A stretch of DNA of 64,000 nucleotides from an uncultured archaeon (lineage in GTDB: Archaea; Asgardarchaeota; Lokiarchaeia; Sigyniarchaeales; SOKP01). Below are positions 1 to 64,000 of this stretch, piece by piece (the first letter of the stretch is position 1; every line of letters begins with the position of its first letter). The notes beneath the pieces are model-generated. The model was not told the DNA's origin and did not search any database. It was given only the letters and a program-made list of their open reading frames with translations. The stretch covers positions 51,141-115,140 of the forward strand of contig CAZWEM010000008.1 in NCBI GenBank assembly GCA_964632315.1. Reading direction: 5' to 3'. The position numbers and the translations under genes were made by a program.

Positions 1-32
1 GGCACCTCCTAAATCAAACCAATAGAAACGTC

Positions 33-1550
33 ATGATTTTTGATATCATCCATGAGATTCCTAATACAAATTTGAAGAAAGTGAATTTTCATAGTATTGC
101 GGTTTTCGATAAAGATTGGTCAGATTTTAAGTTTATTCAAGCTACAGATCTACATGTTGCTAGAAGAAATGATTTCATTATTGACTTTCTTAAAAATAAA
201 GTGAGGAGTAAAATTGATAAATCTGGAAATAAGGAAAGGAAATTACGCAAAATTGACCAATTTGTTTTAAATAGAGACTATGAATTTAGAGAAGGATTTC
301 AGGAAGGTCGATTAGATGATTTAAAATTTGCTAAATACAATTTTAATTATAATTTAAGAAAGCTCATTGATTTTACTAATTCCAAAGTTGCTTCAAAAGA
401 ATGTGATTTTGTCCTTTTAACAGGTGATTTAGTAGATTATTTATCTATTGGAAAAGGAAATAACGTCTATAAGAATAATCTAGAAGTTTTTCTAGAGATC
501 ATTCTGGGAATTAATAAAGGTTCGGATAAATGGCCGTTTTTTGAGGAGGATCAAGAATTTTTTAATAAGAAAGAGATATTAGCACCAATTATTACGACTG
601 TTGGAAACCACGATTACCATAAGGGTCTATATGGTGTACGATTAGCAGGGATAAACAAGATATTTGGAATAACTCATTCTGAATTAATAGGTTATCGCGA
701 TATTAAATTATGGAATTATATCTTTTCTTTTTATTCTCGAAATAAATTTATAGCAGATTATTTTAGGTATGTCAACCCTAATTGCAACTTCATGATGCAA
801 ATTGGAGATGAATATAATTTTATATTTTTAGATACCGGAGCGGATTCTCTGGCAGATTTCCATGATCTAATGAAAGGTGGTGCTAGCACTAAGGGAATTA
901 AGGATTTCCAAGTAGATATCTTACGGACTTATATTCAAATTTCTCTAAATAAAAAAATCATCATTGTAATGCACACCCCACCCGTTTCTCCTAATTTGAG
1001 TCGTTCAAAAAGAAGAAAATATAAAAAATTATTTAATATTAGAAAAAGAAAACTTCAATGGTCAGATTTCTATGAAGAAAATTTGAGCAAACTCAATCTT
1101 TCAACGAGGATAGAACAATTTCTTAACATGAAATATCAAACAATAATGTATAACTGGAAAATTTTTCTAAAAATCATCACTGGTTCAGATAAAATTATCA
1201 ATAGGAAAGTTGATCTTGTGCTTTGTGGTCATACACATAGCATCAAAGAATATCGCCTAAGGGAAACTGATGAAGGTCAGATGTTAAATTATGGATTTTG
1301 GGGCCTTCCGTTTTATATTGAAATTCCGTGTGAAATTTATGCTTCAATATACAGAGAAAGGTTAAAAGAGTTCCAAAATGAACAGGATAGAAGGATTTGG
1401 TTTGATGTGAATAAACCTTTTGTACTTCAAACCCAGGCTCTTGGACCGCTCTCAGCAAAATTTGATACTAAATCTCCCGGATTTCGATACGTCACGATTA
1501 AAAATAATCAGCTAGTTGGTTTAGATATTTTCTCATTACACTTAATTTGA
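33..1550 (+). CDS. Calcineurin-like metallophosphoesterase
   Basis: Motifs TDLH, GDLVD, GNHD, MHTP and GHTH in canonical order. Confidence 0.85.
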   Translation: MIFDIIHEIPNTNLKKVNFHSIAVFDKDWSDFKFIQATDLHVARRNDFIIDFLKNKVRSKIDKSGNKERKLRKIDQFVLNRDYEFREGFQEGRLDDLKFAKYNFNYNLRKLIDFTNSKVASKECDFVLLTGDLVDYLSIGKGNNVYKNNLEVFLEIILGINKGSDKWPFFEEDQEFFNKKEILAPIITTVGNHDYHKGLYGVRLAGINKIFGITHSELIGYRDIKLWNYIFSFYSRNKFIADYFRYVNPNCNFMMQIGDEYNFIFLDTGADSLADFHDLMKGGASTKGIKDFQVDILRTYIQISLNKKIIIVMHTPPVSPNLSRSKRRKYKKLFNIRKRKLQWSDFYEENLSKLNLSTRIEQFLNMKYQTIMYNWKIFLKIITGSDKIINRKVDLVLCGHTHSIKEYRLRETDEGQMLNYGFWGLPFYIEIPCEIYASIYRERLKEFQNEQDRRIWFDVNKPFVLQTQALGPLSAKFDTKSPGFRYVTIKNNQLVGLDIFSLHLI

Positions 1551-2507
1551 TTCATCAATAAATTTAATTACATCTTCAAATGTGGTATCTGCCATCGGCC
1601 CAAAATGGCTAACTTTCAGAGCGCCCACCGCATTTGCAAACTGTAAGCATCTTTTTAAATCCCATCCTTTTAGATAGGATGAAATAAATGCACCTCCAAA
1701 TGAATCACCCGCTCCGGTAGGATCTCTTTCTTTAATCTTAAAAGAGGGAACATGAAGTGGTATAGTGATATTCTTGCTAAAAATTGTTGATCCCCGATCT
1801 CCTTGTTTTAAAATAACGAGATCTGGATTTCCCTTTAGTAATTCGAAACATGCTGATTTTTCGCCCTTAATACCAGCCAACATTTCTGCTTCTTCTCCAC
1901 TTGGTAGTAGAACATTTGTCTCTTCCAAAACGGGTTTACTGATTCTCAGAATCTCTTCAATGTCAAGCATTTCTGGACGTAAATTGGGATCAAATGATAC
2001 AATAGCCTTGGGATTCATCATTCTGGTTATTTTAATTGCTTTATAACATGCATCTCTTGAATTCTTACTAATAGACAAAGAACTTCCCATTATATGTAAT
2101 GACTTAACATTTGTAAAATATTCTTGGTCAATATCATTAGGAGAAGTATCTGCAGCTGCTCCAGCTGCAAAAATGAATTTTCTCGATCCATCAGAATTAT
2201 ACTGGTTAAATGCAATACCCGTGGTTAATGATTCGGTTATTCTTATCTGAGAGATATCGACTTTATCATTTCTTAGCTTGCTTAGCACGCATTCTCCAAA
2301 TTCATCGTGGCCCACTACACCAATAAACCCCGTTTTTAGAGTAGTGTCTCTTGTCATTCTCGCTGCAGAATCTATAAATATAGCTGGTGCACCACTCGGA
2401 AAGGGGCCTTTATAAATTGCCCCAAGTTTTCGATGTGGTACGTCCTTTTCATTTCGCATTATCTCAACTAACAACTCACCTAAACATATAATCTCGGGAT
2501 TTCTCAT
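1542..2507 (-). CDS. PfkB/ribokinase-family carbohydrate kinase
   Basis: SGAPA, GVVGHDEFG, FDPNLRP, DPTGAGDSF signature. Confidence 0.92.
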   Translation of the reverse strand: MRNPEIICLGELLVEIMRNEKDVPHRKLGAIYKGPFPSGAPAIFIDSAARMTRDTTLKTGFIGVVGHDEFGECVLSKLRNDKVDISQIRITESLTTGIAFNQYNSDGSRKFIFAAGAAADTSPNDIDQEYFTNVKSLHIMGSSLSISKNSRDACYKAIKITRMMNPKAIVSFDPNLRPEMLDIEEILRISKPVLEETNVLLPSGEEAEMLAGIKGEKSACFELLKGNPDLVILKQGDRGSTIFSKNITIPLHVPSFKIKERDPTGAGDSFGGAFISSYLKGWDLKRCLQFANAVGALKVSHFGPMADTTFEDVIKFIDESN

Positions 2508-2803
2508 ATTAAGATCATAATTAATTATAATAAAAATGAGTTTTGGAAATTATTTTTTCCTTATCCAATATTTACAACAACTTGGATATATCTTATAATA
2601 TCAGGGAAAAAATGCCTATCATTAGACTATTTAATAATAAAATGAAAATAGAAATCCGTAAGCCATATCGAACAATTTTGGGTAAAATCTTACTTTATTT
2701 TTTAATCTCATTTTCAATTTATAAAGAGAATTAATCTTTAAATTACATTAAAATTAATACTCTAGTAATTATAATCTTCTAATTCAGAATAAAAGGGTTA
2801 AAA

Positions 2804-3835
2804 TTGTTAGAGACAAATATTACAAAATTGTTTGGAATAAAGAATCCTATTGTTGCAGCCCCGATGGGTCCTTTCTATACCACTGAGTTAACCATTGCGG
2901 TATCTGAAGCGGGTGGTCTTGGAGTATTAAGCCATACTAATTTATTTGGTAAGAGTAGCATTGAGGAAATGAAAAAAAACATGCTTCACGTGATAGAACA
3001 TACAGATAAACCCTTTGGATTCAATATAAGAACGTCTAGATTACAACTTGATGCACCATTATTGTGTCGTCAAATTCCCAAGTTTATACAAAGCAACCCT
3101 AAATTACGAGATCAATGTTTATATGCTGTTACAAGTGCAGGTAGTCCCAAAACAATGCATAGTAAACAATTTCTGAGATTAAAGGAGTCTGGTTCTCAAA
3201 TTAAGCATTTTCATGTTGCACCAGCACTCTGGCTCGCAGATAAATGTGTTGCAAATGGAGTGGATGGGATGGTTGTCACGGGTTGGGAAGGAGGTGGTCA
3301 TCAATCGTATGAAAAAATAAGTTCATTAGTCTTGCTTCAGCAAGTACGTCAAAAGCATCCTGATATTCCTATTATTGCTTGCGGTGGTTTTGCTTCTGGA
3401 GAGGGTCTTGCCGCGGCATTATCTATGGGTGCAGGAGCAATTGCTATGGGTTCAAGATTCATTGCCTCAAAAGATAGTGAATTTCATGAAAAATATAAAA
3501 ATATTGTTCCATCTGCTAAAGCGGATGATACAGTTTGGGTAACGGGAGTATTAGGGCCAATCAGGTTATGGAAAAATGAATATTCACTTCACCATGGTAT
3601 GATATCAAGTAAGGAAGAGAAAATGGCATTAGAAGCTAAAATCACGCCTCAAATGGCGCTTGAGGATCAGAAACACTACGAGATGACCTATGAAGGAGAT
3701 ATCACGAATGGAGCAGTTTTGCTAGGCCAAAGCATCGGGTTAATAGACTCAATAAAGAGTGTTAAAGAAATCGTTAATGGTATTATAAAGAGAGCTCAAG
3801 AATGTTTAGAAAATGGGGCACGTCTAATTAAGTAA
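2804..3835 (+). CDS. Nitronate monooxygenase / FabK-like FMN oxidoreductase
   Basis: PIVAAPMG, AVSEAGGLG, EGGGH, IIACGG, MGSRF. Confidence 0.88.
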   Translation: MLETNITKLFGIKNPIVAAPMGPFYTTELTIAVSEAGGLGVLSHTNLFGKSSIEEMKKNMLHVIEHTDKPFGFNIRTSRLQLDAPLLCRQIPKFIQSNPKLRDQCLYAVTSAGSPKTMHSKQFLRLKESGSQIKHFHVAPALWLADKCVANGVDGMVVTGWEGGGHQSYEKISSLVLLQQVRQKHPDIPIIACGGFASGEGLAAALSMGAGAIAMGSRFIASKDSEFHEKYKNIVPSAKADDTVWVTGVLGPIRLWKNEYSLHHGMISSKEEKMALEAKITPQMALEDQKHYEMTYEGDITNGAVLLGQSIGLIDSIKSVKEIVNGIIKRAQECLENGARLIK

Positions 3836-3905
3836 TCTTTCTTTTTTATTTTAAATTGCTATTTCTTAATCAAATTAATATATTGCTTAAGCTAAATTAA
3901 TAAGT

Positions 3906-4145
3906 ATGGAAAACCGAAAAAAAATTGAATTAATTGCAGAAGTTTTGGAACGGTATGATAAGGGCACCTGTTTTTATTGCGTTAGTGTTTTAAACGGAGA
4001 TATGGAAGCATATGATCGAGATGAGGGTTTTGATGATGATTGGTGTCCTAATTGTTGTGAAAGCATTGATCCTAATGATGATTGGGATGAAGCATGTATA
4101 AGTGCTATCGAAAAGGTTATCCATAATCAAGAATTTGTACCCTAA
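3906..4145 (+). CDS. Small acidic putative zinc-binding protein
   Basis: 79 aa, CFYC...CPNC pairs, ATG start, co-oriented with neighbours. Confidence 0.65.
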   Translation: MENRKKIELIAEVLERYDKGTCFYCVSVLNGDMEAYDRDEGFDDDWCPNCCESIDPNDDWDEACISAIEKVIHNQEFVP

Positions 4146-4167
4146 AAAACCTAATCAGGTGATTAAA

Positions 4168-4635
4168 ATGACAAGCAGAATAGAAATCCAACCTTATCAA
4201 TACATGGAGTATTTTATGAAAGAGGCCGCCCATATAGTTTCAATGAGTAAGGAGGGCAATTTGAACGTGATGGCAGTTTTATGGAAGACTATTGGTGAAT
4301 TGTGGGGTATTCCCATAATCACAATAGCTGTTTCGCCGGCCAGATATTCTCATGAATTTCTATCACAAGGAATTCCTGAATTTTCATTAAATATTCCATC
4401 CAAGAATATTGCTCATACAATCAATATAACTGGAACTAAATCTGGAAGAAATACGGATAAATTCAAAGAAGCAAACTTAGAAATTATCGAGGGAAAAACA
4501 ACTAAAGTACCTACAATTAAAGACTGCATCTTAAATTATGAATGTAAAATAGTACATTCGTGTAAATCTGGCAGTATGGCAAGCCATACCTTATTTTTTG
4601 GTGAAATCTTAGCAGCTTATACTTCCATTGAATGA
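4168..4635 (+). CDS. Flavin reductase-like FMN-binding protein
   Basis: NVMA..W, SPARYSH, GTKSGR.TDKF, YECKIV, HTLFFGEI; start moved to ATG 4168 after an AGGTGA SD-like site. Confidence 0.85.
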   Translation: MTSRIEIQPYQYMEYFMKEAAHIVSMSKEGNLNVMAVLWKTIGELWGIPIITIAVSPARYSHEFLSQGIPEFSLNIPSKNIAHTINITGTKSGRNTDKFKEANLEIIEGKTTKVPTIKDCILNYECKIVHSCKSGSMASHTLFFGEILAAYTSIE

Positions 4636-4665
4636 TTAGGCATAGATATAAAAAAAATATAAAAA

Positions 4666-5277
4666 TTATTTTGGAGATTTTTCTTTTTCCTCAATAATGT
4701 AAATTTTATCAAAAGCTTGGATTAAATTAGTAGTTATAGATTTTCTTGCGAAACCAACAAATAATAATGAAACAATCGCACTTAGTCCAAATTGAACTGC
4801 TCCATTGAAAAACAATTCAAATAATGCACTTGGAAATCCATATAAAATTATTTCCGCAATAAAATATCCCACCACCATTATAGTACCCCCAATAATAACC
4901 CCAATAAAATCCTTATAGTTTATTTTAAGATAATTTTTTCGTGGATTACTTATGAGTCCCACTATAAATCCCTCTAATCCTTTAATTATTAAAGTTGCTA
5001 GAGCATATTGAGGTGCTAAAAAAATGTCAGTCAAAGCAGAACCAAATCCACCCGCAATACCCCCAATTATAGGTCCAAAAAGTAATCCAGAGATCATCAC
5101 TCCAATATCTCCTAAATTGATATACCCTTGGGTGGTGGGAATTGTAAATGGCACAATAAAGGTTAAGATGCATGTTACTGCGGCAAAAATTGCTGCAACA
5201 GGTAAAACAATGATATTATTTAGCAAATAATATCCCATAAAGTTAGAATTTTTACGATTACTACTCATTTTGATCAA
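4666..5277 (-). CDS. ECF transporter S-component
   Basis: GYINLGD, GLLFGP..GG.AGGFGSALTD, IIKGLEG; multiple TM helices. Confidence 0.88.
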   Translation of the reverse strand: MIKMSSNRKNSNFMGYYLLNNIIVLPVAAIFAAVTCILTFIVPFTIPTTQGYINLGDIGVMISGLLFGPIIGGIAGGFGSALTDIFLAPQYALATLIIKGLEGFIVGLISNPRKNYLKINYKDFIGVIIGGTIMVVGYFIAEIILYGFPSALFELFFNGAVQFGLSAIVSLLFVGFARKSITTNLIQAFDKIYIIEEKEKSPK

Positions 5278-5578
5278 TTAGGTATTAATTATAATTGGTA
5301 AGAATATTCTTTCCAAAGAACCAATTGTGGTTTCATGTATATAAATCTCATTGATAATATAAAAATTATTAAAAAATTAGTAAACATTAGTCCCCCCGCT
5401 GCAAGAGGGTTACTTAGGATATCAGTCCTTTTAAACCAATTGAAAAAGCGTTATGGACAAGAGGTTAAATTAACTTTTCTTCAGAAAAGTGCATTAATTT
5501 AGAGGGTTAAAAGATTAGATATAAATTTAGATTCTTTTACTATAAAAAATAGTCAGATTTTATTTAGAGAATTTTAAG

Positions 5579-7093
5579 ATGAATGAGAAATTAAGTGAAG
5601 AATTTAATAGGAGCATTTCTCAGACATTGTTAAAGAATCATCCAGACATAATTCTGATTCTTGACGGGGAAGGCAAAATTATTCAAGTTTCTGACAATAT
5701 TATTAAGACATTTAATGATTATAGCAGAAATGAATTAATTGGTAAATCTCTTGCTGAATTCATGGTTGAAAAAGATAAAAAAGTGTTCAAGAAGCAGTTA
5801 AAAGAAATCTCGGAGAAAAAAATCTTAAAAATGGAGGAATACAAGTTCATAAAGAAAGATCACTCAAAGATAGCTGGGGAGCTAAGTTTAAGCATTGTTG
5901 AATCTGAAATTGGAAATGATATCTTATTGGGGATCATGAGAGACATCTCCAATCAAAAATCATTAGAAAAAGACCTAGTCAAAAGTAAACAAATGTTCCA
6001 ACTTGTTATGGACAATATTCCACAATTACTCTCTTGGAAAGATATTAATTCAATTTATATTGGATGTAACAAGAATTTCGCCCGTGTAGCGGGTTTAAAC
6101 GAACCAGCGGAGATCATAGGAAAATCTGATTATGAGCTTCCTTGGAAAATTAGTGAAGCGGAGTCATTTTTTGAAATTGATCAACTGGTTATGGACACAG
6201 ATAAACCAGAGTATCATATCTTCGAGCCACAATTACAAGCTGATGGAAAACAAGCCTGGTTAGATACGAATAAAATTCCACTTCATAATTCTAGAGGAGA
6301 AGTTGTGGGTATTTTGTGCACCTATGAAGATATAACCGATCGAGTCAATGCAGAGATCGCTTTGAAAAATTCAGAAAAAAAATATAGAGAAGCATTTAAC
6401 AGAGCTGAATTTTATAAAGATGTATTCGCCCATGATATTAGTAATATTTTACAAGGGATTTTATCCTCTCTTGAACTTTCTCGTTTAACATTGAAAGACG
6501 TGGAGATTAACAAAATCGACAAATTTTATGAAATTATTGAAGATCAGATCAATAGAGGAGCAAATCTGGTTTCTAATATTCGTAAAATATCCTCAATTGA
6601 TGATAATGAGAAAAAATTAATACCAATTAACGTATCCCAATACATTAAAGAAGCGATTGAGGTAGTTCGCAAAATTTTTCCAAAACGAAAAATCACTTTT
6701 CAATTAACAGCACCTCAAGATCTCGTGTATGTAAAAGCAAATAAATTGTTACTTGATGTATTCCAAAATATCATATATAATGCTGTTAAGCACAATAAAA
6801 ACTCTATAGTAGATATTGATGTAATTGTGAACGATGAATTAATTGAAGGAAAATCTCATATTAAGCTACAATTTGTTGATAATGGTCTTGGGGTACCTGA
6901 TCCCCAAAAAATTACTATTTTCCAAAGAGGGACGGTTGAATCTAAGAGTTTTAACAGATTAGGCCTTGGATTATCATTAGTTAAAAAATTGGTTGAAACT
7001 TATAATGGTCAAATTTGGGTCGAAGATAAAGTTAAAGGAGACCCTACTAAAGGCAGTAATTTCATTATTTTGATTGAACAATCACTTATTTAG
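5579..7093 (+). CDS. Cytoplasmic PAS-PAS sensor histidine kinase
   Basis: Two PAS/PAC repeats (ELIGKS..RDIS; EIIGKSD..EDIT), H-box AHDISN, N-box NAVKH, DNGLG, GLGL. Confidence 0.92.
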   Translation: MNEKLSEEFNRSISQTLLKNHPDIILILDGEGKIIQVSDNIIKTFNDYSRNELIGKSLAEFMVEKDKKVFKKQLKEISEKKILKMEEYKFIKKDHSKIAGELSLSIVESEIGNDILLGIMRDISNQKSLEKDLVKSKQMFQLVMDNIPQLLSWKDINSIYIGCNKNFARVAGLNEPAEIIGKSDYELPWKISEAESFFEIDQLVMDTDKPEYHIFEPQLQADGKQAWLDTNKIPLHNSRGEVVGILCTYEDITDRVNAEIALKNSEKKYREAFNRAEFYKDVFAHDISNILQGILSSLELSRLTLKDVEINKIDKFYEIIEDQINRGANLVSNIRKISSIDDNEKKLIPINVSQYIKEAIEVVRKIFPKRKITFQLTAPQDLVYVKANKLLLDVFQNIIYNAVKHNKNSIVDIDVIVNDELIEGKSHIKLQFVDNGLGVPDPQKITIFQRGTVESKSFNRLGLGLSLVKKLVETYNGQIWVEDKVKGDPTKGSNFIILIEQSLI

Positions 7094-7137
7094 AAGATAT
7101 GACTAACTTTTTTTGATTGAAATAATAATTATTATTA

Positions 7138-9714
7138 ATGTTGTTTTTATGTATTGAGAATCTCATTCCTTTAGACGTACAAATTGAAGAAATATCGATA
7201 ATTCCGAATCCACGCAATCTCAAATTTATTGAAGATGGATGTATAAAAATCAGTGCAAACTCTTCAATATCTCACAATTTGCCTTTCAACTCGGTTTATT
7301 TAATCGATAATTTAATGGAACACTTACTTAATAGTGGATTAAATTCCAAAATACCAGTCAAAAATAATGATAGTTACGATTATGATAAACTTCTAAAACT
7401 CTGTGAGATTAATTTTCCGAATAAATTTGCTGAAATAAAGAATCAAGAACTATTCAAGACACAAGGTTATATCCTCGCGATATCAGATAATAATATTAAC
7501 ATAATTGGAGATACTTCCCAAGGTATTTTTTATGGAATTCAAAGTTTATTACAAATTTTTGATTCTTACAACGATCACCTTATTTGCAATCATTTAGTTA
7601 TAATTGATTATCCTCTACTCAAAATTCGGGGGATTTCAGATGATATTTCTCGAGGACAAGCACCCACGTTAGAAAATCTAAAGAAGTTCATGACTATTTT
7701 AAGTCATTATAAAATTAATCAATACTATTTAGTCTACATGCAAGACATGTATCAATTTAAAAATCATAGAGAGATTTGGGAGAGAAGAGGTGCTTATTCA
7801 AAAGAAGAATTGATAAGTTTAGTAGAACATGCAAGAAAATGTTTTATAGAGATCATACCAATTTTTCAAACAGTTGGACATTGGGATAACATACTCTTCC
7901 ATAAAACCTATTGGAAATACGGTGAATTTCCAGGATCTAATAGTTTAAATTTAGCAAACGAAGAAATTTATCAATTATTAGAGGAAATGATTGAAGAATT
8001 GAGTGAAGTGTTTGAATCTAAGTATTTTCACATTGCAGCTGATGAAAGTTGGGATGTTGGAAGGGGAAAGTCAAAAAATTATATCCAAAAAGTAGGTATT
8101 GAACAAGCATATCTCACACATTACAAAAAAGTTTATGATATTGTTAAAAAACATGGTTTTGAAAAAGTGATCATTTATCATGATATTTTGTATAAGCATG
8201 AATTTGTTTTGAAAAACCTACCAAAAGATATAATCGTAATGTATTGGAAATATAACCTAAAAGAAAGTCATCCCATAATTGATTTACTAAACACCCATGA
8301 TTTCCCGATTCTCGTTTCTCCTTCAATTTGGGATTATAATCGGATCTTCCCTAACATTTCTAATTTTGAAAAGAATGTTAGTAATATTGCTGCATATGGG
8401 TATGCAAGAAATATCGAAGGGATAGTTACTTCTAGTTGGGGCGATTACAAGAACAAAGAATTAAGAGAAAATCGAATTTTTGGTTTTATATATTCCGCTG
8501 AGGTTGCTTGGAACTCTAGGACTCCCGTGAATCGCTTGCAATTTTGGAAATCAGTTTTTAATGAGCTTTTTGGTACTAAAGAGATTCTCAAAATATTTAA
8601 TAAAATCAGAGAAATCCAAGATAAGAAAAAATTACGCGTAAGACCGACTTTTTATTATAATCATTTTTTCAGTCATCCATATCGGAAAAACACCAAGGGC
8701 TTCAGACGGAGTTTAAGAACGAGCCAATTTAGCAAATTAATTAAAGAACTAGGGGAAATGATTAATACTTATAATAGTTTGTTAAAAAATGAAGATAAAA
8801 ATCATCAGTTGCTACGATCACTTATTTTCGTTCTCCAACACATGCAATTTTACTGTTCTAAAAGGATTAATTCTAAGAAACTGGTAAACTTTAATATAAA
8901 AAGAACCAATAAAACGATTCTTAATATCATTATTAAAGAAATTGAAAACTTAAAAGGCCAGTTGGAAAATCTCTTGCTTGATTATGAAAAATTATGGCTT
9001 AAAATGGCAAAACCAGATGGATTTAGATCAATAAAACAGCAATACCTTTGGTTGATTCAATTTTATAATGATAAGATACATGAGTTAAGTGAAAGAAAGA
9101 AATGGGAGGATCCAAACATACAAAGTGAATCAATTTATCTAAAAGATAAAGAGAGCGATTCTGTTCATACAACTTCATTCAAAAAAGTCATACTGCTAAA
9201 GGATAAAGTTCAAGAAGCCCACATTCAAGTCATTGCAGGTACTTATTGTGAAATTTATATTAATGGATCTTTCATAGGATTTGGGATCACGAGACATACT
9301 TTAAATTATGTAATTCAAGACAACAATATTAAAATTTTTGATATTACAATCAATTTAAAGAAAGGAGAAAATACCATAATCCTTAAAAATACTGATTATA
9401 TTGGAGGAATGGGAATAGTAAACTTATACGGAGAAATTAGATTAGAATCAGACGAAATAATTCAACTTAAAACGGATAAAAGCTGGCTTGGCTCAAAAGA
9501 GGACCTCGGAGAATGGAAGAAAGTAAAAAGTTTCGGGAGACCTCCAAAACTAACGGGCGGACTCAATTATCCTGATTTCAATAAAGGATTACATTCGAAA
9601 GAAAATGAGTATGTAGCATCATTCAATACTATCTTTAGTAAAACATCCCCAAAAATACGTTGGTTAATAAAGATCTTAGTAAAAATTTTCAACCGATATG
9701 ATATTTTAGAATAA
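7138..9714 (+). CDS. GH20 beta-N-acetylhexosaminidase-like glycoside hydrolase with C-terminal beta-sandwich
   Basis: IIDYP..KIRG..DISRG, YKIN, GHW, catalytic HIAADES. Confidence 0.85.
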
Positions 9715-9814
9715 AAAAAGAAGAGTTAATTGTGTTTTTTCACATATTAAGATTAAATAGTAATTCAAATATAAAAATCAATTAGAAAAAAAAGAAATTT
9801 ATGTGAAAATGGTA

Positions 9815-10312
9815 TTAAGTCCTTTCCAGACCACATGATGTGCAAAAATTTCCTTCCATGGGTGCTCCACAAGAAGTACAAAATTTTGATTGATCTTGTG
9901 TAGCAACAGGTTTGGGCGCAGAAACTGTAGTTTGGGGCACTTCTTGAGAATATTTTTTATTTGATTTTGCAATGCTGAACATGCATATCCCAAAGATAAG
10001 TACTAAGACCCCTGCTATTAACAAGTAAAGTCCCACTCCCGCATCAAGAGAGAGAACACCTCCTACTATAAGGAAGATTCCAATTATAAGCGCAATAATA
10101 CCGCCTCTCCTTGTTTTTCCCGCACTCTCTCCAGCTTTCTTCCTCGCAGTTGCTACAGCGCTCGCTACAATTTCATCTTGTTTCGCAGCAACATCAGCAG
10201 TAATTTTTTCAAAATCAATGCTGTCAATTATTGCCCTTTCGTCTGCGGTTAATCCATCCTCATCCCTTTCGATTCCGTCAGAATATTTTTTTTTCTTAGA
10301 CAAATTTATCAA
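9815..10312 (-). CDS. Membrane protein with C-terminal zinc ribbon
   Basis: Two TM helices, then FCTSCG..FCTSCG. Confidence 0.8.
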   Translation of the reverse strand: MINLSKKKKYSDGIERDEDGLTADERAIIDSIDFEKITADVAAKQDEIVASAVATARKKAGESAGKTRRGGIIALIIGIFLIVGGVLSLDAGVGLYLLIAGVLVLIFGICMFSIAKSNKKYSQEVPQTTVSAPKPVATQDQSKFCTSCGAPMEGNFCTSCGLERT

Positions 10313-10492
10313 CCCTCTATTAATTGTGGATCATATGGTTAATTATTATTACTTAGTTGAATTTCATTATAAATCTATCTTTTGGTAATCAAAATCAGAA
10401 GATTATAAGTTAAAAATGTCATGATTTCTAAATTAAATTGTATCAAAATACGTAATTTGGTAATATTGAAAAAAAAAATTGAATAAGTAAAA

Positions 10493-11452
10493 TTAGAAAT
10501 TTGAGTAGATCATGAATTTATTATCAGATCCGATTGAGTAAATTTCGAATTTACTCCCCTTCTTGGTTTCACAGAACATTTGGATCATTGGAAACAAATA
10601 AATCTGAGAGGTAATTTGAGTATCTTTATCTTTCTCATGGGATTTATAATCGCTACCTGCTGATGAGATAGTCTTTTTAATGTTTTTATTCCAATATCCT
10701 AATGAGGGTTCTGCTTTCGATTCCAATGTTTTAAAGTCAGAAAATTTTATTCCCTCCACTTCCTCGATCATTTTATGTAAATCATCACCCATTTCCTTTT
10801 CATATTTGGTTTGGGCACTGCTATGTAAGACGGGAACACCAGTAACTACTGTTTTGAATGGTACGGGGAGAATTTGATATTTATAGAGAGTTTTGTGACC
10901 ATCGCATTCCTTGCAATGTTCTCTCCTTGTACCCGTCCCATAACAAGTTCCACAAGGATAAGAAAAGGCTTTCTTTTCCTTTTTTTGATCTTCTCCAACA
11001 AAAACCGTTATGGTCTCCTCGATTTTCCCGCTTCCTCCACATGTCTTACACTTGTCCTCAAGATATCCCTTTCCGTTACACTTCTTGCAAGTTATCCCTT
11101 GTATGGTATCATGCATCGGTACCAACTCATCCCCTTTCCAATTATCTTTATTCACTTGGCCTGCTCCTTTAAACGAATAAAAATATTCACGACTGATCCT
11201 TGGAGCTGGGAGCATTTTTTCTTCCTTACCTTGGGCTGCAGGTCCTAATGATTTTTTAACGGCAAAGTAAATTGCTGCTTCTTTCATGGTGTCTTTTACA
11301 TATTCAGCCGCACTAATAACATCTAAAGAAAAAACTGCACCCTTAGTCCCAAACTGTTTCTCCATCTTTTTCTTATCTTTCCTCATGGCACTTTGCTTCC
11401 ACTTTTCAAATATGTCATCAAGATTTGGAGTTTTAATTTTCACATCTGGCAT
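10493..11452 (-). CDS. DnaJ-type (CxxCxGxG)4 zinc-finger protein lacking a J-domain (SSUH2-like)
   Basis: CKKCNGKG, CKTCGGSG, CGTCYGTG, CKECDGHK; no HPD motif. Confidence 0.75.
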   Translation of the reverse strand: MPDVKIKTPNLDDIFEKWKQSAMRKDKKKMEKQFGTKGAVFSLDVISAAEYVKDTMKEAAIYFAVKKSLGPAAQGKEEKMLPAPRISREYFYSFKGAGQVNKDNWKGDELVPMHDTIQGITCKKCNGKGYLEDKCKTCGGSGKIEETITVFVGEDQKKEKKAFSYPCGTCYGTGTRREHCKECDGHKTLYKYQILPVPFKTVVTGVPVLHSSAQTKYEKEMGDDLHKMIEEVEGIKFSDFKTLESKAEPSLGYWNKNIKKTISSAGSDYKSHEKDKDTQITSQIYLFPMIQMFCETKKGSKFEIYSIGSDNKFMIYSNF

Positions 11453-11566
11453 TAGTTTTCACTCATTGAATTTTGATTTCGAATACTAAATAGTTAAATT
11501 AGATTAATTTATAATGTTATATAACAATATACAGATTTTAATTACTCTCCTATTTATTATACACTC

Positions 11567-11734
11567 ATGTCAGCAGAAGAACGTCAAGCAGTGGAATACT
11601 TCTTACAATGGATGACGCCTAATGGCGGCGGACTTCATGACTGGATTTCCCATTTTCTCCAGCAAGGGGACGAGGAGAAGCTTCGGCAAATTAAAGAAGT
11701 ATATGATAAAATCAAGCATATTTTTGGATTTTAA
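11567..11734 (+). CDS. Small hypothetical protein, 55 aa (absent from ORF track)
   Basis: ATG..TAA frame MSAEERQAVEYFLQWMTPNGGGLHDWISHFLQQGDEEKLRQIKEVYDKIKHIFGF; more GC-rich than its flanks, divergent from the DnaJ-type zinc-finger gene. Confidence 0.65.
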   Translation: MSAEERQAVEYFLQWMTPNGGGLHDWISHFLQQGDEEKLRQIKEVYDKIKHIFGF

Positions 11735-11930
11735 TTATTCAATAGGGTATAGCAATATCATTAGACCTTTAGAAGAGTCAATAGCGATTTTGGAAACGCA
11801 TTTGATTGCTTGTTGAATAAAAATTGCTACTAATTATAATTTACTCAGATTCTTGATCAACTTGCTAAAAAAATATAAGATTCTATGATTTAATATACTT
11901 AGAACAACAAATATAGAAATTGTAATCACG

Positions 11931-12035
11931 ATGGCAACAGAAAAAGAGAATATTTTTGCAAATGATAAAGGACCTTCCTGATGATAGTACATTAGAGGAT
12001 ATCATATATCATTTATATGCTAGAAAAAAAATAAT
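11931..12035 (+). pseudogene. Frameshifted, truncated remnant of a small putative antitoxin-type gene
   Basis: MATEKENI / shift in T5 run (11953-11957) / LQMIKDLPDDSTLEDIIYHLYARKKI; resembles the 'LPDDSTLEDI.Y.LY' small proteins usually found beside RelE/ParE toxins. Confidence 0.6.
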
Positions 12036-12402
12036 TCGCTTCAAAAACCTCTTTTGCGATGGTCATTGCATTTAAAGCTGCTGGAAACCCTGCATAGACC
12101 GCCATTTGAATTATGATTTCTATCACTTCTTCACGTGTACATCCCACATTGAGAGCTCCATTAATATGGACCTTTAATTGTGGTAGAGCATGTCCTAAAG
12201 CAGTCAGAGCAGCAACAGTCGCGATCTCACGCGATTTTAGATCTAAGCCTGGTCTAGAATAAATGTCTCCAAATGGAAATTCTATTGTATATTTTCCTAA
12301 ATCAGGGGCGATATCTTTTAAACTTTCGATAACATTTTCTCCAGCTTCGCCATCTATTTGTTTTAGTTTCTTCCAACCTCTCGTATAACGTTCTTCTTCC
12401 AT
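12013..12402 (-). CDS. Carboxymuconolactone decarboxylase (CMD/AhpD-like) family protein
   Basis: FGDIYSRPGLDLKSRE, QLKVHINGALNVG, AVYAGFPAA. Confidence 0.92.
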   Translation of the reverse strand: MEEERYTRGWKKLKQIDGEAGENVIESLKDIAPDLGKYTIEFPFGDIYSRPGLDLKSREIATVAALTALGHALPQLKVHINGALNVGCTREEVIEIIIQMAVYAGFPAALNAMTIAKEVFEANYFFSSI

Positions 12403-12685
12403 TTTTTTCCTCCTTTCATATTATTTTTGAATTGAGAAATAATCTATTTAATAAAAGTTTTTATCGAATTTTTTTGTTCTTAACGTCTTGACAAGCTAGT
12501 TACTCATTAATATGACCCGTTAAAGCGATATCGAACCGATAATTATAATCAATTTAAGAGATTCGTTGAGATCTTGCGACTGAGGGAAAAATCTGATCAA
12601 GAAGGAGGAGATTCTAAATCAATCTTCTCAAATGAGGTTTGAATTCAAGCTTAACTTATATCTCACAATATTAATCTTCTTATAA

Positions 12686-13921
12686 TTGAGGAAAAACTAT
12701 ATTAAAGAAATTCCCCAAATAGGTTTTAACACTAAAAAATTTTTTAAAAGTGTGTTTAATTTGTATCCAAAGACAAAATCGATTATATTTATTTTAGGGT
12801 TATTTATTATTTTGGTAATGATTTCTACTATTCCTTCTATAAACAATATAAGCAATGAAAACATGAATTCAAGTAATATTAATTACTTTTCATCTGAGAG
12901 ACAGAATTTAGCCCTCTCAGAAACCTCGGAAAAAGTACACATTGATGGGAACCTTGGTTGGGTTTCCTATAAAGCTGCGGGGAATTGTACTGGGAGTGGT
13001 ACTTATTCTGATCCCTACATTATAAAAGATTTGAAGATAGATGGTGAAGGTTCGGGAAGTTGCATCTTGATTGAAAATTCCAATGTATACTTTAAAATTG
13101 AAGGTTGTATTGTTTATAATTCAGGAACAAATTGGGATGACGCAGGAATCAAATTATATCAAACAACTAATGGGGCTATCATTAATAACAATTGCTCACA
13201 TAATTGCAACGGCATACTTTTAAATACAGATTGTGTTAATAACACAATTCAAGGAAATTTGATAAACAGTGGTACTTGGTTAGCTGGCATTCTACTACCG
13301 TTAGTTGGTATACAATTAGTGAACTATTGCGTAAATAATACAATCTTAGGAAATTCTATTTTGAATAATTATAATTATATAGGGATAAGTTTGGATCTTT
13401 GTGACAACAATTCTATTTTAGAAAATCATGTAAACAACAATCAGAATGGAATTTGGCTATCGGATGGAATGAATTCATTAATATTAGGAAACCAAATTGT
13501 TAATAACAGCTATAACGGGATTTATATAAAAGATGGTAACAATAACACAATATCAAGAAACATCGTAAAAAGTAATAACTATAGGGGAATATTTTTAGAT
13601 ACGACAAATGGGAGTATTGTTTTTTTAAATTGCCTTATTAAAAATGCTCTAAACGCTTATGATGATGGAATAAATAACCAATGGCATAATGGGGCTAAGG
13701 GGAATTATTGGGGAGACTATGCTGGTTCGGACGATAATGGTGATGGAATTGGGGATGTTCCCTACTTAATTTCTAGAGGAAATCAAGACAATTTTCCCTT
13801 GATGAACTGTCCCCTTCTTTCTCAAAAAGGTGGTATAATTCAAGGATATGATCTATTCCTTCTACTTGGAATTCTAGCAGTCGTTTCAATCTTTATTTGC
13901 AAAAAGTTGAAAAAATCTTAA
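12686..13921 (+). CDS. Surface-anchored right-handed beta-helix (NosD/CASH-repeat) protein with Loki-CTERM-like tail
   Basis: N-terminal TM, GSGTYSDPYII, Asn-rich repeats, GNYWGDY..D.NGDGIGD.PY, C-terminal IQGYD+TM+KKLKK; true start probably downstream of 12686. Confidence 0.85.
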   Translation: MRKNYIKEIPQIGFNTKKFFKSVFNLYPKTKSIIFILGLFIILVMISTIPSINNISNENMNSSNINYFSSERQNLALSETSEKVHIDGNLGWVSYKAAGNCTGSGTYSDPYIIKDLKIDGEGSGSCILIENSNVYFKIEGCIVYNSGTNWDDAGIKLYQTTNGAIINNNCSHNCNGILLNTDCVNNTIQGNLINSGTWLAGILLPLVGIQLVNYCVNNTILGNSILNNYNYIGISLDLCDNNSILENHVNNNQNGIWLSDGMNSLILGNQIVNNSYNGIYIKDGNNNTISRNIVKSNNYRGIFLDTTNGSIVFLNCLIKNALNAYDDGINNQWHNGAKGNYWGDYAGSDDNGDGIGDVPYLISRGNQDNFPLMNCPLLSQKGGIIQGYDLFLLLGILAVVSIFICKKLKKS

Positions 13922-14188
13922 GTTCAGTTTTTTGAACCAAAAGAACCAAAATCTGTATTTATAGAATAAATACTGAAATCAACGCTCCATCTGTAAGAGA
14001 ATTAATTTACCAAAATTATCGAATAATTTATAGAATTGTAAATGAATTATTTGAAATTATTACAATTCTTCATGGTAGTCGTTTATTAAGATTATAAGAC
14101 CGAAATAAACAATTAAATTTTAATTAATTCAATAAATATCTAATCGTGATATAATCAATTTCAAATAGCGAGAGAAATTCGCATTAAT

Positions 14189-15466
14189 ATGGAAAGAGAA
14201 CTCATTCTTTGGCAACTCTTTGGTAAGCGATTAGTAAGTTATAAAGAGCTTGAGAATGGAAAAGTGGTTGGTACTGGATTTTTTAATCCTATTGTCGATA
14301 GATTTCGACTAATTATCATGCTTATTTTTCAAACAAAATACTTTAATAAATACAATTTAGGTCAATGGCACGGAAAAAGGGTAACGAATACATTTGCTCC
14401 TCCTTTAGGTAGCCGAGCTATGTTTCGTGCTATTAAAAACGTGATTCGAGTTAAACTATTACGACACGCTCGACCTATTGCGATGACATTCGCAGTAACA
14501 TATAACTGTCCTTGTCATTGCGTTCATTGTAGCGCAGGAAAACATTCTAAACCAAACACTACCGAATTAAGCACGGAAGAAGCAAAAAGAGTCATTGACG
14601 AAAGTCAAAAGCTGGGAGTGTCAATTATAGCTTTTACGGGGGGAGAACCTTTAATTCGTAAAGATATTTTCGAGTTAATCTCTCACGTTAATCAGAAAAA
14701 GGCAGTTCCCATTCTATTCACTAATGGTTTATTTCTCACTCAAGAGAATGTTGATAAATTACATGATGCGGGACTCTATTCAATTTTTGTCAGCATTGAC
14801 AGTCCAGTTGCCGATGAACATGATGAATTAAGAGGGATGAAAGATATTTTTAAGACCGCAATAGAAGGAATTAAACGAGCGAAAGAGAAAGGGATGTTCG
14901 TTGGATTGTCATCTTATGCAACTCGCTCATCTACTAAGGAGGGAATGTATAAAAAAATTCATGAACTTGCTACAAGTTTGGAAGTACATAATGTAATGCT
15001 ATTTGATGGAGTACCAACAGGAAACATATTAAAAGATACGAGTGAAGTTCTAACAATGGATCAACGTGAAGAGATTTATAAATTTTCCTCACAATTGCAT
15101 AAAAATAAGGTCGTTCCCCCGCTTTCTTCACAATCCTGGCAAACATCTATTGAATCATATCTTGCGGGTGTTGGATGCTTAGCGGGGCATATTCAATATT
15201 ATGTGTCAGCATATGGGGAGGTAACTCCTTGCGATTTTACTCCATTATCTTTTGGTAGTATTCGAGTTGAGCCATTAAAGGATATTTGGAAAAAAATGAT
15301 CCATCATCCCGCATATAATCATCTAATTACTTCATGTAGAATGCAAAATCCCAAATTTCGGCATTTTTATATTGATCCCATCCCAGATGATGCTCCCCTT
15401 CCATATAGCATAAACAATCTTCCAGCTGTAGATTACCGAAAAGAAATAATTCCATATATTAAATAG
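14189..15466 (+). CDS. Radical SAM protein with SPASM/Twitch domain
   Basis: CPCHCVHC (CxxxCxxC), FTGGEP, CLAG..GEVTPC..C. Confidence 0.9.
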   Translation: MERELILWQLFGKRLVSYKELENGKVVGTGFFNPIVDRFRLIIMLIFQTKYFNKYNLGQWHGKRVTNTFAPPLGSRAMFRAIKNVIRVKLLRHARPIAMTFAVTYNCPCHCVHCSAGKHSKPNTTELSTEEAKRVIDESQKLGVSIIAFTGGEPLIRKDIFELISHVNQKKAVPILFTNGLFLTQENVDKLHDAGLYSIFVSIDSPVADEHDELRGMKDIFKTAIEGIKRAKEKGMFVGLSSYATRSSTKEGMYKKIHELATSLEVHNVMLFDGVPTGNILKDTSEVLTMDQREEIYKFSSQLHKNKVVPPLSSQSWQTSIESYLAGVGCLAGHIQYYVSAYGEVTPCDFTPLSFGSIRVEPLKDIWKKMIHHPAYNHLITSCRMQNPKFRHFYIDPIPDDAPLPYSINNLPAVDYRKEIIPYIK

Positions 15467-15519
15467 AGGGGATTTTTAAGCCTTCGAATGCTTCCGGTTT
15501 AATTAAAAGAAAAAAAGTT

Positions 15520-16218
15520 TTATAAATAGGCAGATAACAATACGCCTAAAGTAATATAGAACTGTGCCAATATATAGGTCGTCATAATAATCGGTTTCCC
15601 ATTGGGAATCTCCTTGTCCCATTTATCGACTGCTATCGTGGAATCAGAGACTATAAAAGATATCGAACCAATATAGATTAAAATATTCGGGAATCCTTGA
15701 AATGCTGCCAATTTTAAAATAGCTGCAATATGCATTACAAGTATTGCAATCAAGTAAATTAAAACTGGAATTTTCATCTCACCTGTTTTACTGATAAATC
15801 GAGGGAGCATGAACAATAGAATTAAGAAAACAGGTCCAAATAGAGTAAAAACAAATGGATTAAAGCTAGTAGTATCGAAAATAGATGAGAAAAATGATAT
15901 TATATAAAAAATTTGGTTGATTAAGAACGCAATCATACCAAAAAGGAACCATTTTTCTTGATTTTTTTGCATTAGGAAAACATCTCCAGCCCAACCCCCT
16001 AATAAGGCAAAAATTATTAACCAATCGACTCTTGCTATTGAAAGTGTATCGACAACACCAAAAAAATAAGATAATATCAACAATGGCATTAACAATGGTT
16101 TAGTAGAAAACTGAATTTTAGTATTTTCCTTATACTCTCCGTATACTTCCACAATAGCTACGATAAAAAATAAGATCAAAAAGACAAATTCAAACGAGAA
16201 ATTGTTTGTAGACAACAT
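15520..16218 (-). CDS. YhhN/TMEM86 lysoplasmalogenase-family membrane protein
   Basis: KPLLMP, GDVFL, PVLIY, FIVSDS, TYILAQ. Confidence 0.85.
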   Translation of the reverse strand: MLSTNNFSFEFVFLILFFIVAIVEVYGEYKENTKIQFSTKPLLMPLLILSYFFGVVDTLSIARVDWLIIFALLGGWAGDVFLMQKNQEKWFLFGMIAFLINQIFYIISFFSSIFDTTSFNPFVFTLFGPVFLILLFMLPRFISKTGEMKIPVLIYLIAILVMHIAAILKLAAFQGFPNILIYIGSISFIVSDSTIAVDKWDKEIPNGKPIIMTTYILAQFYITLGVLLSAYL

Positions 16219-16499
16219 ATTATTCTATGATTTTCAATAAGTTAAAAAAGTTTTTAACACAATTTGATTCTTATAATGAGGATCTTTATCAATCAATGAT
16301 ATAATAAAAAAAAGTTATTTCTGAATATATATACCGTTGAATTACCTATTCCATTAGCATTGATGCTAATATCCTGAAAATCAATTTTGTTTTTGATGCT
16401 CCAATAAAAAAATCATATTTTTTATGATTTCCATAATCAGCTTTTTAACAAATATTGTAGTATATGACTTAGTATTTTGTGATAATGATCATTATTTGT

Positions 16500-17246
16500 T
16501 CAATACTTTCCAACGGGGGAGACCAATACAACAAACTCGTCTTTTCCATCAAGGTCTAACAAATCATCGAGTTTTTTTTGTTCATAATATCCTATAGCAA
16601 CAGTTCCAAGATTTAAAGCCTCACAAGCAAGGTATAAATTCTGGGAAACGTGTCCTAAATCTATGGCTAGAAACTTATGAGCAAGAATGGTATATCTCCA
16701 CTCAGTTCGATAAGGAATTGCAACCCAACAGAAGATTACAGCTCCTTTTCCGACAAACATTTGATCATAGGTCAAATGACCAATTTTCTTTTCAGCATTC
16801 TCAATCTTTTTACTGAAAAGTAATTTGTGCTTAAACGAAATATATCGATAAAGTCCGGGTTCGAGTCCCTCAACCCTATTTATTATTAAGTAGGTTTCAA
16901 ATGGACTTTTTGCTCCTGCAGAGGGCACTGTACGTAGAACACCTGCTCTATTTTTAAACTTTCTTTTTACACCTTGCGTACACCATAATAAAAAAGACAG
17001 TTCTTCCAAATTAATTGATTCTTCACTGAATTTTCTGCGACTCATTCGTTTGGTTACTACTTCTAAAAAAGGAACTTTTCCAATTTTGAAATCTTTAGGA
17101 GAAATTAAATTGATTAGTTGTTCAGATTCATTATATTCCTTTTGAAATAAAGGAAAGGGAAGTTTTTTCTTTTCATCAGAGTCAGGGACTATTGTTTCAT
17201 AATCCTCTCGGTCATAAAACCGTAAAAATCGCCTATTGTCCTCCAT
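16500..17246 (-). CDS. SagB/ThcOx-family nitroreductase-like dehydrogenase
   Basis: RMSRRKF, RTVPSAGA, GLYRY, DLGHVSQNLYLACEAL. Confidence 0.9.
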   Translation of the reverse strand: MEDNRRFLRFYDREDYETIVPDSDEKKKLPFPLFQKEYNESEQLINLISPKDFKIGKVPFLEVVTKRMSRRKFSEESINLEELSFLLWCTQGVKRKFKNRAGVLRTVPSAGAKSPFETYLIINRVEGLEPGLYRYISFKHKLLFSKKIENAEKKIGHLTYDQMFVGKGAVIFCWVAIPYRTEWRYTILAHKFLAIDLGHVSQNLYLACEALNLGTVAIGYYEQKKLDDLLDLDGKDEFVVLVSPVGKY

Positions 17247-17385
17247 AATACTCTACTAAATGCTTACTTGCTTCATAAATTTAATTATTTAAGGATCTTT
17301 TTGAGTTCTTTCAAGTGGGGAATAAACACAAAATCATAAATTTGATTTAGGTTGTTTCTTTTAAGATCATAGGCAAATACTATAG

Positions 17386-20061
17386 ATGGACATAGTTTTG
17401 AGCGTCATTTCAAGAAATTTTTTCATTGTAATTAATCGAAATCCTTTCGATTCAAAGGAATTGAATTTTGATGTAAATTTCTTTTATCTCAGATCATTTA
17501 AAGAAGATACGTTCAAATTTTCTTACGTTAATAAACCTTTTTTCAAGGGTAATGTCATTTTTGGATTAGATTTTAAGAATAAGATGCGTCCATTGTCCTT
17601 TTTGAAGACCACGGGGGATGATTCAACCAAAGCAATTGATCCTCGTTTATTCAAGAAGTTCATTCTAAACGAAAGAAATAAGTTCATAGCCTTTTCAAAT
17701 CAGACAGATATGAATAAGTTTGACCCTGTGAGGATCATGTTGGAGAATTTTCATTATGACAATCGAAAGGTAATTGAGCTAACACTCTGTCAATCATGTT
17801 TAGAAAAACGAATTTTTAAAATCTTAAACAAAAAACAACAAATAAAATCATATAATAAAAGAATTATTTGCTCCGATTGTGCTTTAGATTTGATCTTGAA
17901 AGAAGCAAGGCAAAAGGGGCTTCTTGGTGAGAAAAAGATAAATCCCAAGTTGAAGAATTTCTTTAAGCACATGCTTCTCAAGTTTCGAGACGTATTGAAA
18001 GTGTTGAATACTTTTAAAGTTAGTTTCGATCCAATTAAAAATTCAGACTTAACGTTATATGATATCGAACAAAACCCTCCAATAAGTAAAAAATATTTAA
18101 ATTTGCATGTAGAAGACTTGGATCTTGAACCTAAATTTAGAGATCTTCTAAAAGAGCAAAAGATTAATACTTTACTTCCCATTCAAGCATTATCAATTGA
18201 TAGGGGATTAATAAGCGAATATAATAGTCAGCTAATCATGGCCCCTACTTCGGCGGGAAAAACATTAGTCGGGGAAATAGCAGGTGTGACAAGAATTTTA
18301 AGAGATAACTTAAAAATGCTTTATTTAGTGCCAATCGTCGCGTTAGCAAACGTGAGAACTGAGGAATTTACGAAAAAATATGAAAATCTTAATCTAAAGA
18401 TTGTTAAGAAGATAGGAGAATCAATTTTAGATAAAAATGAAGAAGACAATTTAGACGAATTATATGACGCGAATATCATCATTGCGACGTATGAAGCGAT
18501 TGATTATATCATACGTGGTGGTAATAAAGGAAAGTTAGGACCAATTGGGACTATCGTGATCGACGAGATACAAACGCTTATTGATGTAGAGAGAGGATTT
18601 ATTTTGGATGGATTAATTGCTCGTTTGAAATATTTATATCCAAAAGCTCAGTTCTTGTATTTAAGTGCAACCATTGGGGCACCAGATGTCCTTGCTAAAA
18701 AATTAGATTGCGCTTTAATAAGATATAATAATCGACCTGTGCCTATTGAGAGGCATCTTATATTATGTCTAAATGAAACAATAAAAAATAGATATATAAT
18801 CTCTCTCGTGAAAAATGCATTTTCAAGTGTATCTAAATTTCAATATAAAGGACAGAGCATCATTTTCACAAATACTAGAAAAAAGTGTGAAAATCTTGCG
18901 GAATATTTATCGAGGAGACAGATTCGGGCACGTCCATATCATTCTGGATTAACTCATGATGAAAGAAAGGAAATTGAGATTGATTTTAAAAATCAACGAA
19001 TCTCAGCAGTAGTTGCAACGGCTGCCTTAGCCGCAGGAGTTGATTTTCCGGCAAAACAAGTCATTTTCGAGTCATTAGGCATGGGAATTAAGATTTTGAC
19101 AGTTGCGGAGTTTGAACAGATGCTTGGGAGAGCAGGAAGGTTAAAAAAGCATGAAAAAGGTTTTGCTTATCTTCTTGTAGAACCGGGAAAAATTTATAAT
19201 CCCAAAATGAAAATTACTGAAGAAAACATTGCGATATCATTATTAAACGGAAAAATCAAGGATTTTCAGTTGGATCCGAATGGTGATCGCTCACTCACGG
19301 AATTATTGGCATTCATTTCTGCTTTTGAAGAAGGAATAGAAAAGAAAGATATCAATCACTTTTATAATTCTCTAATTAATGGTGAATACGAGCTTGAATC
19401 TTTTTTAAAGCAATTACTACAATTTAATTTGATAAAAAATGAGAATTATAAATTAATACCAACTCGTTTAGGAACTGCTATCTCTAAATCTTTTCTTACA
19501 GTCGATCAGGGTTTAGAAATTGCCAACCGATTAGAGAACGAAGATAATGCGGTGTATAGCATCGTGCTTGAATTAAATCCTTTGAAAAATGTTTATTTAT
19601 CAAAAAAAGTAGTTGCAGATTTATCAAAAAATGTAAACATGAAGTATTTCTCGAACAATTTTTTCAGTGCTAGCACATTAAATTTAATGGACGCAGAATA
19701 CGTAAAAAAACGGAAAAAATTTTCTCAAGATTTTATAGATTTGATTATCAAATGGACGACTGATATTTTTAATTGCACTTGTAAAGATAATCCATATTGC
19801 GATTGTGGGAGGATAAATTTAGAAAAAATGATTTTAAGACTGAGAACTGAAGAGAATCTCTCTGTAGAAGCCATCAGTTCGTACTTGCTTGAAGTTTATA
19901 ACATCATGGTCTTCAAAGGAGATCTTATCGATTATTTAGAGAGTCTAATATATTCCTTGGAAAGTATTTTGAATATTGCCAAAGGTTTAGATAAAATTAA
20001 CCCTCAAAATAATACACAATTAAGTGACATTCCAAATTTGATCACAAAAATTAAGTACTAA
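17386..20061 (+). CDS. Archaeal Ski2-like SF2 helicase (ASH-Ski2/DUF5814 type)
   Basis: APTSAGKT, DEIQ, LSAT, QMLGRAGR, N-terminal CxxC..CxxC and C-terminal CTCKDNPYCDCG. Confidence 0.88.
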   Translation: MDIVLSVISRNFFIVINRNPFDSKELNFDVNFFYLRSFKEDTFKFSYVNKPFFKGNVIFGLDFKNKMRPLSFLKTTGDDSTKAIDPRLFKKFILNERNKFIAFSNQTDMNKFDPVRIMLENFHYDNRKVIELTLCQSCLEKRIFKILNKKQQIKSYNKRIICSDCALDLILKEARQKGLLGEKKINPKLKNFFKHMLLKFRDVLKVLNTFKVSFDPIKNSDLTLYDIEQNPPISKKYLNLHVEDLDLEPKFRDLLKEQKINTLLPIQALSIDRGLISEYNSQLIMAPTSAGKTLVGEIAGVTRILRDNLKMLYLVPIVALANVRTEEFTKKYENLNLKIVKKIGESILDKNEEDNLDELYDANIIIATYEAIDYIIRGGNKGKLGPIGTIVIDEIQTLIDVERGFILDGLIARLKYLYPKAQFLYLSATIGAPDVLAKKLDCALIRYNNRPVPIERHLILCLNETIKNRYIISLVKNAFSSVSKFQYKGQSIIFTNTRKKCENLAEYLSRRQIRARPYHSGLTHDERKEIEIDFKNQRISAVVATAALAAGVDFPAKQVIFESLGMGIKILTVAEFEQMLGRAGRLKKHEKGFAYLLVEPGKIYNPKMKITEENIAISLLNGKIKDFQLDPNGDRSLTELLAFISAFEEGIEKKDINHFYNSLINGEYELESFLKQLLQFNLIKNENYKLIPTRLGTAISKSFLTVDQGLEIANRLENEDNAVYSIVLELNPLKNVYLSKKVVADLSKNVNMKYFSNNFFSASTLNLMDAEYVKKRKKFSQDFIDLIIKWTTDIFNCTCKDNPYCDCGRINLEKMILRLRTEENLSVEAISSYLLEVYNIMVFKGDLIDYLESLIYSLESILNIAKGLDKINPQNNTQLSDIPNLITKIKY

Positions 20062-20149
20062 AATCAAAAATTTTATTATTAAAAAGATTAAAATTAATAC
20101 ATGTTCTAACAATAAATTCCAAAATAATCAAATACTTTTCATTAATTAC

Positions 20150-21097
20150 ATGATTTATACCATCTTTCTTTATCAAGCGAGCACTGGAGCCTTAATGTTT
20201 GAACAGAATTTTCAAGAATTAGATTCTGGGAATGCTGAGCTTTTTAGTTCTTTTTACACCGCTTTAAAGTCCTTCGTTTCAGAAATGGTAAATGAGGGAG
20301 TAAATAAACTAAAAAACATTGATTTAGGGGAATATAGCATTGTTATTTCGTCAATTAAAGATTTTGATGTAGATATAGTTATCATAGCAGATAAAGAAAG
20401 TCTCAAACCGGTTAATAAATTAATTCCAAAGTTAATTAAAAGCTTATATAAACATGAAAGCTTGATTCAGTTTTGGGATGGAGACAAATCAGAATTATAT
20501 CTCCTTGAACAACCCCTTTCAGGATTAATCAAGAATCATTTTAAATCTACGGGAAAAACACTAACAGAAAAACAAGATCAAGTATTAAGATCGATCTGGG
20601 CTAACAGATCCCAACTTTCTGAGGAAGAAGAAAATGCTTTAATTCAAGAGAGAGATTTACTAATTTATAAAATTGAAAAAACCCCTATATTGCCTGATAA
20701 GATTAAGATTGCAAAGGAAGTCGTTGAGCTTTCAGATAAGCTAAAAGATGAAGGAACTTTCTTACGTTTTCAAGATGAAATTAACAGGTATAAAAAAGAA
20801 CTTGAAGATGCTAGATTTAAATTGGGATATTATCTTGAGAAGTTAAAAATCTCTTTGAATGAGGCAATAGAGAACTTAGGAGACAAACCCATTTCTGCAG
20901 GAGATTATAAAGATGCTTATCTAAGTTTATATTCTTTCAGCACTAAACTCAAACTTTTGATCGAAAGTGGATGGGAAAATTATAGGCAAATGGCGACTAA
21001 ACTCATCGATAATGATAATATATCTAAAGATGAAATATCTGACACGATACAATCAATAATTAAGATGAGCGATAACGTGGAAGATTACTTGCAATGA
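20150..21097 (+). CDS. Longin-like domain protein with helical/coiled-coil C-terminus
   Basis: N-terminus IYTIFLY..STGALMFEQNF...LFSSFYTALKSFVSEM fits the Asgard longin pattern. Confidence 0.65.
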   Translation: MIYTIFLYQASTGALMFEQNFQELDSGNAELFSSFYTALKSFVSEMVNEGVNKLKNIDLGEYSIVISSIKDFDVDIVIIADKESLKPVNKLIPKLIKSLYKHESLIQFWDGDKSELYLLEQPLSGLIKNHFKSTGKTLTEKQDQVLRSIWANRSQLSEEEENALIQERDLLIYKIEKTPILPDKIKIAKEVVELSDKLKDEGTFLRFQDEINRYKKELEDARFKLGYYLEKLKISLNEAIENLGDKPISAGDYKDAYLSLYSFSTKLKLLIESGWENYRQMATKLIDNDNISKDEISDTIQSIIKMSDNVEDYLQ

Positions 21098-21103
21098 ATT
21101 TTA

Positions 21104-22303
21104 TTATTTTGTGAAAATTTCAATGATATCGTTATCTTTAATATCGTAATCTAAACCAACCTTTTTACGTTTATGACGAACACTTTTCCGTATCACAACA
21201 GCATAATCAAATTTTTCATAAAAACTTCTATGAATCCGTATCGCAACATCTCTTACTTTTACTCCCGTATCCATTATCAGTGGCTTTTGAGCCACTTCAC
21301 CTTTATGTGAGGTATATACTTTAATTTTGTTTAAAAATTTCAGTATAATTTTCCCAAACTCAGATTCAGGAGTTAGTTCCTCTTTGCTAACACTACTCCC
21401 TAAAATCAAGGAAAATTTTGAAGAATATCTTGCTTTAAGTTCTTGAAATGTATCTTCTGTATTTGGAAGATCTCCTTTGGTTCCTATGATCGCCGCTTTT
21501 TTGTAGACTACAGAAGGATTCATGGCATCAACAATTTGATCTAAAGTTACTCTTCCAAATATCTTCACTATTGCATTCCTAATTCCTCCTTCATAGATTA
21601 TCTCTCGAATTCTTTCTGTCAATTCTAATAAATCTTTATTTTGCTTTGCCTCTTTAGTTAAATAAAAAACTTGGATTTTATTAGAGCCAGTTTTTTCAAT
21701 AGTAATTGGTGGAGGAGGTACGTTAATTCTTATATTGGATTCTAAAAATTCATGCATTAGTAAAGAGATTTGCTGGTCGAAGTTTCTTGAGAGGTCCACA
21801 CATATTAAGATTAAGTCGCAGGATCTTATTTGAGATAAAATTTCTTTCCCATTAGCTACTCCTGAGGAAGCTCCTTTCATGATTGAGGGCATATCAACAA
21901 TTTGGAATCTAATATTATCCTCTTCATAAATCCCTATTTCAGGAATGGAAGTAAATCTACCAATTTTTTCTTTAGCCGCACCCGTGAGTAGGTTCAGTAA
22001 TGAAGTTTTTCCAACTCCTGGGACGTGGTAATCGCTTACCAAAATCATTTGAATGCCTTCTTTCTTTATTGAAAATGGACTTACTTGCTTTCCAATTGAT
22101 TTTTGCCATTCTTTTTTATCTTCTCTCTCTCTTTTTAATTTAGCTAGCTTAGAGCGATTTAACGCAACAATTTTTTCAGTTGCTTTATGTTTCGGAACTA
22201 ATGAAATGAATTCTTCTAATTGCTGGATTTTCTCATCTAATGAGGATGCATCAAGATATCTTTGATATGCTGCTTCAGCTTCTGGACCGATGTTTGAACT
22301 CAT
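21104..22303 (-). CDS. DRG/Obg-family GTPase-like protein with TGS domain (degenerate motifs)
   Basis: PKHKATE N-terminus, PGVGKTS, FTS, IVDMPS, TKGD, C-terminal TGS (V.DVAIRIH...KVGLDY..DNDIIEI). Confidence 0.85.
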   Translation of the reverse strand: MSSNIGPEAEAAYQRYLDASSLDEKIQQLEEFISLVPKHKATEKIVALNRSKLAKLKREREDKKEWQKSIGKQVSPFSIKKEGIQMILVSDYHVPGVGKTSLLNLLTGAAKEKIGRFTSIPEIGIYEEDNIRFQIVDMPSIMKGASSGVANGKEILSQIRSCDLILICVDLSRNFDQQISLLMHEFLESNIRINVPPPPITIEKTGSNKIQVFYLTKEAKQNKDLLELTERIREIIYEGGIRNAIVKIFGRVTLDQIVDAMNPSVVYKKAAIIGTKGDLPNTEDTFQELKARYSSKFSLILGSSVSKEELTPESEFGKIILKFLNKIKVYTSHKGEVAQKPLIMDTGVKVRDVAIRIHRSFYEKFDYAVVIRKSVRHKRKKVGLDYDIKDNDIIEIFTK

Positions 22304-22323
22304 GATAAAAACCCCTTATGAAC

Positions 22324-22779
22324 TTAAAATATGGACCGAAATCGATCCTCAGTCTTCATTTTCAAGTCCCCCAGCAATTTATCGATCCTTTCTTCGAATT
22401 TAGTAAAGAATTTATCTTTTTTTGAAAATATATCATTTAAAGAATATCTATTTAAAAAATGGGAATTTATTTCATGCAAGTGTCTCTTCACTATTTCAGC
22501 ATCAGTTTCTTTTTCAATAATTGCGAAAGAAATCAATGGTTGCTTGTTTGATGGATCATTAGGTAATGCAATCAAGTCACAATAACACACTAATTTAAAT
22601 GAAGCCAGAGAGATGACATTGATGTCGTCTCCAAAAACCTCTGATGTAAAGCTTTCGAGAGCAGACAGAAAACCAGCTCTTAACTCTGGATCAAGTCCCA
22701 CTCCAGTATCGGAATGATAATATCTACGAGTTATGATGTTTCTAGTTCCTAAATTTATCCCAAGTTCAAGAATAGCCAT
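22324..22779 (-). CDS. Stand-alone longin-like domain protein
   Basis: DPELRAGFLSALESFTSEVFG, ISFAIIEK, FLNRY..FTKFEERIDKLL; longin secondary-structure pattern. Confidence 0.65.
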   Translation of the reverse strand: MAILELGINLGTRNIITRRYYHSDTGVGLDPELRAGFLSALESFTSEVFGDDINVISLASFKLVCYCDLIALPNDPSNKQPLISFAIIEKETDAEIVKRHLHEINSHFLNRYSLNDIFSKKDKFFTKFEERIDKLLGDLKMKTEDRFRSIF

Positions 22780-22873
22780 TTTTTAAATATAAGGTAAATT
22801 TTAAATAATTACAATTAGGATGTATGAATAATTAAATATTGTTCCTTATATTTTTTCTTATCTGTTCCATGTT

Positions 22874-23740
22874 TTACTTAAGTAATTTTTTGTTCTGGTT
22901 TTTATATGCAATAAATGTATTTCGCATGAGAAACGCGACTGTAAGTGGACCAATACCACCAGGATTAGGCGTTATAAAACTACATTTATTAAATACGTCG
23001 TTAAAATCAATATCTCCAGTTAACTTCCCATTTACTCGATTTGTCCCCACATCTATTAAAACTGCTCCATCTTTTATCATATTTTTATTAATAAAATTTG
23101 GTTTACCAACTGCAACCACCAAAATATCAGCCTTTTTGGTAAATTCCTCAATTTGTACAGTAGATGTATGACAAACTGTTACTGTAGCATTTCTTTTCAA
23201 CATCATAAAAATTAAGGGTTTTCCTACCAAATTAGAACGGTTAATAATTACAACATGCTTTCCCTTTATTTCAAGGTTATAAGATTCCAATATCTTAACT
23301 ATACCTTTAGGCGTGCAAGGGGCATATTCCTCATTATAATCGAATAATTTACCTTTATTAATTGGATGCAAACCATCTACATCTTTCAAGGGAGAAATAT
23401 TTGCTATAAAAGTAGTACTGTCAGCTTTTAAATGTGTAGGAAGAGGTAATTGTAATAGAATCCCATTGACTGTCGCATCCTTATTCAACTCCTTTATTAC
23501 TTTTATCAGCTCGTCCTTCTCAACGTGTTCTTCTAATTTTACAGAAACGGAATCAATACCAACTTCTGCACATATTTTTTTCTTTATATTGATATAAACT
23601 TGAGAAGCGGGATTTTCACCAACTAAAATTGTAGCTAATTTTGGCATAATTCCGTATTTTTCGGTAGCTTTTAGGATATCTCTTTTTAATCCTTCATTGA
23701 GTTTTTGTGCGAGTTTTTTACCATCTAAAATTTTATCCAT
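22874..23740 (-). CDS. folD: Bifunctional methylene-THF dehydrogenase/cyclohydrolase
   Basis: ILDGKKLA, GILLQLPLP, KDVDGLHP, PCTPKG, RSNLVGKP, TPNPGGIGPLT. Confidence 0.96.
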   Translation of the reverse strand: MDKILDGKKLAQKLNEGLKRDILKATEKYGIMPKLATILVGENPASQVYINIKKKICAEVGIDSVSVKLEEHVEKDELIKVIKELNKDATVNGILLQLPLPTHLKADSTTFIANISPLKDVDGLHPINKGKLFDYNEEYAPCTPKGIVKILESYNLEIKGKHVVIINRSNLVGKPLIFMMLKRNATVTVCHTSTVQIEEFTKKADILVVAVGKPNFINKNMIKDGAVLIDVGTNRVNGKLTGDIDFNDVFNKCSFITPNPGGIGPLTVAFLMRNTFIAYKNQNKKLLK

Positions 23741-23821
23741 GATTAAGATCTTTATTGAATTATTATGAATTAATATTGTAAATTTCCATTAAAGAAATAT
23801 TATTATTTGATTATTAATGGG

Positions 23822-24934
23822 TTAAACCCTTCGTCTTCGCCAAATGATATACGCAACTATAATGAGTATGCCAATAACAACTAACACAATCGTTAAGATA
23901 AGATAGTTAAATTCTACCATAAAAACATCTTTATCTAGTGAAGATAGGGAATTAAAAAGCATTAAACTGTTAAAAGCATAGAAAGTTGTCGTGATTGATG
24001 ATAATTCTTGATTATTTTCGGAGTATTTATCACTAAATCCTCCATCTTGGAAATTTTGGCGATCCAAAACCCAAGAAACTGTTGCATCCACATGTAAATT
24101 GGAAGATTGAATACAATCGATTGCTGTCGCAGCAAAATACGTACTGCTTAAAAGAGGAAAAACTGCGATATCCATTGGAAGATAACCTCCATATCTGATT
24201 AAATCATACGTATCATTGATGAAAAATGAGTTTAGATACTCCAAGGTTTTTGATTTACTTACTAAAGCATCAACACTATCTAGTTCATTGATTAAAACTA
24301 CCGCATAATATGTGGTTAACAATGTAGAGGTCAATGTCGAATTTCCAGCATACCCTCCATCAATTTTAAAACAGCTTAATATCCAATTCTCGTGAATAGC
24401 TTTATTAGGAAATTCAATCCCTAGAAGATCATAAATTTGATACGCATAAAAGGTGGATGTGAGATCTCTTGAATTGCTTGAATTAATGGGTGAGAACCCT
24501 CCATCAACATGGGAACTTGAATTAAGATATTTTTGAATCGTAACATTTAAAGCAGAATCAATAGAATAGCCAATCAGGTCGAAAGCTTGTAATATATAAT
24601 AGAGATCATATAAAAGCAATGTATTTGAGTCAAGCATATCATTTAAATTATCTTCCAAATAATTACTTAACTCTACTTTATCAACTTGGTTTTCAACACC
24701 CAAAACACCCTCAATTTTAAGAGCATCGTAATGGTTGAGTATTTGTAAAGCTTGGGCATTTTCTTGATAGGTTTCTCCAAGAAAATCTTCACTATCTTCT
24801 ATTACTCCTTGATTGGCATAAATGAAATCAATCATGTACGAATTTCTCGTCTTAGCAGCTACTAAGGGAGTGATAATAATTAAAGATGTAAATGTTAGAA
24901 GGATTATCGTGAAGAGTCTAAGTTTTATTTTCAA
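23822..24934 (-). CDS. Exported, membrane-anchored prenyltransferase/squalene-oxidase-repeat protein
   Basis: Signal peptide, four DGG(F/Y)...ST.YA repeats, C-terminal TM plus RRRRV. Confidence 0.75.
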   Translation of the reverse strand: MKIKLRLFTIILLTFTSLIIITPLVAAKTRNSYMIDFIYANQGVIEDSEDFLGETYQENAQALQILNHYDALKIEGVLGVENQVDKVELSNYLEDNLNDMLDSNTLLLYDLYYILQAFDLIGYSIDSALNVTIQKYLNSSSHVDGGFSPINSSNSRDLTSTFYAYQIYDLLGIEFPNKAIHENWILSCFKIDGGYAGNSTLTSTLLTTYYAVVLINELDSVDALVSKSKTLEYLNSFFINDTYDLIRYGGYLPMDIAVFPLLSSTYFAATAIDCIQSSNLHVDATVSWVLDRQNFQDGGFSDKYSENNQELSSITTTFYAFNSLMLFNSLSSLDKDVFMVEFNYLILTIVLVVIGILIIVAYIIWRRRRV

Positions 24935-25066
24935 TTACTCAAAAACCTCAATATATAAAATTACTTTTTTAAATTCAACTTGAAATTAAAAATTATCGGT
25001 ATGTAAAGAATTTTGTTCCAAAATATCGATTTTCTTGGGAGATGAAATCTCACATTTAAATAAAGG

Positions 25067-26593
25067 TTAGAAAATTTCGCTAATATCTTTATAGAGATGG
25101 TCACTATTTGACAAAAACTCTTCATGGGTTACAAACAGTCTTAAGAATGATGGGAGGCTGCCAAGTATTGCTGCTCCACTAAAAATTGCAAATTGAAGAT
25201 TATCTGGGATATAATACTTGATTAATCCTTCTGTAGATTTATAATAACCCGAAAATTCCTTAGCTGGAGCTATTTTTTTGATTTCTTGTTTTTGAACTTC
25301 CGGTGCTTCAAATGATTCTAAGCTTGAACCACAATATGGACAGAAAATTGACGATGTATCTGTTACCTCTTTCTTACAAGAAGGACAAATTAATTTCCCA
25401 TCTACCATTATAGATTCAGCAGGATTTTCTCCAAATTCTATGGAAAGCTCTGGTAAGGATAGTCTTCCTCCACATGAAGGACAAAATTCCTTACCATCTG
25501 ATAAATCAACCATTTCACCACATTGGGGGCAAGTATCTCTTGTTTTTTTGCTTCCTTTTACTGGTTTCATCTTTGAGGAAATAGATTCTTCATTATTTGT
25601 GACTTTTGGTTTTGGGATTTTACCTAATTCTGGAAGGAGTTTATTCAATTCTAAGGTTAATCGTTCATCAAAACCAGAATAAGAGAGATTACCACCTGAT
25701 ATAATAACATGTGTTAATAAATCTGACCAATAATGGTTATCAATTCCTTGTAAGCTTGCAATTATTGCTTGAGGAACGCTATTTATAGGGTACCCTAATA
25801 ATTGTGGCTGAAACATAACTTCTGGGGCTTCAGAGAAAATATAGTGAGGAATTTGTATCGTAGATCCATCTGGCATTGAAAGTTTAAAACTATCGCTCAT
25901 ATCATGATCTTTTGAGGGATCAAGAACAAAATAACAGTTCTTTTCCTTGATATCTCTAATTATTTCATCTACAGCAGAAGACTCAATTGATATCCCTTCT
26001 CGCATGAGTAAATTTTTTAGATACTGGTTAACATCTGTGCCGGCTAACGTTAACTTCTGGACTGCTTGGTCAATTATTTGACCGTTTACAATTGGACAAA
26101 TCCATGTCATCCCGTCACCACTTTCAATAACTAAACCAGTAGTCAATCCCACACTAAACATAGAAAGTATTGGAGTAGGAACCATAATTAAACTTTTTAC
26201 TCTATGAGTTTCATAAAGAACACGTGCAATATACTCTTTTGTCTCTCTGGGAACGAAAGGATACTCAGTATAAAATACGGGATAATCAGAAAGATTTTCT
26301 ACCCTTAATAACGAGTAAAAAATATAGTTTAGTATTTCATAAAAGTCATTCCAATCTAAAATCGCTCCTCTTTCAATGGGATGTTTTACTTTTAAAACTC
26401 CACGCATTTTCATTGCATCGTTGCCCACATATATGTTTCTTGCACCCACATCAACCATAACGGCCTTGTATTTTTCAGTACCCGTGATAGTGGGAAATAC
26501 AAATCTTGGGGTGGGCTCTCCAGCGAATCCAACCTTGCAATAAGCCGATCCTATGTCAATAATAATGGGGGTTCCTGGTAACGGGATAACCAT
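25067..26593 (-). CDS. Actin-related protein with double zinc-ribbon insertion
   Basis: IDIGS..CKVGFAGE..PR..FP, YVG, HPIERG, TTGLVIESGDG, DIKEK.CY, PDG, SGG, GAAILGSL; four CxxC in insert. Confidence 0.93.
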   Translation of the reverse strand: MVIPLPGTPIIIDIGSAYCKVGFAGEPTPRFVFPTITGTEKYKAVMVDVGARNIYVGNDAMKMRGVLKVKHPIERGAILDWNDFYEILNYIFYSLLRVENLSDYPVFYTEYPFVPRETKEYIARVLYETHRVKSLIMVPTPILSMFSVGLTTGLVIESGDGMTWICPIVNGQIIDQAVQKLTLAGTDVNQYLKNLLMREGISIESSAVDEIIRDIKEKNCYFVLDPSKDHDMSDSFKLSMPDGSTIQIPHYIFSEAPEVMFQPQLLGYPINSVPQAIIASLQGIDNHYWSDLLTHVIISGGNLSYSGFDERLTLELNKLLPELGKIPKPKVTNNEESISSKMKPVKGSKKTRDTCPQCGEMVDLSDGKEFCPSCGGRLSLPELSIEFGENPAESIMVDGKLICPSCKKEVTDTSSIFCPYCGSSLESFEAPEVQKQEIKKIAPAKEFSGYYKSTEGLIKYYIPDNLQFAIFSGAAILGSLPSFLRLFVTHEEFLSNSDHLYKDISEIF

Positions 26594-26720
26594 AGCAATT
26601 CAATTTGTTGTATGTTTTTTTAAAAAACCTTAATCTCTAGAAAAGGAATTTTACTATAAAAATTAAGTGAAGTTTGAAAGTTAAAAATTTTTACTTTAAC
26701 TCTTCTCATTAAGCTTTGAT

Positions 26721-27388
26721 CTAATTTCCAGACGTAGGATAATTCTTGACAATTTCTCTAAAAGCTAAAATTTTCTTTTTGCGTTGTTCTATTGCGAGAC
26801 GATCGGTCTCGTCAAATTCTTCTTCCATCCATTCTTTCTGCTTTCGTTCCTCTGCTAAAGCTTCGCGTTTATAGTTTTTTAAAGAAATTAGAGAGAATGT
26901 TGCTTTATACTGAAATAAGATCCTTCTAAAGAGATAACTCCTTCTGAGAGACTTGTTTTTTCTTGAATTTTGCCGAAAACTTCCATTATCGGGTAATCTA
27001 TTATCCCTACGTAGATGTAATGAAAGAGGTTATTGATGTTTTCCATCGCACTAAACTTTCTCATTGCAAGAGGCTTATTTTGAATTCGGGCAGTATATAA
27101 TGCTAATAACCCTAGAGCGCAATAAAATCGCATTACAATCTCTTCTTGTTTGTACCTTGCTATAATAAAATTGGATATATTCTCTTGAATTTCGTTGATC
27201 ACAGTGGGAGCGAAGTTCTGTTGCCAGATCGAAAGATATTTGATCAGCATTTCATACCATGTATCGCAAAATCACTTGGATTGGGTAAAGAATACAACCC
27301 CAAAAGTGTCATAGTTGAATTTCAGCTCATAAGCGTTGAATTCTGGTGGTTCAATTACGGATATATAACTCGTTCCTATTTTTTCCAT
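26721..27388 (-). pseudogene. Disrupted gene of unknown family (in-frame TGA and frameshift)
   Basis: ATG 27388 MEKIGTSY..TQSK, TGA at 27274-27272, then in frame with ORF 26888..27250; a second frame continues ..NYKREALAEERKQKEWMEEEFD..PTSGN to TAG 26721. Confidence 0.55.
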
Positions 27389-27738
27389 TCACTTTCGCCT
27401 TCATTTAATTGTGTTTATAATAAATTACAATGAGAGTATTTAAACAAAAATTGTAAATTTTTGATTAGTTTCATATCACGGTTTTCTCGATAGAACTTTG
27501 TATAACAATTAGAAAAATTAATCATAATCCTCATGGTCATTATAAAAGTTTTGATTTTCATTTAGCAAATTTCCTTTTTCAAGAATTCAATGATTGCTTT
27601 CCTGATTGAGATTCTTTCTTCTTCGTCTTAATCATTCAGTAGTCGTTTAATGAGAATATCAATTTCGTTCAGGAATCCATTAATTGTTTTAAAAATTGGT
27701 TAAAATCATTTTCCATAAAATTTCAAATTAGTCGGGGA

Positions 27739-28164
27739 TTAATCTTTCAATATTGAATAAATTGTAGTTAAGATATCGTATTGAATTACTAACCCAATCA
27801 ATTCAGATCTCTCATTAACTACAGGTAATCGTTCAATTTTATTTTCATGCATTAATTGAAGTACTTTAACGAGTGAATCTTCTTTTCTGATTACAATTGG
27901 ATCTGAAGTCATTAAATCGCTAACACGTGTATTAGGAGTATCTAAATTCATGGCAAATCTGGCTAATCTAATATCCCGTTGAGTGATTATCCCTATTACC
28001 TCCTTTTTAGTGGCTTCTCTAACCACGGGCAAACCTCCTATTTTTTTCCTTAACATTAATAATTCTGTTTGACTAATTTTGGCTTCAGGAGTAGTGTAGA
28101 TAGGATTCAATATCATAAAATCCAAAACTTTTAGTTGCGGAATTTTTAAAGCCTTTTCTGCCAT
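27739..28164 (-). CDS. Tandem CBS-domain protein
   Basis: IGGLPVV..GIITQRDI; V.DLMT..IERLPVV..LIGLV. Confidence 0.92.
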   Translation of the reverse strand: MAEKALKIPQLKVLDFMILNPIYTTPEAKISQTELLMLRKKIGGLPVVREATKKEVIGIITQRDIRLARFAMNLDTPNTRVSDLMTSDPIVIRKEDSLVKVLQLMHENKIERLPVVNERSELIGLVIQYDILTTIYSILKD

Positions 28165-28254
28165 TTTTAACGATCCAACTGGAACACTTATAAAAATAAA
28201 TTTAACTTAAACCTTTAAAGAAAAATAATCCGTGTGTGAATTAAAATCTAATCA

Positions 28255-28668
28255 TTAGTCTAACCTAAGAGTGCTTTCAAGCTTCTTTTCAAGCTTTTTT
28301 ATCTCAGAAAATAATGTATTATATGTCTCAAGTAAAAATTGACCCCATTCGTTTAATTCAATCCATCCTCCTCCTCCAGGTCCTCCTTTTCCAGTATTGA
28401 CTGGAGTTTGTCCTGTTCGTTTTTCTATTCTTTTTAAAATATTCCACGCATACTTATAGGAATAACCACAGTCTTGGGCAGCTTTCGTTAATGAATTATC
28501 CTTCATTTGGCTTAATTCATGAATGCGGTTTAAAAGTTTTGCCCATCCAGAACCTAAGATGTTTTTTCTTTCTCCATTTTCGAATTCTAACCAAATTTTC
28601 AAGCCAAAACTTACTTTTTTTTTGAGGCTTTCAATATTAGAAGGTTGGATTGGGGGTTTATTCTTCAT
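28255..28668 (-). CDS. ModE-like winged-helix transcriptional regulator
   Basis: KIWL, ILGSG..LL, SLTKAA..GYSYKYAW, GGPGGGG..L.EWG. Confidence 0.88.
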   Translation of the reverse strand: MKNKPPIQPSNIESLKKKVSFGLKIWLEFENGERKNILGSGWAKLLNRIHELSQMKDNSLTKAAQDCGYSYKYAWNILKRIEKRTGQTPVNTGKGGPGGGGWIELNEWGQFLLETYNTLFSEIKKLEKKLESTLRLD

Positions 28669-28787
28669 GACACTACATTAATTGATTCCAAAATTTTTAA
28701 TGATTTTGATAAAAAAATTTAATGCAACTTTAAGATCTACTGTTTATAATGGAGAAATTAAATATTGATTTTTAATTATAAAAATGC

Positions 28788-29525
28788 ATGTTTTTTATAA
28801 GTGAACCTCGAATTAAACAAGGAAAAAAGGTAATTGAAAACGTATATTACTTTGCAGAATCAGGAATGCTTGATTGCAACCAATATATTATCAAGGATAG
28901 CACAAATGATGAATTGAGCTTATTTGATGCGGGAAATGGTTTGTCATTGAATGGTCTAATAGAAGGATTAAAGCAACACGATTTGGATTTTCATAATATC
29001 ACCAAAATTTATATTACTCATGAACACGTCGATCACGTCATTGGATTATATCGCATATGTGAAATGCTCGATAAGAATGTAAAAATTTATGCCTATGGAG
29101 AGACTGTTAAAATTTTACAAAAAGGAATGGTAGATAAAATATTCCCAGGTAGTTTAGGAATTGGTCCTGAAATGTTTAAAGTGAAAGTGGTACCCTTGGA
29201 AGTGCAAGAATTAGGGATTTCTTGTAAGATAGGTCAATTTGAATTCAAAATCCTTCATACTCCGGGGCACTCCCCAAGTTCTGTTTGTTATTATGATCCT
29301 AATCAAAAAATACTCATTCCAGGAGATTTAGTGTTCGTTGGAGGCAGTTTTGGAAGATATGATTTTCCTGGAGGCTCTTTGCCGAAGCTTATAGAATCTA
29401 TTTCAAGGGTTAATGATTTAGATGTAGAATATCTGCTTCCAGGCCATATGGGAATAAGTAGAGACGGAAATTACGACATTAAGATGTCATATCGAATGGT
29501 AAAATCTATCAGTTCATACTTTTAA
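28788..29525 (+). CDS. Metallo-beta-lactamase-fold hydrolase
   Basis: THEHVDH, HTPGHS, GD, PGH. Confidence 0.92.
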   Translation: MFFISEPRIKQGKKVIENVYYFAESGMLDCNQYIIKDSTNDELSLFDAGNGLSLNGLIEGLKQHDLDFHNITKIYITHEHVDHVIGLYRICEMLDKNVKIYAYGETVKILQKGMVDKIFPGSLGIGPEMFKVKVVPLEVQELGISCKIGQFEFKILHTPGHSPSSVCYYDPNQKILIPGDLVFVGGSFGRYDFPGGSLPKLIESISRVNDLDVEYLLPGHMGISRDGNYDIKMSYRMVKSISSYF

Positions 29526-29690
29526 AATTATTTTCACGTTAATATCTTTATAAATTCAATAAGAAATGGGCTTTTTCTATTCTTAAATTAATCTTGATTA
29601 TTATGTGAAGTATGAATATATTTTTATGGAGGAAATATATATATAATTTTAATACTCGTTTACTTGATGAGTTAATATAAAAATAAAAGA

Positions 29691-30362
29691 TTGATTATCA
29701 TGTCAGCAAATCAACAAAAAACGACAGAAGAAGTTTATATAAGATCTTACCCAAAAGTAATCTTCATGTATCCATTATTAATTACTTCATTTATTCTCTG
29801 GCTACTTGAACTAGCAAACCCAACTGATTTAGTACCAATATTTGGTACTATCTGGATGATTGTATTATTCGTGAATCTATTTATCATGGCTTTTGATTTC
29901 TCTTCAGCAAAGTTTTTCGTCTTAGTCTTAGTGGTAGTGGTTGTAGCATTGTTAGTAGTATTTCTAGTCCTTCCTAATTTAGATGTATCAATAGGAGCAT
30001 TAAACATTAATTTCCAAATAACTCCTCAGTTTTATGCAATAGTCGCTCTCATTCTAGCCTTTATTCTAGGATTGGTGTGGCTAACTTCTCGATTTGATTA
30101 TTGGAAGATCGAAAGAAATGAGATATATCACAAAAATGGAATATTCTCCTCAGCAGAACGTATTCCTACTAAAAGTTTAAGGCTTAAGAAAGAAATTCCT
30201 GACGTTTTTGAATTTTTTGTATTACGTGCAGGATCGATTACCCTCATGCCAGGCCATGGTGATGTAATCCCTTTAACTACTGTCCTTAACATTAATAAAA
30301 AGGAACGACAAATTGACCAATTACTCTCGTATGTCTCAGTTGAACCCGATGAAGTAGATTAA
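29691..30362 (+). CDS. Membrane protein, about 4 TM plus soluble C-terminal domain
   Basis: Hydrophobic helices then a soluble tail; likely start ATG 29700. Confidence 0.75.
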   Translation: MIIMSANQQKTTEEVYIRSYPKVIFMYPLLITSFILWLLELANPTDLVPIFGTIWMIVLFVNLFIMAFDFSSAKFFVLVLVVVVVALLVVFLVLPNLDVSIGALNINFQITPQFYAIVALILAFILGLVWLTSRFDYWKIERNEIYHKNGIFSSAERIPTKSLRLKKEIPDVFEFFVLRAGSITLMPGHGDVIPLTTVLNINKKERQIDQLLSYVSVEPDEVD

Positions 30363-30485
30363 AGTTATTTTAAACTATTTTTTATTTTATTTTGATTTTT
30401 TCAAAATCTATATTAAATCCATTTTGTACATGTAAGATTCCAATTGATTATATTTAAGTTTCAGTTCATATTTTTAAATATAAAT

Positions 30486-31208
30486 ATGTCTAAACCTCCA
30501 ATTCTATTATTCGATTTTGATGGAGTCGTTATAACTCAAAAAGCTCTTGAATATGCCGCATTAATTCATTCCCGCAAGGGATTTTATAGTTGGAGGAATC
30601 TTGATGACTTAAGACTTATTGATTTTGCTCGACTTTTTGAGGAATCTGATTCAAAAAATAGACTGAAAGCAATTTTTCAAGCATTTAAATCTTATGCTTC
30701 TTATATTCCAAGTAGATGGAAAAGAATTATATTTTTTGTAAAGTTTCGACGTTTCTATCCAAGATATGAGCAATATGAAACAATTGATCCAAATTTAGAG
30801 AAAATTTTACCTATATTAAAATCTGCTAAAATTCCGCTTGGAATCGTATCAAACACCACTAAAAAAAGGCTCACGGATTTTAAAGATAAGTTAAATTTAG
30901 AAGATTTTTTTTCCGTATTTATCTCAAGAGACGATTCAAAATATCGAAAACCTAATCCATATCCTATATTTCTCGCATTAAATAAATTAAAAAAAGAAAA
31001 TCATGTTAAAATAATGAAAGATCAGATTTACTTTATAGGTGATCTGCCTAGTGATATTCAAACGGCTAAAAATGCTAACATTAATAGTATTGCCGTTCTT
31101 TCAGGTCACGGAAGAAGAAAAGACCTTGAAAATACCGAACCAACTTTTATCTTAAAAAACTTATCCAATTTGTTAGACCTTGACCCGATCAAAAAATTCT
31201 TATTATAA
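30486..31208 (+). CDS. HAD-superfamily hydrolase (phosphoglycolate phosphatase-like)
   Basis: FDFDG, VSN, KPNP, IGDLPSD; start at ATG 30486. Confidence 0.9.
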   Translation: MSKPPILLFDFDGVVITQKALEYAALIHSRKGFYSWRNLDDLRLIDFARLFEESDSKNRLKAIFQAFKSYASYIPSRWKRIIFFVKFRRFYPRYEQYETIDPNLEKILPILKSAKIPLGIVSNTTKKRLTDFKDKLNLEDFFSVFISRDDSKYRKPNPYPIFLALNKLKKENHVKIMKDQIYFIGDLPSDIQTAKNANINSIAVLSGHGRRKDLENTEPTFILKNLSNLLDLDPIKKFLL

Positions 31209-31230
31209 TATTCTTTTTCTTCTTTAGGTT

Positions 31231-33960
31231 ATGATTAATCTAGATGATTTCGAGAAATTTGGCGCCATAAAACCTATAATTGAAAAAATAAACAAATACT
31301 ATGCTAAAAACAAGAAAGATAAAATCCTTAAACTATTAGGAGATTTATCTGAACTAATGGATCAAGAGGAAAATTTAATCCCCATTACTTATATCTTTAG
31401 TCTCATTGCTGAAAAAGATGTGGAATTAATTCCTGACAACATTTTTTCCACATTAGGAGATTTATTAGAAGGAGACGATAATAAAGCAAAATTAAATTCT
31501 ATTAGTGTATTAGGTTTCAGAATGTTAAAGAGACCTGAATCTGAGGATGATTATTTAATTCAATTTATCAATCTTTTGAACGATGATGATAAGGATGTTA
31601 GAGAAAATATCTATTACTTTCTACAAAATTTAAAAGACTTTAAAGCTCGTTCACTCTGCAGATTTAAAGTACAATTTATAGAGGCAATTCAAAATGAAGA
31701 TGTCGATGATAATATCTTATCCATCATAAATATTTTAATTCAGTGCTCTAATTTTTCGTTTCAAGAATTATTAACTTTAAGAATGGTTATTAAGGAATTA
31801 TATAGTCGTTATTTTAACAAGAGCGAAACGATGATATCATCATTAGACTTTCTAACCGAAGTATGTTATGCAAATTTAAATTTAACAGAAGAATTCAAGA
31901 CTCAGGATCTTAAGCATAAACTAAAATCTCTTGACAACCTTTTCTTAATGAAAAAGGAAACTTATCCCCTTTCTGAGAGTAATAAAGTGAAGAAAAAAAG
32001 AAAGAGGATTAAACAATTAAAACTTGAGGATCAAGTTGTTTATTTCTACGTAAAAATTGCTGAGGAAAAAGCATATTATTTCTATGAATTTGAAAAGAGT
32101 AAGCTCACTTCAATATTTTCGCAAGCGCGTTTATCTAGCGAGGATTTAAGTAAAATTTTCGATCCGATAGTAGATGATAACCGAGAAATACAAGTAATAA
32201 TCAATACACTCTTAAGGTTCAATCATATCGAGGGATATTATTCTGATTTAGGATTTTTTTATCCCTTAGAATTTATCACTAGTGAATTTCAGAGAAAAAT
32301 CCAAGAGAATGGTATGATAAATTTAAAAAAATATGATTATTTCCCAATTAATTTTATCGAAAAGGTAATTAAAGATATCTCAAATAGCTCCAAAGAGGTG
32401 TTATTAAAAGGAAAAAACGAAACTGCGTATTATTCCTTAAAAAGGATCGTTGAACAAATTAATAAAGAAGCAGCAAAAAGCAGTTCTATTGATTTACAAA
32501 CATATAAAGAGAGATTACCGAGTGAAGAATATCATAAATTAGTCAAAAATCTTCCTAAGGAATATTTAACAGAATATCATAAAGACACCCATTGGATTAC
32601 AAATTTAGGGTTATTAAAAATTAACCAAGAAATTGAAAACTCTAAAATATTAGGTTATCTCTCTATTCCAAATGTAGCTGAGAAATACCACATATCAAAA
32701 ACGATTTTGGAGGAAGTAATAGAAAATTTAATTGATTTCAGGAGTGGTGTATTTGACATGAATAAGAATGTTTTTTATTATTCACGATTTCTTAAAGATG
32801 AAATAGATAAGATAAATTTGATTAAAAATGTTGAGATAAAAGCAAAACGTATTAATCAGCTAGCTCAAAAACTCAATATCAAGAAAGAAAAGATCTTATC
32901 AAAAATAGATGAAAATCTTAGGTTACTTGGAGAAGAAATTAAACAAAAAGATCAAATTAATATTCCTTCCTATTTAGAAAAGACTGGAATGAATTTCAAG
33001 GCCTTTGTAAACTTCATAAAAGACTTAGATATTTCATATTTTAAGAAAGGAGATACTCTTGTATTGGATGAAAAAAAGGTTAATGAAGCAAAAGTGGAAT
33101 TAAAAGAAATTTTAGTTCAAGAAACACAATCAAGAAACTCTTTTCTTTTAACAGAATTCGACATTAGTACTAAAATAGTAAAAGATTTGTTAGCAGAATT
33201 AATTCAAGAGGACAAAATTAAAGGTATTTTTTACAATGATCAAGGAGAATTACGTTTTTATAGCGAAAAGGGAATCATAAATATGATGATGGAGGAAAGT
33301 TTTCTTTTCACTTTGACTGACTTTTTTCCGGATAAAGAGCTCTTTGAAGAAGAACTCAATCTAATGAAATCTACAGTAAAAGAATTAATGAATTCTAAAA
33401 AGTTGAACGGAACATTCGATCCAGATTCATTAACTTTTTCCAGTAATGATGTTGTATTCGCTCAGAATTATAATACAGTTTTAAGCGAATTTGAAAAGAC
33501 AGTCATTAATTATAACTCGATAATGCTGAATGAATTCAATAAAGTCAAAACTATTTTAACAAAGAAAGAACAAACTATTTTTCCTCAAGAAATTAAATTA
33601 ATTCAGGACACGATTAATCGCATGAATGAGAAATCAATTAAATGGAGGCACGAATTAGATGCATTCATTAGGAGAGCAAATACAGAATTATTGAAGAAAC
33701 AAGGATACTCTATTAGAAGGTATAAAGAAGCAAATTCCATATTAGAATCAAAAGATAACATTAAGTTTTTTGAAGATGATACTAGCGTTAAAGAATTGAT
33801 GGCTCAATTCAATAAGTGGATAAAATTATTCAATAATATTGAGTTAAAATATGGCAATGTCATATTTTATCAAAAACGTGTTATAAATGACCCCTCTAAT
33901 CAATCTAATAAAGAAAGGTTAAACCTTTTATTGGCTGAATTAAATATGGATAGAGAATAG
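31231..33960 (+). CDS. Large protein: HEAT/ARM-like N-terminus, tandem winged-helix/PCI-like repeats, C-terminal coiled coil
   Basis: LL.DDDKDVR HEAT-like repeats; GYLSIPNVAEKYHIS..LEEVI, LLAELIQEDKIKG, ELMNSKKLNGTFD. Confidence 0.65.
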   Translation: MINLDDFEKFGAIKPIIEKINKYYAKNKKDKILKLLGDLSELMDQEENLIPITYIFSLIAEKDVELIPDNIFSTLGDLLEGDDNKAKLNSISVLGFRMLKRPESEDDYLIQFINLLNDDDKDVRENIYYFLQNLKDFKARSLCRFKVQFIEAIQNEDVDDNILSIINILIQCSNFSFQELLTLRMVIKELYSRYFNKSETMISSLDFLTEVCYANLNLTEEFKTQDLKHKLKSLDNLFLMKKETYPLSESNKVKKKRKRIKQLKLEDQVVYFYVKIAEEKAYYFYEFEKSKLTSIFSQARLSSEDLSKIFDPIVDDNREIQVIINTLLRFNHIEGYYSDLGFFYPLEFITSEFQRKIQENGMINLKKYDYFPINFIEKVIKDISNSSKEVLLKGKNETAYYSLKRIVEQINKEAAKSSSIDLQTYKERLPSEEYHKLVKNLPKEYLTEYHKDTHWITNLGLLKINQEIENSKILGYLSIPNVAEKYHISKTILEEVIENLIDFRSGVFDMNKNVFYYSRFLKDEIDKINLIKNVEIKAKRINQLAQKLNIKKEKILSKIDENLRLLGEEIKQKDQINIPSYLEKTGMNFKAFVNFIKDLDISYFKKGDTLVLDEKKVNEAKVELKEILVQETQSRNSFLLTEFDISTKIVKDLLAELIQEDKIKGIFYNDQGELRFYSEKGIINMMMEESFLFTLTDFFPDKELFEEELNLMKSTVKELMNSKKLNGTFDPDSLTFSSNDVVFAQNYNTVLSEFEKTVINYNSIMLNEFNKVKTILTKKEQTIFPQEIKLIQDTINRMNEKSIKWRHELDAFIRRANTELLKKQGYSIRRYKEANSILESKDNIKFFEDDTSVKELMAQFNKWIKLFNNIELKYGNVIFYQKRVINDPSNQSNKERLNLLLAELNMDRE

Positions 33961-33973
33961 TAGAATTTCGAAT

Positions 33974-34261
33974 CTAATTGTCTCGCTTTTTTAATATATC
34001 ATCAATGATTTTGTCAACATCTAACTTATGATTCTGTTTAATGTTATACGTCTTAGGGTGGAATGACCCATTTATTTCTAAAATTCCTTCTTTTTCAAGA
34101 CAATCAAGTGATCTCCAAATAAAATTAATTTTTGATCGATTTGAAGATTTAACATTATTACACCTTCTTATTCGCTTAGTGTCTACCCTATAAACCTTAT
34201 TATCTATAAGTTTATTTATTGCTTCTAAAGTATCTCGAAGATTTTTCAAGAAGAAGTCCAT
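33974..34261 (-). CDS. Small basic winged-helix-like protein
   Basis: 95 aa, FIWRSL..LEKEGILEI...PKTY. Confidence 0.6.
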   Translation of the reverse strand: MDFFLKNLRDTLEAINKLIDNKVYRVDTKRIRRCNNVKSSNRSKINFIWRSLDCLEKEGILEINGSFHPKTYNIKQNHKLDVDKIIDDILKKRDN

Positions 34262-34423
34262 CGAAAGAGCAAGTCCCTCTTTTAATATAAATTACCTAGT
34301 ATATGAAATTTATACTTAAATCTATATAAAGTTTAGGGAAATGTAGAATTTAGAATTTGGGAAGGAGTTGAGAGATTTTTACATCTGCTCATGATAATTA
34401 ACGTGTAAAGAGTCAAAGTTTAA

Positions 34424-36028
34424 TTAATGTCGGAACACTCTCTTTCCACAAAAGACTAATGCACATCCTAATTCATTTGCCTTTTTAATAACATCATCAT
34501 CTCGTATCGATCCTCCGGGGTTAATGATTGCTTTAGCACCCGCCTCTACTGCTGCTTCTAATCCATCTGGAAAAGGAAAGAATGAATCTGTGCCCATAAA
34601 TGAATTAATAAGAGCACTTTCATGTCCAAATTCTAATGCTTTTTGAATAGCTAATTTCACGACGTGAACTCGACTCTGTTGACCTGCCCCGATCCCAATT
34701 GTGTATATTCCCGTGTCATAAGTTTGAGCAAAGCATGCAGAATTTGATTTTGCCCATTTTGAAACGTTATAAGCAAAGATTAATGCTTCTTTATCTTTTG
34801 GTTCTAACTTTTTATCGCTAACTACATTCCAATCCTTTATGAGTGGTTTGTGATCGTATTCTTGAATAAGCATGCCTCCAAGAGTCCCCCTATAATCCAA
34901 ATTCTGATATATTTCTTCGCGATGTTTTAGAAAGTCTCCAAATTCTAAAATTCTCATGTTTTCTTTTGTTTGAAGAATTTTGAGAGCTTTCGGATCATAT
35001 GATGGTGCCATTATGACTTCGACAAATATTTTTTTTTTATTTACGATGTAGTCCGCCACCTCAACGGTAACTGGTTTATTATATCCCCAAATTCCTCCAA
35101 AAGCAGATAAAGGATCGCAGCTAAACGCCATTTCCACTGATTTCATTAATGATTTTCTGTCTATCGCTACACCATTAGGAGTCGTATGTTTCAGAATTGC
35201 GGTTGTATATTCTTCAGTTCCGAAGTCTAAGAGTAGTTGCAGACAAGAATCAATGTCTAAGTAATTATTAAAAGAAATTTCTTTTCCCCCTAGTTGCTTA
35301 AGTTGATGAAGACCATATTTTGCGGATAGATCTCGATAATAAGCGGCATCTTGATCCCAATTTTCTCCATAACGACAATCCTGCACCTTTTCATATGTTT
35401 TGTTAACAATTTTACTCATCTTTTCATCGGGATTGTATTTTCTATATAAGAAGTTTGAAATCGCGGCGTTATATTCCGCCATTATTGTAAAAACATCTTG
35501 TGCTAATTTAGCTCGAGTAATTTCGGTGATATCCCCCATATTTTCTCTTAATTCTTTAATAATTAAAGAATAATACTTAGGATGGGGTAATACAACGACA
35601 TCCATAAAATTTTTTGCCGCTGCTCTAATCATTGTTGGCCCCCCAATATCAATCATTTCTAAAGCTTTTTGGAAAGTAATATTTGGATTTGAGATCGCTT
35701 CTTTGAATTGATAGAGATTACATATTACCATATCTATTGGAGCAATATCATAATTTTTAGCATCTTCGTTATCTTGAAGATTGCTCCTTCGAAAAAGAAT
35801 TCCTCCCTCAATTTTAGGGTGAAGGGTTTTTACTCTTCCTTCAAACATTTCTGGAGATTCTGTATAATCAGAAATTTTTACATAATTTATTCCGTTTTTC
35901 TCTAAAAGGCTCCCAGTACCTCCAGTGGATAGAATTTCTATATTAAATTCGTCTTGTAATATTTTCGCAAAATCAACTACTCCAGTTTTATCAAATACTG
36001 AAATTATTGCTCGTTCTATTTTTTTCAT
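34424..36028 (-). CDS. purH: Bifunctional AICAR transformylase/IMP cyclohydrolase
   Basis: ISVFDKTG, STGGT, GRVKTLHP, IDIGGPTM, RYGEN, SFNNYLD, KH, DSFFPFPD, PGGSIRD, RVFRH. Confidence 0.97.
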   Translation of the reverse strand: MKKIERAIISVFDKTGVVDFAKILQDEFNIEILSTGGTGSLLEKNGINYVKISDYTESPEMFEGRVKTLHPKIEGGILFRRSNLQDNEDAKNYDIAPIDMVICNLYQFKEAISNPNITFQKALEMIDIGGPTMIRAAAKNFMDVVVLPHPKYYSLIIKELRENMGDITEITRAKLAQDVFTIMAEYNAAISNFLYRKYNPDEKMSKIVNKTYEKVQDCRYGENWDQDAAYYRDLSAKYGLHQLKQLGGKEISFNNYLDIDSCLQLLLDFGTEEYTTAILKHTTPNGVAIDRKSLMKSVEMAFSCDPLSAFGGIWGYNKPVTVEVADYIVNKKKIFVEVIMAPSYDPKALKILQTKENMRILEFGDFLKHREEIYQNLDYRGTLGGMLIQEYDHKPLIKDWNVVSDKKLEPKDKEALIFAYNVSKWAKSNSACFAQTYDTGIYTIGIGAGQQSRVHVVKLAIQKALEFGHESALINSFMGTDSFFPFPDGLEAAVEAGAKAIINPGGSIRDDDVIKKANELGCALVFCGKRVFRH

Positions 36029-36224
36029 CGTGAATCACGATATTAATGTTATCATTTATAATTATTATTTCAAGGTAAAGTTTATCAATGTAAAAAATTG
36101 ATTAGTATGGACTTAATAAAACGAATGAGTTATTATATTACGATATTAAAAAAAATAATATTAATTTGTTGTTCTTTTTCAATTTATGTAAATTCTTGCC
36201 TCAGTTCTTTAGCTCTTTTACCTT

Positions 36225-37559
36225 TCAGTTAAAATAATTTACTTTCATTATTCTAGTTATTTCTTCGTCAATAAGTTTCATTGGACTTAATCGATAGAGA
36301 AATCCTATGATAATTAATCCAATTATACTTGAAAAGATCAATAACATTTGAATTCCTATAAATTCCGCGATGATCCCAGAAAGAAATTGGCCTAATGGTC
36401 TTATTGCAGGTGCAATTGCCATAATAGCCGCCATAACACGTCCTAATTTCTCCTTAGGGATAAGTAATTGAATGCTTGTGATGAAAGCTACATCTATTAC
36501 AGCGGTTGGTAAAGCAAATAAGAAAATTACAATCCCAATTATCCAAAATCTAGCTTCGAAATTTGTTGGTATAAATGCAATAACTGCTTGACAAATATAC
36601 ATACAAACTATACCTAACATTAAAATTAGAACTGGCTTCTTTATATTTTTAACAAAAGACATTATTAAACCCCCAATTACTAATGCTGACTGAAACATTC
36701 CAACAACTAAGGCATAATCTGATTCAATACCTGAATAAATCTTGCTTACTAAAAGTGGTAACATTGCTTGTATAGGAGTGTTAAAGAAGTTAATAATCAA
36801 GGCTCCAAATAATAATGCAATTAATCCGTTTACTTTTCTTAAGGCATTAAATCCATCTAAGAATTGATTGATAAATGATTGATTTTTTTCTATTAAATTC
36901 GTTGGTACTAATGGAATCTTGATAATGATCAAAGTTATTAATGCAATGACGAATGTTCCAATATCTATCCACAAAATCATACCAATATTGATGTATGGAA
37001 TAGATAGTAGTATTGCTGCAATAAAAGGTCCAATAATATTTATAGCACCATTGAATAAGTAAGTTAAACCATTTATTCTGCTCAGTATTTTAGCTGGAAC
37101 CATTGTCGGAGTTATCGCCATTGAAATAGGTAACTGAAAGGCTTGACATGTACCTCTCGAGCCTAATAAGATCAAAATTATCATAACAGAAGTATAATTG
37201 GCAAAGAATAGAACTGATAAGAAAACTGTCAAAATTGCCTGAATCGCATCAAATGAAATGAGAAGGCTTTTCCTGTTAAATCGGTCAGCAATTACGCCAC
37301 TTAAGGGGGCAATTAAAATAAATGGGCCTAAGCTAAGAAGTGATGCTGTCCCCAATATGATTTCGCTTTGAGTCCTTATTGTTAGCCACCATATTATGAT
37401 AAATGATACAATTGAGGAACCTAAGAGGGATGCTTGTTGGCCTGCCCAATAAAGAATGAAAGATCCAAATTTCTTAGACTCATTAAACTCTTCTATTTCT
37501 AATTTATAATTTATTTTATTCAATTTTTCTTCACTCTCTTTTTTTTTATTTTGTTCCAT
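36225..37559 (-). CDS. MFS transporter (MefA/DHA3-like)
   Basis: WAGQ..SLLGS, GVIADRFNRK, 12 TM, LGRV. Confidence 0.9.
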   Translation of the reverse strand: MEQNKKKESEEKLNKINYKLEIEEFNESKKFGSFILYWAGQQASLLGSSIVSFIIIWWLTIRTQSEIILGTASLLSLGPFILIAPLSGVIADRFNRKSLLISFDAIQAILTVFLSVLFFANYTSVMIILILLGSRGTCQAFQLPISMAITPTMVPAKILSRINGLTYLFNGAINIIGPFIAAILLSIPYINIGMILWIDIGTFVIALITLIIIKIPLVPTNLIEKNQSFINQFLDGFNALRKVNGLIALLFGALIINFFNTPIQAMLPLLVSKIYSGIESDYALVVGMFQSALVIGGLIMSFVKNIKKPVLILMLGIVCMYICQAVIAFIPTNFEARFWIIGIVIFLFALPTAVIDVAFITSIQLLIPKEKLGRVMAAIMAIAPAIRPLGQFLSGIIAEFIGIQMLLIFSSIIGLIIIGFLYRLSPMKLIDEEITRIMKVNYFN

Positions 37560-37615
37560 TATGGAATAATTTCCTATATGAAATAATTGATAAATTATTA
37601 TTTAAAGTCTTCCAT

Positions 37616-37633
37616 TTTAGAATTAATTCTAAA
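37616..37633. promoter_or_regulatory. Perfect 18-bp palindrome, candidate operator
   Basis: TTTAGAATTAATTCTAAA between the divergent MFS and wHTH regulator genes. Confidence 0.5.
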
Positions 37634-37683
37634 TCGGCATATTTTTTAATGAATTATTTTTATTTATCAATAAGGAAAATAAA

Positions 37684-38466
37684 ATGGTAGATGAAGAAGT
37701 GGAAATCTCAAACGAAATTAAAAAAAGCTATGATGAAGCAATCTATGATGAAGTGAAATATGGTATATTAATTGCTCTTGAATTTTATAAATCTTTGAAT
37801 TTAAAGAAATTAGCAGAGATTTTAGATCGTCCAAAAACTACTACCTTGAGGTATCTAAAAAATCTTTTGAATGAAGGTTTGATAATATTAGATACTAATA
37901 AAACAGCAAAAGATTGGGGAAAATTTTATAAATTATCTCAAACAGTAGAATTTTTGATTGAGAGTAGGAAAAAGAAGACCCTAGAACGCGAAAAATGGAT
38001 TACAGATGAATTTGAAACCATAGATGAGAAAAATGATGAAGAAGTTAAAAATTTATTAGTTAGAGCAGCAATATCGAAAGAAGATTTTCAAGTTGGTTTA
38101 CAAGAAGCTAAGCAATCAATTTTTTTTATTACAAATGTGCAAAAAATGATAATTAATAAATTAATAATAACTTGGAAAGATTTAATGAAAATCTATGAAG
38201 ATAAAGGGATAGAACATCTTAAAGAAAGTCTTACTTTTTATCCCGCAGATGTTGAGATGAGGAGTACAACATTAAAACTTTATACACCTAGACAATTGAT
38301 TGATTTAATTAAATTATTCAATTCATGGAATGATGATCTTGTAAAAATTAAAGAGAGATTTGAGAATGAAATGGAAAATATGAATATCCCAGAGGAACAA
38401 AGACACGAATTCTTTTTATATTCTTTTCTAGGTTCTTTAGAATTTGGAGCCAAATTTAAAGATTAA
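37684..38466 (+). CDS. ArsR-like winged-helix transcriptional regulator
   Basis: SLNLKKLAEILDRPKTTTLRYLKNLLNEGLI...KFYKLS. Confidence 0.82.
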   Translation: MVDEEVEISNEIKKSYDEAIYDEVKYGILIALEFYKSLNLKKLAEILDRPKTTTLRYLKNLLNEGLIILDTNKTAKDWGKFYKLSQTVEFLIESRKKKTLEREKWITDEFETIDEKNDEEVKNLLVRAAISKEDFQVGLQEAKQSIFFITNVQKMIINKLIITWKDLMKIYEDKGIEHLKESLTFYPADVEMRSTTLKLYTPRQLIDLIKLFNSWNDDLVKIKERFENEMENMNIPEEQRHEFFLYSFLGSLEFGAKFKD

Positions 38467-38522
38467 TCTAAACTAATTTTTATTTTAAAAAGTGATTACT
38501 ATAAGGATAATAATTATGTGAC

Positions 38523-39989
38523 TTAAGTTAAATCGTGTGTTTTTGTTTCTTGTTGACCGAAAGGAGTTATTATTCCAACATTTGCCTTTTTCATTTCACT
38601 AATTGTTTTAGCTCCTGAATAAATCATTCCGTTTACTAAACCTTCTTTTAACGATTGAATGACACCGTCCACATCTCCAACATAGGGTATGTATGATGAG
38701 ACTCCTTCTGCAAGTGTCTTGGAACCTTCTATATACCTGTCAGACACAAATCCCGCGGCTCTAGCTTCTTTCGAACCCATTCCGCGATAAACTTTTACTT
38801 TCCTACCTTGAATTGTATCAATATAACCAGGACTTTCGGTACACCCCGCGAATAGATGCCCCGACATTATTAGATCTGCTCCTACTGTTAACGCTTTTGG
38901 TATATCTCCGGGATTCTTAAAACCTCCATCTGCTATAATGCCTATATTTTGATTGTAATCTTTCACAGCATCAGCCACTTGGGCTGTTGCAAATAAAGTT
39001 GGCGCCCCAACTCCAGTTTGAATCGAAGTAGTACAAATTGATCCGGAACCCATTCCCACCTTTAATCCAATAAAGTTTTCATTAAAATCACATTTCGAGA
39101 TGAGGTGTTCAGCAGCTTCATAGGTACCTATATTGCCCAATACAAAGTCAGAATCCAGTAAATTCATTAATTTTTTAGTGTTTTCAATGTCAACTTTTTT
39201 ATAAAAATCAGCAACGTCAATAAAAAAGATATCAACATATTTATCTAATTCTTTTAACATTGATTGAGCCTCAGTGGTGGTAGGATATTTCGCAGATAAC
39301 CCCAACGCACATAACAATCTTCCTTCTTGATCTAATGATGCGTTTGGAAATTCAGGCTTAAGATCCTTTTTAGTGATCAACCCTTTTAGATATCCATTAT
39401 CTATAATAGGTAATTTCTCAATTCGATTTTCATATAACATTTTAAGAGCTTGAGGTCTTGATGCACCAGGTTTAATCGAAATCACGTTTTTAGTCATAAA
39501 ATCTTTTAGTTTCCCTAATCTAATATCCTCTTCCTTATAGGGAATGTCTCTTTTAGTAAAAATGCCACATACTTTATCATTATCATCAGTTACCATTAAA
39601 CCACTAATTCCATAAGTTTCCATCATGAATTTAGCTTCTGCAACGGTAGTTCCAACATTAATAGTTGCTACTTCTTCTACGATAAAGGACCTTGCTAATT
39701 TCACTTTCCGACACATTTCAAGTTGTTTCTGAAAAGAACAGTTGCGATGCAATACTCCAAGACCACCTAAAAGGGCCATTTTAATCGCCATAACCTCTTC
39801 TGTAACTGTATCCATCGCAGCAGACATTAGAGGGATGTTAAAGTTGAATTTACCGAGTTTTGAACTTATATCTACCTCGTTTGGTTGAAAAGCAGTATAA
39901 CCCGGGGTTATTAAGATATCATCAAATGTTGCAATGATCTCATTATAATGAACTTTTTTTCTAAAATAATCTGTCATAATCCCAAACAC
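38523..39989 (-). CDS. guaB: IMP dehydrogenase with CBS pair
   Basis: TFDD, SAAMDTVTE, GGLGVLH, GMGSGSICTT (catalytic Cys), IADGG, YRGMGS, AEGV. Confidence 0.93.
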   Translation of the reverse strand: MFGIMTDYFRKKVHYNEIIATFDDILITPGYTAFQPNEVDISSKLGKFNFNIPLMSAAMDTVTEEVMAIKMALLGGLGVLHRNCSFQKQLEMCRKVKLARSFIVEEVATINVGTTVAEAKFMMETYGISGLMVTDDNDKVCGIFTKRDIPYKEEDIRLGKLKDFMTKNVISIKPGASRPQALKMLYENRIEKLPIIDNGYLKGLITKKDLKPEFPNASLDQEGRLLCALGLSAKYPTTTEAQSMLKELDKYVDIFFIDVADFYKKVDIENTKKLMNLLDSDFVLGNIGTYEAAEHLISKCDFNENFIGLKVGMGSGSICTTSIQTGVGAPTLFATAQVADAVKDYNQNIGIIADGGFKNPGDIPKALTVGADLIMSGHLFAGCTESPGYIDTIQGRKVKVYRGMGSKEARAAGFVSDRYIEGSKTLAEGVSSYIPYVGDVDGVIQSLKEGLVNGMIYSGAKTISEMKKANVGIITPFGQQETKTHDLT

Positions 39990-40154
39990 TTTTATTGTAT
40001 TGAGCTTGTGCCTTTTATTAATTATTAATATTATAGAGAATCTTTATTATAAAATATTATCACATTATCTTAGGTAAAATATATAGTTTTACTTGAAGAA
40101 TTATCCTTTAATTTGAAAAGGAAATTGAATAAGAAACCAAGAACCATTAATTAT

Positions 40155-41063
40155 TTACATTCTTGTTAAATTTTTACGAGGTAAATTTTGTATTCTTGGA
40201 TCATTTATCAGTGAGTCCAGCGTTTTTAAAAAGGCTTCCTTATCTTCTTTAATGTTAGAGCTTTCTAATCCAACATAATTGGAAACATGATCATTATACA
40301 CGTGGGAAGTTACATTTTCTCCTAACATTTTGATTATGTCTCTCTCTTCTTTAATACATTCCAAGGGAGATAATAATTGAAATTCTCCACTTTTCCATTC
40401 TTCCCACAGAGGAGTATAGGGAAGTATATTTAAAGTTCGAAATCTAAAAATAGTAGGATTTATTTCTGTTAAAACTCTCGCCGTTTCAATTGTATGTTCT
40501 GAACTTAATTTCTTTCCGCCGAGTCCAAGTAGGACATAGAGACTCAATTGTATGCCTGCCTTTAAAATTTTCTTTCCTGCCTTTATCATCGTTTCCGCAT
40601 TTGTTCCTTTCTTCATTATTCTAAGGATTTTACTGCTGCCACTTTCTAAACCCATATATACTATATCCAATCCAGCTTCTGATAAATTCTTCAATTCTTC
40701 ATCTGTTTTTCTAACGATATCAAGAGATTTAGCATAACAACTAACTCTTGGGACATTTTTAAGACGAAATCTCACATATTTAATAATTTTTACGAGGTAA
40801 TCAGTGGGAGCTGAAGTTGGATTCCCTCCAGCAAGAAAAACTGGATATCCGTGATAATTTTTTTCAGCATAACGATCGATATCTAGTAATACATCCTTTA
40901 AAGGACGTATTTCATAATCTTGTATGGTTCCATATACTCCTTTATAAGTTGAGCAAAATCGGCATCGGTTCCAAGAACATCCACCTGTGACAGCGATTAA
41001 AACAGAATACGCTTCAACGGGGGGGCGGATTACGATTTCACTCGCTGGTATTTTGATGGTCAT
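40155..41063 (-). CDS. Radical SAM protein (RPPxEA-type family)
   Basis: IRPPVEAYS, GCSWNRCRFC, GLESG. Confidence 0.88.
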   Translation of the reverse strand: MTIKIPASEIVIRPPVEAYSVLIAVTGGCSWNRCRFCSTYKGVYGTIQDYEIRPLKDVLLDIDRYAEKNYHGYPVFLAGGNPTSAPTDYLVKIIKYVRFRLKNVPRVSCYAKSLDIVRKTDEELKNLSEAGLDIVYMGLESGSSKILRIMKKGTNAETMIKAGKKILKAGIQLSLYVLLGLGGKKLSSEHTIETARVLTEINPTIFRFRTLNILPYTPLWEEWKSGEFQLLSPLECIKEERDIIKMLGENVTSHVYNDHVSNYVGLESSNIKEDKEAFLKTLDSLINDPRIQNLPRKNLTRM

Positions 41064-41178
41064 TATAAATCAATTAAAGATTGTAATTAATCATATTAAG
41101 TTTATTATTTAATAAATTTAGATTTGAGGGTTATGTAATTTAATAAAATTTTTTTTTGAAGTAATATTTTATTTTATA

Positions 41179-41841
41179 TTGACCTTTTTTCATGAAAATG
41201 TGTCAAAATCAGTAGTAAAAATTAAGGTATTTGAATTGAAAAGAATTACAATTCAAGAAAAACAAATCATATATTCTTTTAAAATTGTCATTATTGGGGG
41301 CCCAGGAGTGGGTAAGACATGTTTGTTTAATCGATTTTGTTTCAATTCGTTTAATTTTGACACTTCAATGACTATAGGACTCAATTTTCATTCAATCGAT
41401 ATCCCGATTTATAATTCGGAAAATTTAGATTCAAATACTGAATTTTTTGTCTCAAATTCGATTTTTGATTTTGGAGGACAAGAACGTTTCACGCCTTTAA
41501 TTCCGAAATTCCTTCGAGGGGCAGATGGAACGATCTTAGTTTTTGATCTTTTAAATAAAAAATCCTTAGAACAACTTGATTTTTGGTATAATCAATTAAT
41601 TAAACACGCGAACGGTTTGGATATTCCGAAAATCCTTGTTGGAAGTAAAAGTGATCTAATCTCTAAGTCTGGGGAGAATAAGAAAATTAATAAGAAATTG
41701 ATTTATAATTTTTTGAAGTTAAAAAATTTAGATAGTTATTATCTTACCTCTTCCTTGGAAAATTATAATGTGGTTGAAGTATTTAAAGAGTTAAATGACT
41801 TAATGCTAAGGAAGCATGAATCTAAATTTAGACTCGGTTGA
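41179..41841 (+). CDS. Rab-like small GTPase
   Basis: GGPGVGKT, TIG, FDFGGQERF, GSKSDL, TSS; start uncertain. Confidence 0.9.
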   Translation: MTFFHENVSKSVVKIKVFELKRITIQEKQIIYSFKIVIIGGPGVGKTCLFNRFCFNSFNFDTSMTIGLNFHSIDIPIYNSENLDSNTEFFVSNSIFDFGGQERFTPLIPKFLRGADGTILVFDLLNKKSLEQLDFWYNQLIKHANGLDIPKILVGSKSDLISKSGENKKINKKLIYNFLKLKNLDSYYLTSSLENYNVVEVFKELNDLMLRKHESKFRLG

Positions 41842-41855
41842 GAAAATAATTATTA

Positions 41856-42929
41856 TTAGAATTCGCGCATATAAATATAATCGCAAAATTCGTTGAAAAA
41901 TTGTTTCTGATTTTTATTCAGATCCGGATAGATATCATTAAGATAATTTTTCGCTTGAGAAATTAAATTTTTCGAGAAATGCTCAGCAATTACTATGGCA
42001 TTCGTTTCAGAAAAAATATCAGCTACTCTTTTAATATCACTTTTTGATAGCTCCTCCAAGTGGTAAATTTCATTTAGCTCTCTTGATTGTTGTTCATCGG
42101 TATTTTGGACAGCAAAAATGTAAAGAATCTTTTTCTTTTTTCCTTCAATATCGCTCGTCATATCGAGAATATCATCCCTGATAGCATAAGCTTGACCGAT
42201 TCTTATCATGGCTTCTCCCAAAGGTTCGATTTGATAGTGAATATTCCCTTTAGCCAATATCGCCCCAATTTTAGTTGACTTTTCTAATAGCCGTGCTCTT
42301 TGCATCTCTGCAATATTCAAATATTGTTCTAAAGACATGGTAATGTTATGATATTCCATATACTCCTCAATTATTTGACCTCTCATCAAATAATCCATTG
42401 CAGAAATATATTCATTAATCGCTAATACTTTTAAATTATCTGGAAACTCTGATGATCTAATAACATCTAATCCCATCAGATATGAATGAGTACCTCCTAA
42501 AATACTCATGTTTCGTCCATACATCTTGATTACTTCATTTTTATTCAATACATCACGGTTTTTATACACTTTCTTAATTTCATTTTTGAGTTGTTCATGG
42601 AAAGTAGGTTTATCTCTACGAGTCTTATCGTTATCTATCAAATCATCTTGAATCAAATGCCCAGAATGTAAAAGCTCTACAGCAATTGAAACTTCTCGAA
42701 TCTGATCAATTTGGTCTTCTAAATATATGGGATTTACAATACCTATAAATGCAGCGATCTGTAATATGGGATGTAATCTTTTTGCTTTCTTATTCGTAAT
42801 AAATTCCTCTAATTGGGAAATAAAATCCTTTAGTAAGATTTCTTCTTCATTTTCGTGCATTTTTGAGAAATAAGTATCAATTTTTTCATCGACTTGGATT
42901 TTCTCGTTTTTTAAAAATTCTTCGATCAT
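41856..42929 (-). CDS. Polyprenyl (geranylgeranyl) diphosphate synthase family
   Basis: KRLHP, ELLH, QDDLIDND..RR, GQ, RDDILD. Confidence 0.88.
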   Translation of the reverse strand: MIEEFLKNEKIQVDEKIDTYFSKMHENEEEILLKDFISQLEEFITNKKAKRLHPILQIAAFIGIVNPIYLEDQIDQIREVSIAVELLHSGHLIQDDLIDNDKTRRDKPTFHEQLKNEIKKVYKNRDVLNKNEVIKMYGRNMSILGGTHSYLMGLDVIRSSEFPDNLKVLAINEYISAMDYLMRGQIIEEYMEYHNITMSLEQYLNIAEMQRARLLEKSTKIGAILAKGNIHYQIEPLGEAMIRIGQAYAIRDDILDMTSDIEGKKKKILYIFAVQNTDEQQSRELNEIYHLEELSKSDIKRVADIFSETNAIVIAEHFSKNLISQAKNYLNDIYPDLNKNQKQFFNEFCDYIYMREF

Positions 42930-43028
42930 GATGCTTCACAATTATAAATTATTTCAAATTGTGCTAATAATGTTTTTATTTTGTTTTTAACATTATTTAT
43001 TATAATTTATATAGTAGGGTAAAGAGAT

Positions 43029-43541
43029 ATGTTAATTGCTGTAATATCTGATTCTCATGACCATCGTGACAATATCTTAAAAGCAGTCTCGATCATGAAT
43101 GAAAAGAAAGTGGGAGCTTTAATCCATTGTGGGGACATTTGTTCTCCATTCACGAAAAGGTGGTTTGATAAATTAGATGAGGAGATAAAACTAAAATTTT
43201 ATGCTGTTTTTGGAAATAATGATGGAGAACACGTTTTCTTAAAGAAAAATTTTGGAGAAATGTGTAAGTTCGTAGAAAATGGGCATGAATGGTTGTTAGA
43301 ATTCGATGGAAAAAAAATTTTTGCAGCTCATATGCCAAAACCAGGAGTTATAGAAGCTCTTGCCCATTCTGGAGAATTTGATTACGTATTATCAGGGCAT
43401 ACTCATATTATGGTTAACAGAAAAATAGATAATGGTGTAATTATACTCAATCCCGGAGAAGCTTGCGGTTATTTAACGGGAAAGCCTACGTTTGCAATCA
43501 TTGATACAAAAACAGATAACGCAGATATAATCTATTTATAA
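43029..43541 (+). CDS. YfcE/MJ0936-type metallophosphoesterase
   Basis: ISDSHD, HCGD, GNND, GHTH, NPG. Confidence 0.92.
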   Translation: MLIAVISDSHDHRDNILKAVSIMNEKKVGALIHCGDICSPFTKRWFDKLDEEIKLKFYAVFGNNDGEHVFLKKNFGEMCKFVENGHEWLLEFDGKKIFAAHMPKPGVIEALAHSGEFDYVLSGHTHIMVNRKIDNGVIILNPGEACGYLTGKPTFAIIDTKTDNADIIYL

Positions 43542-43679
43542 ATATCATCAATATTCCTTTAAATTTTAATCCTTTAGGTAATCTTCCTATTTTACTTCTT
43601 ATGATATTATTAGGGGAAGATTTCACCACAGCACCCTTTTTTTAATAACTTTTATCTAAGGCATACAACTTATAAAAAT

Positions 43680-44894
43680 ATGGCATTGCCTCTTGAAAAT
43701 GTAAAAGTTTTAGATTTATCTAGGATGCTACCAGGTCCATATTGTTCAATGATCCTCTCAGATTTGGGTGCCGATGTTATTCATGTGAATGACCCAACAT
43801 TTCCATACAGCAGTCCTCCCCCATTCTTTCAACAGAATAGGTATCGAGAAAGTGCGTTTAATTCAATTTTAATGAGAAATAAACGATCTATTAACCTTAA
43901 TCTAAAAAAAGAGGGTGCTAGAGAAATATTCTATAAATTAGTCTCCCAATCTGACGTATTATTAGAAACTTTTAGACCAAAAGTAACAGATAAGCTCAAA
44001 ATAGATTACGATACTTTATCGAAAATAAATCCATCTTTAGTTTATTGTTCGCTTACAGGTTATGGTCAAAACGGTCCTTATGAACAAATCGCAGGTCATG
44101 ATCTCAATTACGTTGGGATGTGTGGAATACTCGATTTAAATAGACCAAGGAAAGCGTTAAATGACGGTGAACGAGAAGAAGGACCTATCGTTCCAGGCAT
44201 ACAAGCCGCAGATATAGGAGGAGGTTTAATTTCAGTCATAGGAATTCTTGGAGCGCTTTTTGAAAGAAATTTAAATTCAGAAAAAAAAGGTCAATATGTA
44301 GATATTTCAATGCTGGATTCCGTCTTTTCATTCATGCCCATGGCTGCAGCAGTACATTTTTCCAAAGCCTTGAATGATGGTATCCAAAACGAAAATATTT
44401 TACATGGTTCTTGCCCTTATTATTCTGTTTATAGAACAAAGGATGACAAGTACGTGTCAGTAGGAGCAATTGAGTTTAAATTCTGGAGGGATTTATGCCT
44501 AGGGCTTGGGAGAGAAGATCTTAAACCTAAACAAATGGTAAAAGGTGAAGAACGAGAATGGGTATTTGCAGAACTTCAAAACGAGTTTTTAAAAAAGACA
44601 CAGAATGAATGGGTTGGTACATTCAAGGATTTAGATGCTTGTGTCATGCCAGTCAAGTGTTTCGCCGAAGCGTGTGAAGATCCTCAAATAAAAGCACGTG
44701 AAATGGTCACCGAACTAAAGCATCCTAAATTTGGAAAAATTCCTAATATCGCTTCACCAATCAAATATTCAAGAACGAATCTAAAGATTAGAAGTCTTGC
44801 TCCTAAAACTGGTCAACACACTAAAGAAATACTCAAAGGTTTAAATTATACTGATGAGGATATCAAAAATTTTAAGAAGCAAGGATTAATATAA
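43680..44894 (+). CDS. CaiB/BaiF family III CoA-transferase (methylacyl-CoA racemase-like)
   Basis: VLDLSRMLPGP, DLGADVI, RNKRS, FRP, GYGQ.GPY, GHD.NY, ADIGGG. Confidence 0.93.
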   Translation: MALPLENVKVLDLSRMLPGPYCSMILSDLGADVIHVNDPTFPYSSPPPFFQQNRYRESAFNSILMRNKRSINLNLKKEGAREIFYKLVSQSDVLLETFRPKVTDKLKIDYDTLSKINPSLVYCSLTGYGQNGPYEQIAGHDLNYVGMCGILDLNRPRKALNDGEREEGPIVPGIQAADIGGGLISVIGILGALFERNLNSEKKGQYVDISMLDSVFSFMPMAAAVHFSKALNDGIQNENILHGSCPYYSVYRTKDDKYVSVGAIEFKFWRDLCLGLGREDLKPKQMVKGEEREWVFAELQNEFLKKTQNEWVGTFKDLDACVMPVKCFAEACEDPQIKAREMVTELKHPKFGKIPNIASPIKYSRTNLKIRSLAPKTGQHTKEILKGLNYTDEDIKNFKKQGLI

Positions 44895-44924
44895 ATAGAA
44901 ATTTATTGTAATCCAAATCATTTC

Positions 44925-45737
44925 TTGATTTTCATGACTAGAAAGGAGAAATCAAATCCAGGGTATGTACTGAATGACGCTCAGAGAAACTTGTTTTTAA
45001 AAAGAATATTGCCCACTTTATTTTTTGGTTCAATCATTTGGCTAATTTCAGAATTAGTTTTTAGTTATACATTTCAAAATGTACAACTTTCAGGAATGTT
45101 TCTAATCATCTATATAATAGCGATTATAACAGAAGTTGGCTTATTCATAAGCATTTACTTTTTATCTAAACACGATAAGATGGTAATAAGCCTATTTCTC
45201 TACATTTTATTTTCATATCTAGCGGGATTAATTAGTTTACCAATCGCAATTTACACGGAATTTTTAACCCAAGTTCACATGATCGTTAGTCTCACTGTGG
45301 GAGCAAATTTAATCATAATTTTAATGGGTTTCATATTAAGGCAGAAATATTTTGCGAGTGGTCATTTTTGGGGCAACTTTTTTATATTTTTACTTGGGCT
45401 TGTATTAGTTGAAGTTGTATTCATTATAGGTTTTAATATACATAATTATCTGTTAACAGTTCCACTTACATTAGGGTATATCTGTACCATTGCTCTCCCC
45501 ATTATGTTTTATGGAGCTAAAGTTATTAGAAAAAATAAAGAGGTCTCTTGGATATTCATGTTTGCAAAAATCCAAGGAATGATGTTACTTTCATTAATTA
45601 TAGCAGTTGTAGTAGTTGTTATTGTTCTCCTAATTATTGCATTAGCTATCCTTGCAGGAGATTCTAGCGTTGATTTTAGTGGTATAAGTTTTTCTGGAGG
45701 TTCAAGGAAAAAGAAGAAAAAAACTTTAGATATTTAA
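44925..45737 (+). CDS. Polytopic membrane protein, Bax inhibitor-1/YccA-like
   Basis: RNLFLKRI before about 7 TM helices, basic tail; likely start ATG 44934. Confidence 0.55.
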   Translation: MIFMTRKEKSNPGYVLNDAQRNLFLKRILPTLFFGSIIWLISELVFSYTFQNVQLSGMFLIIYIIAIITEVGLFISIYFLSKHDKMVISLFLYILFSYLAGLISLPIAIYTEFLTQVHMIVSLTVGANLIIILMGFILRQKYFASGHFWGNFFIFLLGLVLVEVVFIIGFNIHNYLLTVPLTLGYICTIALPIMFYGAKVIRKNKEVSWIFMFAKIQGMMLLSLIIAVVVVVIVLLIIALAILAGDSSVDFSGISFSGGSRKKKKKTLDI

Positions 45738-46972
45738 AATTTAAAGGCAACTTTAATCGCTTCTGTCTTAAGTTTGTTAGATAAGATATTAAATGCCTCT
45801 TGATAATCATCTAATTTACATGTATGAGTCAGGAATTGAGAAGTTTCTATGAGACCTTGATCAAGAAATCTTAAGAAGAAAGCGATAGCGTGCCTTCTTT
45901 CCTCTTGAAATGTTTCAACACCATACGCATTTGATCCGATGATTTCTAACTCTTTAAAGTAATGTAAGGTATTTTCATATCTTTCTGGATTACTCACTCC
46001 AAGAAATACTAATTTTCCTTGGGTTTTTAAAATTCTGATCCCAACTTCCAATGTTTCAGCAGAGGCAATAGTATCAATAATCCCATCCACTCCATCCATA
46101 GTCCATTTTAAACCTATTTTGGGAGTATATAAATCGATATTTAAATAATTAGAAATTTCTTGAATTAGACTCTTTTGAGAACCCTTGAACACATTTAAAG
46201 CACCCAACTTGGAAGCAAACCTTTCTTGAAATGCATATTTTCCAATTGTTATTACTCTCTTTACTTTGAAGATGTTTTTTAAGCAATGAATCGTCAATAA
46301 ACCAATAACTCCTAATCCATAAACAAGTATCGTGGAATCTGGGCTAGGATCCAATAGTAAAATCGAATGAAAAGCGACAGCAAATGGATCTGCTAAAACT
46401 GCTTGTTCAAAAGCAACGGTTTCAGGCAATAAAAACGCTTGAGATTCGTGAACTACAAATTTAGAAGAAAATCCTCCAAAACCACGTGTTACTCCCAAAT
46501 GCATGCCAGTTGGTAGAAGACCTCTTTTAAAATTATGACAATGCACATAATCTCCAATTTCACATCTATCACATAATGGCATTATCCCCCTAGAACTGCA
46601 AGCAAACCATGGTGAAATCGCAACTCTATCTCCAATTTTATATTGCTTTACATTAGAGCCTACCTTATCTACAGTACCGACTGCTTCATGACCCATTATC
46701 TGAGGAAAAGTTAAGAATGTTTGAAGGGGATTGTCTCTTGATCCATTAAGTGTTATTTCTTTCATATCACTCCCACAAATTCCACAATAGACAGTTTTTA
46801 TAACCATCCAATCCTTGGAAGGTAATTTAGGTGATGGTACACTAGTTAAGCTTAATGGTCCTCCAGGTTTCCAATATCCTGAAGAATTTAATTTTCCACG
46901 AATAAATCCTTTTATGAGTTTTATCCATTTCATCTCGAAAATTAAGGCTGGTATTTCTTCATTAGATTCCAT
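45734..46972 (-). CDS. Zinc-dependent alcohol/polyol dehydrogenase (MDR)
   Basis: CGICGSD, GHE, four structural Cys, YGLGVIG; start ATG 46972 overlaps the upstream paralogue. Confidence 0.9.
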   Translation of the reverse strand: MESNEEIPALIFEMKWIKLIKGFIRGKLNSSGYWKPGGPLSLTSVPSPKLPSKDWMVIKTVYCGICGSDMKEITLNGSRDNPLQTFLTFPQIMGHEAVGTVDKVGSNVKQYKIGDRVAISPWFACSSRGIMPLCDRCEIGDYVHCHNFKRGLLPTGMHLGVTRGFGGFSSKFVVHESQAFLLPETVAFEQAVLADPFAVAFHSILLLDPSPDSTILVYGLGVIGLLTIHCLKNIFKVKRVITIGKYAFQERFASKLGALNVFKGSQKSLIQEISNYLNIDLYTPKIGLKWTMDGVDGIIDTIASAETLEVGIRILKTQGKLVFLGVSNPERYENTLHYFKELEIIGSNAYGVETFQEERRHAIAFFLRFLDQGLIETSQFLTHTCKLDDYQEAFNILSNKLKTEAIKVAFKF

Positions 46973-48233
46973 TATCCTTAACACCTCCCGTAGAATTATC
47001 AAATGAAAAAACAACCTTTACAGATTTGTATTTTTCTTGATTTCGTGCTGTTAAAAAGGCTTTTTTGTAAGAAGAAAGAGGAAATTCATGAGTCACCATT
47101 TCAACTGGATTTATCTTCTTTTCTTCTAGAAATTTGAAATAATGTTCGTAAGCGTGGCCCCTATATCCTTTATATTCTTCAATTGCAAAAGCATTACTAC
47201 CTATTATTCTTACTTCCTTGAAGTACCAAGGAGTCCATTCAAACTTTTTGGGAGAAGATACTCCCGTGACAATTATGGTTCCTGAGCATGGATTCTTTCT
47301 TGACTTGACAAATCTTATCTCAGTTTCAAGAGTTTCTCGAGATGCTACAGTATCAAATACGTAATCAACACCTTCGATCAACCAAGGCAATTGATCATGA
47401 AATGAATAAATATCACACCCCACGTAATCTGCTATTTGTTCGATTACTCTTCTTGGGTTATTAGAGTCTATTATAATATCTGCTCCAAATTTTTTTGCGA
47501 GATCAGCTTGGTGTTTAAATCGAGCAATAGCTATAACCTTTATCCCGTTAAAAATCCTCTTCAAAATCAGCAATGTTAATAATCCCAGATTACCACATCC
47601 ATATACTGCACAAACTGAGCCCTTTTCGGGATTTACTTTGAGAATTGAATGAAATGCAACCGAAAATGGATCTGAAAGGAGTGCTTGTTTCCAGGAGACA
47701 TCATCAGGAATGGGAACTGCCATAGAATAATGGGCGGGGAAGAATTCTGCAAATCCACCTGTAGCATCACTACTATTACCAGAATGAATGCCTGGTGAGA
47801 TACTTCCACGGGTAAAATTTCTACACAAGCTGTTTTTCCCATTTAGACAATATTTGCATTCTTGATCTATTCCTCTAGTTTGGCAGCTTAACCAAGGATT
47901 TAAAACTACGCGATCTCCTTTTTCATGTGTTGAATTCTTCGGTACGTTATCAATGATTCCTACTGCTTCATGACCAAGAACTTGGGGCCATGATATTAAT
48001 GATGTCATTGGATTGTCTCTGTTCCCATCTAAAAAAACTTGTTTATGATCAGAGCCACATATACCGCAATATTTAGTTTTTATGACTAACCAATTTGAGG
48101 GGGCTCTTGGATAAGGAATATCCCGCATTCGAAATGCTCCAAATTTATTTAAATAACCTCTTAAGGAAAAAAGGCCCCCTATTCTGGCAATCGCAAGTTT
48201 AGCAAGGTTATAATTAAATACAAGTGCTTTCAT
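46962..48233 (-). CDS. Zinc-dependent alcohol/polyol dehydrogenase (MDR), paralogue
   Basis: CGICGSD, GHE, C..C.C..C, YGCGNLG. Confidence 0.9.
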   Translation of the reverse strand: MKALVFNYNLAKLAIARIGGLFSLRGYLNKFGAFRMRDIPYPRAPSNWLVIKTKYCGICGSDHKQVFLDGNRDNPMTSLISWPQVLGHEAVGIIDNVPKNSTHEKGDRVVLNPWLSCQTRGIDQECKYCLNGKNSLCRNFTRGSISPGIHSGNSSDATGGFAEFFPAHYSMAVPIPDDVSWKQALLSDPFSVAFHSILKVNPEKGSVCAVYGCGNLGLLTLLILKRIFNGIKVIAIARFKHQADLAKKFGADIIIDSNNPRRVIEQIADYVGCDIYSFHDQLPWLIEGVDYVFDTVASRETLETEIRFVKSRKNPCSGTIIVTGVSSPKKFEWTPWYFKEVRIIGSNAFAIEEYKGYRGHAYEHYFKFLEEKKINPVEMVTHEFPLSSYKKAFLTARNQEKYKSVKVVFSFDNSTGGVKDNGI

Positions 48234-48322
48234 TTAGGTTGATCCTCCTAAATAATATTAAGCTTTATAGATATTTGTATATTTAATAATGATATTATAA
48301 GATATATTAAGCCAAGATTTTA

Positions 48323-48808
48323 ATGAAATTGGATGCAAAAATCTACAAGATATTAACTGATAAAAATATTAATTTTCTGATTTCTGGACCTTCAATAGCT
48401 TTTGCTAATTTAATCAATTTAATTGAAGAGAAACAAGAATTATCACATATTCCTATAACAAAAGAAGATGAAGGAATAGGAATAGCATCAGGATTATTTA
48501 CTGGAGGGAAAAAGTCGATTATAATAATGAATCAGGATGGATTAGGCAACCTGATTAATGCAATTAAATATCTCTCTCATCCTTATAAAATTCCCTTAAT
48601 TTTAATTATTTCTCCTATCCCAAATTTAGACCGGAAGGAAATTTATATGAAAAATAACGATCTTGACCTAATGGACCGTCTTAAAATTAAGACATGGAGA
48701 ATTAAAACAAATAAAGAATTAGATGATTTAAGTGAAGCAATTGACTATTTTGACATGAGAAAAGAAAGTGTAGCAATCATTTTTGAAAGTTCCTTGGAGG
48801 TAATATAA
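48323..48808 (+). CDS. Sulfopyruvate decarboxylase alpha-subunit-like protein (ComD-like, divergent)
   Basis: HIPITKEDEGIGIASG, MNQDGLGNLINA, YKIPL. Confidence 0.75.
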   Translation: MKLDAKIYKILTDKNINFLISGPSIAFANLINLIEEKQELSHIPITKEDEGIGIASGLFTGGKKSIIIMNQDGLGNLINAIKYLSHPYKIPLILIISPIPNLDRKEIYMKNNDLDLMDRLKIKTWRIKTNKELDDLSEAIDYFDMRKESVAIIFESSLEVI

Positions 48809-49368
48809 TGAAAAGACTGGATGCATTTAAAAAAATAGTAGAAATCATTGATGATCAATTCATCATATGTAACTTTGGATATCCTTCAAGAGAATTATAT
48901 CATGTTAAAGACCGTATACAAAACTTTTATTTTTTAGAAAACTCAGAATTAAGTACATCATTTGCTTTGGGGGTAGCACTTGCAAGACCAAATCTAAGTG
49001 TTTGGTGTATCGATAGTGAGGAATCGATATTAAAAAATCTTGGAGTTTTAAGCACTATTTCTAACATGAACCCATTAAACTTAACTGTAATAATTATTGA
49101 TAATGGCGTTTATGATTTAATAGAATATCAAGAAACCCATACAAGACGTAATACAAAATTAGACGTGATAGCTAGGGGAAGTGGTTTAGAATTAATTACA
49201 GTAATTGAAAATAGAGAAGATATTGTTCCCGTATTCAAAGAAATGGGAAAGGGTTGTCAGTTTGTACTCATTAAAACAGAGCCAGGCAATGCAGATGTAC
49301 CACAAATTTCTATTTCTCCTCATATTTTGAAAGATAGGTTTATCAATGCTCTTGAAAAAGAGAATTAA
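48808..49368 (+). CDS. Sulfopyruvate decarboxylase beta-subunit-like protein (ComE-like, ThDP motif degenerate)
   Basis: MKRLDA, N.GYPSRELY..KDR..NFY, IIDNGVY; overlaps upstream stop (TAATG). Confidence 0.78.
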   Translation: MKRLDAFKKIVEIIDDQFIICNFGYPSRELYHVKDRIQNFYFLENSELSTSFALGVALARPNLSVWCIDSEESILKNLGVLSTISNMNPLNLTVIIIDNGVYDLIEYQETHTRRNTKLDVIARGSGLELITVIENREDIVPVFKEMGKGCQFVLIKTEPGNADVPQISISPHILKDRFINALEKEN

Positions 49369-49409
49369 AGAGAGTAATCATAAAAAAGGAAGGAGGAAGT
49401 ATCTTAAAA

Positions 49410-49859
49410 TTGTTGGATGAATGCCTAAAATTCCTTCAAAATAAAGAGTATCAGAAAGCGATTGATTGCATTAAGAAAGCAATTGAAAAAGAACCCAATA
49501 ATGCAATATTTTGGCACAATCTTGGATATATTTATTATGAAATTAAGGATTTGGATAACGCAGTAAATGCAATTAAGAAAGCACTAAATATTAACCCACT
49601 TTTATCCATCGCTTGGACGGAATTAAGTTCGATTCTAATTGACAATGGAAATTTTAAGGATGCAATCGATGCTTGTAAGCGTTCAATAGAGATTAATCCT
49701 AAAGATGCAATAGCTTGGACTAATTTAGGATCCGCATATTATAACATCGATCAATTTGATAAGGCTATTGACGCTTTAAAGAATGCCCTGAAAATAACAC
49801 CAGATCTAGAATTTGCTAAAACAGTTCTTGATTTATCTTTTAAGGCTAAACGCAAGTAA
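49410..49859 (+). CDS. TPR-repeat protein
   Basis: About four repeats of W.NLG..Y...A..A.KKA...NP. Confidence 0.92.
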   Translation: MLDECLKFLQNKEYQKAIDCIKKAIEKEPNNAIFWHNLGYIYYEIKDLDNAVNAIKKALNINPLLSIAWTELSSILIDNGNFKDAIDACKRSIEINPKDAIAWTNLGSAYYNIDQFDKAIDALKNALKITPDLEFAKTVLDLSFKAKRK

Positions 49860-49967
49860 ACTTCAGTATTTCTAGGATAATTCTATCTATAGACCATAAT
49901 TTTATTTAATTGGACTTTTATATGAACTTAAAGCATAATAATTTGATTACGTTCCTCATGAACTAAC

Positions 49968-51485
49968 ATGTCAGAAGAAAGAGAAAAGAGTGAATCCCCC
50001 GATAAAGAAGAAAAAAATGAAAAAGTAGAACATCCAGTTGCATTTAAATCAAGTAAACCTGTAGTAATTGATGCAAACGCGTATAAAACAATTATATTAT
50101 ATGCAAGTAGGTATGCTAATCAAGCATTACCTCCAAATGAATGGAAGGAGATATATGGAATCCTCACTGGCTATGTTGATGACGATTTTCTACACGTTAA
50201 GAATGCTTACGCTCTAACATTTGGTCATGATACCGATGTACAACTTGATGAACGTCATTACGTATTCATTGATGAAATCCAACAGAAATTAGACGAAGAA
50301 AGAAAGAACCATTTTGTTGTTGGATGGTTTCATTCTCACCCTGGTTTGTCTTTATTTTTTTCATATGTCGATCTTATTAATCAATTGGGTTTCCAAGCAA
50401 AATTTGAGGAAGCAATCGGATTGGTATTTGATCATACCTTGTTAGGAAAGAAAAAAGTAGAGTTAATTGGAGAAAATAAACTCACAAAATATGATACTGG
50501 TTTTGAGATATACAGGTTGACAGATGTTAACTTGGATCCAAATTCTGCTGAATATGAAAATAATTATCATAAAGTGGACTATATTGTAGAAGGATTAAAT
50601 AAATATTTCTTTGCCAATGTACTCTCGGAGCTGTCTGCATTGGTAACAGCAGGAAAACCCTTGCAAACTGCCTATGGAGAAAAGAAAGACAGCAAATTAC
50701 TTGATGATGATCCTATTTCTGAAATTGATATGAAACCTGAAAAACAAGATTTGGTCAAGATTCCAATCAAAGAGGATGTTCAATTCAATTTTGATGACTA
50801 TTTTTTTAATGATGATTTGGATCTTGAACAAAAAGAAAATGCGGAACGCCTTATATATGAGGGAGATTTAGCATTTCAAAAAAAAGATACATTCTCTGGC
50901 GTCGAAAAATACCGAAAGGCCATAAAAATATATAAGAATATTAAAGATACTGATAGAGTGTTAGATTTACTAAGAAATATCATTAAATCTTGCGTGTCAA
51001 ATAATCACATGGTCTTAGCTGAGGAGTTTGCCCAAGATTTATTGAATTTGTCAGAAGAGATAGGGAATATGTTTTATCAAGCAGTATCGACTTATATTTT
51101 GGGTTATATTATGTTGAAGAAAGGTGATAATTCAATGCTTAAATCTGCTTTGAACATGGTAAGGGATGCCGCGATTTTATTTGAAAAAGTAGGAGATTTC
51201 GCCGGAGCGGGTATGTGCTTTAATAGGATCGGGACAATTTATCAGATGAGATTGGAAAATTTCGATAGCGCAGGACTATTTCTCAGAGAAGCTGTTGAGA
51301 ATTATAATAAAGCTATAGTCTCTAGCCATCCTTTACGAAAATCTTTATGGAGTAAGCCCGAATTACTCAAAGAAAAAGTGATTGAACTAAAAGATCTAAT
51401 CGAAGAAATACTTCCAAACATCCTTAATGAAAGCATTAAAACTAAGATCGTTAATGATTTGAACTCACTTCAATATAATTTTTAA
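49968..51485 (+). CDS. JAMM/MPN+ metalloisopeptidase (Rpn11/CSN5-like) fused to C-terminal TPR-like solenoid
   Basis: EIYGIL...VVGWFHSHPGLSLFFSYVDLINQ (E, HxH, S, D intact), GLVFD; helical repeats at the C-terminus. Confidence 0.88.
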   Translation: MSEEREKSESPDKEEKNEKVEHPVAFKSSKPVVIDANAYKTIILYASRYANQALPPNEWKEIYGILTGYVDDDFLHVKNAYALTFGHDTDVQLDERHYVFIDEIQQKLDEERKNHFVVGWFHSHPGLSLFFSYVDLINQLGFQAKFEEAIGLVFDHTLLGKKKVELIGENKLTKYDTGFEIYRLTDVNLDPNSAEYENNYHKVDYIVEGLNKYFFANVLSELSALVTAGKPLQTAYGEKKDSKLLDDDPISEIDMKPEKQDLVKIPIKEDVQFNFDDYFFNDDLDLEQKENAERLIYEGDLAFQKKDTFSGVEKYRKAIKIYKNIKDTDRVLDLLRNIIKSCVSNNHMVLAEEFAQDLLNLSEEIGNMFYQAVSTYILGYIMLKKGDNSMLKSALNMVRDAAILFEKVGDFAGAGMCFNRIGTIYQMRLENFDSAGLFLREAVENYNKAIVSSHPLRKSLWSKPELLKEKVIELKDLIEEILPNILNESIKTKIVNDLNSLQYNF

Positions 51486-51572
51486 TAATTGTAACTTACT
51501 TTCAGCGTTTACAATCAAAAAAATTATATTTTATGAATAATTATTGTACATACTCTTTTTTGGTGATTAAAT

Positions 51573-52226
51573 ATACCGCGAAGAAAACAAAAAATAAAAT
51601 ATTCACGAAAATTTGCTTGTAAACATTTAGAACCACTAGGAGATTTCTCAAACTCTCTCCAACCTTTATGTGTTTGTTATGAGAGAGATTTAGTATTAGG
51701 AAGGAGAGCCTATGTTTGTCAAGTATGCTCCCTTTATTCTCAGACCAATAAGAAAACTCCTGAGGTTTATGATGAAAGTAAAAGAGTAGCAGAGCAAAAG
51801 ATTAAGGACAAGCAAATTGAATTAGATGAATTAGAATTAGAAGAGATCAAGCCTGAGGAAGAGATTGACTTAACTATTGACGAATTTGAAGAAGAGGATG
51901 AAGAAATTCCTTTAAAATTCGAAAAACGAAAAGTTGGCAAAGGTGAACTGGGCGCTGATGAATTTGGAGAAATAGAATGCCCATTTTGTGGAGAAGTCTT
52001 TGAAAATTTGGAGAGCCATATTCAAACTTGTGAACTGGCTCCAGATGACGCAACCCCTGATGACTTTTTACCAAAAAAAAAAAGAAAGAAAAAGTCCAAA
52101 GTTTCTAGTTCTGAATCAGGGAGTAAGAAGAAAGAAAAATGTCCCTATTGTGGTAAAGAGTTCATTAGATTAGGCAGGCACCTAAGTTCTTGTCCTAAAA
52201 GACCGAAAGATGAGGATGAGGATTAA
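51573..52226 (+). CDS. Acidic/basic protein with two C2HC zinc fingers (extends ORF 52008..52226, putative ATA start)
   Basis: Open frame from 51567 (after TGA 51564-51566) to TAA 52226; GGTGA SD 6 nt before ATA; CPFCGEVFENLESHIQTC and CPYCGKEFIRLGRHLSSC. Confidence 0.75.
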   Translation: MPRRKQKIKYSRKFACKHLEPLGDFSNSLQPLCVCYERDLVLGRRAYVCQVCSLYSQTNKKTPEVYDESKRVAEQKIKDKQIELDELELEEIKPEEEIDLTIDEFEEEDEEIPLKFEKRKVGKGELGADEFGEIECPFCGEVFENLESHIQTCELAPDDATPDDFLPKKKRKKKSKVSSSESGSKKKEKCPYCGKEFIRLGRHLSSCPKRPKDEDED

Positions 52227-52242
52227 TCAATTATAGATCACC

Positions 52243-53163
52243 ATGACCTCACGTGAATCAATATATTATTGTCAGCCTATTTTCCGACCACCTTCAGAAG
52301 CAAACTCATTATTGATACAGCTTACTGAAGGTTGTACTTATCGATGCGATTTCTGCGTTTCAAACCTTAGGAAGGAATTTAAGATAAGAAACGTGGAAGA
52401 AGTCAAGAAAGATTTGGACATTGCTAAGAAGAAATATGGCCCACATGTTAAAAAACTCTTCTTTCTTGACGGAAATGCCATGGTTACTCCTACACAAGAA
52501 CTAGTAGAATTAACAAAATATGCCAAGCATACCTTTTCAAAGTTGGAAAGGGTAGGCGTGTATGCCCATGCTCGTGACATTATAAAAAAAACTGATTCTC
52601 AGCTTAGAGACCTTTCTGAAGCGGGTTTAAAAATTGCATATGTCGGTTTTGAATCAGGTTATGATCTTCTTTTACAAGCAATAAATAAACACGCAACTAA
52701 AGAAGACTACATTAAAGCAGCTAAAAAATTAATGGGAGTAAACATTACCCTTTCTGCGACTTTTATAAATGGTTTAGGCGGGTCTGATCTGGAAATTTCA
52801 AACCATCATGCAAGAGAATCTGCTGATCTTGTAAATAAAATTTGTCCAAAAGATGATCGCAAGTGGTATATTGCATTTTTGTCTCTCATGATCCCTCCAG
52901 GAACAGTAATTTACGAAAGGAAGACAAAAGGAGAATTCCATGAAATGAATTCAATTGATATTTTAAAAGAATTAAAAAATTTCATAAAAGAAATTAATTT
53001 TCCAAATAAAGAAGCAAATTGTATATTTAGATGCAATCATGCTTCAAATTACCTACCCATTAAAGGAATTCTCGAGAGAGATAAGGAAAGTATAATTAGT
53101 ACTTTAAATTATGGTCTAACCCATTCAGAGATACTGAGACCAGAGTATTATCGTGGATTATGA
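52243..53163 (+). CDS. Radical SAM protein, paralogue of 40155..41063
   Basis: FRPPSEANS, GCTYRCDFC, GFESG, NHASNY. Confidence 0.9.
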   Translation: MTSRESIYYCQPIFRPPSEANSLLIQLTEGCTYRCDFCVSNLRKEFKIRNVEEVKKDLDIAKKKYGPHVKKLFFLDGNAMVTPTQELVELTKYAKHTFSKLERVGVYAHARDIIKKTDSQLRDLSEAGLKIAYVGFESGYDLLLQAINKHATKEDYIKAAKKLMGVNITLSATFINGLGGSDLEISNHHARESADLVNKICPKDDRKWYIAFLSLMIPPGTVIYERKTKGEFHEMNSIDILKELKNFIKEINFPNKEANCIFRCNHASNYLPIKGILERDKESIISTLNYGLTHSEILRPEYYRGL

Positions 53164-53166
53164 AAA

Positions 53167-53889
53167 TTATTTAAACATGACTAGTTTAGACTTAAAATCA
53201 AATCTCTTAATTGGAGAGCTAATTTCATCTTGAATGAGATTAATAACTTTAATCACATCTTCCGGAAGAACATTTAATTCTTCAGAAAGTTCATTAAGAG
53301 TAATATAATCGCGTGATTTTGAAAGGCTAACCAATTGTTCTGTAATCAAATTTCGATAAAGGGTAAGAGTTAGGCCTTTCAAATTCATAAAATCTACAGA
53401 TTTAATTTCCTGAGCAAATTTTAAGATCTCACTTGACGCTTTTTGATATTCTAAAATTTTATATGAATTAATTAAGATATACATCTTTTTTATGCAATTA
53501 AAGTATTCATTGATCTTGCATTGAATCGAATCTAAACCAAATTTGAAATTACATTCATCAACTTCTTCTTTAAACATCGCAAGTAACTTACAAAAATTAT
53601 CTAAATTATCTTCATTTAATTCCTCTTTTAAGAGATTGTTATATTTTCTCATTATTCTTTTGTGGTGGAACTTGCTTTTTTGATCAACTTTATGTTGTAA
53701 TTCTAAAAATTTAGACAATTCTGGATTAAGATTAAAATATTCTTGATTTTCTTGGATTAATGTAATGGCTGATTTGACTTTCTTCATGGCAGAAATCAAA
53801 TCTAATTCCTCTAATTTTCTTAATATCATCTTTTGATATATATCCAATTCCTGAAGTAAATCATTTTTATCTTTATAGGCAACTTCCAT
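53167..53889 (-). CDS. Helical protein with C-terminal PCI-like winged helix
   Basis: YITLNELSEELNV..EDV...I..I.....I.RFD...KLVMF resembles the PCI consensus. Confidence 0.55.
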   Translation of the reverse strand: MEVAYKDKNDLLQELDIYQKMILRKLEELDLISAMKKVKSAITLIQENQEYFNLNPELSKFLELQHKVDQKSKFHHKRIMRKYNNLLKEELNEDNLDNFCKLLAMFKEEVDECNFKFGLDSIQCKINEYFNCIKKMYILINSYKILEYQKASSEILKFAQEIKSVDFMNLKGLTLTLYRNLITEQLVSLSKSRDYITLNELSEELNVLPEDVIKVINLIQDEISSPIKRFDFKSKLVMFK

Positions 53890-53998
53890 AAAAATATCAC
53901 TGTCTTAAATGAATTCCAATATATTCTTATTACTACTAATTAGCTTTTTCGCAAATTTAAATTTACTATCTCGTATTTATTAAATTAATAATATCAAA

Positions 53999-54643
53999 AT
54001 GAAATGGGATAAAAGTATGCATAAAATATGCTTTATAGTAGGCTCGCCAAGAAAAAATAGGAACAGTAATTTTTTAATCGATAAAGCTATTGAAGGTGTA
54101 AAAGAAGTCTCTGGAGAATTTGATATAAGAAAACTCCAAATCTCTGAGTTTCGTATTACACCTTGTAATGGTTGCGATGCTTGTCTAAGAGCACCTCATG
54201 AATGTCCTTTAGCTGAAGACGACGATACAAAAAAAATAGAAGAAGAGATTTTAGGGTCATCTGCTATTTTTATGGCCGCACCAAATTATTTTGGATCGGT
54301 AAGTTCTCAGATAAAAACATTAATTGATCGATCAAGGCCATGGAAAATGAAGAATTATTTATTAAAAGATGTTCTTTTCAGTCCTTTAGCATCGACTGGA
54401 TTGCGAAACGGTGGAGAGGGAGTGATTTCAGATCTAACCAATTTTGCCTTAATTCAAGGCATGATTGTTGTAGGCAATGCCAGTGGAAGTCCTGTTATTG
54501 AGGGGAATATACCTATCACGACTTTACAGAAATATAATTTAAAAGAATTTCTGGGAAAAGACGAAATTGATGAATTAGCCGGTCTAATTGCTAAAGATCT
54601 CGGGATTCGAGTGGCAAACCTACTTAAAAGATTTAATCTTTAA
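53999..54643 (+). CDS. Iron-sulfur flavoprotein / NADPH-dependent FMN reductase
   Basis: GSPRK.RNS, CNGCDAC....EC, APNYFG...KTLIDR. Confidence 0.9.
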   Translation: MKWDKSMHKICFIVGSPRKNRNSNFLIDKAIEGVKEVSGEFDIRKLQISEFRITPCNGCDACLRAPHECPLAEDDDTKKIEEEILGSSAIFMAAPNYFGSVSSQIKTLIDRSRPWKMKNYLLKDVLFSPLASTGLRNGGEGVISDLTNFALIQGMIVVGNASGSPVIEGNIPITTLQKYNLKEFLGKDEIDELAGLIAKDLGIRVANLLKRFNL

Positions 54644-54684
54644 TTAAACTTAATTTTTTTGGAAAAAAAATAGAAAAAAATAAA

Positions 54685-55050
54685 TTATTCTTCATCCTCA
54701 TCTCTTAATTCTACGAAATCTTTTTCATCCATATTCACTCCAGTGGTAACTGCTTTATATTCCTCATCTACTTCTTTAATTTTTTGCTCAGGTATTTCTT
54801 CAAGTCTTTGTTTGGAAGATTTTGGTGATCTATCGCCAGGCCATAAGGAATTTATTATCCCTCCAGAGACTAATAGAACAATAAAAATAACAATATAAAT
54901 TGTCAATGAGTCTGCTGGAAAGAATTGTAATGCCACGTTTATCCAATTAACCATCCAAGAACCAATAGGAGAAACAATGGGTTTTAAGAAATTTAAAATC
55001 GCTCCAACGATATCAGCAACCATTTGGAACATATCCGCTTGAAATAACAA
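54685..55050 (-). CDS. Small membrane protein with acidic tail
   Basis: Hydrophobic segments, third gene of a coupled trio. Confidence 0.7.
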   Translation of the reverse strand: MLFQADMFQMVADIVGAILNFLKPIVSPIGSWMVNWINVALQFFPADSLTIYIVIFIVLLVSGGIINSLWPGDRSPKSSKQRLEEIPEQKIKEVDEEYKAVTTGVNMDEKDFVELRDEDEE

Positions 55051-55052
55051 TT

Positions 55053-55556
55053 TTATTCTCCACCTCCTCCTTTTGAATACCTCTTTTCACGTATTTTATG
55101 ACGATTAACAGTAAAATCAATAAGATCATATCCTTTTAAGATGATTGTCAAGAAATAGATACCCATGTATAAAATGATCATCTGTTGAAAATCAATAGAA
55201 AGAGCACCTACCGATAAAATTTCAAAGTGTACCTCTGTTGCTCCAGAAAATTTATAACTCCAAATATATAAACTATTTAATATGATTTGAATTAAAGCAA
55301 AAACAGCCTTCCTAATTGATTGTTTTGGAGAGGAATAATTGAAAAATGCACAACCACTAATTAGTAGTCCAAAAGCGGATATCCAGAAAAGAATTCGCTC
55401 ATATTCAAGTTGACTCATGACAATCGGAACCCCCATGACCTCCAAATTCTTTATCCATGTAAAAGTCAAATAGGGGATAACCATAGTAGTAGCAAAATAG
55501 ATTATTGTAAATAATATACCTTTTAACATATTTTTTGCTGTTCCCATTTTCATCAC
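55053..55556 (-). CDS. 4-TM membrane protein
   Basis: Hydrophobic helices; overlaps upstream stop (GTGA). Confidence 0.75.
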   Translation of the reverse strand: MMKMGTAKNMLKGILFTIIYFATTMVIPYLTFTWIKNLEVMGVPIVMSQLEYERILFWISAFGLLISGCAFFNYSSPKQSIRKAVFALIQIILNSLYIWSYKFSGATEVHFEILSVGALSIDFQQMIILYMGIYFLTIILKGYDLIDFTVNRHKIREKRYSKGGGGE

Positions 55557-56137
55557 CCAAAAGGAGAATTAAGATGTCCTACGGATACATTAAACGCATC
55601 TACTTTAAATGAAATTAAATCTAGAGAATAAGATGCACTTAAGCTAAAATTAGAATAGAATTCAACTGGATAAGGTGTTTTTGTCCAATCAATATCGATT
55701 GTCGCATTTGGAAAGTTAGAGACTATGAATCCATCACCACTAGACGCATTAAATAATCCATTATATGATGTTTTATGCAAGATTGTTGGAAAATTAATTG
55801 ATTTATCGAAGATTAGAGCACTCGTTGTCGTGTTAACCCCTGGTGTCGTTAAATTCACATGATCGTATACCATTAATACCTTGAAATCGATTTTCAGGTT
55901 GGTTAAATCAAAATAACCAGCATTAGTAATGTTGAATGGTACTCTAAGATACATTGAGTTAACATCGGTTATAGTAAAGTTTGATTGAATCGGTCCAGAA
56001 GGGATTTTAATGTTATTTGGATCTCCCAGTATTAGTGCTGCAGACATCGCTCCTAAAGCAGAAACAATAGTCATCGATAAAGTTAAAACTAATAGAAACA
56101 ATCTGACAATCCATCTAAAAACTCTCGAAGGTCTCAT
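55553..56137 (-). CDS. Membrane-anchored extracellular beta-rich protein with many N-glycosylation sequons
   Basis: N-terminal TM, NITNAGYFDL, eight N-x-S/T sites. Confidence 0.75.
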   Translation of the reverse strand: MRPSRVFRWIVRLFLLVLTLSMTIVSALGAMSAALILGDPNNIKIPSGPIQSNFTITDVNSMYLRVPFNITNAGYFDLTNLKIDFKVLMVYDHVNLTTPGVNTTTSALIFDKSINFPTILHKTSYNGLFNASSGDGFIVSNFPNATIDIDWTKTPYPVEFYSNFSLSASYSLDLISFKVDAFNVSVGHLNSPFG

Positions 56138-56277
56138 GCTTATCTCTATTTTTTATAAATTATCAAATAAATGAAAATGGATATTTATAAAATTATTGCA
56201 TATTTTATGATACGGGTACTTCCGTCAATCCCTTTTCTCCTAACATTTTTGAGAAAAGATCATCTTCTCATATTTAA

Positions 56278-56565
56278 TTAATTTTTAATAAACAAAACCC
56301 CAATATTTTCACCCTTCACCGCTCCTATTGAAGCATGAATTTCGATAATTGGTTTACTTTCTAACTCCTTTATTATAGATAATTCAATATACACATCAAA
56401 GTCAATATCTTTGTTAGAAAAATCAGTCCATAAGATGAAATCCTTGTCATTCTCTACTTTCTTTGACTCTACAAGTTCTACAAAATTCCCACAGAACGAA
56501 AGGAGTCAAGATTCTGAAGAATGATAAAATAACACGATTGCATGTTTTTCTAATCCAGATTTCAT
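56278..56565 (-). pseudogene. Possible gene remnant with in-frame TGA
   Basis: MKSGLEKHAIVLFYHSSES*LLSFCGN...GENIGVLFIKN; 96-codon frame broken once at 56508-56506. Confidence 0.3.
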
Positions 56566-56751
56566 GAATTGTTGATTTTGTTTATTTATAAATTCCACTG
56601 CTTGTTCTGAAAATGTGAGTCTAAATACACATCACCATAATTATTTTTTATATATACTCCATTTTATATGTTATAAAAATGAAAACTATAATATTTAGTA
56701 TTAATTTAAAATAAATATTTTTCATAAATCTGTAAAAAACTGATGTAAAAT

Positions 56752-59610
56752 ATGATTGAACTAAAACAAATTAATGCACATTCAAAACCAGTTGAAGAAG
56801 TTGCAAAATTATTACAAACGGATTTATCAAAGGGACTTTCAGAATCTGAAGCAATTAAGCGCTTAGATACGTACGGAAGAAATGAATTAATCAAGGAAAA
56901 AGGAAAAACTGCTTGGCAAATCTTCGTTGGTCAGTTTAAAGATTTTTTAGTTTACTTACTCTTTTTTGCCATTGGAATTTCGATCATAATAGGGATATGG
57001 GAAGCGTCTAGACCTGGGGCTTCACCATGGTCATCTGAATACACGGATGCAATTGTAATTGCAGCTATTCTGGTAGTGAATGCCATACTAGGTTTCTACC
57101 AAGAATATCAGGCGGAAAAATCAATGGAAAGTCTTAAGAAACTGGCTCCCCACTTTGCTCGAGTTCGAAGAGATGGGAGAGTTCTTGAAATTGGAATCGA
57201 AGAGGTTGTACCAGGAGATATCGTTTTATTTGAAGAGGGGGATAAATTCCCAGCCGATGTGAGGATTTATAAAAAGTTCTCTCTCTATGTTGATGAAGCA
57301 ATCTTAACTGGAGAATCGAAACCCGTAGAAAAAAAATTAAAAATCGTTGATCAGAAAGAAATTCTAGCGGATCGTACCAATCTGGGTTACATGAACACCA
57401 TTATTACTCGAGGAAATGGTGAAGGTATTGTTATCGGAACTGGGATGCATACTGAAATTGGAAAGATAGCATCAAGTCTACAAGAGGAACAAATTGAGCC
57501 CAGTCCTTTTCAAAAGGAGGTAGATCGCTTTGGAAAACTGTTAGGAATTATTATTTTGGTTATCTGTGCGGGAGTTTTTTTAACTGAGATAATTATCATT
57601 CTTCTCACTGAGGGTTTCAATTTTGACGTTCCTGAAATACAAGAAATCATTGAAGCATTCAAGATTTCGATAAGTCTTGCAGTATCTGCTGTTCCTGAGG
57701 GCCTTATTGTTGTCATTACGGTAGTAATGAGCATTGGAATGAGGAAAATGGCAGATAAAAATGCTCTTGTAAGGAAGTTGACTGCTGTTGAAACTTTAGG
57801 ACGGGTTAATGTTATTTGTAGTGATAAGACGGGAACATTAACGAAAAATGAGATGACAGTCGTAAAACTTTATCTTGATGGAAAAATTCTTGAAGTTGAG
57901 GGGGTTGGATATAATCTAAACGGAGATATAATGGAAGATCAACAAAAAGCAAGCATCAGTGGTGATTTAGAACGATTCTTAGAAGTATGTCTTTATTGTA
58001 ATAATTCTAACGTGAATATCTTAAATGAAAATACTGGTGAAGTATCCGTTGTAGGAGACCCTACGGAGATATCAATGAAGGTATTAGCTTTAAAAGGAGG
58101 AATTGATGAACAATTTGAGAAACTTGACGAGATCCCATTTGATTCCGATCGTAAGATGATGACTGTCGTGGGGAAAGTCGATGGCAAAATTTACGCCTTC
58201 ATTAAGGGTGCTCCCGATGTTTTAATGCAAAATGCGAGTAAAGCATTAAAAAATGGTCAAATCCAATCCATTGATGAAGATAAACAAAAAATATTGGATC
58301 AAAATGAACAATTTGCACGAAGTGCTCTACGCGTTTTAGGTGTCGCATATAAAGAATTGACAGAAGATTATAACTTAGAAGACGTTGAGAAAGATTTTAC
58401 CTATATCGGCTTAGTCGGTATTATAGATCCCGCTAGAGATGAAGTGAAAGATTCGATAGCAGAAGCTCGCATGGCTGGGATAAGAACAATCATGATCACG
58501 GGGGATCATAAAATAACGGCTATCGCTATTGCTCATGAAATTGGTTTAACTGAATCAAATGAAGCAATCACTGGAGTTGAGCTCGAAGAAATGAGCGACG
58601 AAGAATTAAAAGAAAAGGTGAAAACAGTAGATGTATTTGCCAGAGTGACATCCGAACATAAATTGCGAATTCTTCGAAGACTTAAAGAGATAGGCAGAAT
58701 CGTTTCAATGACTGGCGACGGGGTAAACGATGCTCCAGCAGTAAAAGGAGCGCATGTAGGGGTTGCTATGGGTTTGAAAGGCACGGAAGTCACTCAAGAA
58801 GCGTCTGATATGATCTTAATTGATGATAATTATTCAACCATCGTTAACGCTATTGAAGAAGGGAGAGGAATCTTCGAAACGACGAAAGGGTTTTTCAGAT
58901 ACATGTTAAGCACTAATTTTGACGAGATATTCATGATCTTAGTAGCATACATAGTAATGAAACTTTTCCAAAACATTTTCTTAGCCATTCCTGTTGAACC
59001 CATTCAAATTTTATGGTTAAACATAGCGACTGATGGAATACCAGCAATGGTTTTAGGACTTACACCGACAGATCCGGATGTAATGAAAGAAAAACCAAGA
59101 GAAGGATTTACCTTAATTAAAGAAATTAAAGGTCCTGTATTACTACTCGGAATTTATACCTCTATTACAGATATCTCATTATACTTATTACTTTGGGGTG
59201 TGCTTTTACCTGTTTGGGCTCAGACGGGCATAGATCCTCAACTCACGCCAGATTTTCTCACAACGGGAACTGATGCATATTATTATGCAATTTCATTGTC
59301 TCAGACAATAATCTTCTCTAATTTAGTCATTTGCGAGTTGATGTTTGTTTACACTTGTACCTCAAACATTAAACCGTTTTATCTCTTCCCAAATAAACAC
59401 TTGTTCTGGGCGACGGGATTATCACTTGGTTTACAATTATTAATACTCTACACACCGGTAGGTATAGCATTTCATGTGATTCCTTTAACTCATCCTTTCT
59501 ATTGGATCGCGGTACTACTAGGCGCATTTAGTGTTTCTGTCGTTGATGAACTTAGAAAATACAGAATGCGTTTAAAAGTTAGGAAAACGGAGGCCTTGTC
59601 CTCCAACTAA
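56752..59610 (+). CDS. P-type ATPase, P2A (SERCA-like Ca2+ pump), copy 1
   Basis: TGES, VPEGL, CSDKTGT, KGAP, MITGD, GDGVNDAPA, TM5 TNFDE, TM6 NIATDG, TM8 CEL. Confidence 0.95.
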   Translation: MIELKQINAHSKPVEEVAKLLQTDLSKGLSESEAIKRLDTYGRNELIKEKGKTAWQIFVGQFKDFLVYLLFFAIGISIIIGIWEASRPGASPWSSEYTDAIVIAAILVVNAILGFYQEYQAEKSMESLKKLAPHFARVRRDGRVLEIGIEEVVPGDIVLFEEGDKFPADVRIYKKFSLYVDEAILTGESKPVEKKLKIVDQKEILADRTNLGYMNTIITRGNGEGIVIGTGMHTEIGKIASSLQEEQIEPSPFQKEVDRFGKLLGIIILVICAGVFLTEIIIILLTEGFNFDVPEIQEIIEAFKISISLAVSAVPEGLIVVITVVMSIGMRKMADKNALVRKLTAVETLGRVNVICSDKTGTLTKNEMTVVKLYLDGKILEVEGVGYNLNGDIMEDQQKASISGDLERFLEVCLYCNNSNVNILNENTGEVSVVGDPTEISMKVLALKGGIDEQFEKLDEIPFDSDRKMMTVVGKVDGKIYAFIKGAPDVLMQNASKALKNGQIQSIDEDKQKILDQNEQFARSALRVLGVAYKELTEDYNLEDVEKDFTYIGLVGIIDPARDEVKDSIAEARMAGIRTIMITGDHKITAIAIAHEIGLTESNEAITGVELEEMSDEELKEKVKTVDVFARVTSEHKLRILRRLKEIGRIVSMTGDGVNDAPAVKGAHVGVAMGLKGTEVTQEASDMILIDDNYSTIVNAIEEGRGIFETTKGFFRYMLSTNFDEIFMILVAYIVMKLFQNIFLAIPVEPIQILWLNIATDGIPAMVLGLTPTDPDVMKEKPREGFTLIKEIKGPVLLLGIYTSITDISLYLLLWGVLLPVWAQTGIDPQLTPDFLTTGTDAYYYAISLSQTIIFSNLVICELMFVYTCTSNIKPFYLFPNKHLFWATGLSLGLQLLILYTPVGIAFHVIPLTHPFYWIAVLLGAFSVSVVDELRKYRMRLKVRKTEALSSN

Positions 59611-59753
59611 TAAGATTTTTTCTTTTACCCCACTAATTATTTTAAAATTCATACTTCTTTTCTATTATAAAACTATTTTTATATGAAACCTTATGAACTT
59701 AAATACGGTTTTAAAATTAATATGAATAATACATTTTCAAAAAATGAAATATT

Positions 59754-62600
59754 ATGCTCGAATTAAAAGAAATAAATGCACATTCAAAATCAGTCGATGA
59801 AGTAGCTACCATATTAGATACAGACATAAAGACGGGACTTTCTGAAAGAGAGGCTGTTAAAAGATTAGACACGTATGGAAAGAATGAATTGGTCAAGGAA
59901 AAAGGGAAAACTCCTCTGCAGATTTTTATTGCTCAATTCAAAGATTTCTTGGTGTACTTACTGTTTTTCGCGATTGCAGTTTCCATAATTATAGGAATAT
60001 GGGAAGCATCAAGGCCCGGTGCCCCCGCATGGTCTTCTGAATATACGGATGCTATTGTTATTGCAGCAATTTTAGTGATAAATGCTGTATTAGGGTTCTA
60101 CCAAGAATTTCAAGCCGAAAAATCAATGGAGAGTCTTAAGAAACTGGCTCCCCACTTTGCTCGGGTTCGAAGGAATGATAAAGTCCTGCAAATTGGTGTA
60201 GAGGAAGTAATTCCTGGAGACATTATTTTATTTGAGGAAGGAGATAAATTTCCTGCCGATGTGAGGATTTTTAAAATGTTCTCTCTCTATGTTGATGAAG
60301 CTATTTTAACTGGTGAATCAAAGCCAGTTGAAAAAAAACTAGATATTGTTGATAAGAAAGAAATTCTGGCAGACAGAACTAATTTAGGTTACATGAATAC
60401 CATAATTACTCGAGGAAATGGTGAAGGGATTGTTATCGGAACTGGAATGCATACTGAAATTGGAAAAATAGCATCAAGTCTACAAGGAGAACAAGTTGAA
60501 CCCAGTCCCTTTCAAAAAGAAGTGGATCATTTTGGAAAACAGCTAGGTATCATAATTATAGCCATTTGTATTATTATTTTCGTAGTAGAGTTTATTCTTA
60601 TTCTTACTACGGAGGGTTTAATCTTTAATGAAAATGAAGTAGAACAAATTGTTGAAGCGTTTAAAATTTCAATTAGTCTTGCGGTATCGGCTGTACCTGA
60701 AGGCCTTGTGGTTGTCATTACGGTAGTCATGAGTATTGGCATGCGAAAGATGGCAGATAGAAACGCATTAGTTCGTAAACTAACAGCTGTTGAAACCTTA
60801 GGAAGAGTAAATGTAATATGTTCAGATAAAACAGGAACGTTAACTAAAAATGAAATGACGGTCGTTAAGTTATTTTTAGGAGACAAAATTTTAGATGTCG
60901 AAGGTGTAGGATATAATATACAAGGAAATATCATGGATAATGGAGCACAGGTGACTGTAAATGAAGATATGAAGAAGTTCCTTGAAGTGTGCATGTATTG
61001 TAATAATTCTAATGTGAATATCATTAATGATGACAAGGGAGAAGTATCAGTCGTAGGAGATCCTACTGAAATATCGTTGAAAGTGTTAGCTTTAAAAGCA
61101 GGAGTTGACGAGGGATTTGAGAAACTTGATGAGATCCCATTCGATTCTGATCGAAAAATGATGACTGTAGTGGGTAAAATCGATGGAAAAACTTATGCGC
61201 TAATCAAAGGAGCCCCTGACGTTTTAATGGGAAAAGCAGGATATTTTCTATTAAATGGTGAGCAAAAATCCATCGAGAATTTTAAATCAAAAATTTTAGA
61301 ACAAAATAATGATTTTGCTAAAAATGCTCTAAGAGTTTTAGGAGTAGCATATAAGGAATTACCAGAAGGGTATGACTTAGAAGGTGTTGAAAAGGATTTT
61401 ACCTATATCGGTTTAGTCGGTATTATAGATCCCGCCAGAGATGAAGTAAAAGATTCTATAGAAGAAGCTCGCCATGCGGGAATAAGAACCATCATGATAA
61501 CGGGAGATCACAAGGTGACAGCAATGGCAATAGCCCATAAGATTGGATTGACTGAATCCAATGAAGCAATTACTGGCGTTGAACTTGAGGAAATGAGTGA
61601 TGATGAGTTAAGGGAACGGGTAAAAACAGTTGATATTTTTGCAAGAGTGACTTCAGAGCATAAACTAAGAATTCTCCGTAGATTAAAAGAATTAGGCATG
61701 ATTGTTTCAATGACCGGTGATGGTGTCAATGATGCACCAGCAGTAAAAGGAGCTCATGTAGGGGTTGCTATGGGTTTGAAAGGCACGGAAGTCACTCAAG
61801 AAGCGTCTGATATGATCTTAATTGATGATAATTATTCAACAATCGTTAATGCTATTGAGGAAGGCAGGGGAATCTTTGAGACGACAAAAGGATTTTTCAG
61901 ATACATGTTAAGCACTAATTTTGACGAACTTTTCTTGATCGTGTTTGCCTATATCGTCATGAAATTATTCAGCAACATCTTTATTGGATTGCCAATAGAA
62001 CCTATTCAGATTCTATGGCTAAATATCGCTACGGATGGTATTCCAGCAATGGTTTTGGGACTTACACCTACTGATCCTGATGTGATGAAAGCAAAACCAA
62101 GGGAAGGTTTTACCTTAATTAATGAAATTAAAGGCCCCGTATTATTGTTAGGTATCTATACCTCGTTGACAGATATAGCATTATATATATTACTCTGGAC
62201 GGTACTCCTTCCCGCTTGGGCTCAATCGGGGATAGATCCCCGACTTACGATGGACTTCATGACTACGGGAACTGATGCATATTACTATGCCATCTCATTG
62301 GCTCAGACAATCCTATTTACAAATCTAGTTGTTTGTGAATTAATGTTCGTATTTACTTGCACCTCAAACATAAAACCCTTTTATCTCTTCCCCAATAAGC
62401 ACTTATTCTGGGCTGTGGGGTTATCGCTTGGCATACAATTCTTAATACTTTATACTCCTATAGGTATCGCATTCCGCGTTGTTCCTCTATTTCACCCCTA
62501 TTATTGGATTACATTAATCATAGCTGCATTTAGTGTTTCACTAGTAGATGAACTTAGGAAGTATAGGCTACGGTTAAAAATGAGATCTGATCCTAATTAA
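59754..62600 (+). CDS. P-type ATPase, P2A (SERCA-like Ca2+ pump), copy 2
   Basis: Same motifs; colinear tandem paralogue. Confidence 0.95.
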   Translation: MLELKEINAHSKSVDEVATILDTDIKTGLSEREAVKRLDTYGKNELVKEKGKTPLQIFIAQFKDFLVYLLFFAIAVSIIIGIWEASRPGAPAWSSEYTDAIVIAAILVINAVLGFYQEFQAEKSMESLKKLAPHFARVRRNDKVLQIGVEEVIPGDIILFEEGDKFPADVRIFKMFSLYVDEAILTGESKPVEKKLDIVDKKEILADRTNLGYMNTIITRGNGEGIVIGTGMHTEIGKIASSLQGEQVEPSPFQKEVDHFGKQLGIIIIAICIIIFVVEFILILTTEGLIFNENEVEQIVEAFKISISLAVSAVPEGLVVVITVVMSIGMRKMADRNALVRKLTAVETLGRVNVICSDKTGTLTKNEMTVVKLFLGDKILDVEGVGYNIQGNIMDNGAQVTVNEDMKKFLEVCMYCNNSNVNIINDDKGEVSVVGDPTEISLKVLALKAGVDEGFEKLDEIPFDSDRKMMTVVGKIDGKTYALIKGAPDVLMGKAGYFLLNGEQKSIENFKSKILEQNNDFAKNALRVLGVAYKELPEGYDLEGVEKDFTYIGLVGIIDPARDEVKDSIEEARHAGIRTIMITGDHKVTAMAIAHKIGLTESNEAITGVELEEMSDDELRERVKTVDIFARVTSEHKLRILRRLKELGMIVSMTGDGVNDAPAVKGAHVGVAMGLKGTEVTQEASDMILIDDNYSTIVNAIEEGRGIFETTKGFFRYMLSTNFDELFLIVFAYIVMKLFSNIFIGLPIEPIQILWLNIATDGIPAMVLGLTPTDPDVMKAKPREGFTLINEIKGPVLLLGIYTSLTDIALYILLWTVLLPAWAQSGIDPRLTMDFMTTGTDAYYYAISLAQTILFTNLVVCELMFVFTCTSNIKPFYLFPNKHLFWAVGLSLGIQFLILYTPIGIAFRVVPLFHPYYWITLIIAAFSVSLVDELRKYRLRLKMRSDPN

Positions 62601-62696
62601 AGTTTAAATTAAAAAGATCCCTATTTCTTTTTCTTTTTTATTTATCTTGTTATGTCGATTAAATAAGAGTAATAGAATTTTTAAATCATTAGTCAG

Positions 62697-63785
62697 TCAT
62701 TCATTTGGTTCAGAGATTGTTGATTCATCTAAATTTTGAAAAAATAATCCAATCCCTACAATTTTAAAGGTATCTTGAACGTTAATATCCTCCAAAGCGG
62801 AGGTTTCAATGAAAGAACTTCTCAATTGAGCAGCGATTTCTAAACCTTCTCGAATCGAAACTTCTCGTTCTTCTTCCAAGTCAATTTTATTACCTACCAA
62901 GACAAAAGGAATATCTCCTAACTCATTTCTAGCATCTTTAAACCAAAAGTTTATCGCTTCATCATAAGTTTCCCTTCGAGTCACATCATAGACAACAAAT
63001 GCGCAATTAGCACCTTTATAGTAATCATGACGGACACGCTTAAAAAATTCTTGACCTGCCAAATCAAATATGATGAATTTAATAAGTTCTTTTTCATACC
63101 CTTGGACGTGATAAAGTTGTGTCGCGATATTTATTCCTAATGTAGGTCTGTAATCGCTATAATCCCCCTTTTTTAAGAACTGATTAACTAAAGTCGTTTT
63201 TCCTACAGCAGCAGAACCCAATATGATCAATTTAAACATTTTTTCTATCTTATCAATGTGTTTTATCTGATGGGTTGCTTTAACACCTTCGATAAAAGGC
63301 TTTTGTTCATTAATGAGGTGATCTTTAAGTCTTATATCAAAATTTCTCTCAAAATTTAAATTTGGAATTTCTAATGAATTATATCGCTCGTCAAAACTAT
63401 CTTCAAGGATTTGAGCTATCTTTTCAGCGACGAGATAAGCCAAGGGAAATAATTGATTTAAATTAGATTTATAATGACATATTAATAATAAAATAGCTTC
63501 TGCTCCAGTTTCAACATAAACAATACGATGTTCAGAAGTTTCAAAGGAACCAGTACCATAATTACCAATTTTATACTCTTTTGCAATTTTCTCCAGTAAG
63601 TTTTCTACAATTGCTGATAAGGCTCCATATACTCCTTCAAATTGTTCTTGGGATTTATCAATCTCAGATTTAGCATACTTTGAAATTAAAAGCCCTTGAT
63701 TAGAATACAACAAGGCAAGTTCAATATCCTCTTGAGATTCAACAAAATTTCTCAAGAGTTCCCCTAAGGTCTGTTCTTTCTTCAT
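62697..63785 (-). CDS. Roadblock domain fused to Rab-like small GTPase
   Basis: CAT at 63783-63785 and TCA at 62697-62699 show minus strand; N-terminal IELALLYSNQGLLIS (roadblock), GSAAVGKT, PTLG, DLAGQE, NKID, ETSA. Confidence 0.92.
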   Translation of the reverse strand: MKKEQTLGELLRNFVESQEDIELALLYSNQGLLISKYAKSEIDKSQEQFEGVYGALSAIVENLLEKIAKEYKIGNYGTGSFETSEHRIVYVETGAEAILLLICHYKSNLNQLFPLAYLVAEKIAQILEDSFDERYNSLEIPNLNFERNFDIRLKDHLINEQKPFIEGVKATHQIKHIDKIEKMFKLIILGSAAVGKTTLVNQFLKKGDYSDYRPTLGINIATQLYHVQGYEKELIKFIIFDLAGQEFFKRVRHDYYKGANCAFVVYDVTRRETYDEAINFWFKDARNELGDIPFVLVGNKIDLEEEREVSIREGLEIAAQLRSSFIETSALEDINVQDTFKIVGIGLFFQNLDESTISEPNE

Positions 63786-63908
63786 TATTCACGTAAAAAA
63801 TAAAACATTATTAAACGAATTTCTTATCTTCTAATGTTTTCATTAATTTTAAATTTTTATCAAAATTTAATTAAACAATTATCCTAAAGTAAATTCGTGA
63901 AAATACTA

Positions 63909-64000
63909 ATGAATATTCAAGAATATTTGCAGAATAAACTCGATTCTAACCAGACAGTTCTTACTGAATTCGAGTCCAAGGAACTCTTACAAGAAATAGG
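63909..64000 (+). CDS. 5' fragment of an ADP-forming acyl-CoA ligase beta/ATP-grasp subunit (runs off window)
   Basis: MNIQEYLQNKLDSNQTVLTEFESKELLQEI matches the L.E.ESK.LL..(G) N-terminal motif. Confidence 0.6.
   Translation, partial: MNIQEYLQNKLDSNQTVLTEFESKELLQEI

What the first reader, a model, noticed from the sequence alone, without database searches (positions are those of the whole stretch)
25067..26593. Actin-related protein with a ~130-aa double zinc-ribbon insertion in subdomain 3
Seen: a complete actin fold with an actin-like D-loop (KYKAVMVDVGARNIYVG), interrupted between ELNKLLP and IKYYIPD (about nt 25229-25630) by a Lys/Pro linker and four CxxC motifs (CPQC, CPSC, CPSC, CPYC). 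Established: this site corresponds to the actin ~323-326 loop, where eukaryotic Arps carry insertions. Inference: a specialised Arp whose zinc ribbons recruit partners and probably hinder normal filament contacts (nucleator, capper or adaptor).
Basis: partly seen in the sequence, partly recalled or inferred. Interest (0 to 1): 0.75.

Follow-up and report, generated by a model that had tools for sequence, protein, structure and literature searches.

The report
Asgard actin relative carrying zinc ribbons
This is a real, strongly conserved actin-like gene found in one order of Loki-type Asgard archaea, including a cultured species. It has lost actin's ATP-splitting residues and carries two tethered zinc-binding modules exactly where the next filament subunit would dock, so it may cap or anchor actin filaments, but this is untested.

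Summary
Window 25067-26593 (-) encodes a 508-aa protein with a complete actin fold. Between the equivalents of actin K326 and I327 sits a 136-residue insert (residues 322-457): a Lys/Pro hinge, two CxxC...CxxC zinc ribbons on disordered tethers, and an invariant Glu-Phe motif.

It is not an assembly chimera. Independent salt-marsh contigs bridge both junctions, and at least 118 species-level genomes encode the same architecture. With the insert columns removed, all zinc-ribbon Arps form one clade (SH-aLRT 100). The clade is confined to one order (families f1-f4, 128/134 genomes in f1) and was not found in seven genomes of sister orders.

The Ca. Lokiarchaeum ossiferum orthologue is UYP44711.1, an unremarked 'ARP' in a published tree. 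I found no paper describing the insert.

The catalytic Q137 and H161 are replaced by T/S and W. The pointed-face elements (D-loop, SD2, the SD4 PDG motif) are conserved, while barbed-face elements are degenerate.

The best reading, at moderate confidence, is a non-hydrolysing Arp that docks on Lokiactin filament barbed ends, or anchors them, through a zinc-ribbon adaptor. No binding test could be run.

This scan has found the same family before on other genomes.

The parts
25067..26593 (-). Whole gene: 508-aa zinc-ribbon actin-related protein (P0001)
   Evidence: ORF; Pfam Actin 2.5e-69 plus DZR; more than 300 homologue clusters of about 508 aa
25631..26593 (-). Actin core, N-terminal part (residues 1-321; subdomains 1, 2, 4 and most of 3)
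   Evidence: Pfam and phmmer alignment to actin 6-326; AF2 pLDDT mostly above 90
26429..26485 (-). D-loop region (residues 37-55), same length as actin's; the most conserved stretch of the family
   Evidence: Mean pairwise identity 0.87 against 0.74 for the core; T37, G38, E40, K41, Y42, K43, V45, D48, R52, Y55 invariant
26174..26176 (-). T140, at the position of the catalytic Q137 of actin
   Evidence: Alignment with the genome's own Lokiactin and with actin; T or S throughout the family
26102..26125 (-). Phosphate-2 loop ESGDGMTW (residues 157-164): D154 becomes E157 and H161 becomes W164
   Evidence: E157, G159, G161 and W164 invariant in 40 sequences
25604..25630 (-). Entry hinge ELGKIPKPK (residues 322-330); an LP.LG..P pattern is conserved across the whole clade
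   Evidence: Identity 0.77 in f1; pattern seen in f2-f4 orthologues
25538..25603 (-). Linker 1 (residues 331-352): Lys-rich, variable, predicted disordered
   Evidence: Identity 0.36, net charge +3.3; pLDDT below 50 at 336-346; acidic in f3 orthologues
25466..25537 (-). Zinc ribbon 1 (residues 353-376; C355, C358, C371, C374)
   Evidence: Cys invariant; identity 0.70; pLDDT about 85; present in every clade member examined
25391..25465 (-). Conserved short strand (LPELSIEF type, 'QIxI' in relatives) followed by variable linker 2 (residues 377-401)
   Evidence: Identity 0.51, then 0.16; motif visible across f1-f4
25322..25390 (-). Zinc ribbon 2 (residues 402-424; C403, C406, C418, C421)
   Evidence: Cys invariant; identity 0.63. 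Absent in L. ossiferum, in the f4 orthologue whose sequence was read (L093) and in P0127
25223..25321 (-). Linker 3 with the invariant E446-F447 motif (nt 25253-25258), returning to strand beta15 (residues 425-457)
   Evidence: E446 and F447 invariant in f1; [A/E/G]-E-[F/Y] in an acidic setting in all wider clade members; pLDDT below 50 at 428-447
25067..25222 (-). Actin core, C-terminal part (residues 458-508) and stop codon
   Evidence: phmmer second domain 458-497 against actin 327-364; identity 0.71
26615..26627 (-). A/T box TTTTTTAAAAAAA, 22-34 nt upstream of the ATG: candidate archaeal TATA element (inference)
   Evidence: Sequence read; not tested
23822..24934 (-). Conserved downstream neighbour: 370-aa protein with signal peptide, extracellular alpha/alpha-toroid domain and C-terminal membrane anchor
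   Evidence: Pfam Prenyltrans 5.4e-15. Lies next to the Arp gene in every f1 locus with enough downstream DNA (76 of 77), within about 250 nt in 73 of them, and also in f2, f3 and f4. It has its own TATA-like box

Best explanation
The gene encodes an order-specific Asgard (Loki-type) actin-related protein, the orthologue of Ca. Lokiarchaeum ossiferum UYP44711.1.

Shown:
- It has a complete actin fold with no other sizeable indel relative to actin.
- It keeps the phosphate loops and adenine-pocket glycines, so it probably binds nucleotide.
- It has replaced the residues that position the hydrolytic water: Q137 is T/S and H161 is W.
- A 136-residue insert is spliced into the alphaK/beta15 loop on the barbed-end face of subdomain 3. 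It holds one or two Cys4 zinc ribbons on disordered tethers plus a conserved acidic Glu-Phe/Tyr motif.

Inferred:
- The protein does not behave as a dynamic filament former.
- It uses its well-conserved pointed face (D-loop, SD2 61-65, SD4 PDG) to dock on the barbed end of a Lokiactin filament or on a Lokiactin monomer.
- Its own barbed face is degenerate and carries the insert. It hinders further subunit addition and presents the zinc ribbons as a docking module for an unknown partner.
- The net role would be a barbed-end terminating or anchoring Arp.
For: Architecture and fold.

Insert position, between the equivalents of actin K326 and I327. Residues 322-325 make the SD3-SD4 longitudinal contact in F-actin (PMC7247010).

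Catalytic substitutions are invariant in the family: T/S140, E157, W164.

Conservation pattern within the f1 family:
- D-loop 0.87, against core 0.74.
- Zinc ribbons 0.63-0.70, close to the core.
- Linkers 0.16-0.36. This is the pattern of folded beads on flexible tethers under purifying selection.

Comparison of the two faces:
- SD2 61-65 scores 1.00 within f1 and 0.99 across the clade, and the SD4 PDG motif is kept.
- SD3 283-294 scores 0.66 and 0.48, the C-terminus has 0% identity to Lokiactin, and the W-loop scores 0.70 and 0.55.

Single origin and obligate insert:
- All 28 zinc-ribbon Arps form one clade (SH-aLRT 100) on a tree built without the insert columns.
- No insert-less full-length relative above 40% identity appears among 1.84 billion representatives.

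Order-wide retention: f1 128/134 and f3 12/14. Four f4 genomes have it when the full-length protein is used as the query.
Against: - There is no direct evidence of any interaction with Lokiactin or of capping.
- The contrast between the two faces is moderate, not absolute. Across the wider clade the D-loop is only average (0.62), and the hydrophobic cleft stays fairly conserved (0.91 and 0.65).
- The long flexible tethers (27 and 33 residues) could let the ribbons swing clear, so a subunit might still add below. From recall, Arp2 and Arp3 tolerate small inserts at this loop and still template a daughter filament.
- The genome already encodes gelsolin-domain proteins, a known kind of barbed-end capper.
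- The relative position of the ribbons and the core in the AF2 model could not be inspected, because no coordinates or PAE were available.
Confidence: 0.4

Rival explanations
1. Filament-decorating subunit. The protein co-polymerises into Lokiactin filaments, or forms its own filaments. The flexible tethers let the zinc ribbons project from the filament surface as docking sites without blocking growth.
For: The core has no other indel relative to actin. The hydrophobic cleft and the plug region are moderately conserved. The tethers are long and predicted disordered. This loop tolerates inserts in other actin-family members.
Against: The hydrolysis residues that drive filament turnover are lost. 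The SD3 283-294 loop and the C-terminus, both barbed-face contacts, are degenerate. The insert enters and leaves exactly at the 322-326 longitudinal contact. In L. ossiferum the transcript is several-fold lower than Lokiactin's (PMC9834061), which fits a sub-stoichiometric role, though that is also compatible with sparse decoration.
Confidence: 0.2
2. Non-filament scaffold. Like the nuclear Arp4 and Arp8 of eukaryotes, it acts as a monomer or heterodimer inside another complex. The zinc ribbons would bind nucleic acid, ubiquitin-like proteins or a membrane-protein tail.
For: Loss of catalytic residues with retained nucleotide loops resembles non-hydrolysing Arps. Zinc ribbons are generic adaptor modules, and the closest non-Arp relative of the insert is the cytoplasmic DZR of a CPBP-type membrane protease. 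The gene has a conserved neighbourhood with a membrane-anchored surface protein across four families.
Against: The charge of linker 1 is not conserved: basic in f1 and acidic in f3, which argues against generic nucleic-acid binding. The neighbour's cytoplasmic tail is only 5-7 residues. Both genes have their own promoter-like boxes. The actin pointed-face elements remain among the best conserved parts.
Confidence: 0.2
3. Self-contained nucleator. A linear motif in the insert recruits a Lokiactin monomer to the Arp's barbed face to seed a filament. The motif would be Glu-Phe/Tyr in an acidic setting, preceded in the f3 subclade by KEKK[LM][LI]KK[TV].
For: The E-[F/Y] motif is conserved across the clade. 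The LKKT-like motif occurs in four f3-type sequences. As an analogy, the ARPC1 insert places a conserved Phe into an actin barbed-end groove (PMC9295785).
Against: No WH2 or thymosin Pfam match was found even at E up to 10. The LKKT-like motif is absent from the window's f1 family. The Arp's own barbed face is its least actin-like surface.
Confidence: 0.1
4. Artefact: a chimeric assembly, a pseudogene, or a mobile element inserted into an actin gene.
For: None found.
Against: Contigs from independent runs and studies bridge both junctions. The same open architecture occurs in at least 118 species genomes and more than 300 protein clusters. The insert is in frame, with invariant Cys and ribbon identity similar to the core.
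Confidence: 0.01

Closest known systems
Ca. Lokiarchaeum ossiferum actin homologue UYP44711.1 (one of three 'ARPs' in Rodrigues-Oliveira et al. 2022, PMC9834061)
   Same: It is the orthologue. It belongs to the same clade in the tree, has the same insertion site and the same downstream neighbour and FolD gene. The published primer 361F matches the locus exactly. Transcription was detected by RT-qPCR.
   Different: About 40% identity. It has only one zinc ribbon, followed by a long charged segment with an LKKT-like motif. H161 is kept, but D157 is Cys and S14 is Gln. The paper does not mention the insert ('zinc' occurs 0 times).
Lokiactin (the genome's own copies L001 and L002; closest solved chain 'HC1 actin', PDB 9wc4)
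   Same: Same fold, about 35-37% identity, same overall length of the core and comparable D-loop.
   Different: Lokiactin keeps Q137, D154 and H161 and has the canonical 6-residue alphaK/beta15 loop. It is a separate clade. It occurs in all Asgard lineages (PMC9834061), whereas this protein was found in only one order in the genomes searched here.
Eukaryotic Arp1 (centractin) and Arp11 of dynactin, and Arp2/Arp3
   Same: These are actin-fold proteins specialised for end-related or templating roles rather than dynamic filaments. Arps differ from actin mainly by loop inserts. A yeast centractin in my sample has a 12-residue loop at the same site. PDB Arp1 chains score nearly as well as actin (232 against 235-246 bits).
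   Different: The protein does not group with the centractins in my tree. No Arp known to me carries zinc ribbons. No ARPC4 match was found in the genome (a weak negative). Arp2 and Arp3 keep Q137 and H161 (recalled, not tested).
Double zinc ribbon domain (Pfam DZR PF12773), e.g. the N-terminal cytoplasmic DZR of a CPBP-type membrane protease in related genomes (L097)
   Same: Two CxxC...CxxC ribbons in tandem. The insert scores 51 bits against a cut-off of 27.3. It shows 33-39% identity to the DZR of the 355-359-aa proteins.
   Different: Here the module is internal to an actin fold, flanked by long tethers and followed by a conserved Glu-Phe motif. The function of DZR modules is itself unknown.

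Membership tests
Actin family (Pfam PF00022) | Sequence score above the curated cut-off | tested here: met
   234.3 bits against 27; 246 bits to PDB 9wc4
Actin family (Pfam PF00022) | Four-subdomain actin fold | tested here: met
   AF2 model with pLDDT 85.6; Foldseek TM 0.90-0.92 to actin chains, normalised by target
Actin family (Pfam PF00022) | Catalytic residues for ATP hydrolysis (Q137, H161; D154 in the P2 loop) | tested here: not met
   T140, W164 and E157, invariant in 40 homologues. The phosphate-loop glycines, D11 and K18 are kept.
Actin family (Pfam PF00022) | Polymerisation into two-stranded filaments | not testable with these tools
Lokiactin clade | Groups with Lokiactins in a phylogeny; about 380 aa without large inserts | tested here: not met
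   It forms a separate, fully supported clade (SH-aLRT 100). The genome's Lokiactins group elsewhere, with a Baldrarchaeia actin.
Double zinc ribbon (Pfam PF12773 DZR) | Score above cut-off and eight Cys in four CxxC pairs | tested here: met
   38.9 bits in the whole protein and 51.1 bits for the insert, against 27.3; eight invariant Cys
Double zinc ribbon (Pfam PF12773 DZR) | Binding of two zinc ions | not testable with these tools
   Needs metal analysis of purified protein
Arp2/3 complex | Non-Arp subunits present (e.g. ARPC4) and orthology to Arp2 or Arp3 | tested here: inconclusive
   No PF05856 match in the 99.5%-complete genome, but the search had no positive control. No named Arp2 or Arp3 sequences were in my tree.
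WH2/thymosin actin-monomer-binding motif (considered for the f3 subclade insert) | Match to the WH2 profile | tested here: not met
   No WH2 or thymosin family listed at E up to 10 for five inserts

The most novel reading that the evidence does not exclude
Loki-type Asgard archaea evolved, independently of eukaryotic CapZ, Arp2/3 or dynactin, an Arp-based device that terminates filament ends. In this reading a non-hydrolysing actin paralogue plugs the barbed end of Lokiactin filaments. Through its tethered zinc ribbons and acidic Glu-Phe motif it anchors that end to a specific cellular partner, for example at the membrane of the protrusions. Filament polarity and attachment in these cells would then be set by an actin paralogue.
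Probability: 0.25. Interest if true: 0.8.

Novelty: new variant of a known kind. Interest (0 to 1): 0.6.

Why it matters
What the non-Lokiactin actin paralogues of Asgard archaea do is open. They are usually just labelled 'ARPs' in trees, and they are invoked in models of how the eukaryotic cytoskeleton arose.

This clade offers a concrete, testable case:
- It has a clear structural handle: zinc ribbons at a known filament contact.
- It has lost the catalytic residues.
- It is retained almost universally in one order.
- It has an orthologue in cultured Ca. L. ossiferum, and one in a closed genome that may be MK-D1, so localisation and biochemistry with native Lokiactin are feasible.

If it caps or anchors filaments, division of labour among actin paralogues (polymer versus end-binding Arp) would have arisen in archaea independently of the eukaryotic Arps. 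If it is a scaffold unrelated to filaments, it would parallel the nuclear Arps.

Tried and rejected
- **Complex prediction.** Complex prediction of the Arp (A2) with the genome's Lokiactin (A3) was not folded. No binding evidence either way.
- **First AF2 model.** The run on the shallow 40-sequence alignment gave pLDDT 54 and was discarded. The deeper 68-sequence alignment gave 85.6. No coordinates or PAE were available, so I could not see where the ribbons sit relative to the core.
- **WH2/VCA-like reading** of the f3 'KEKKLLKKT ... EYG' segment: no WH2 or thymosin Pfam match at E up to 10, and the motif is absent from the window's family.
- **ESM Atlas** feature search with the insert: no usable hit.
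- **RNA evidence.** No RNA holder was listed by the look-up of sequencing runs, so there is no expression evidence for this genome.
- **Literature.** Six full-text searches for the Asgard/Lokiactin/ARP terms with zinc-ribbon, zinc-finger, insertion, capping or nucleation terms found no description of the architecture. Subscription journals are not covered.
- **Arp3 inserts.** I could not read Liu et al. 2013 (JBC) on Arp3 inserts because it is not held. The Arp2/Arp3 insert at this loop therefore remains recalled knowledge.
- **Operon with the downstream membrane protein:** rejected as the simplest reading. There is a 132-nt spacer, T-runs follow the Arp stop codon, and each gene has its own TATA-like box.
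- **Upstream HTH and CBS genes** are syntenic in f1 and partly in f3, but not in f4. I treat this as locus-wide synteny, not a functional link.
- **ARPC4 and CapZ-beta** Pfam searches of the genome were negative but had no positive control.
Full report
**Observation.** The minus-strand ORF at 25067-26593 encodes 508 residues. Pfam Actin covers residues 9-332 (2.5e-69). Several zinc-ribbon models, including DZR (PF12773), hit 352-425. phmmer against PDB chains aligns residues 6-326 to actin 8-327 and residues 458-497 to actin 327-364. The actin sequence is therefore interrupted by residues 322-457 (nt 25223-25630) between the equivalents of K326 and I327. The four CxxC motifs are at C355/358, C371/374, C403/406 and C418/421. 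The D-loop stretch has the same length as in actin. A first AlphaFold run on a shallow alignment was poor (pLDDT 54). A second run on a 68-sequence alignment that includes Lokiactins and eukaryotic actins gave pLDDT 85.6 and pTM 0.73. The two ribbons scored about 85, and three linker stretches (336-346, 383-389, 428-447) scored below 50. Foldseek matches actin chains at TM 0.90-0.92.

**Not an artefact.** Logan contigs from salt-marsh metagenomes cover the gene. One contig of run X1 spans 25188-25754, which is the whole insert. Contigs of X2, from another study, bridge each junction separately. More than 300 protein clusters of about 508 aa at 60-89% identity share the architecture, and 118 species-level genomes encode a relative.

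**Family, distribution, origin.** In 40 aligned homologues all eight Cys are invariant, as are E446-F447 and much of the D-loop. I searched 400 Asgard genomes with the insert alone. It was found in 128/134 genomes of the window's family f1, 12/14 of f3, 1/1 of f2 and 1/4 of f4, with only weak generic zinc-ribbon hits elsewhere. With the full-length protein as the query, four f4 genomes also have an orthologue (489-532-aa open frames). The one f4 sequence I read (L093) has a single ribbon. The seven genomes of the other orders of the class have only Lokiactin-like genes of about 380 aa as best hits. Two f1 genomes (100% and 92% complete) lack it. In a search of 1.84 billion representatives, every full-length hit above 40% identity carries zinc ribbons at the same place. 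Below that come ordinary actins at 31-38%. A maximum-likelihood tree built with the insert columns removed puts all 28 zinc-ribbon Arps in one clade (SH-aLRT 100, stem 0.63). That clade is separate from the genome's two Lokiactins and from two centractins, and its sister group is unresolved. The first-branching members (P0127, resembling the f4 sequence L093) have one ribbon. Most others have two, and L. ossiferum has one. The second ribbon resembles the first (CP.C..., then FCP.CG), so a tandem duplication is likely.

**Cultured orthologue.** Genome G138 is a 6.04-Mb single contig. It carries the orthologue at L086 2304-3803. The published RT-qPCR primer 361F for UYP44711.1 matches it exactly, while the primers for the other two paralogues do not. 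This gene is therefore one of the three 'ARPs' of Ca. Lokiarchaeum ossiferum in Rodrigues-Oliveira et al. (PMC9834061). That paper reports its transcript at a several-fold lower level than Lokiactin's and does not mention zinc or an insert. A closed 4.3-Mb genome of the same family (G143) has a 557-aa two-ribbon orthologue. It may be Prometheoarchaeum syntrophicum MK-D1, but I did not verify this. Six full-text searches found no description of the architecture.

**Anatomy of the insert.** It runs as follows:
- an entry hinge (LP.LG.[IL]P);
- a variable linker, Lys-rich in f1 and acidic in f3;
- ribbon 1;
- a short conserved strand (LPELSIEF, 'QIxI' in relatives);
- a variable linker;
- ribbon 2;
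- a variable linker;
- an [A/E/G]-E-[F/Y] motif in an acidic setting, conserved in every member examined;
- 8-40 residues that return to strand beta15.

Within f1 the mean pairwise identity is 0.74 for the core, 0.70 and 0.63 for the ribbons, 0.64 for the EF motif and 0.16-0.36 for the linkers. This is the signature of folded beads and a linear motif on flexible tethers, all under purifying selection. The closest non-Arp relative of the insert is the N-terminal cytoplasmic DZR of a 355-359-aa CPBP-type membrane protease. The module is therefore a promiscuous archaeal adaptor domain.

**The actin core.** D11, G13, K18, G156, G158, G301, G302, K213 and E214 equivalents are kept. Q137 is T or S, H161 is W and D154 is E throughout f1. 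In f3 the changes differ: D157 is Cys, S14 is Gln or Glu, and H161 is kept or is Thr. The hydrolytic apparatus has thus been released from constraint across the clade while the nucleotide pocket looks usable. Next I compared filament-contact elements, numbered through the gapless alignment with the genome's Lokiactin.
- Pointed-face elements are well kept. SD2 61-65 scores 1.00 within f1 and 0.99 across the clade. The SD4 PDG motif (243-245) is invariant. The D-loop region (residues 37-55) is the most conserved stretch in f1 by pairwise identity (0.87 against 0.74 for the core), but the D-loop proper (actin 39-51) is only average across the clade (0.62).
- Barbed-face elements are degenerate. 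SD3 283-294 scores 0.66 and 0.48. The C-terminus has no identity to Lokiactin. The W-loop scores 0.70 and 0.55.

The insert itself enters at the 322-326 loop, whose residues 322-325 contact SD4 243-245 of the adjacent subunit in F-actin (PMC7247010).

**Context.**
- The gene is followed by a 370-aa protein with a signal peptide, a prenyltransferase-type alpha/alpha-toroid domain (5.4e-15; Ribophorin II N-terminal domain just below threshold) and a C-terminal membrane anchor. FolD comes next.
- The toroid gene lies downstream of the Arp gene in every f1 locus with enough downstream DNA (76 of 77). The gap is under about 250 nt in 73 of them and 0.7-2.2 kb in three. The pairing also holds in f2, f3 and three f4 genomes, but not in G279.
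- The toroid family is more widespread than the Arp.
- Both genes have their own TATA-like boxes, and T-runs follow the Arp stop codon.
- The toroid protein's cytoplasmic tail is only 5-7 residues.

I treat the adjacency as a lead, not as evidence of interaction.

**Mechanism.** The best-supported reading has three parts. The protein is a nucleotide-binding but essentially non-hydrolysing Arp. It retains the face that docks onto a barbed end. Its own barbed face no longer supports normal subunit addition and instead carries a tethered zinc-ribbon and EF-motif adaptor. That makes it a candidate terminator or anchor for Lokiactin filament barbed ends (confidence about 0.4). The architecture and conservation are shown; binding, capping and partner recruitment are inferred. 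Rival readings are:
- a subunit incorporated along filaments that displays the ribbons (0.2);
- a scaffold unrelated to filaments, like the nuclear Arps (0.2);
- a nucleator that uses the linear motif to recruit a monomer (0.1);
- an artefact (excluded).

The genome also has gelsolin-domain proteins, so a barbed-end capper of a known kind may already exist.

**Comparison and novelty.** The protein is a member of the actin family by sequence and fold. It is not a Lokiactin and is not demonstrably related to any particular eukaryotic Arp. The alphaK/beta15 loop is a recurrent insertion site in my sample (loop lengths 4-12, with 6 the commonest, and two cases of 32-41; a yeast centractin has 12). 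That Arp2 and Arp3 carry inserts there is recalled, not tested. I know of no other actin-fold protein with zinc ribbons inside the fold, and I found no paper on it. The clade has appeared unremarked in a published tree. I rate it a new variant of a known kind. This scan has flagged and followed up the same family on other genomes, with similar conclusions. My analysis here was done independently on this window.

Noticed in passing
window 23822-24934 (-): The conserved downstream neighbour is a type I membrane protein with an extracellular prenyltransferase-type alpha/alpha-toroid domain (PF00432, 5.4e-15). It also has a just-sub-threshold match to the Ribophorin II N-terminal domain (21.4 against 23.4 bits). 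It stays next to the Arp gene across four families, yet the toroid family itself is more widespread in Asgard.
   Followed up: partly
window 26594-27738: About 1.1 kb holding only orphan ORFs (for example the 120-aa ORF at 26888-27250, which has no Pfam hit) separates the Arp from the CBS gene. In most relatives a CBS or HTH gene ends 70-400 nt upstream of the Arp; one other locus (L076) has a similar gap.
   Followed up: partly
L086 2304-3803 (-), L087 1624-3297 (+), P0126, P0128: In the f3 subclade (L. ossiferum type) the insert holds a conserved KEKK[LM][LI]KK[TV] segment, reminiscent of the LKKT of WH2 motifs. It is followed by an amphipathic stretch and an acidic E-Y-G motif. There was no WH2 Pfam match at E up to 10. 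L. ossiferum has lost the second ribbon.
   Followed up: partly
L097 1009-2085 (+) (genome G187); similar ORFs in G208, G210, G229: The closest non-Arp relatives of the insert are 355-359-aa proteins with an N-terminal double zinc ribbon fused to a multi-pass CPBP (CAAX-protease-like) membrane domain.
   Followed up: partly
own genome: L001 1498-2640 (-), L002 1471-2613 (+), L003 1489-2601 (+), L005 1474-2628 (+): The genome has five actin-family genes: two Lokiactin copies (82% identical), a 371-aa paralogue, the zinc-ribbon Arp, and a very divergent 385-aa paralogue (L005, long branch). The stop codon of L005 overlaps the start of a 494-aa ORF (2628-4109).
   Followed up: no
window 28255-28668 (-): A 137-aa protein with a ModE/LysR-type HTH and a GGPGGGG motif lies upstream of the Arp in f1 and, weakly (34-38% identity), in f3 loci, but not in f4.
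   Followed up: partly
genomes G147 and G233 (family f1): Two f1 genomes (100% and 92% complete) show no zinc-ribbon Arp with either the insert or the full-length query. These are possible secondary losses or assembly gaps.
   Followed up: partly
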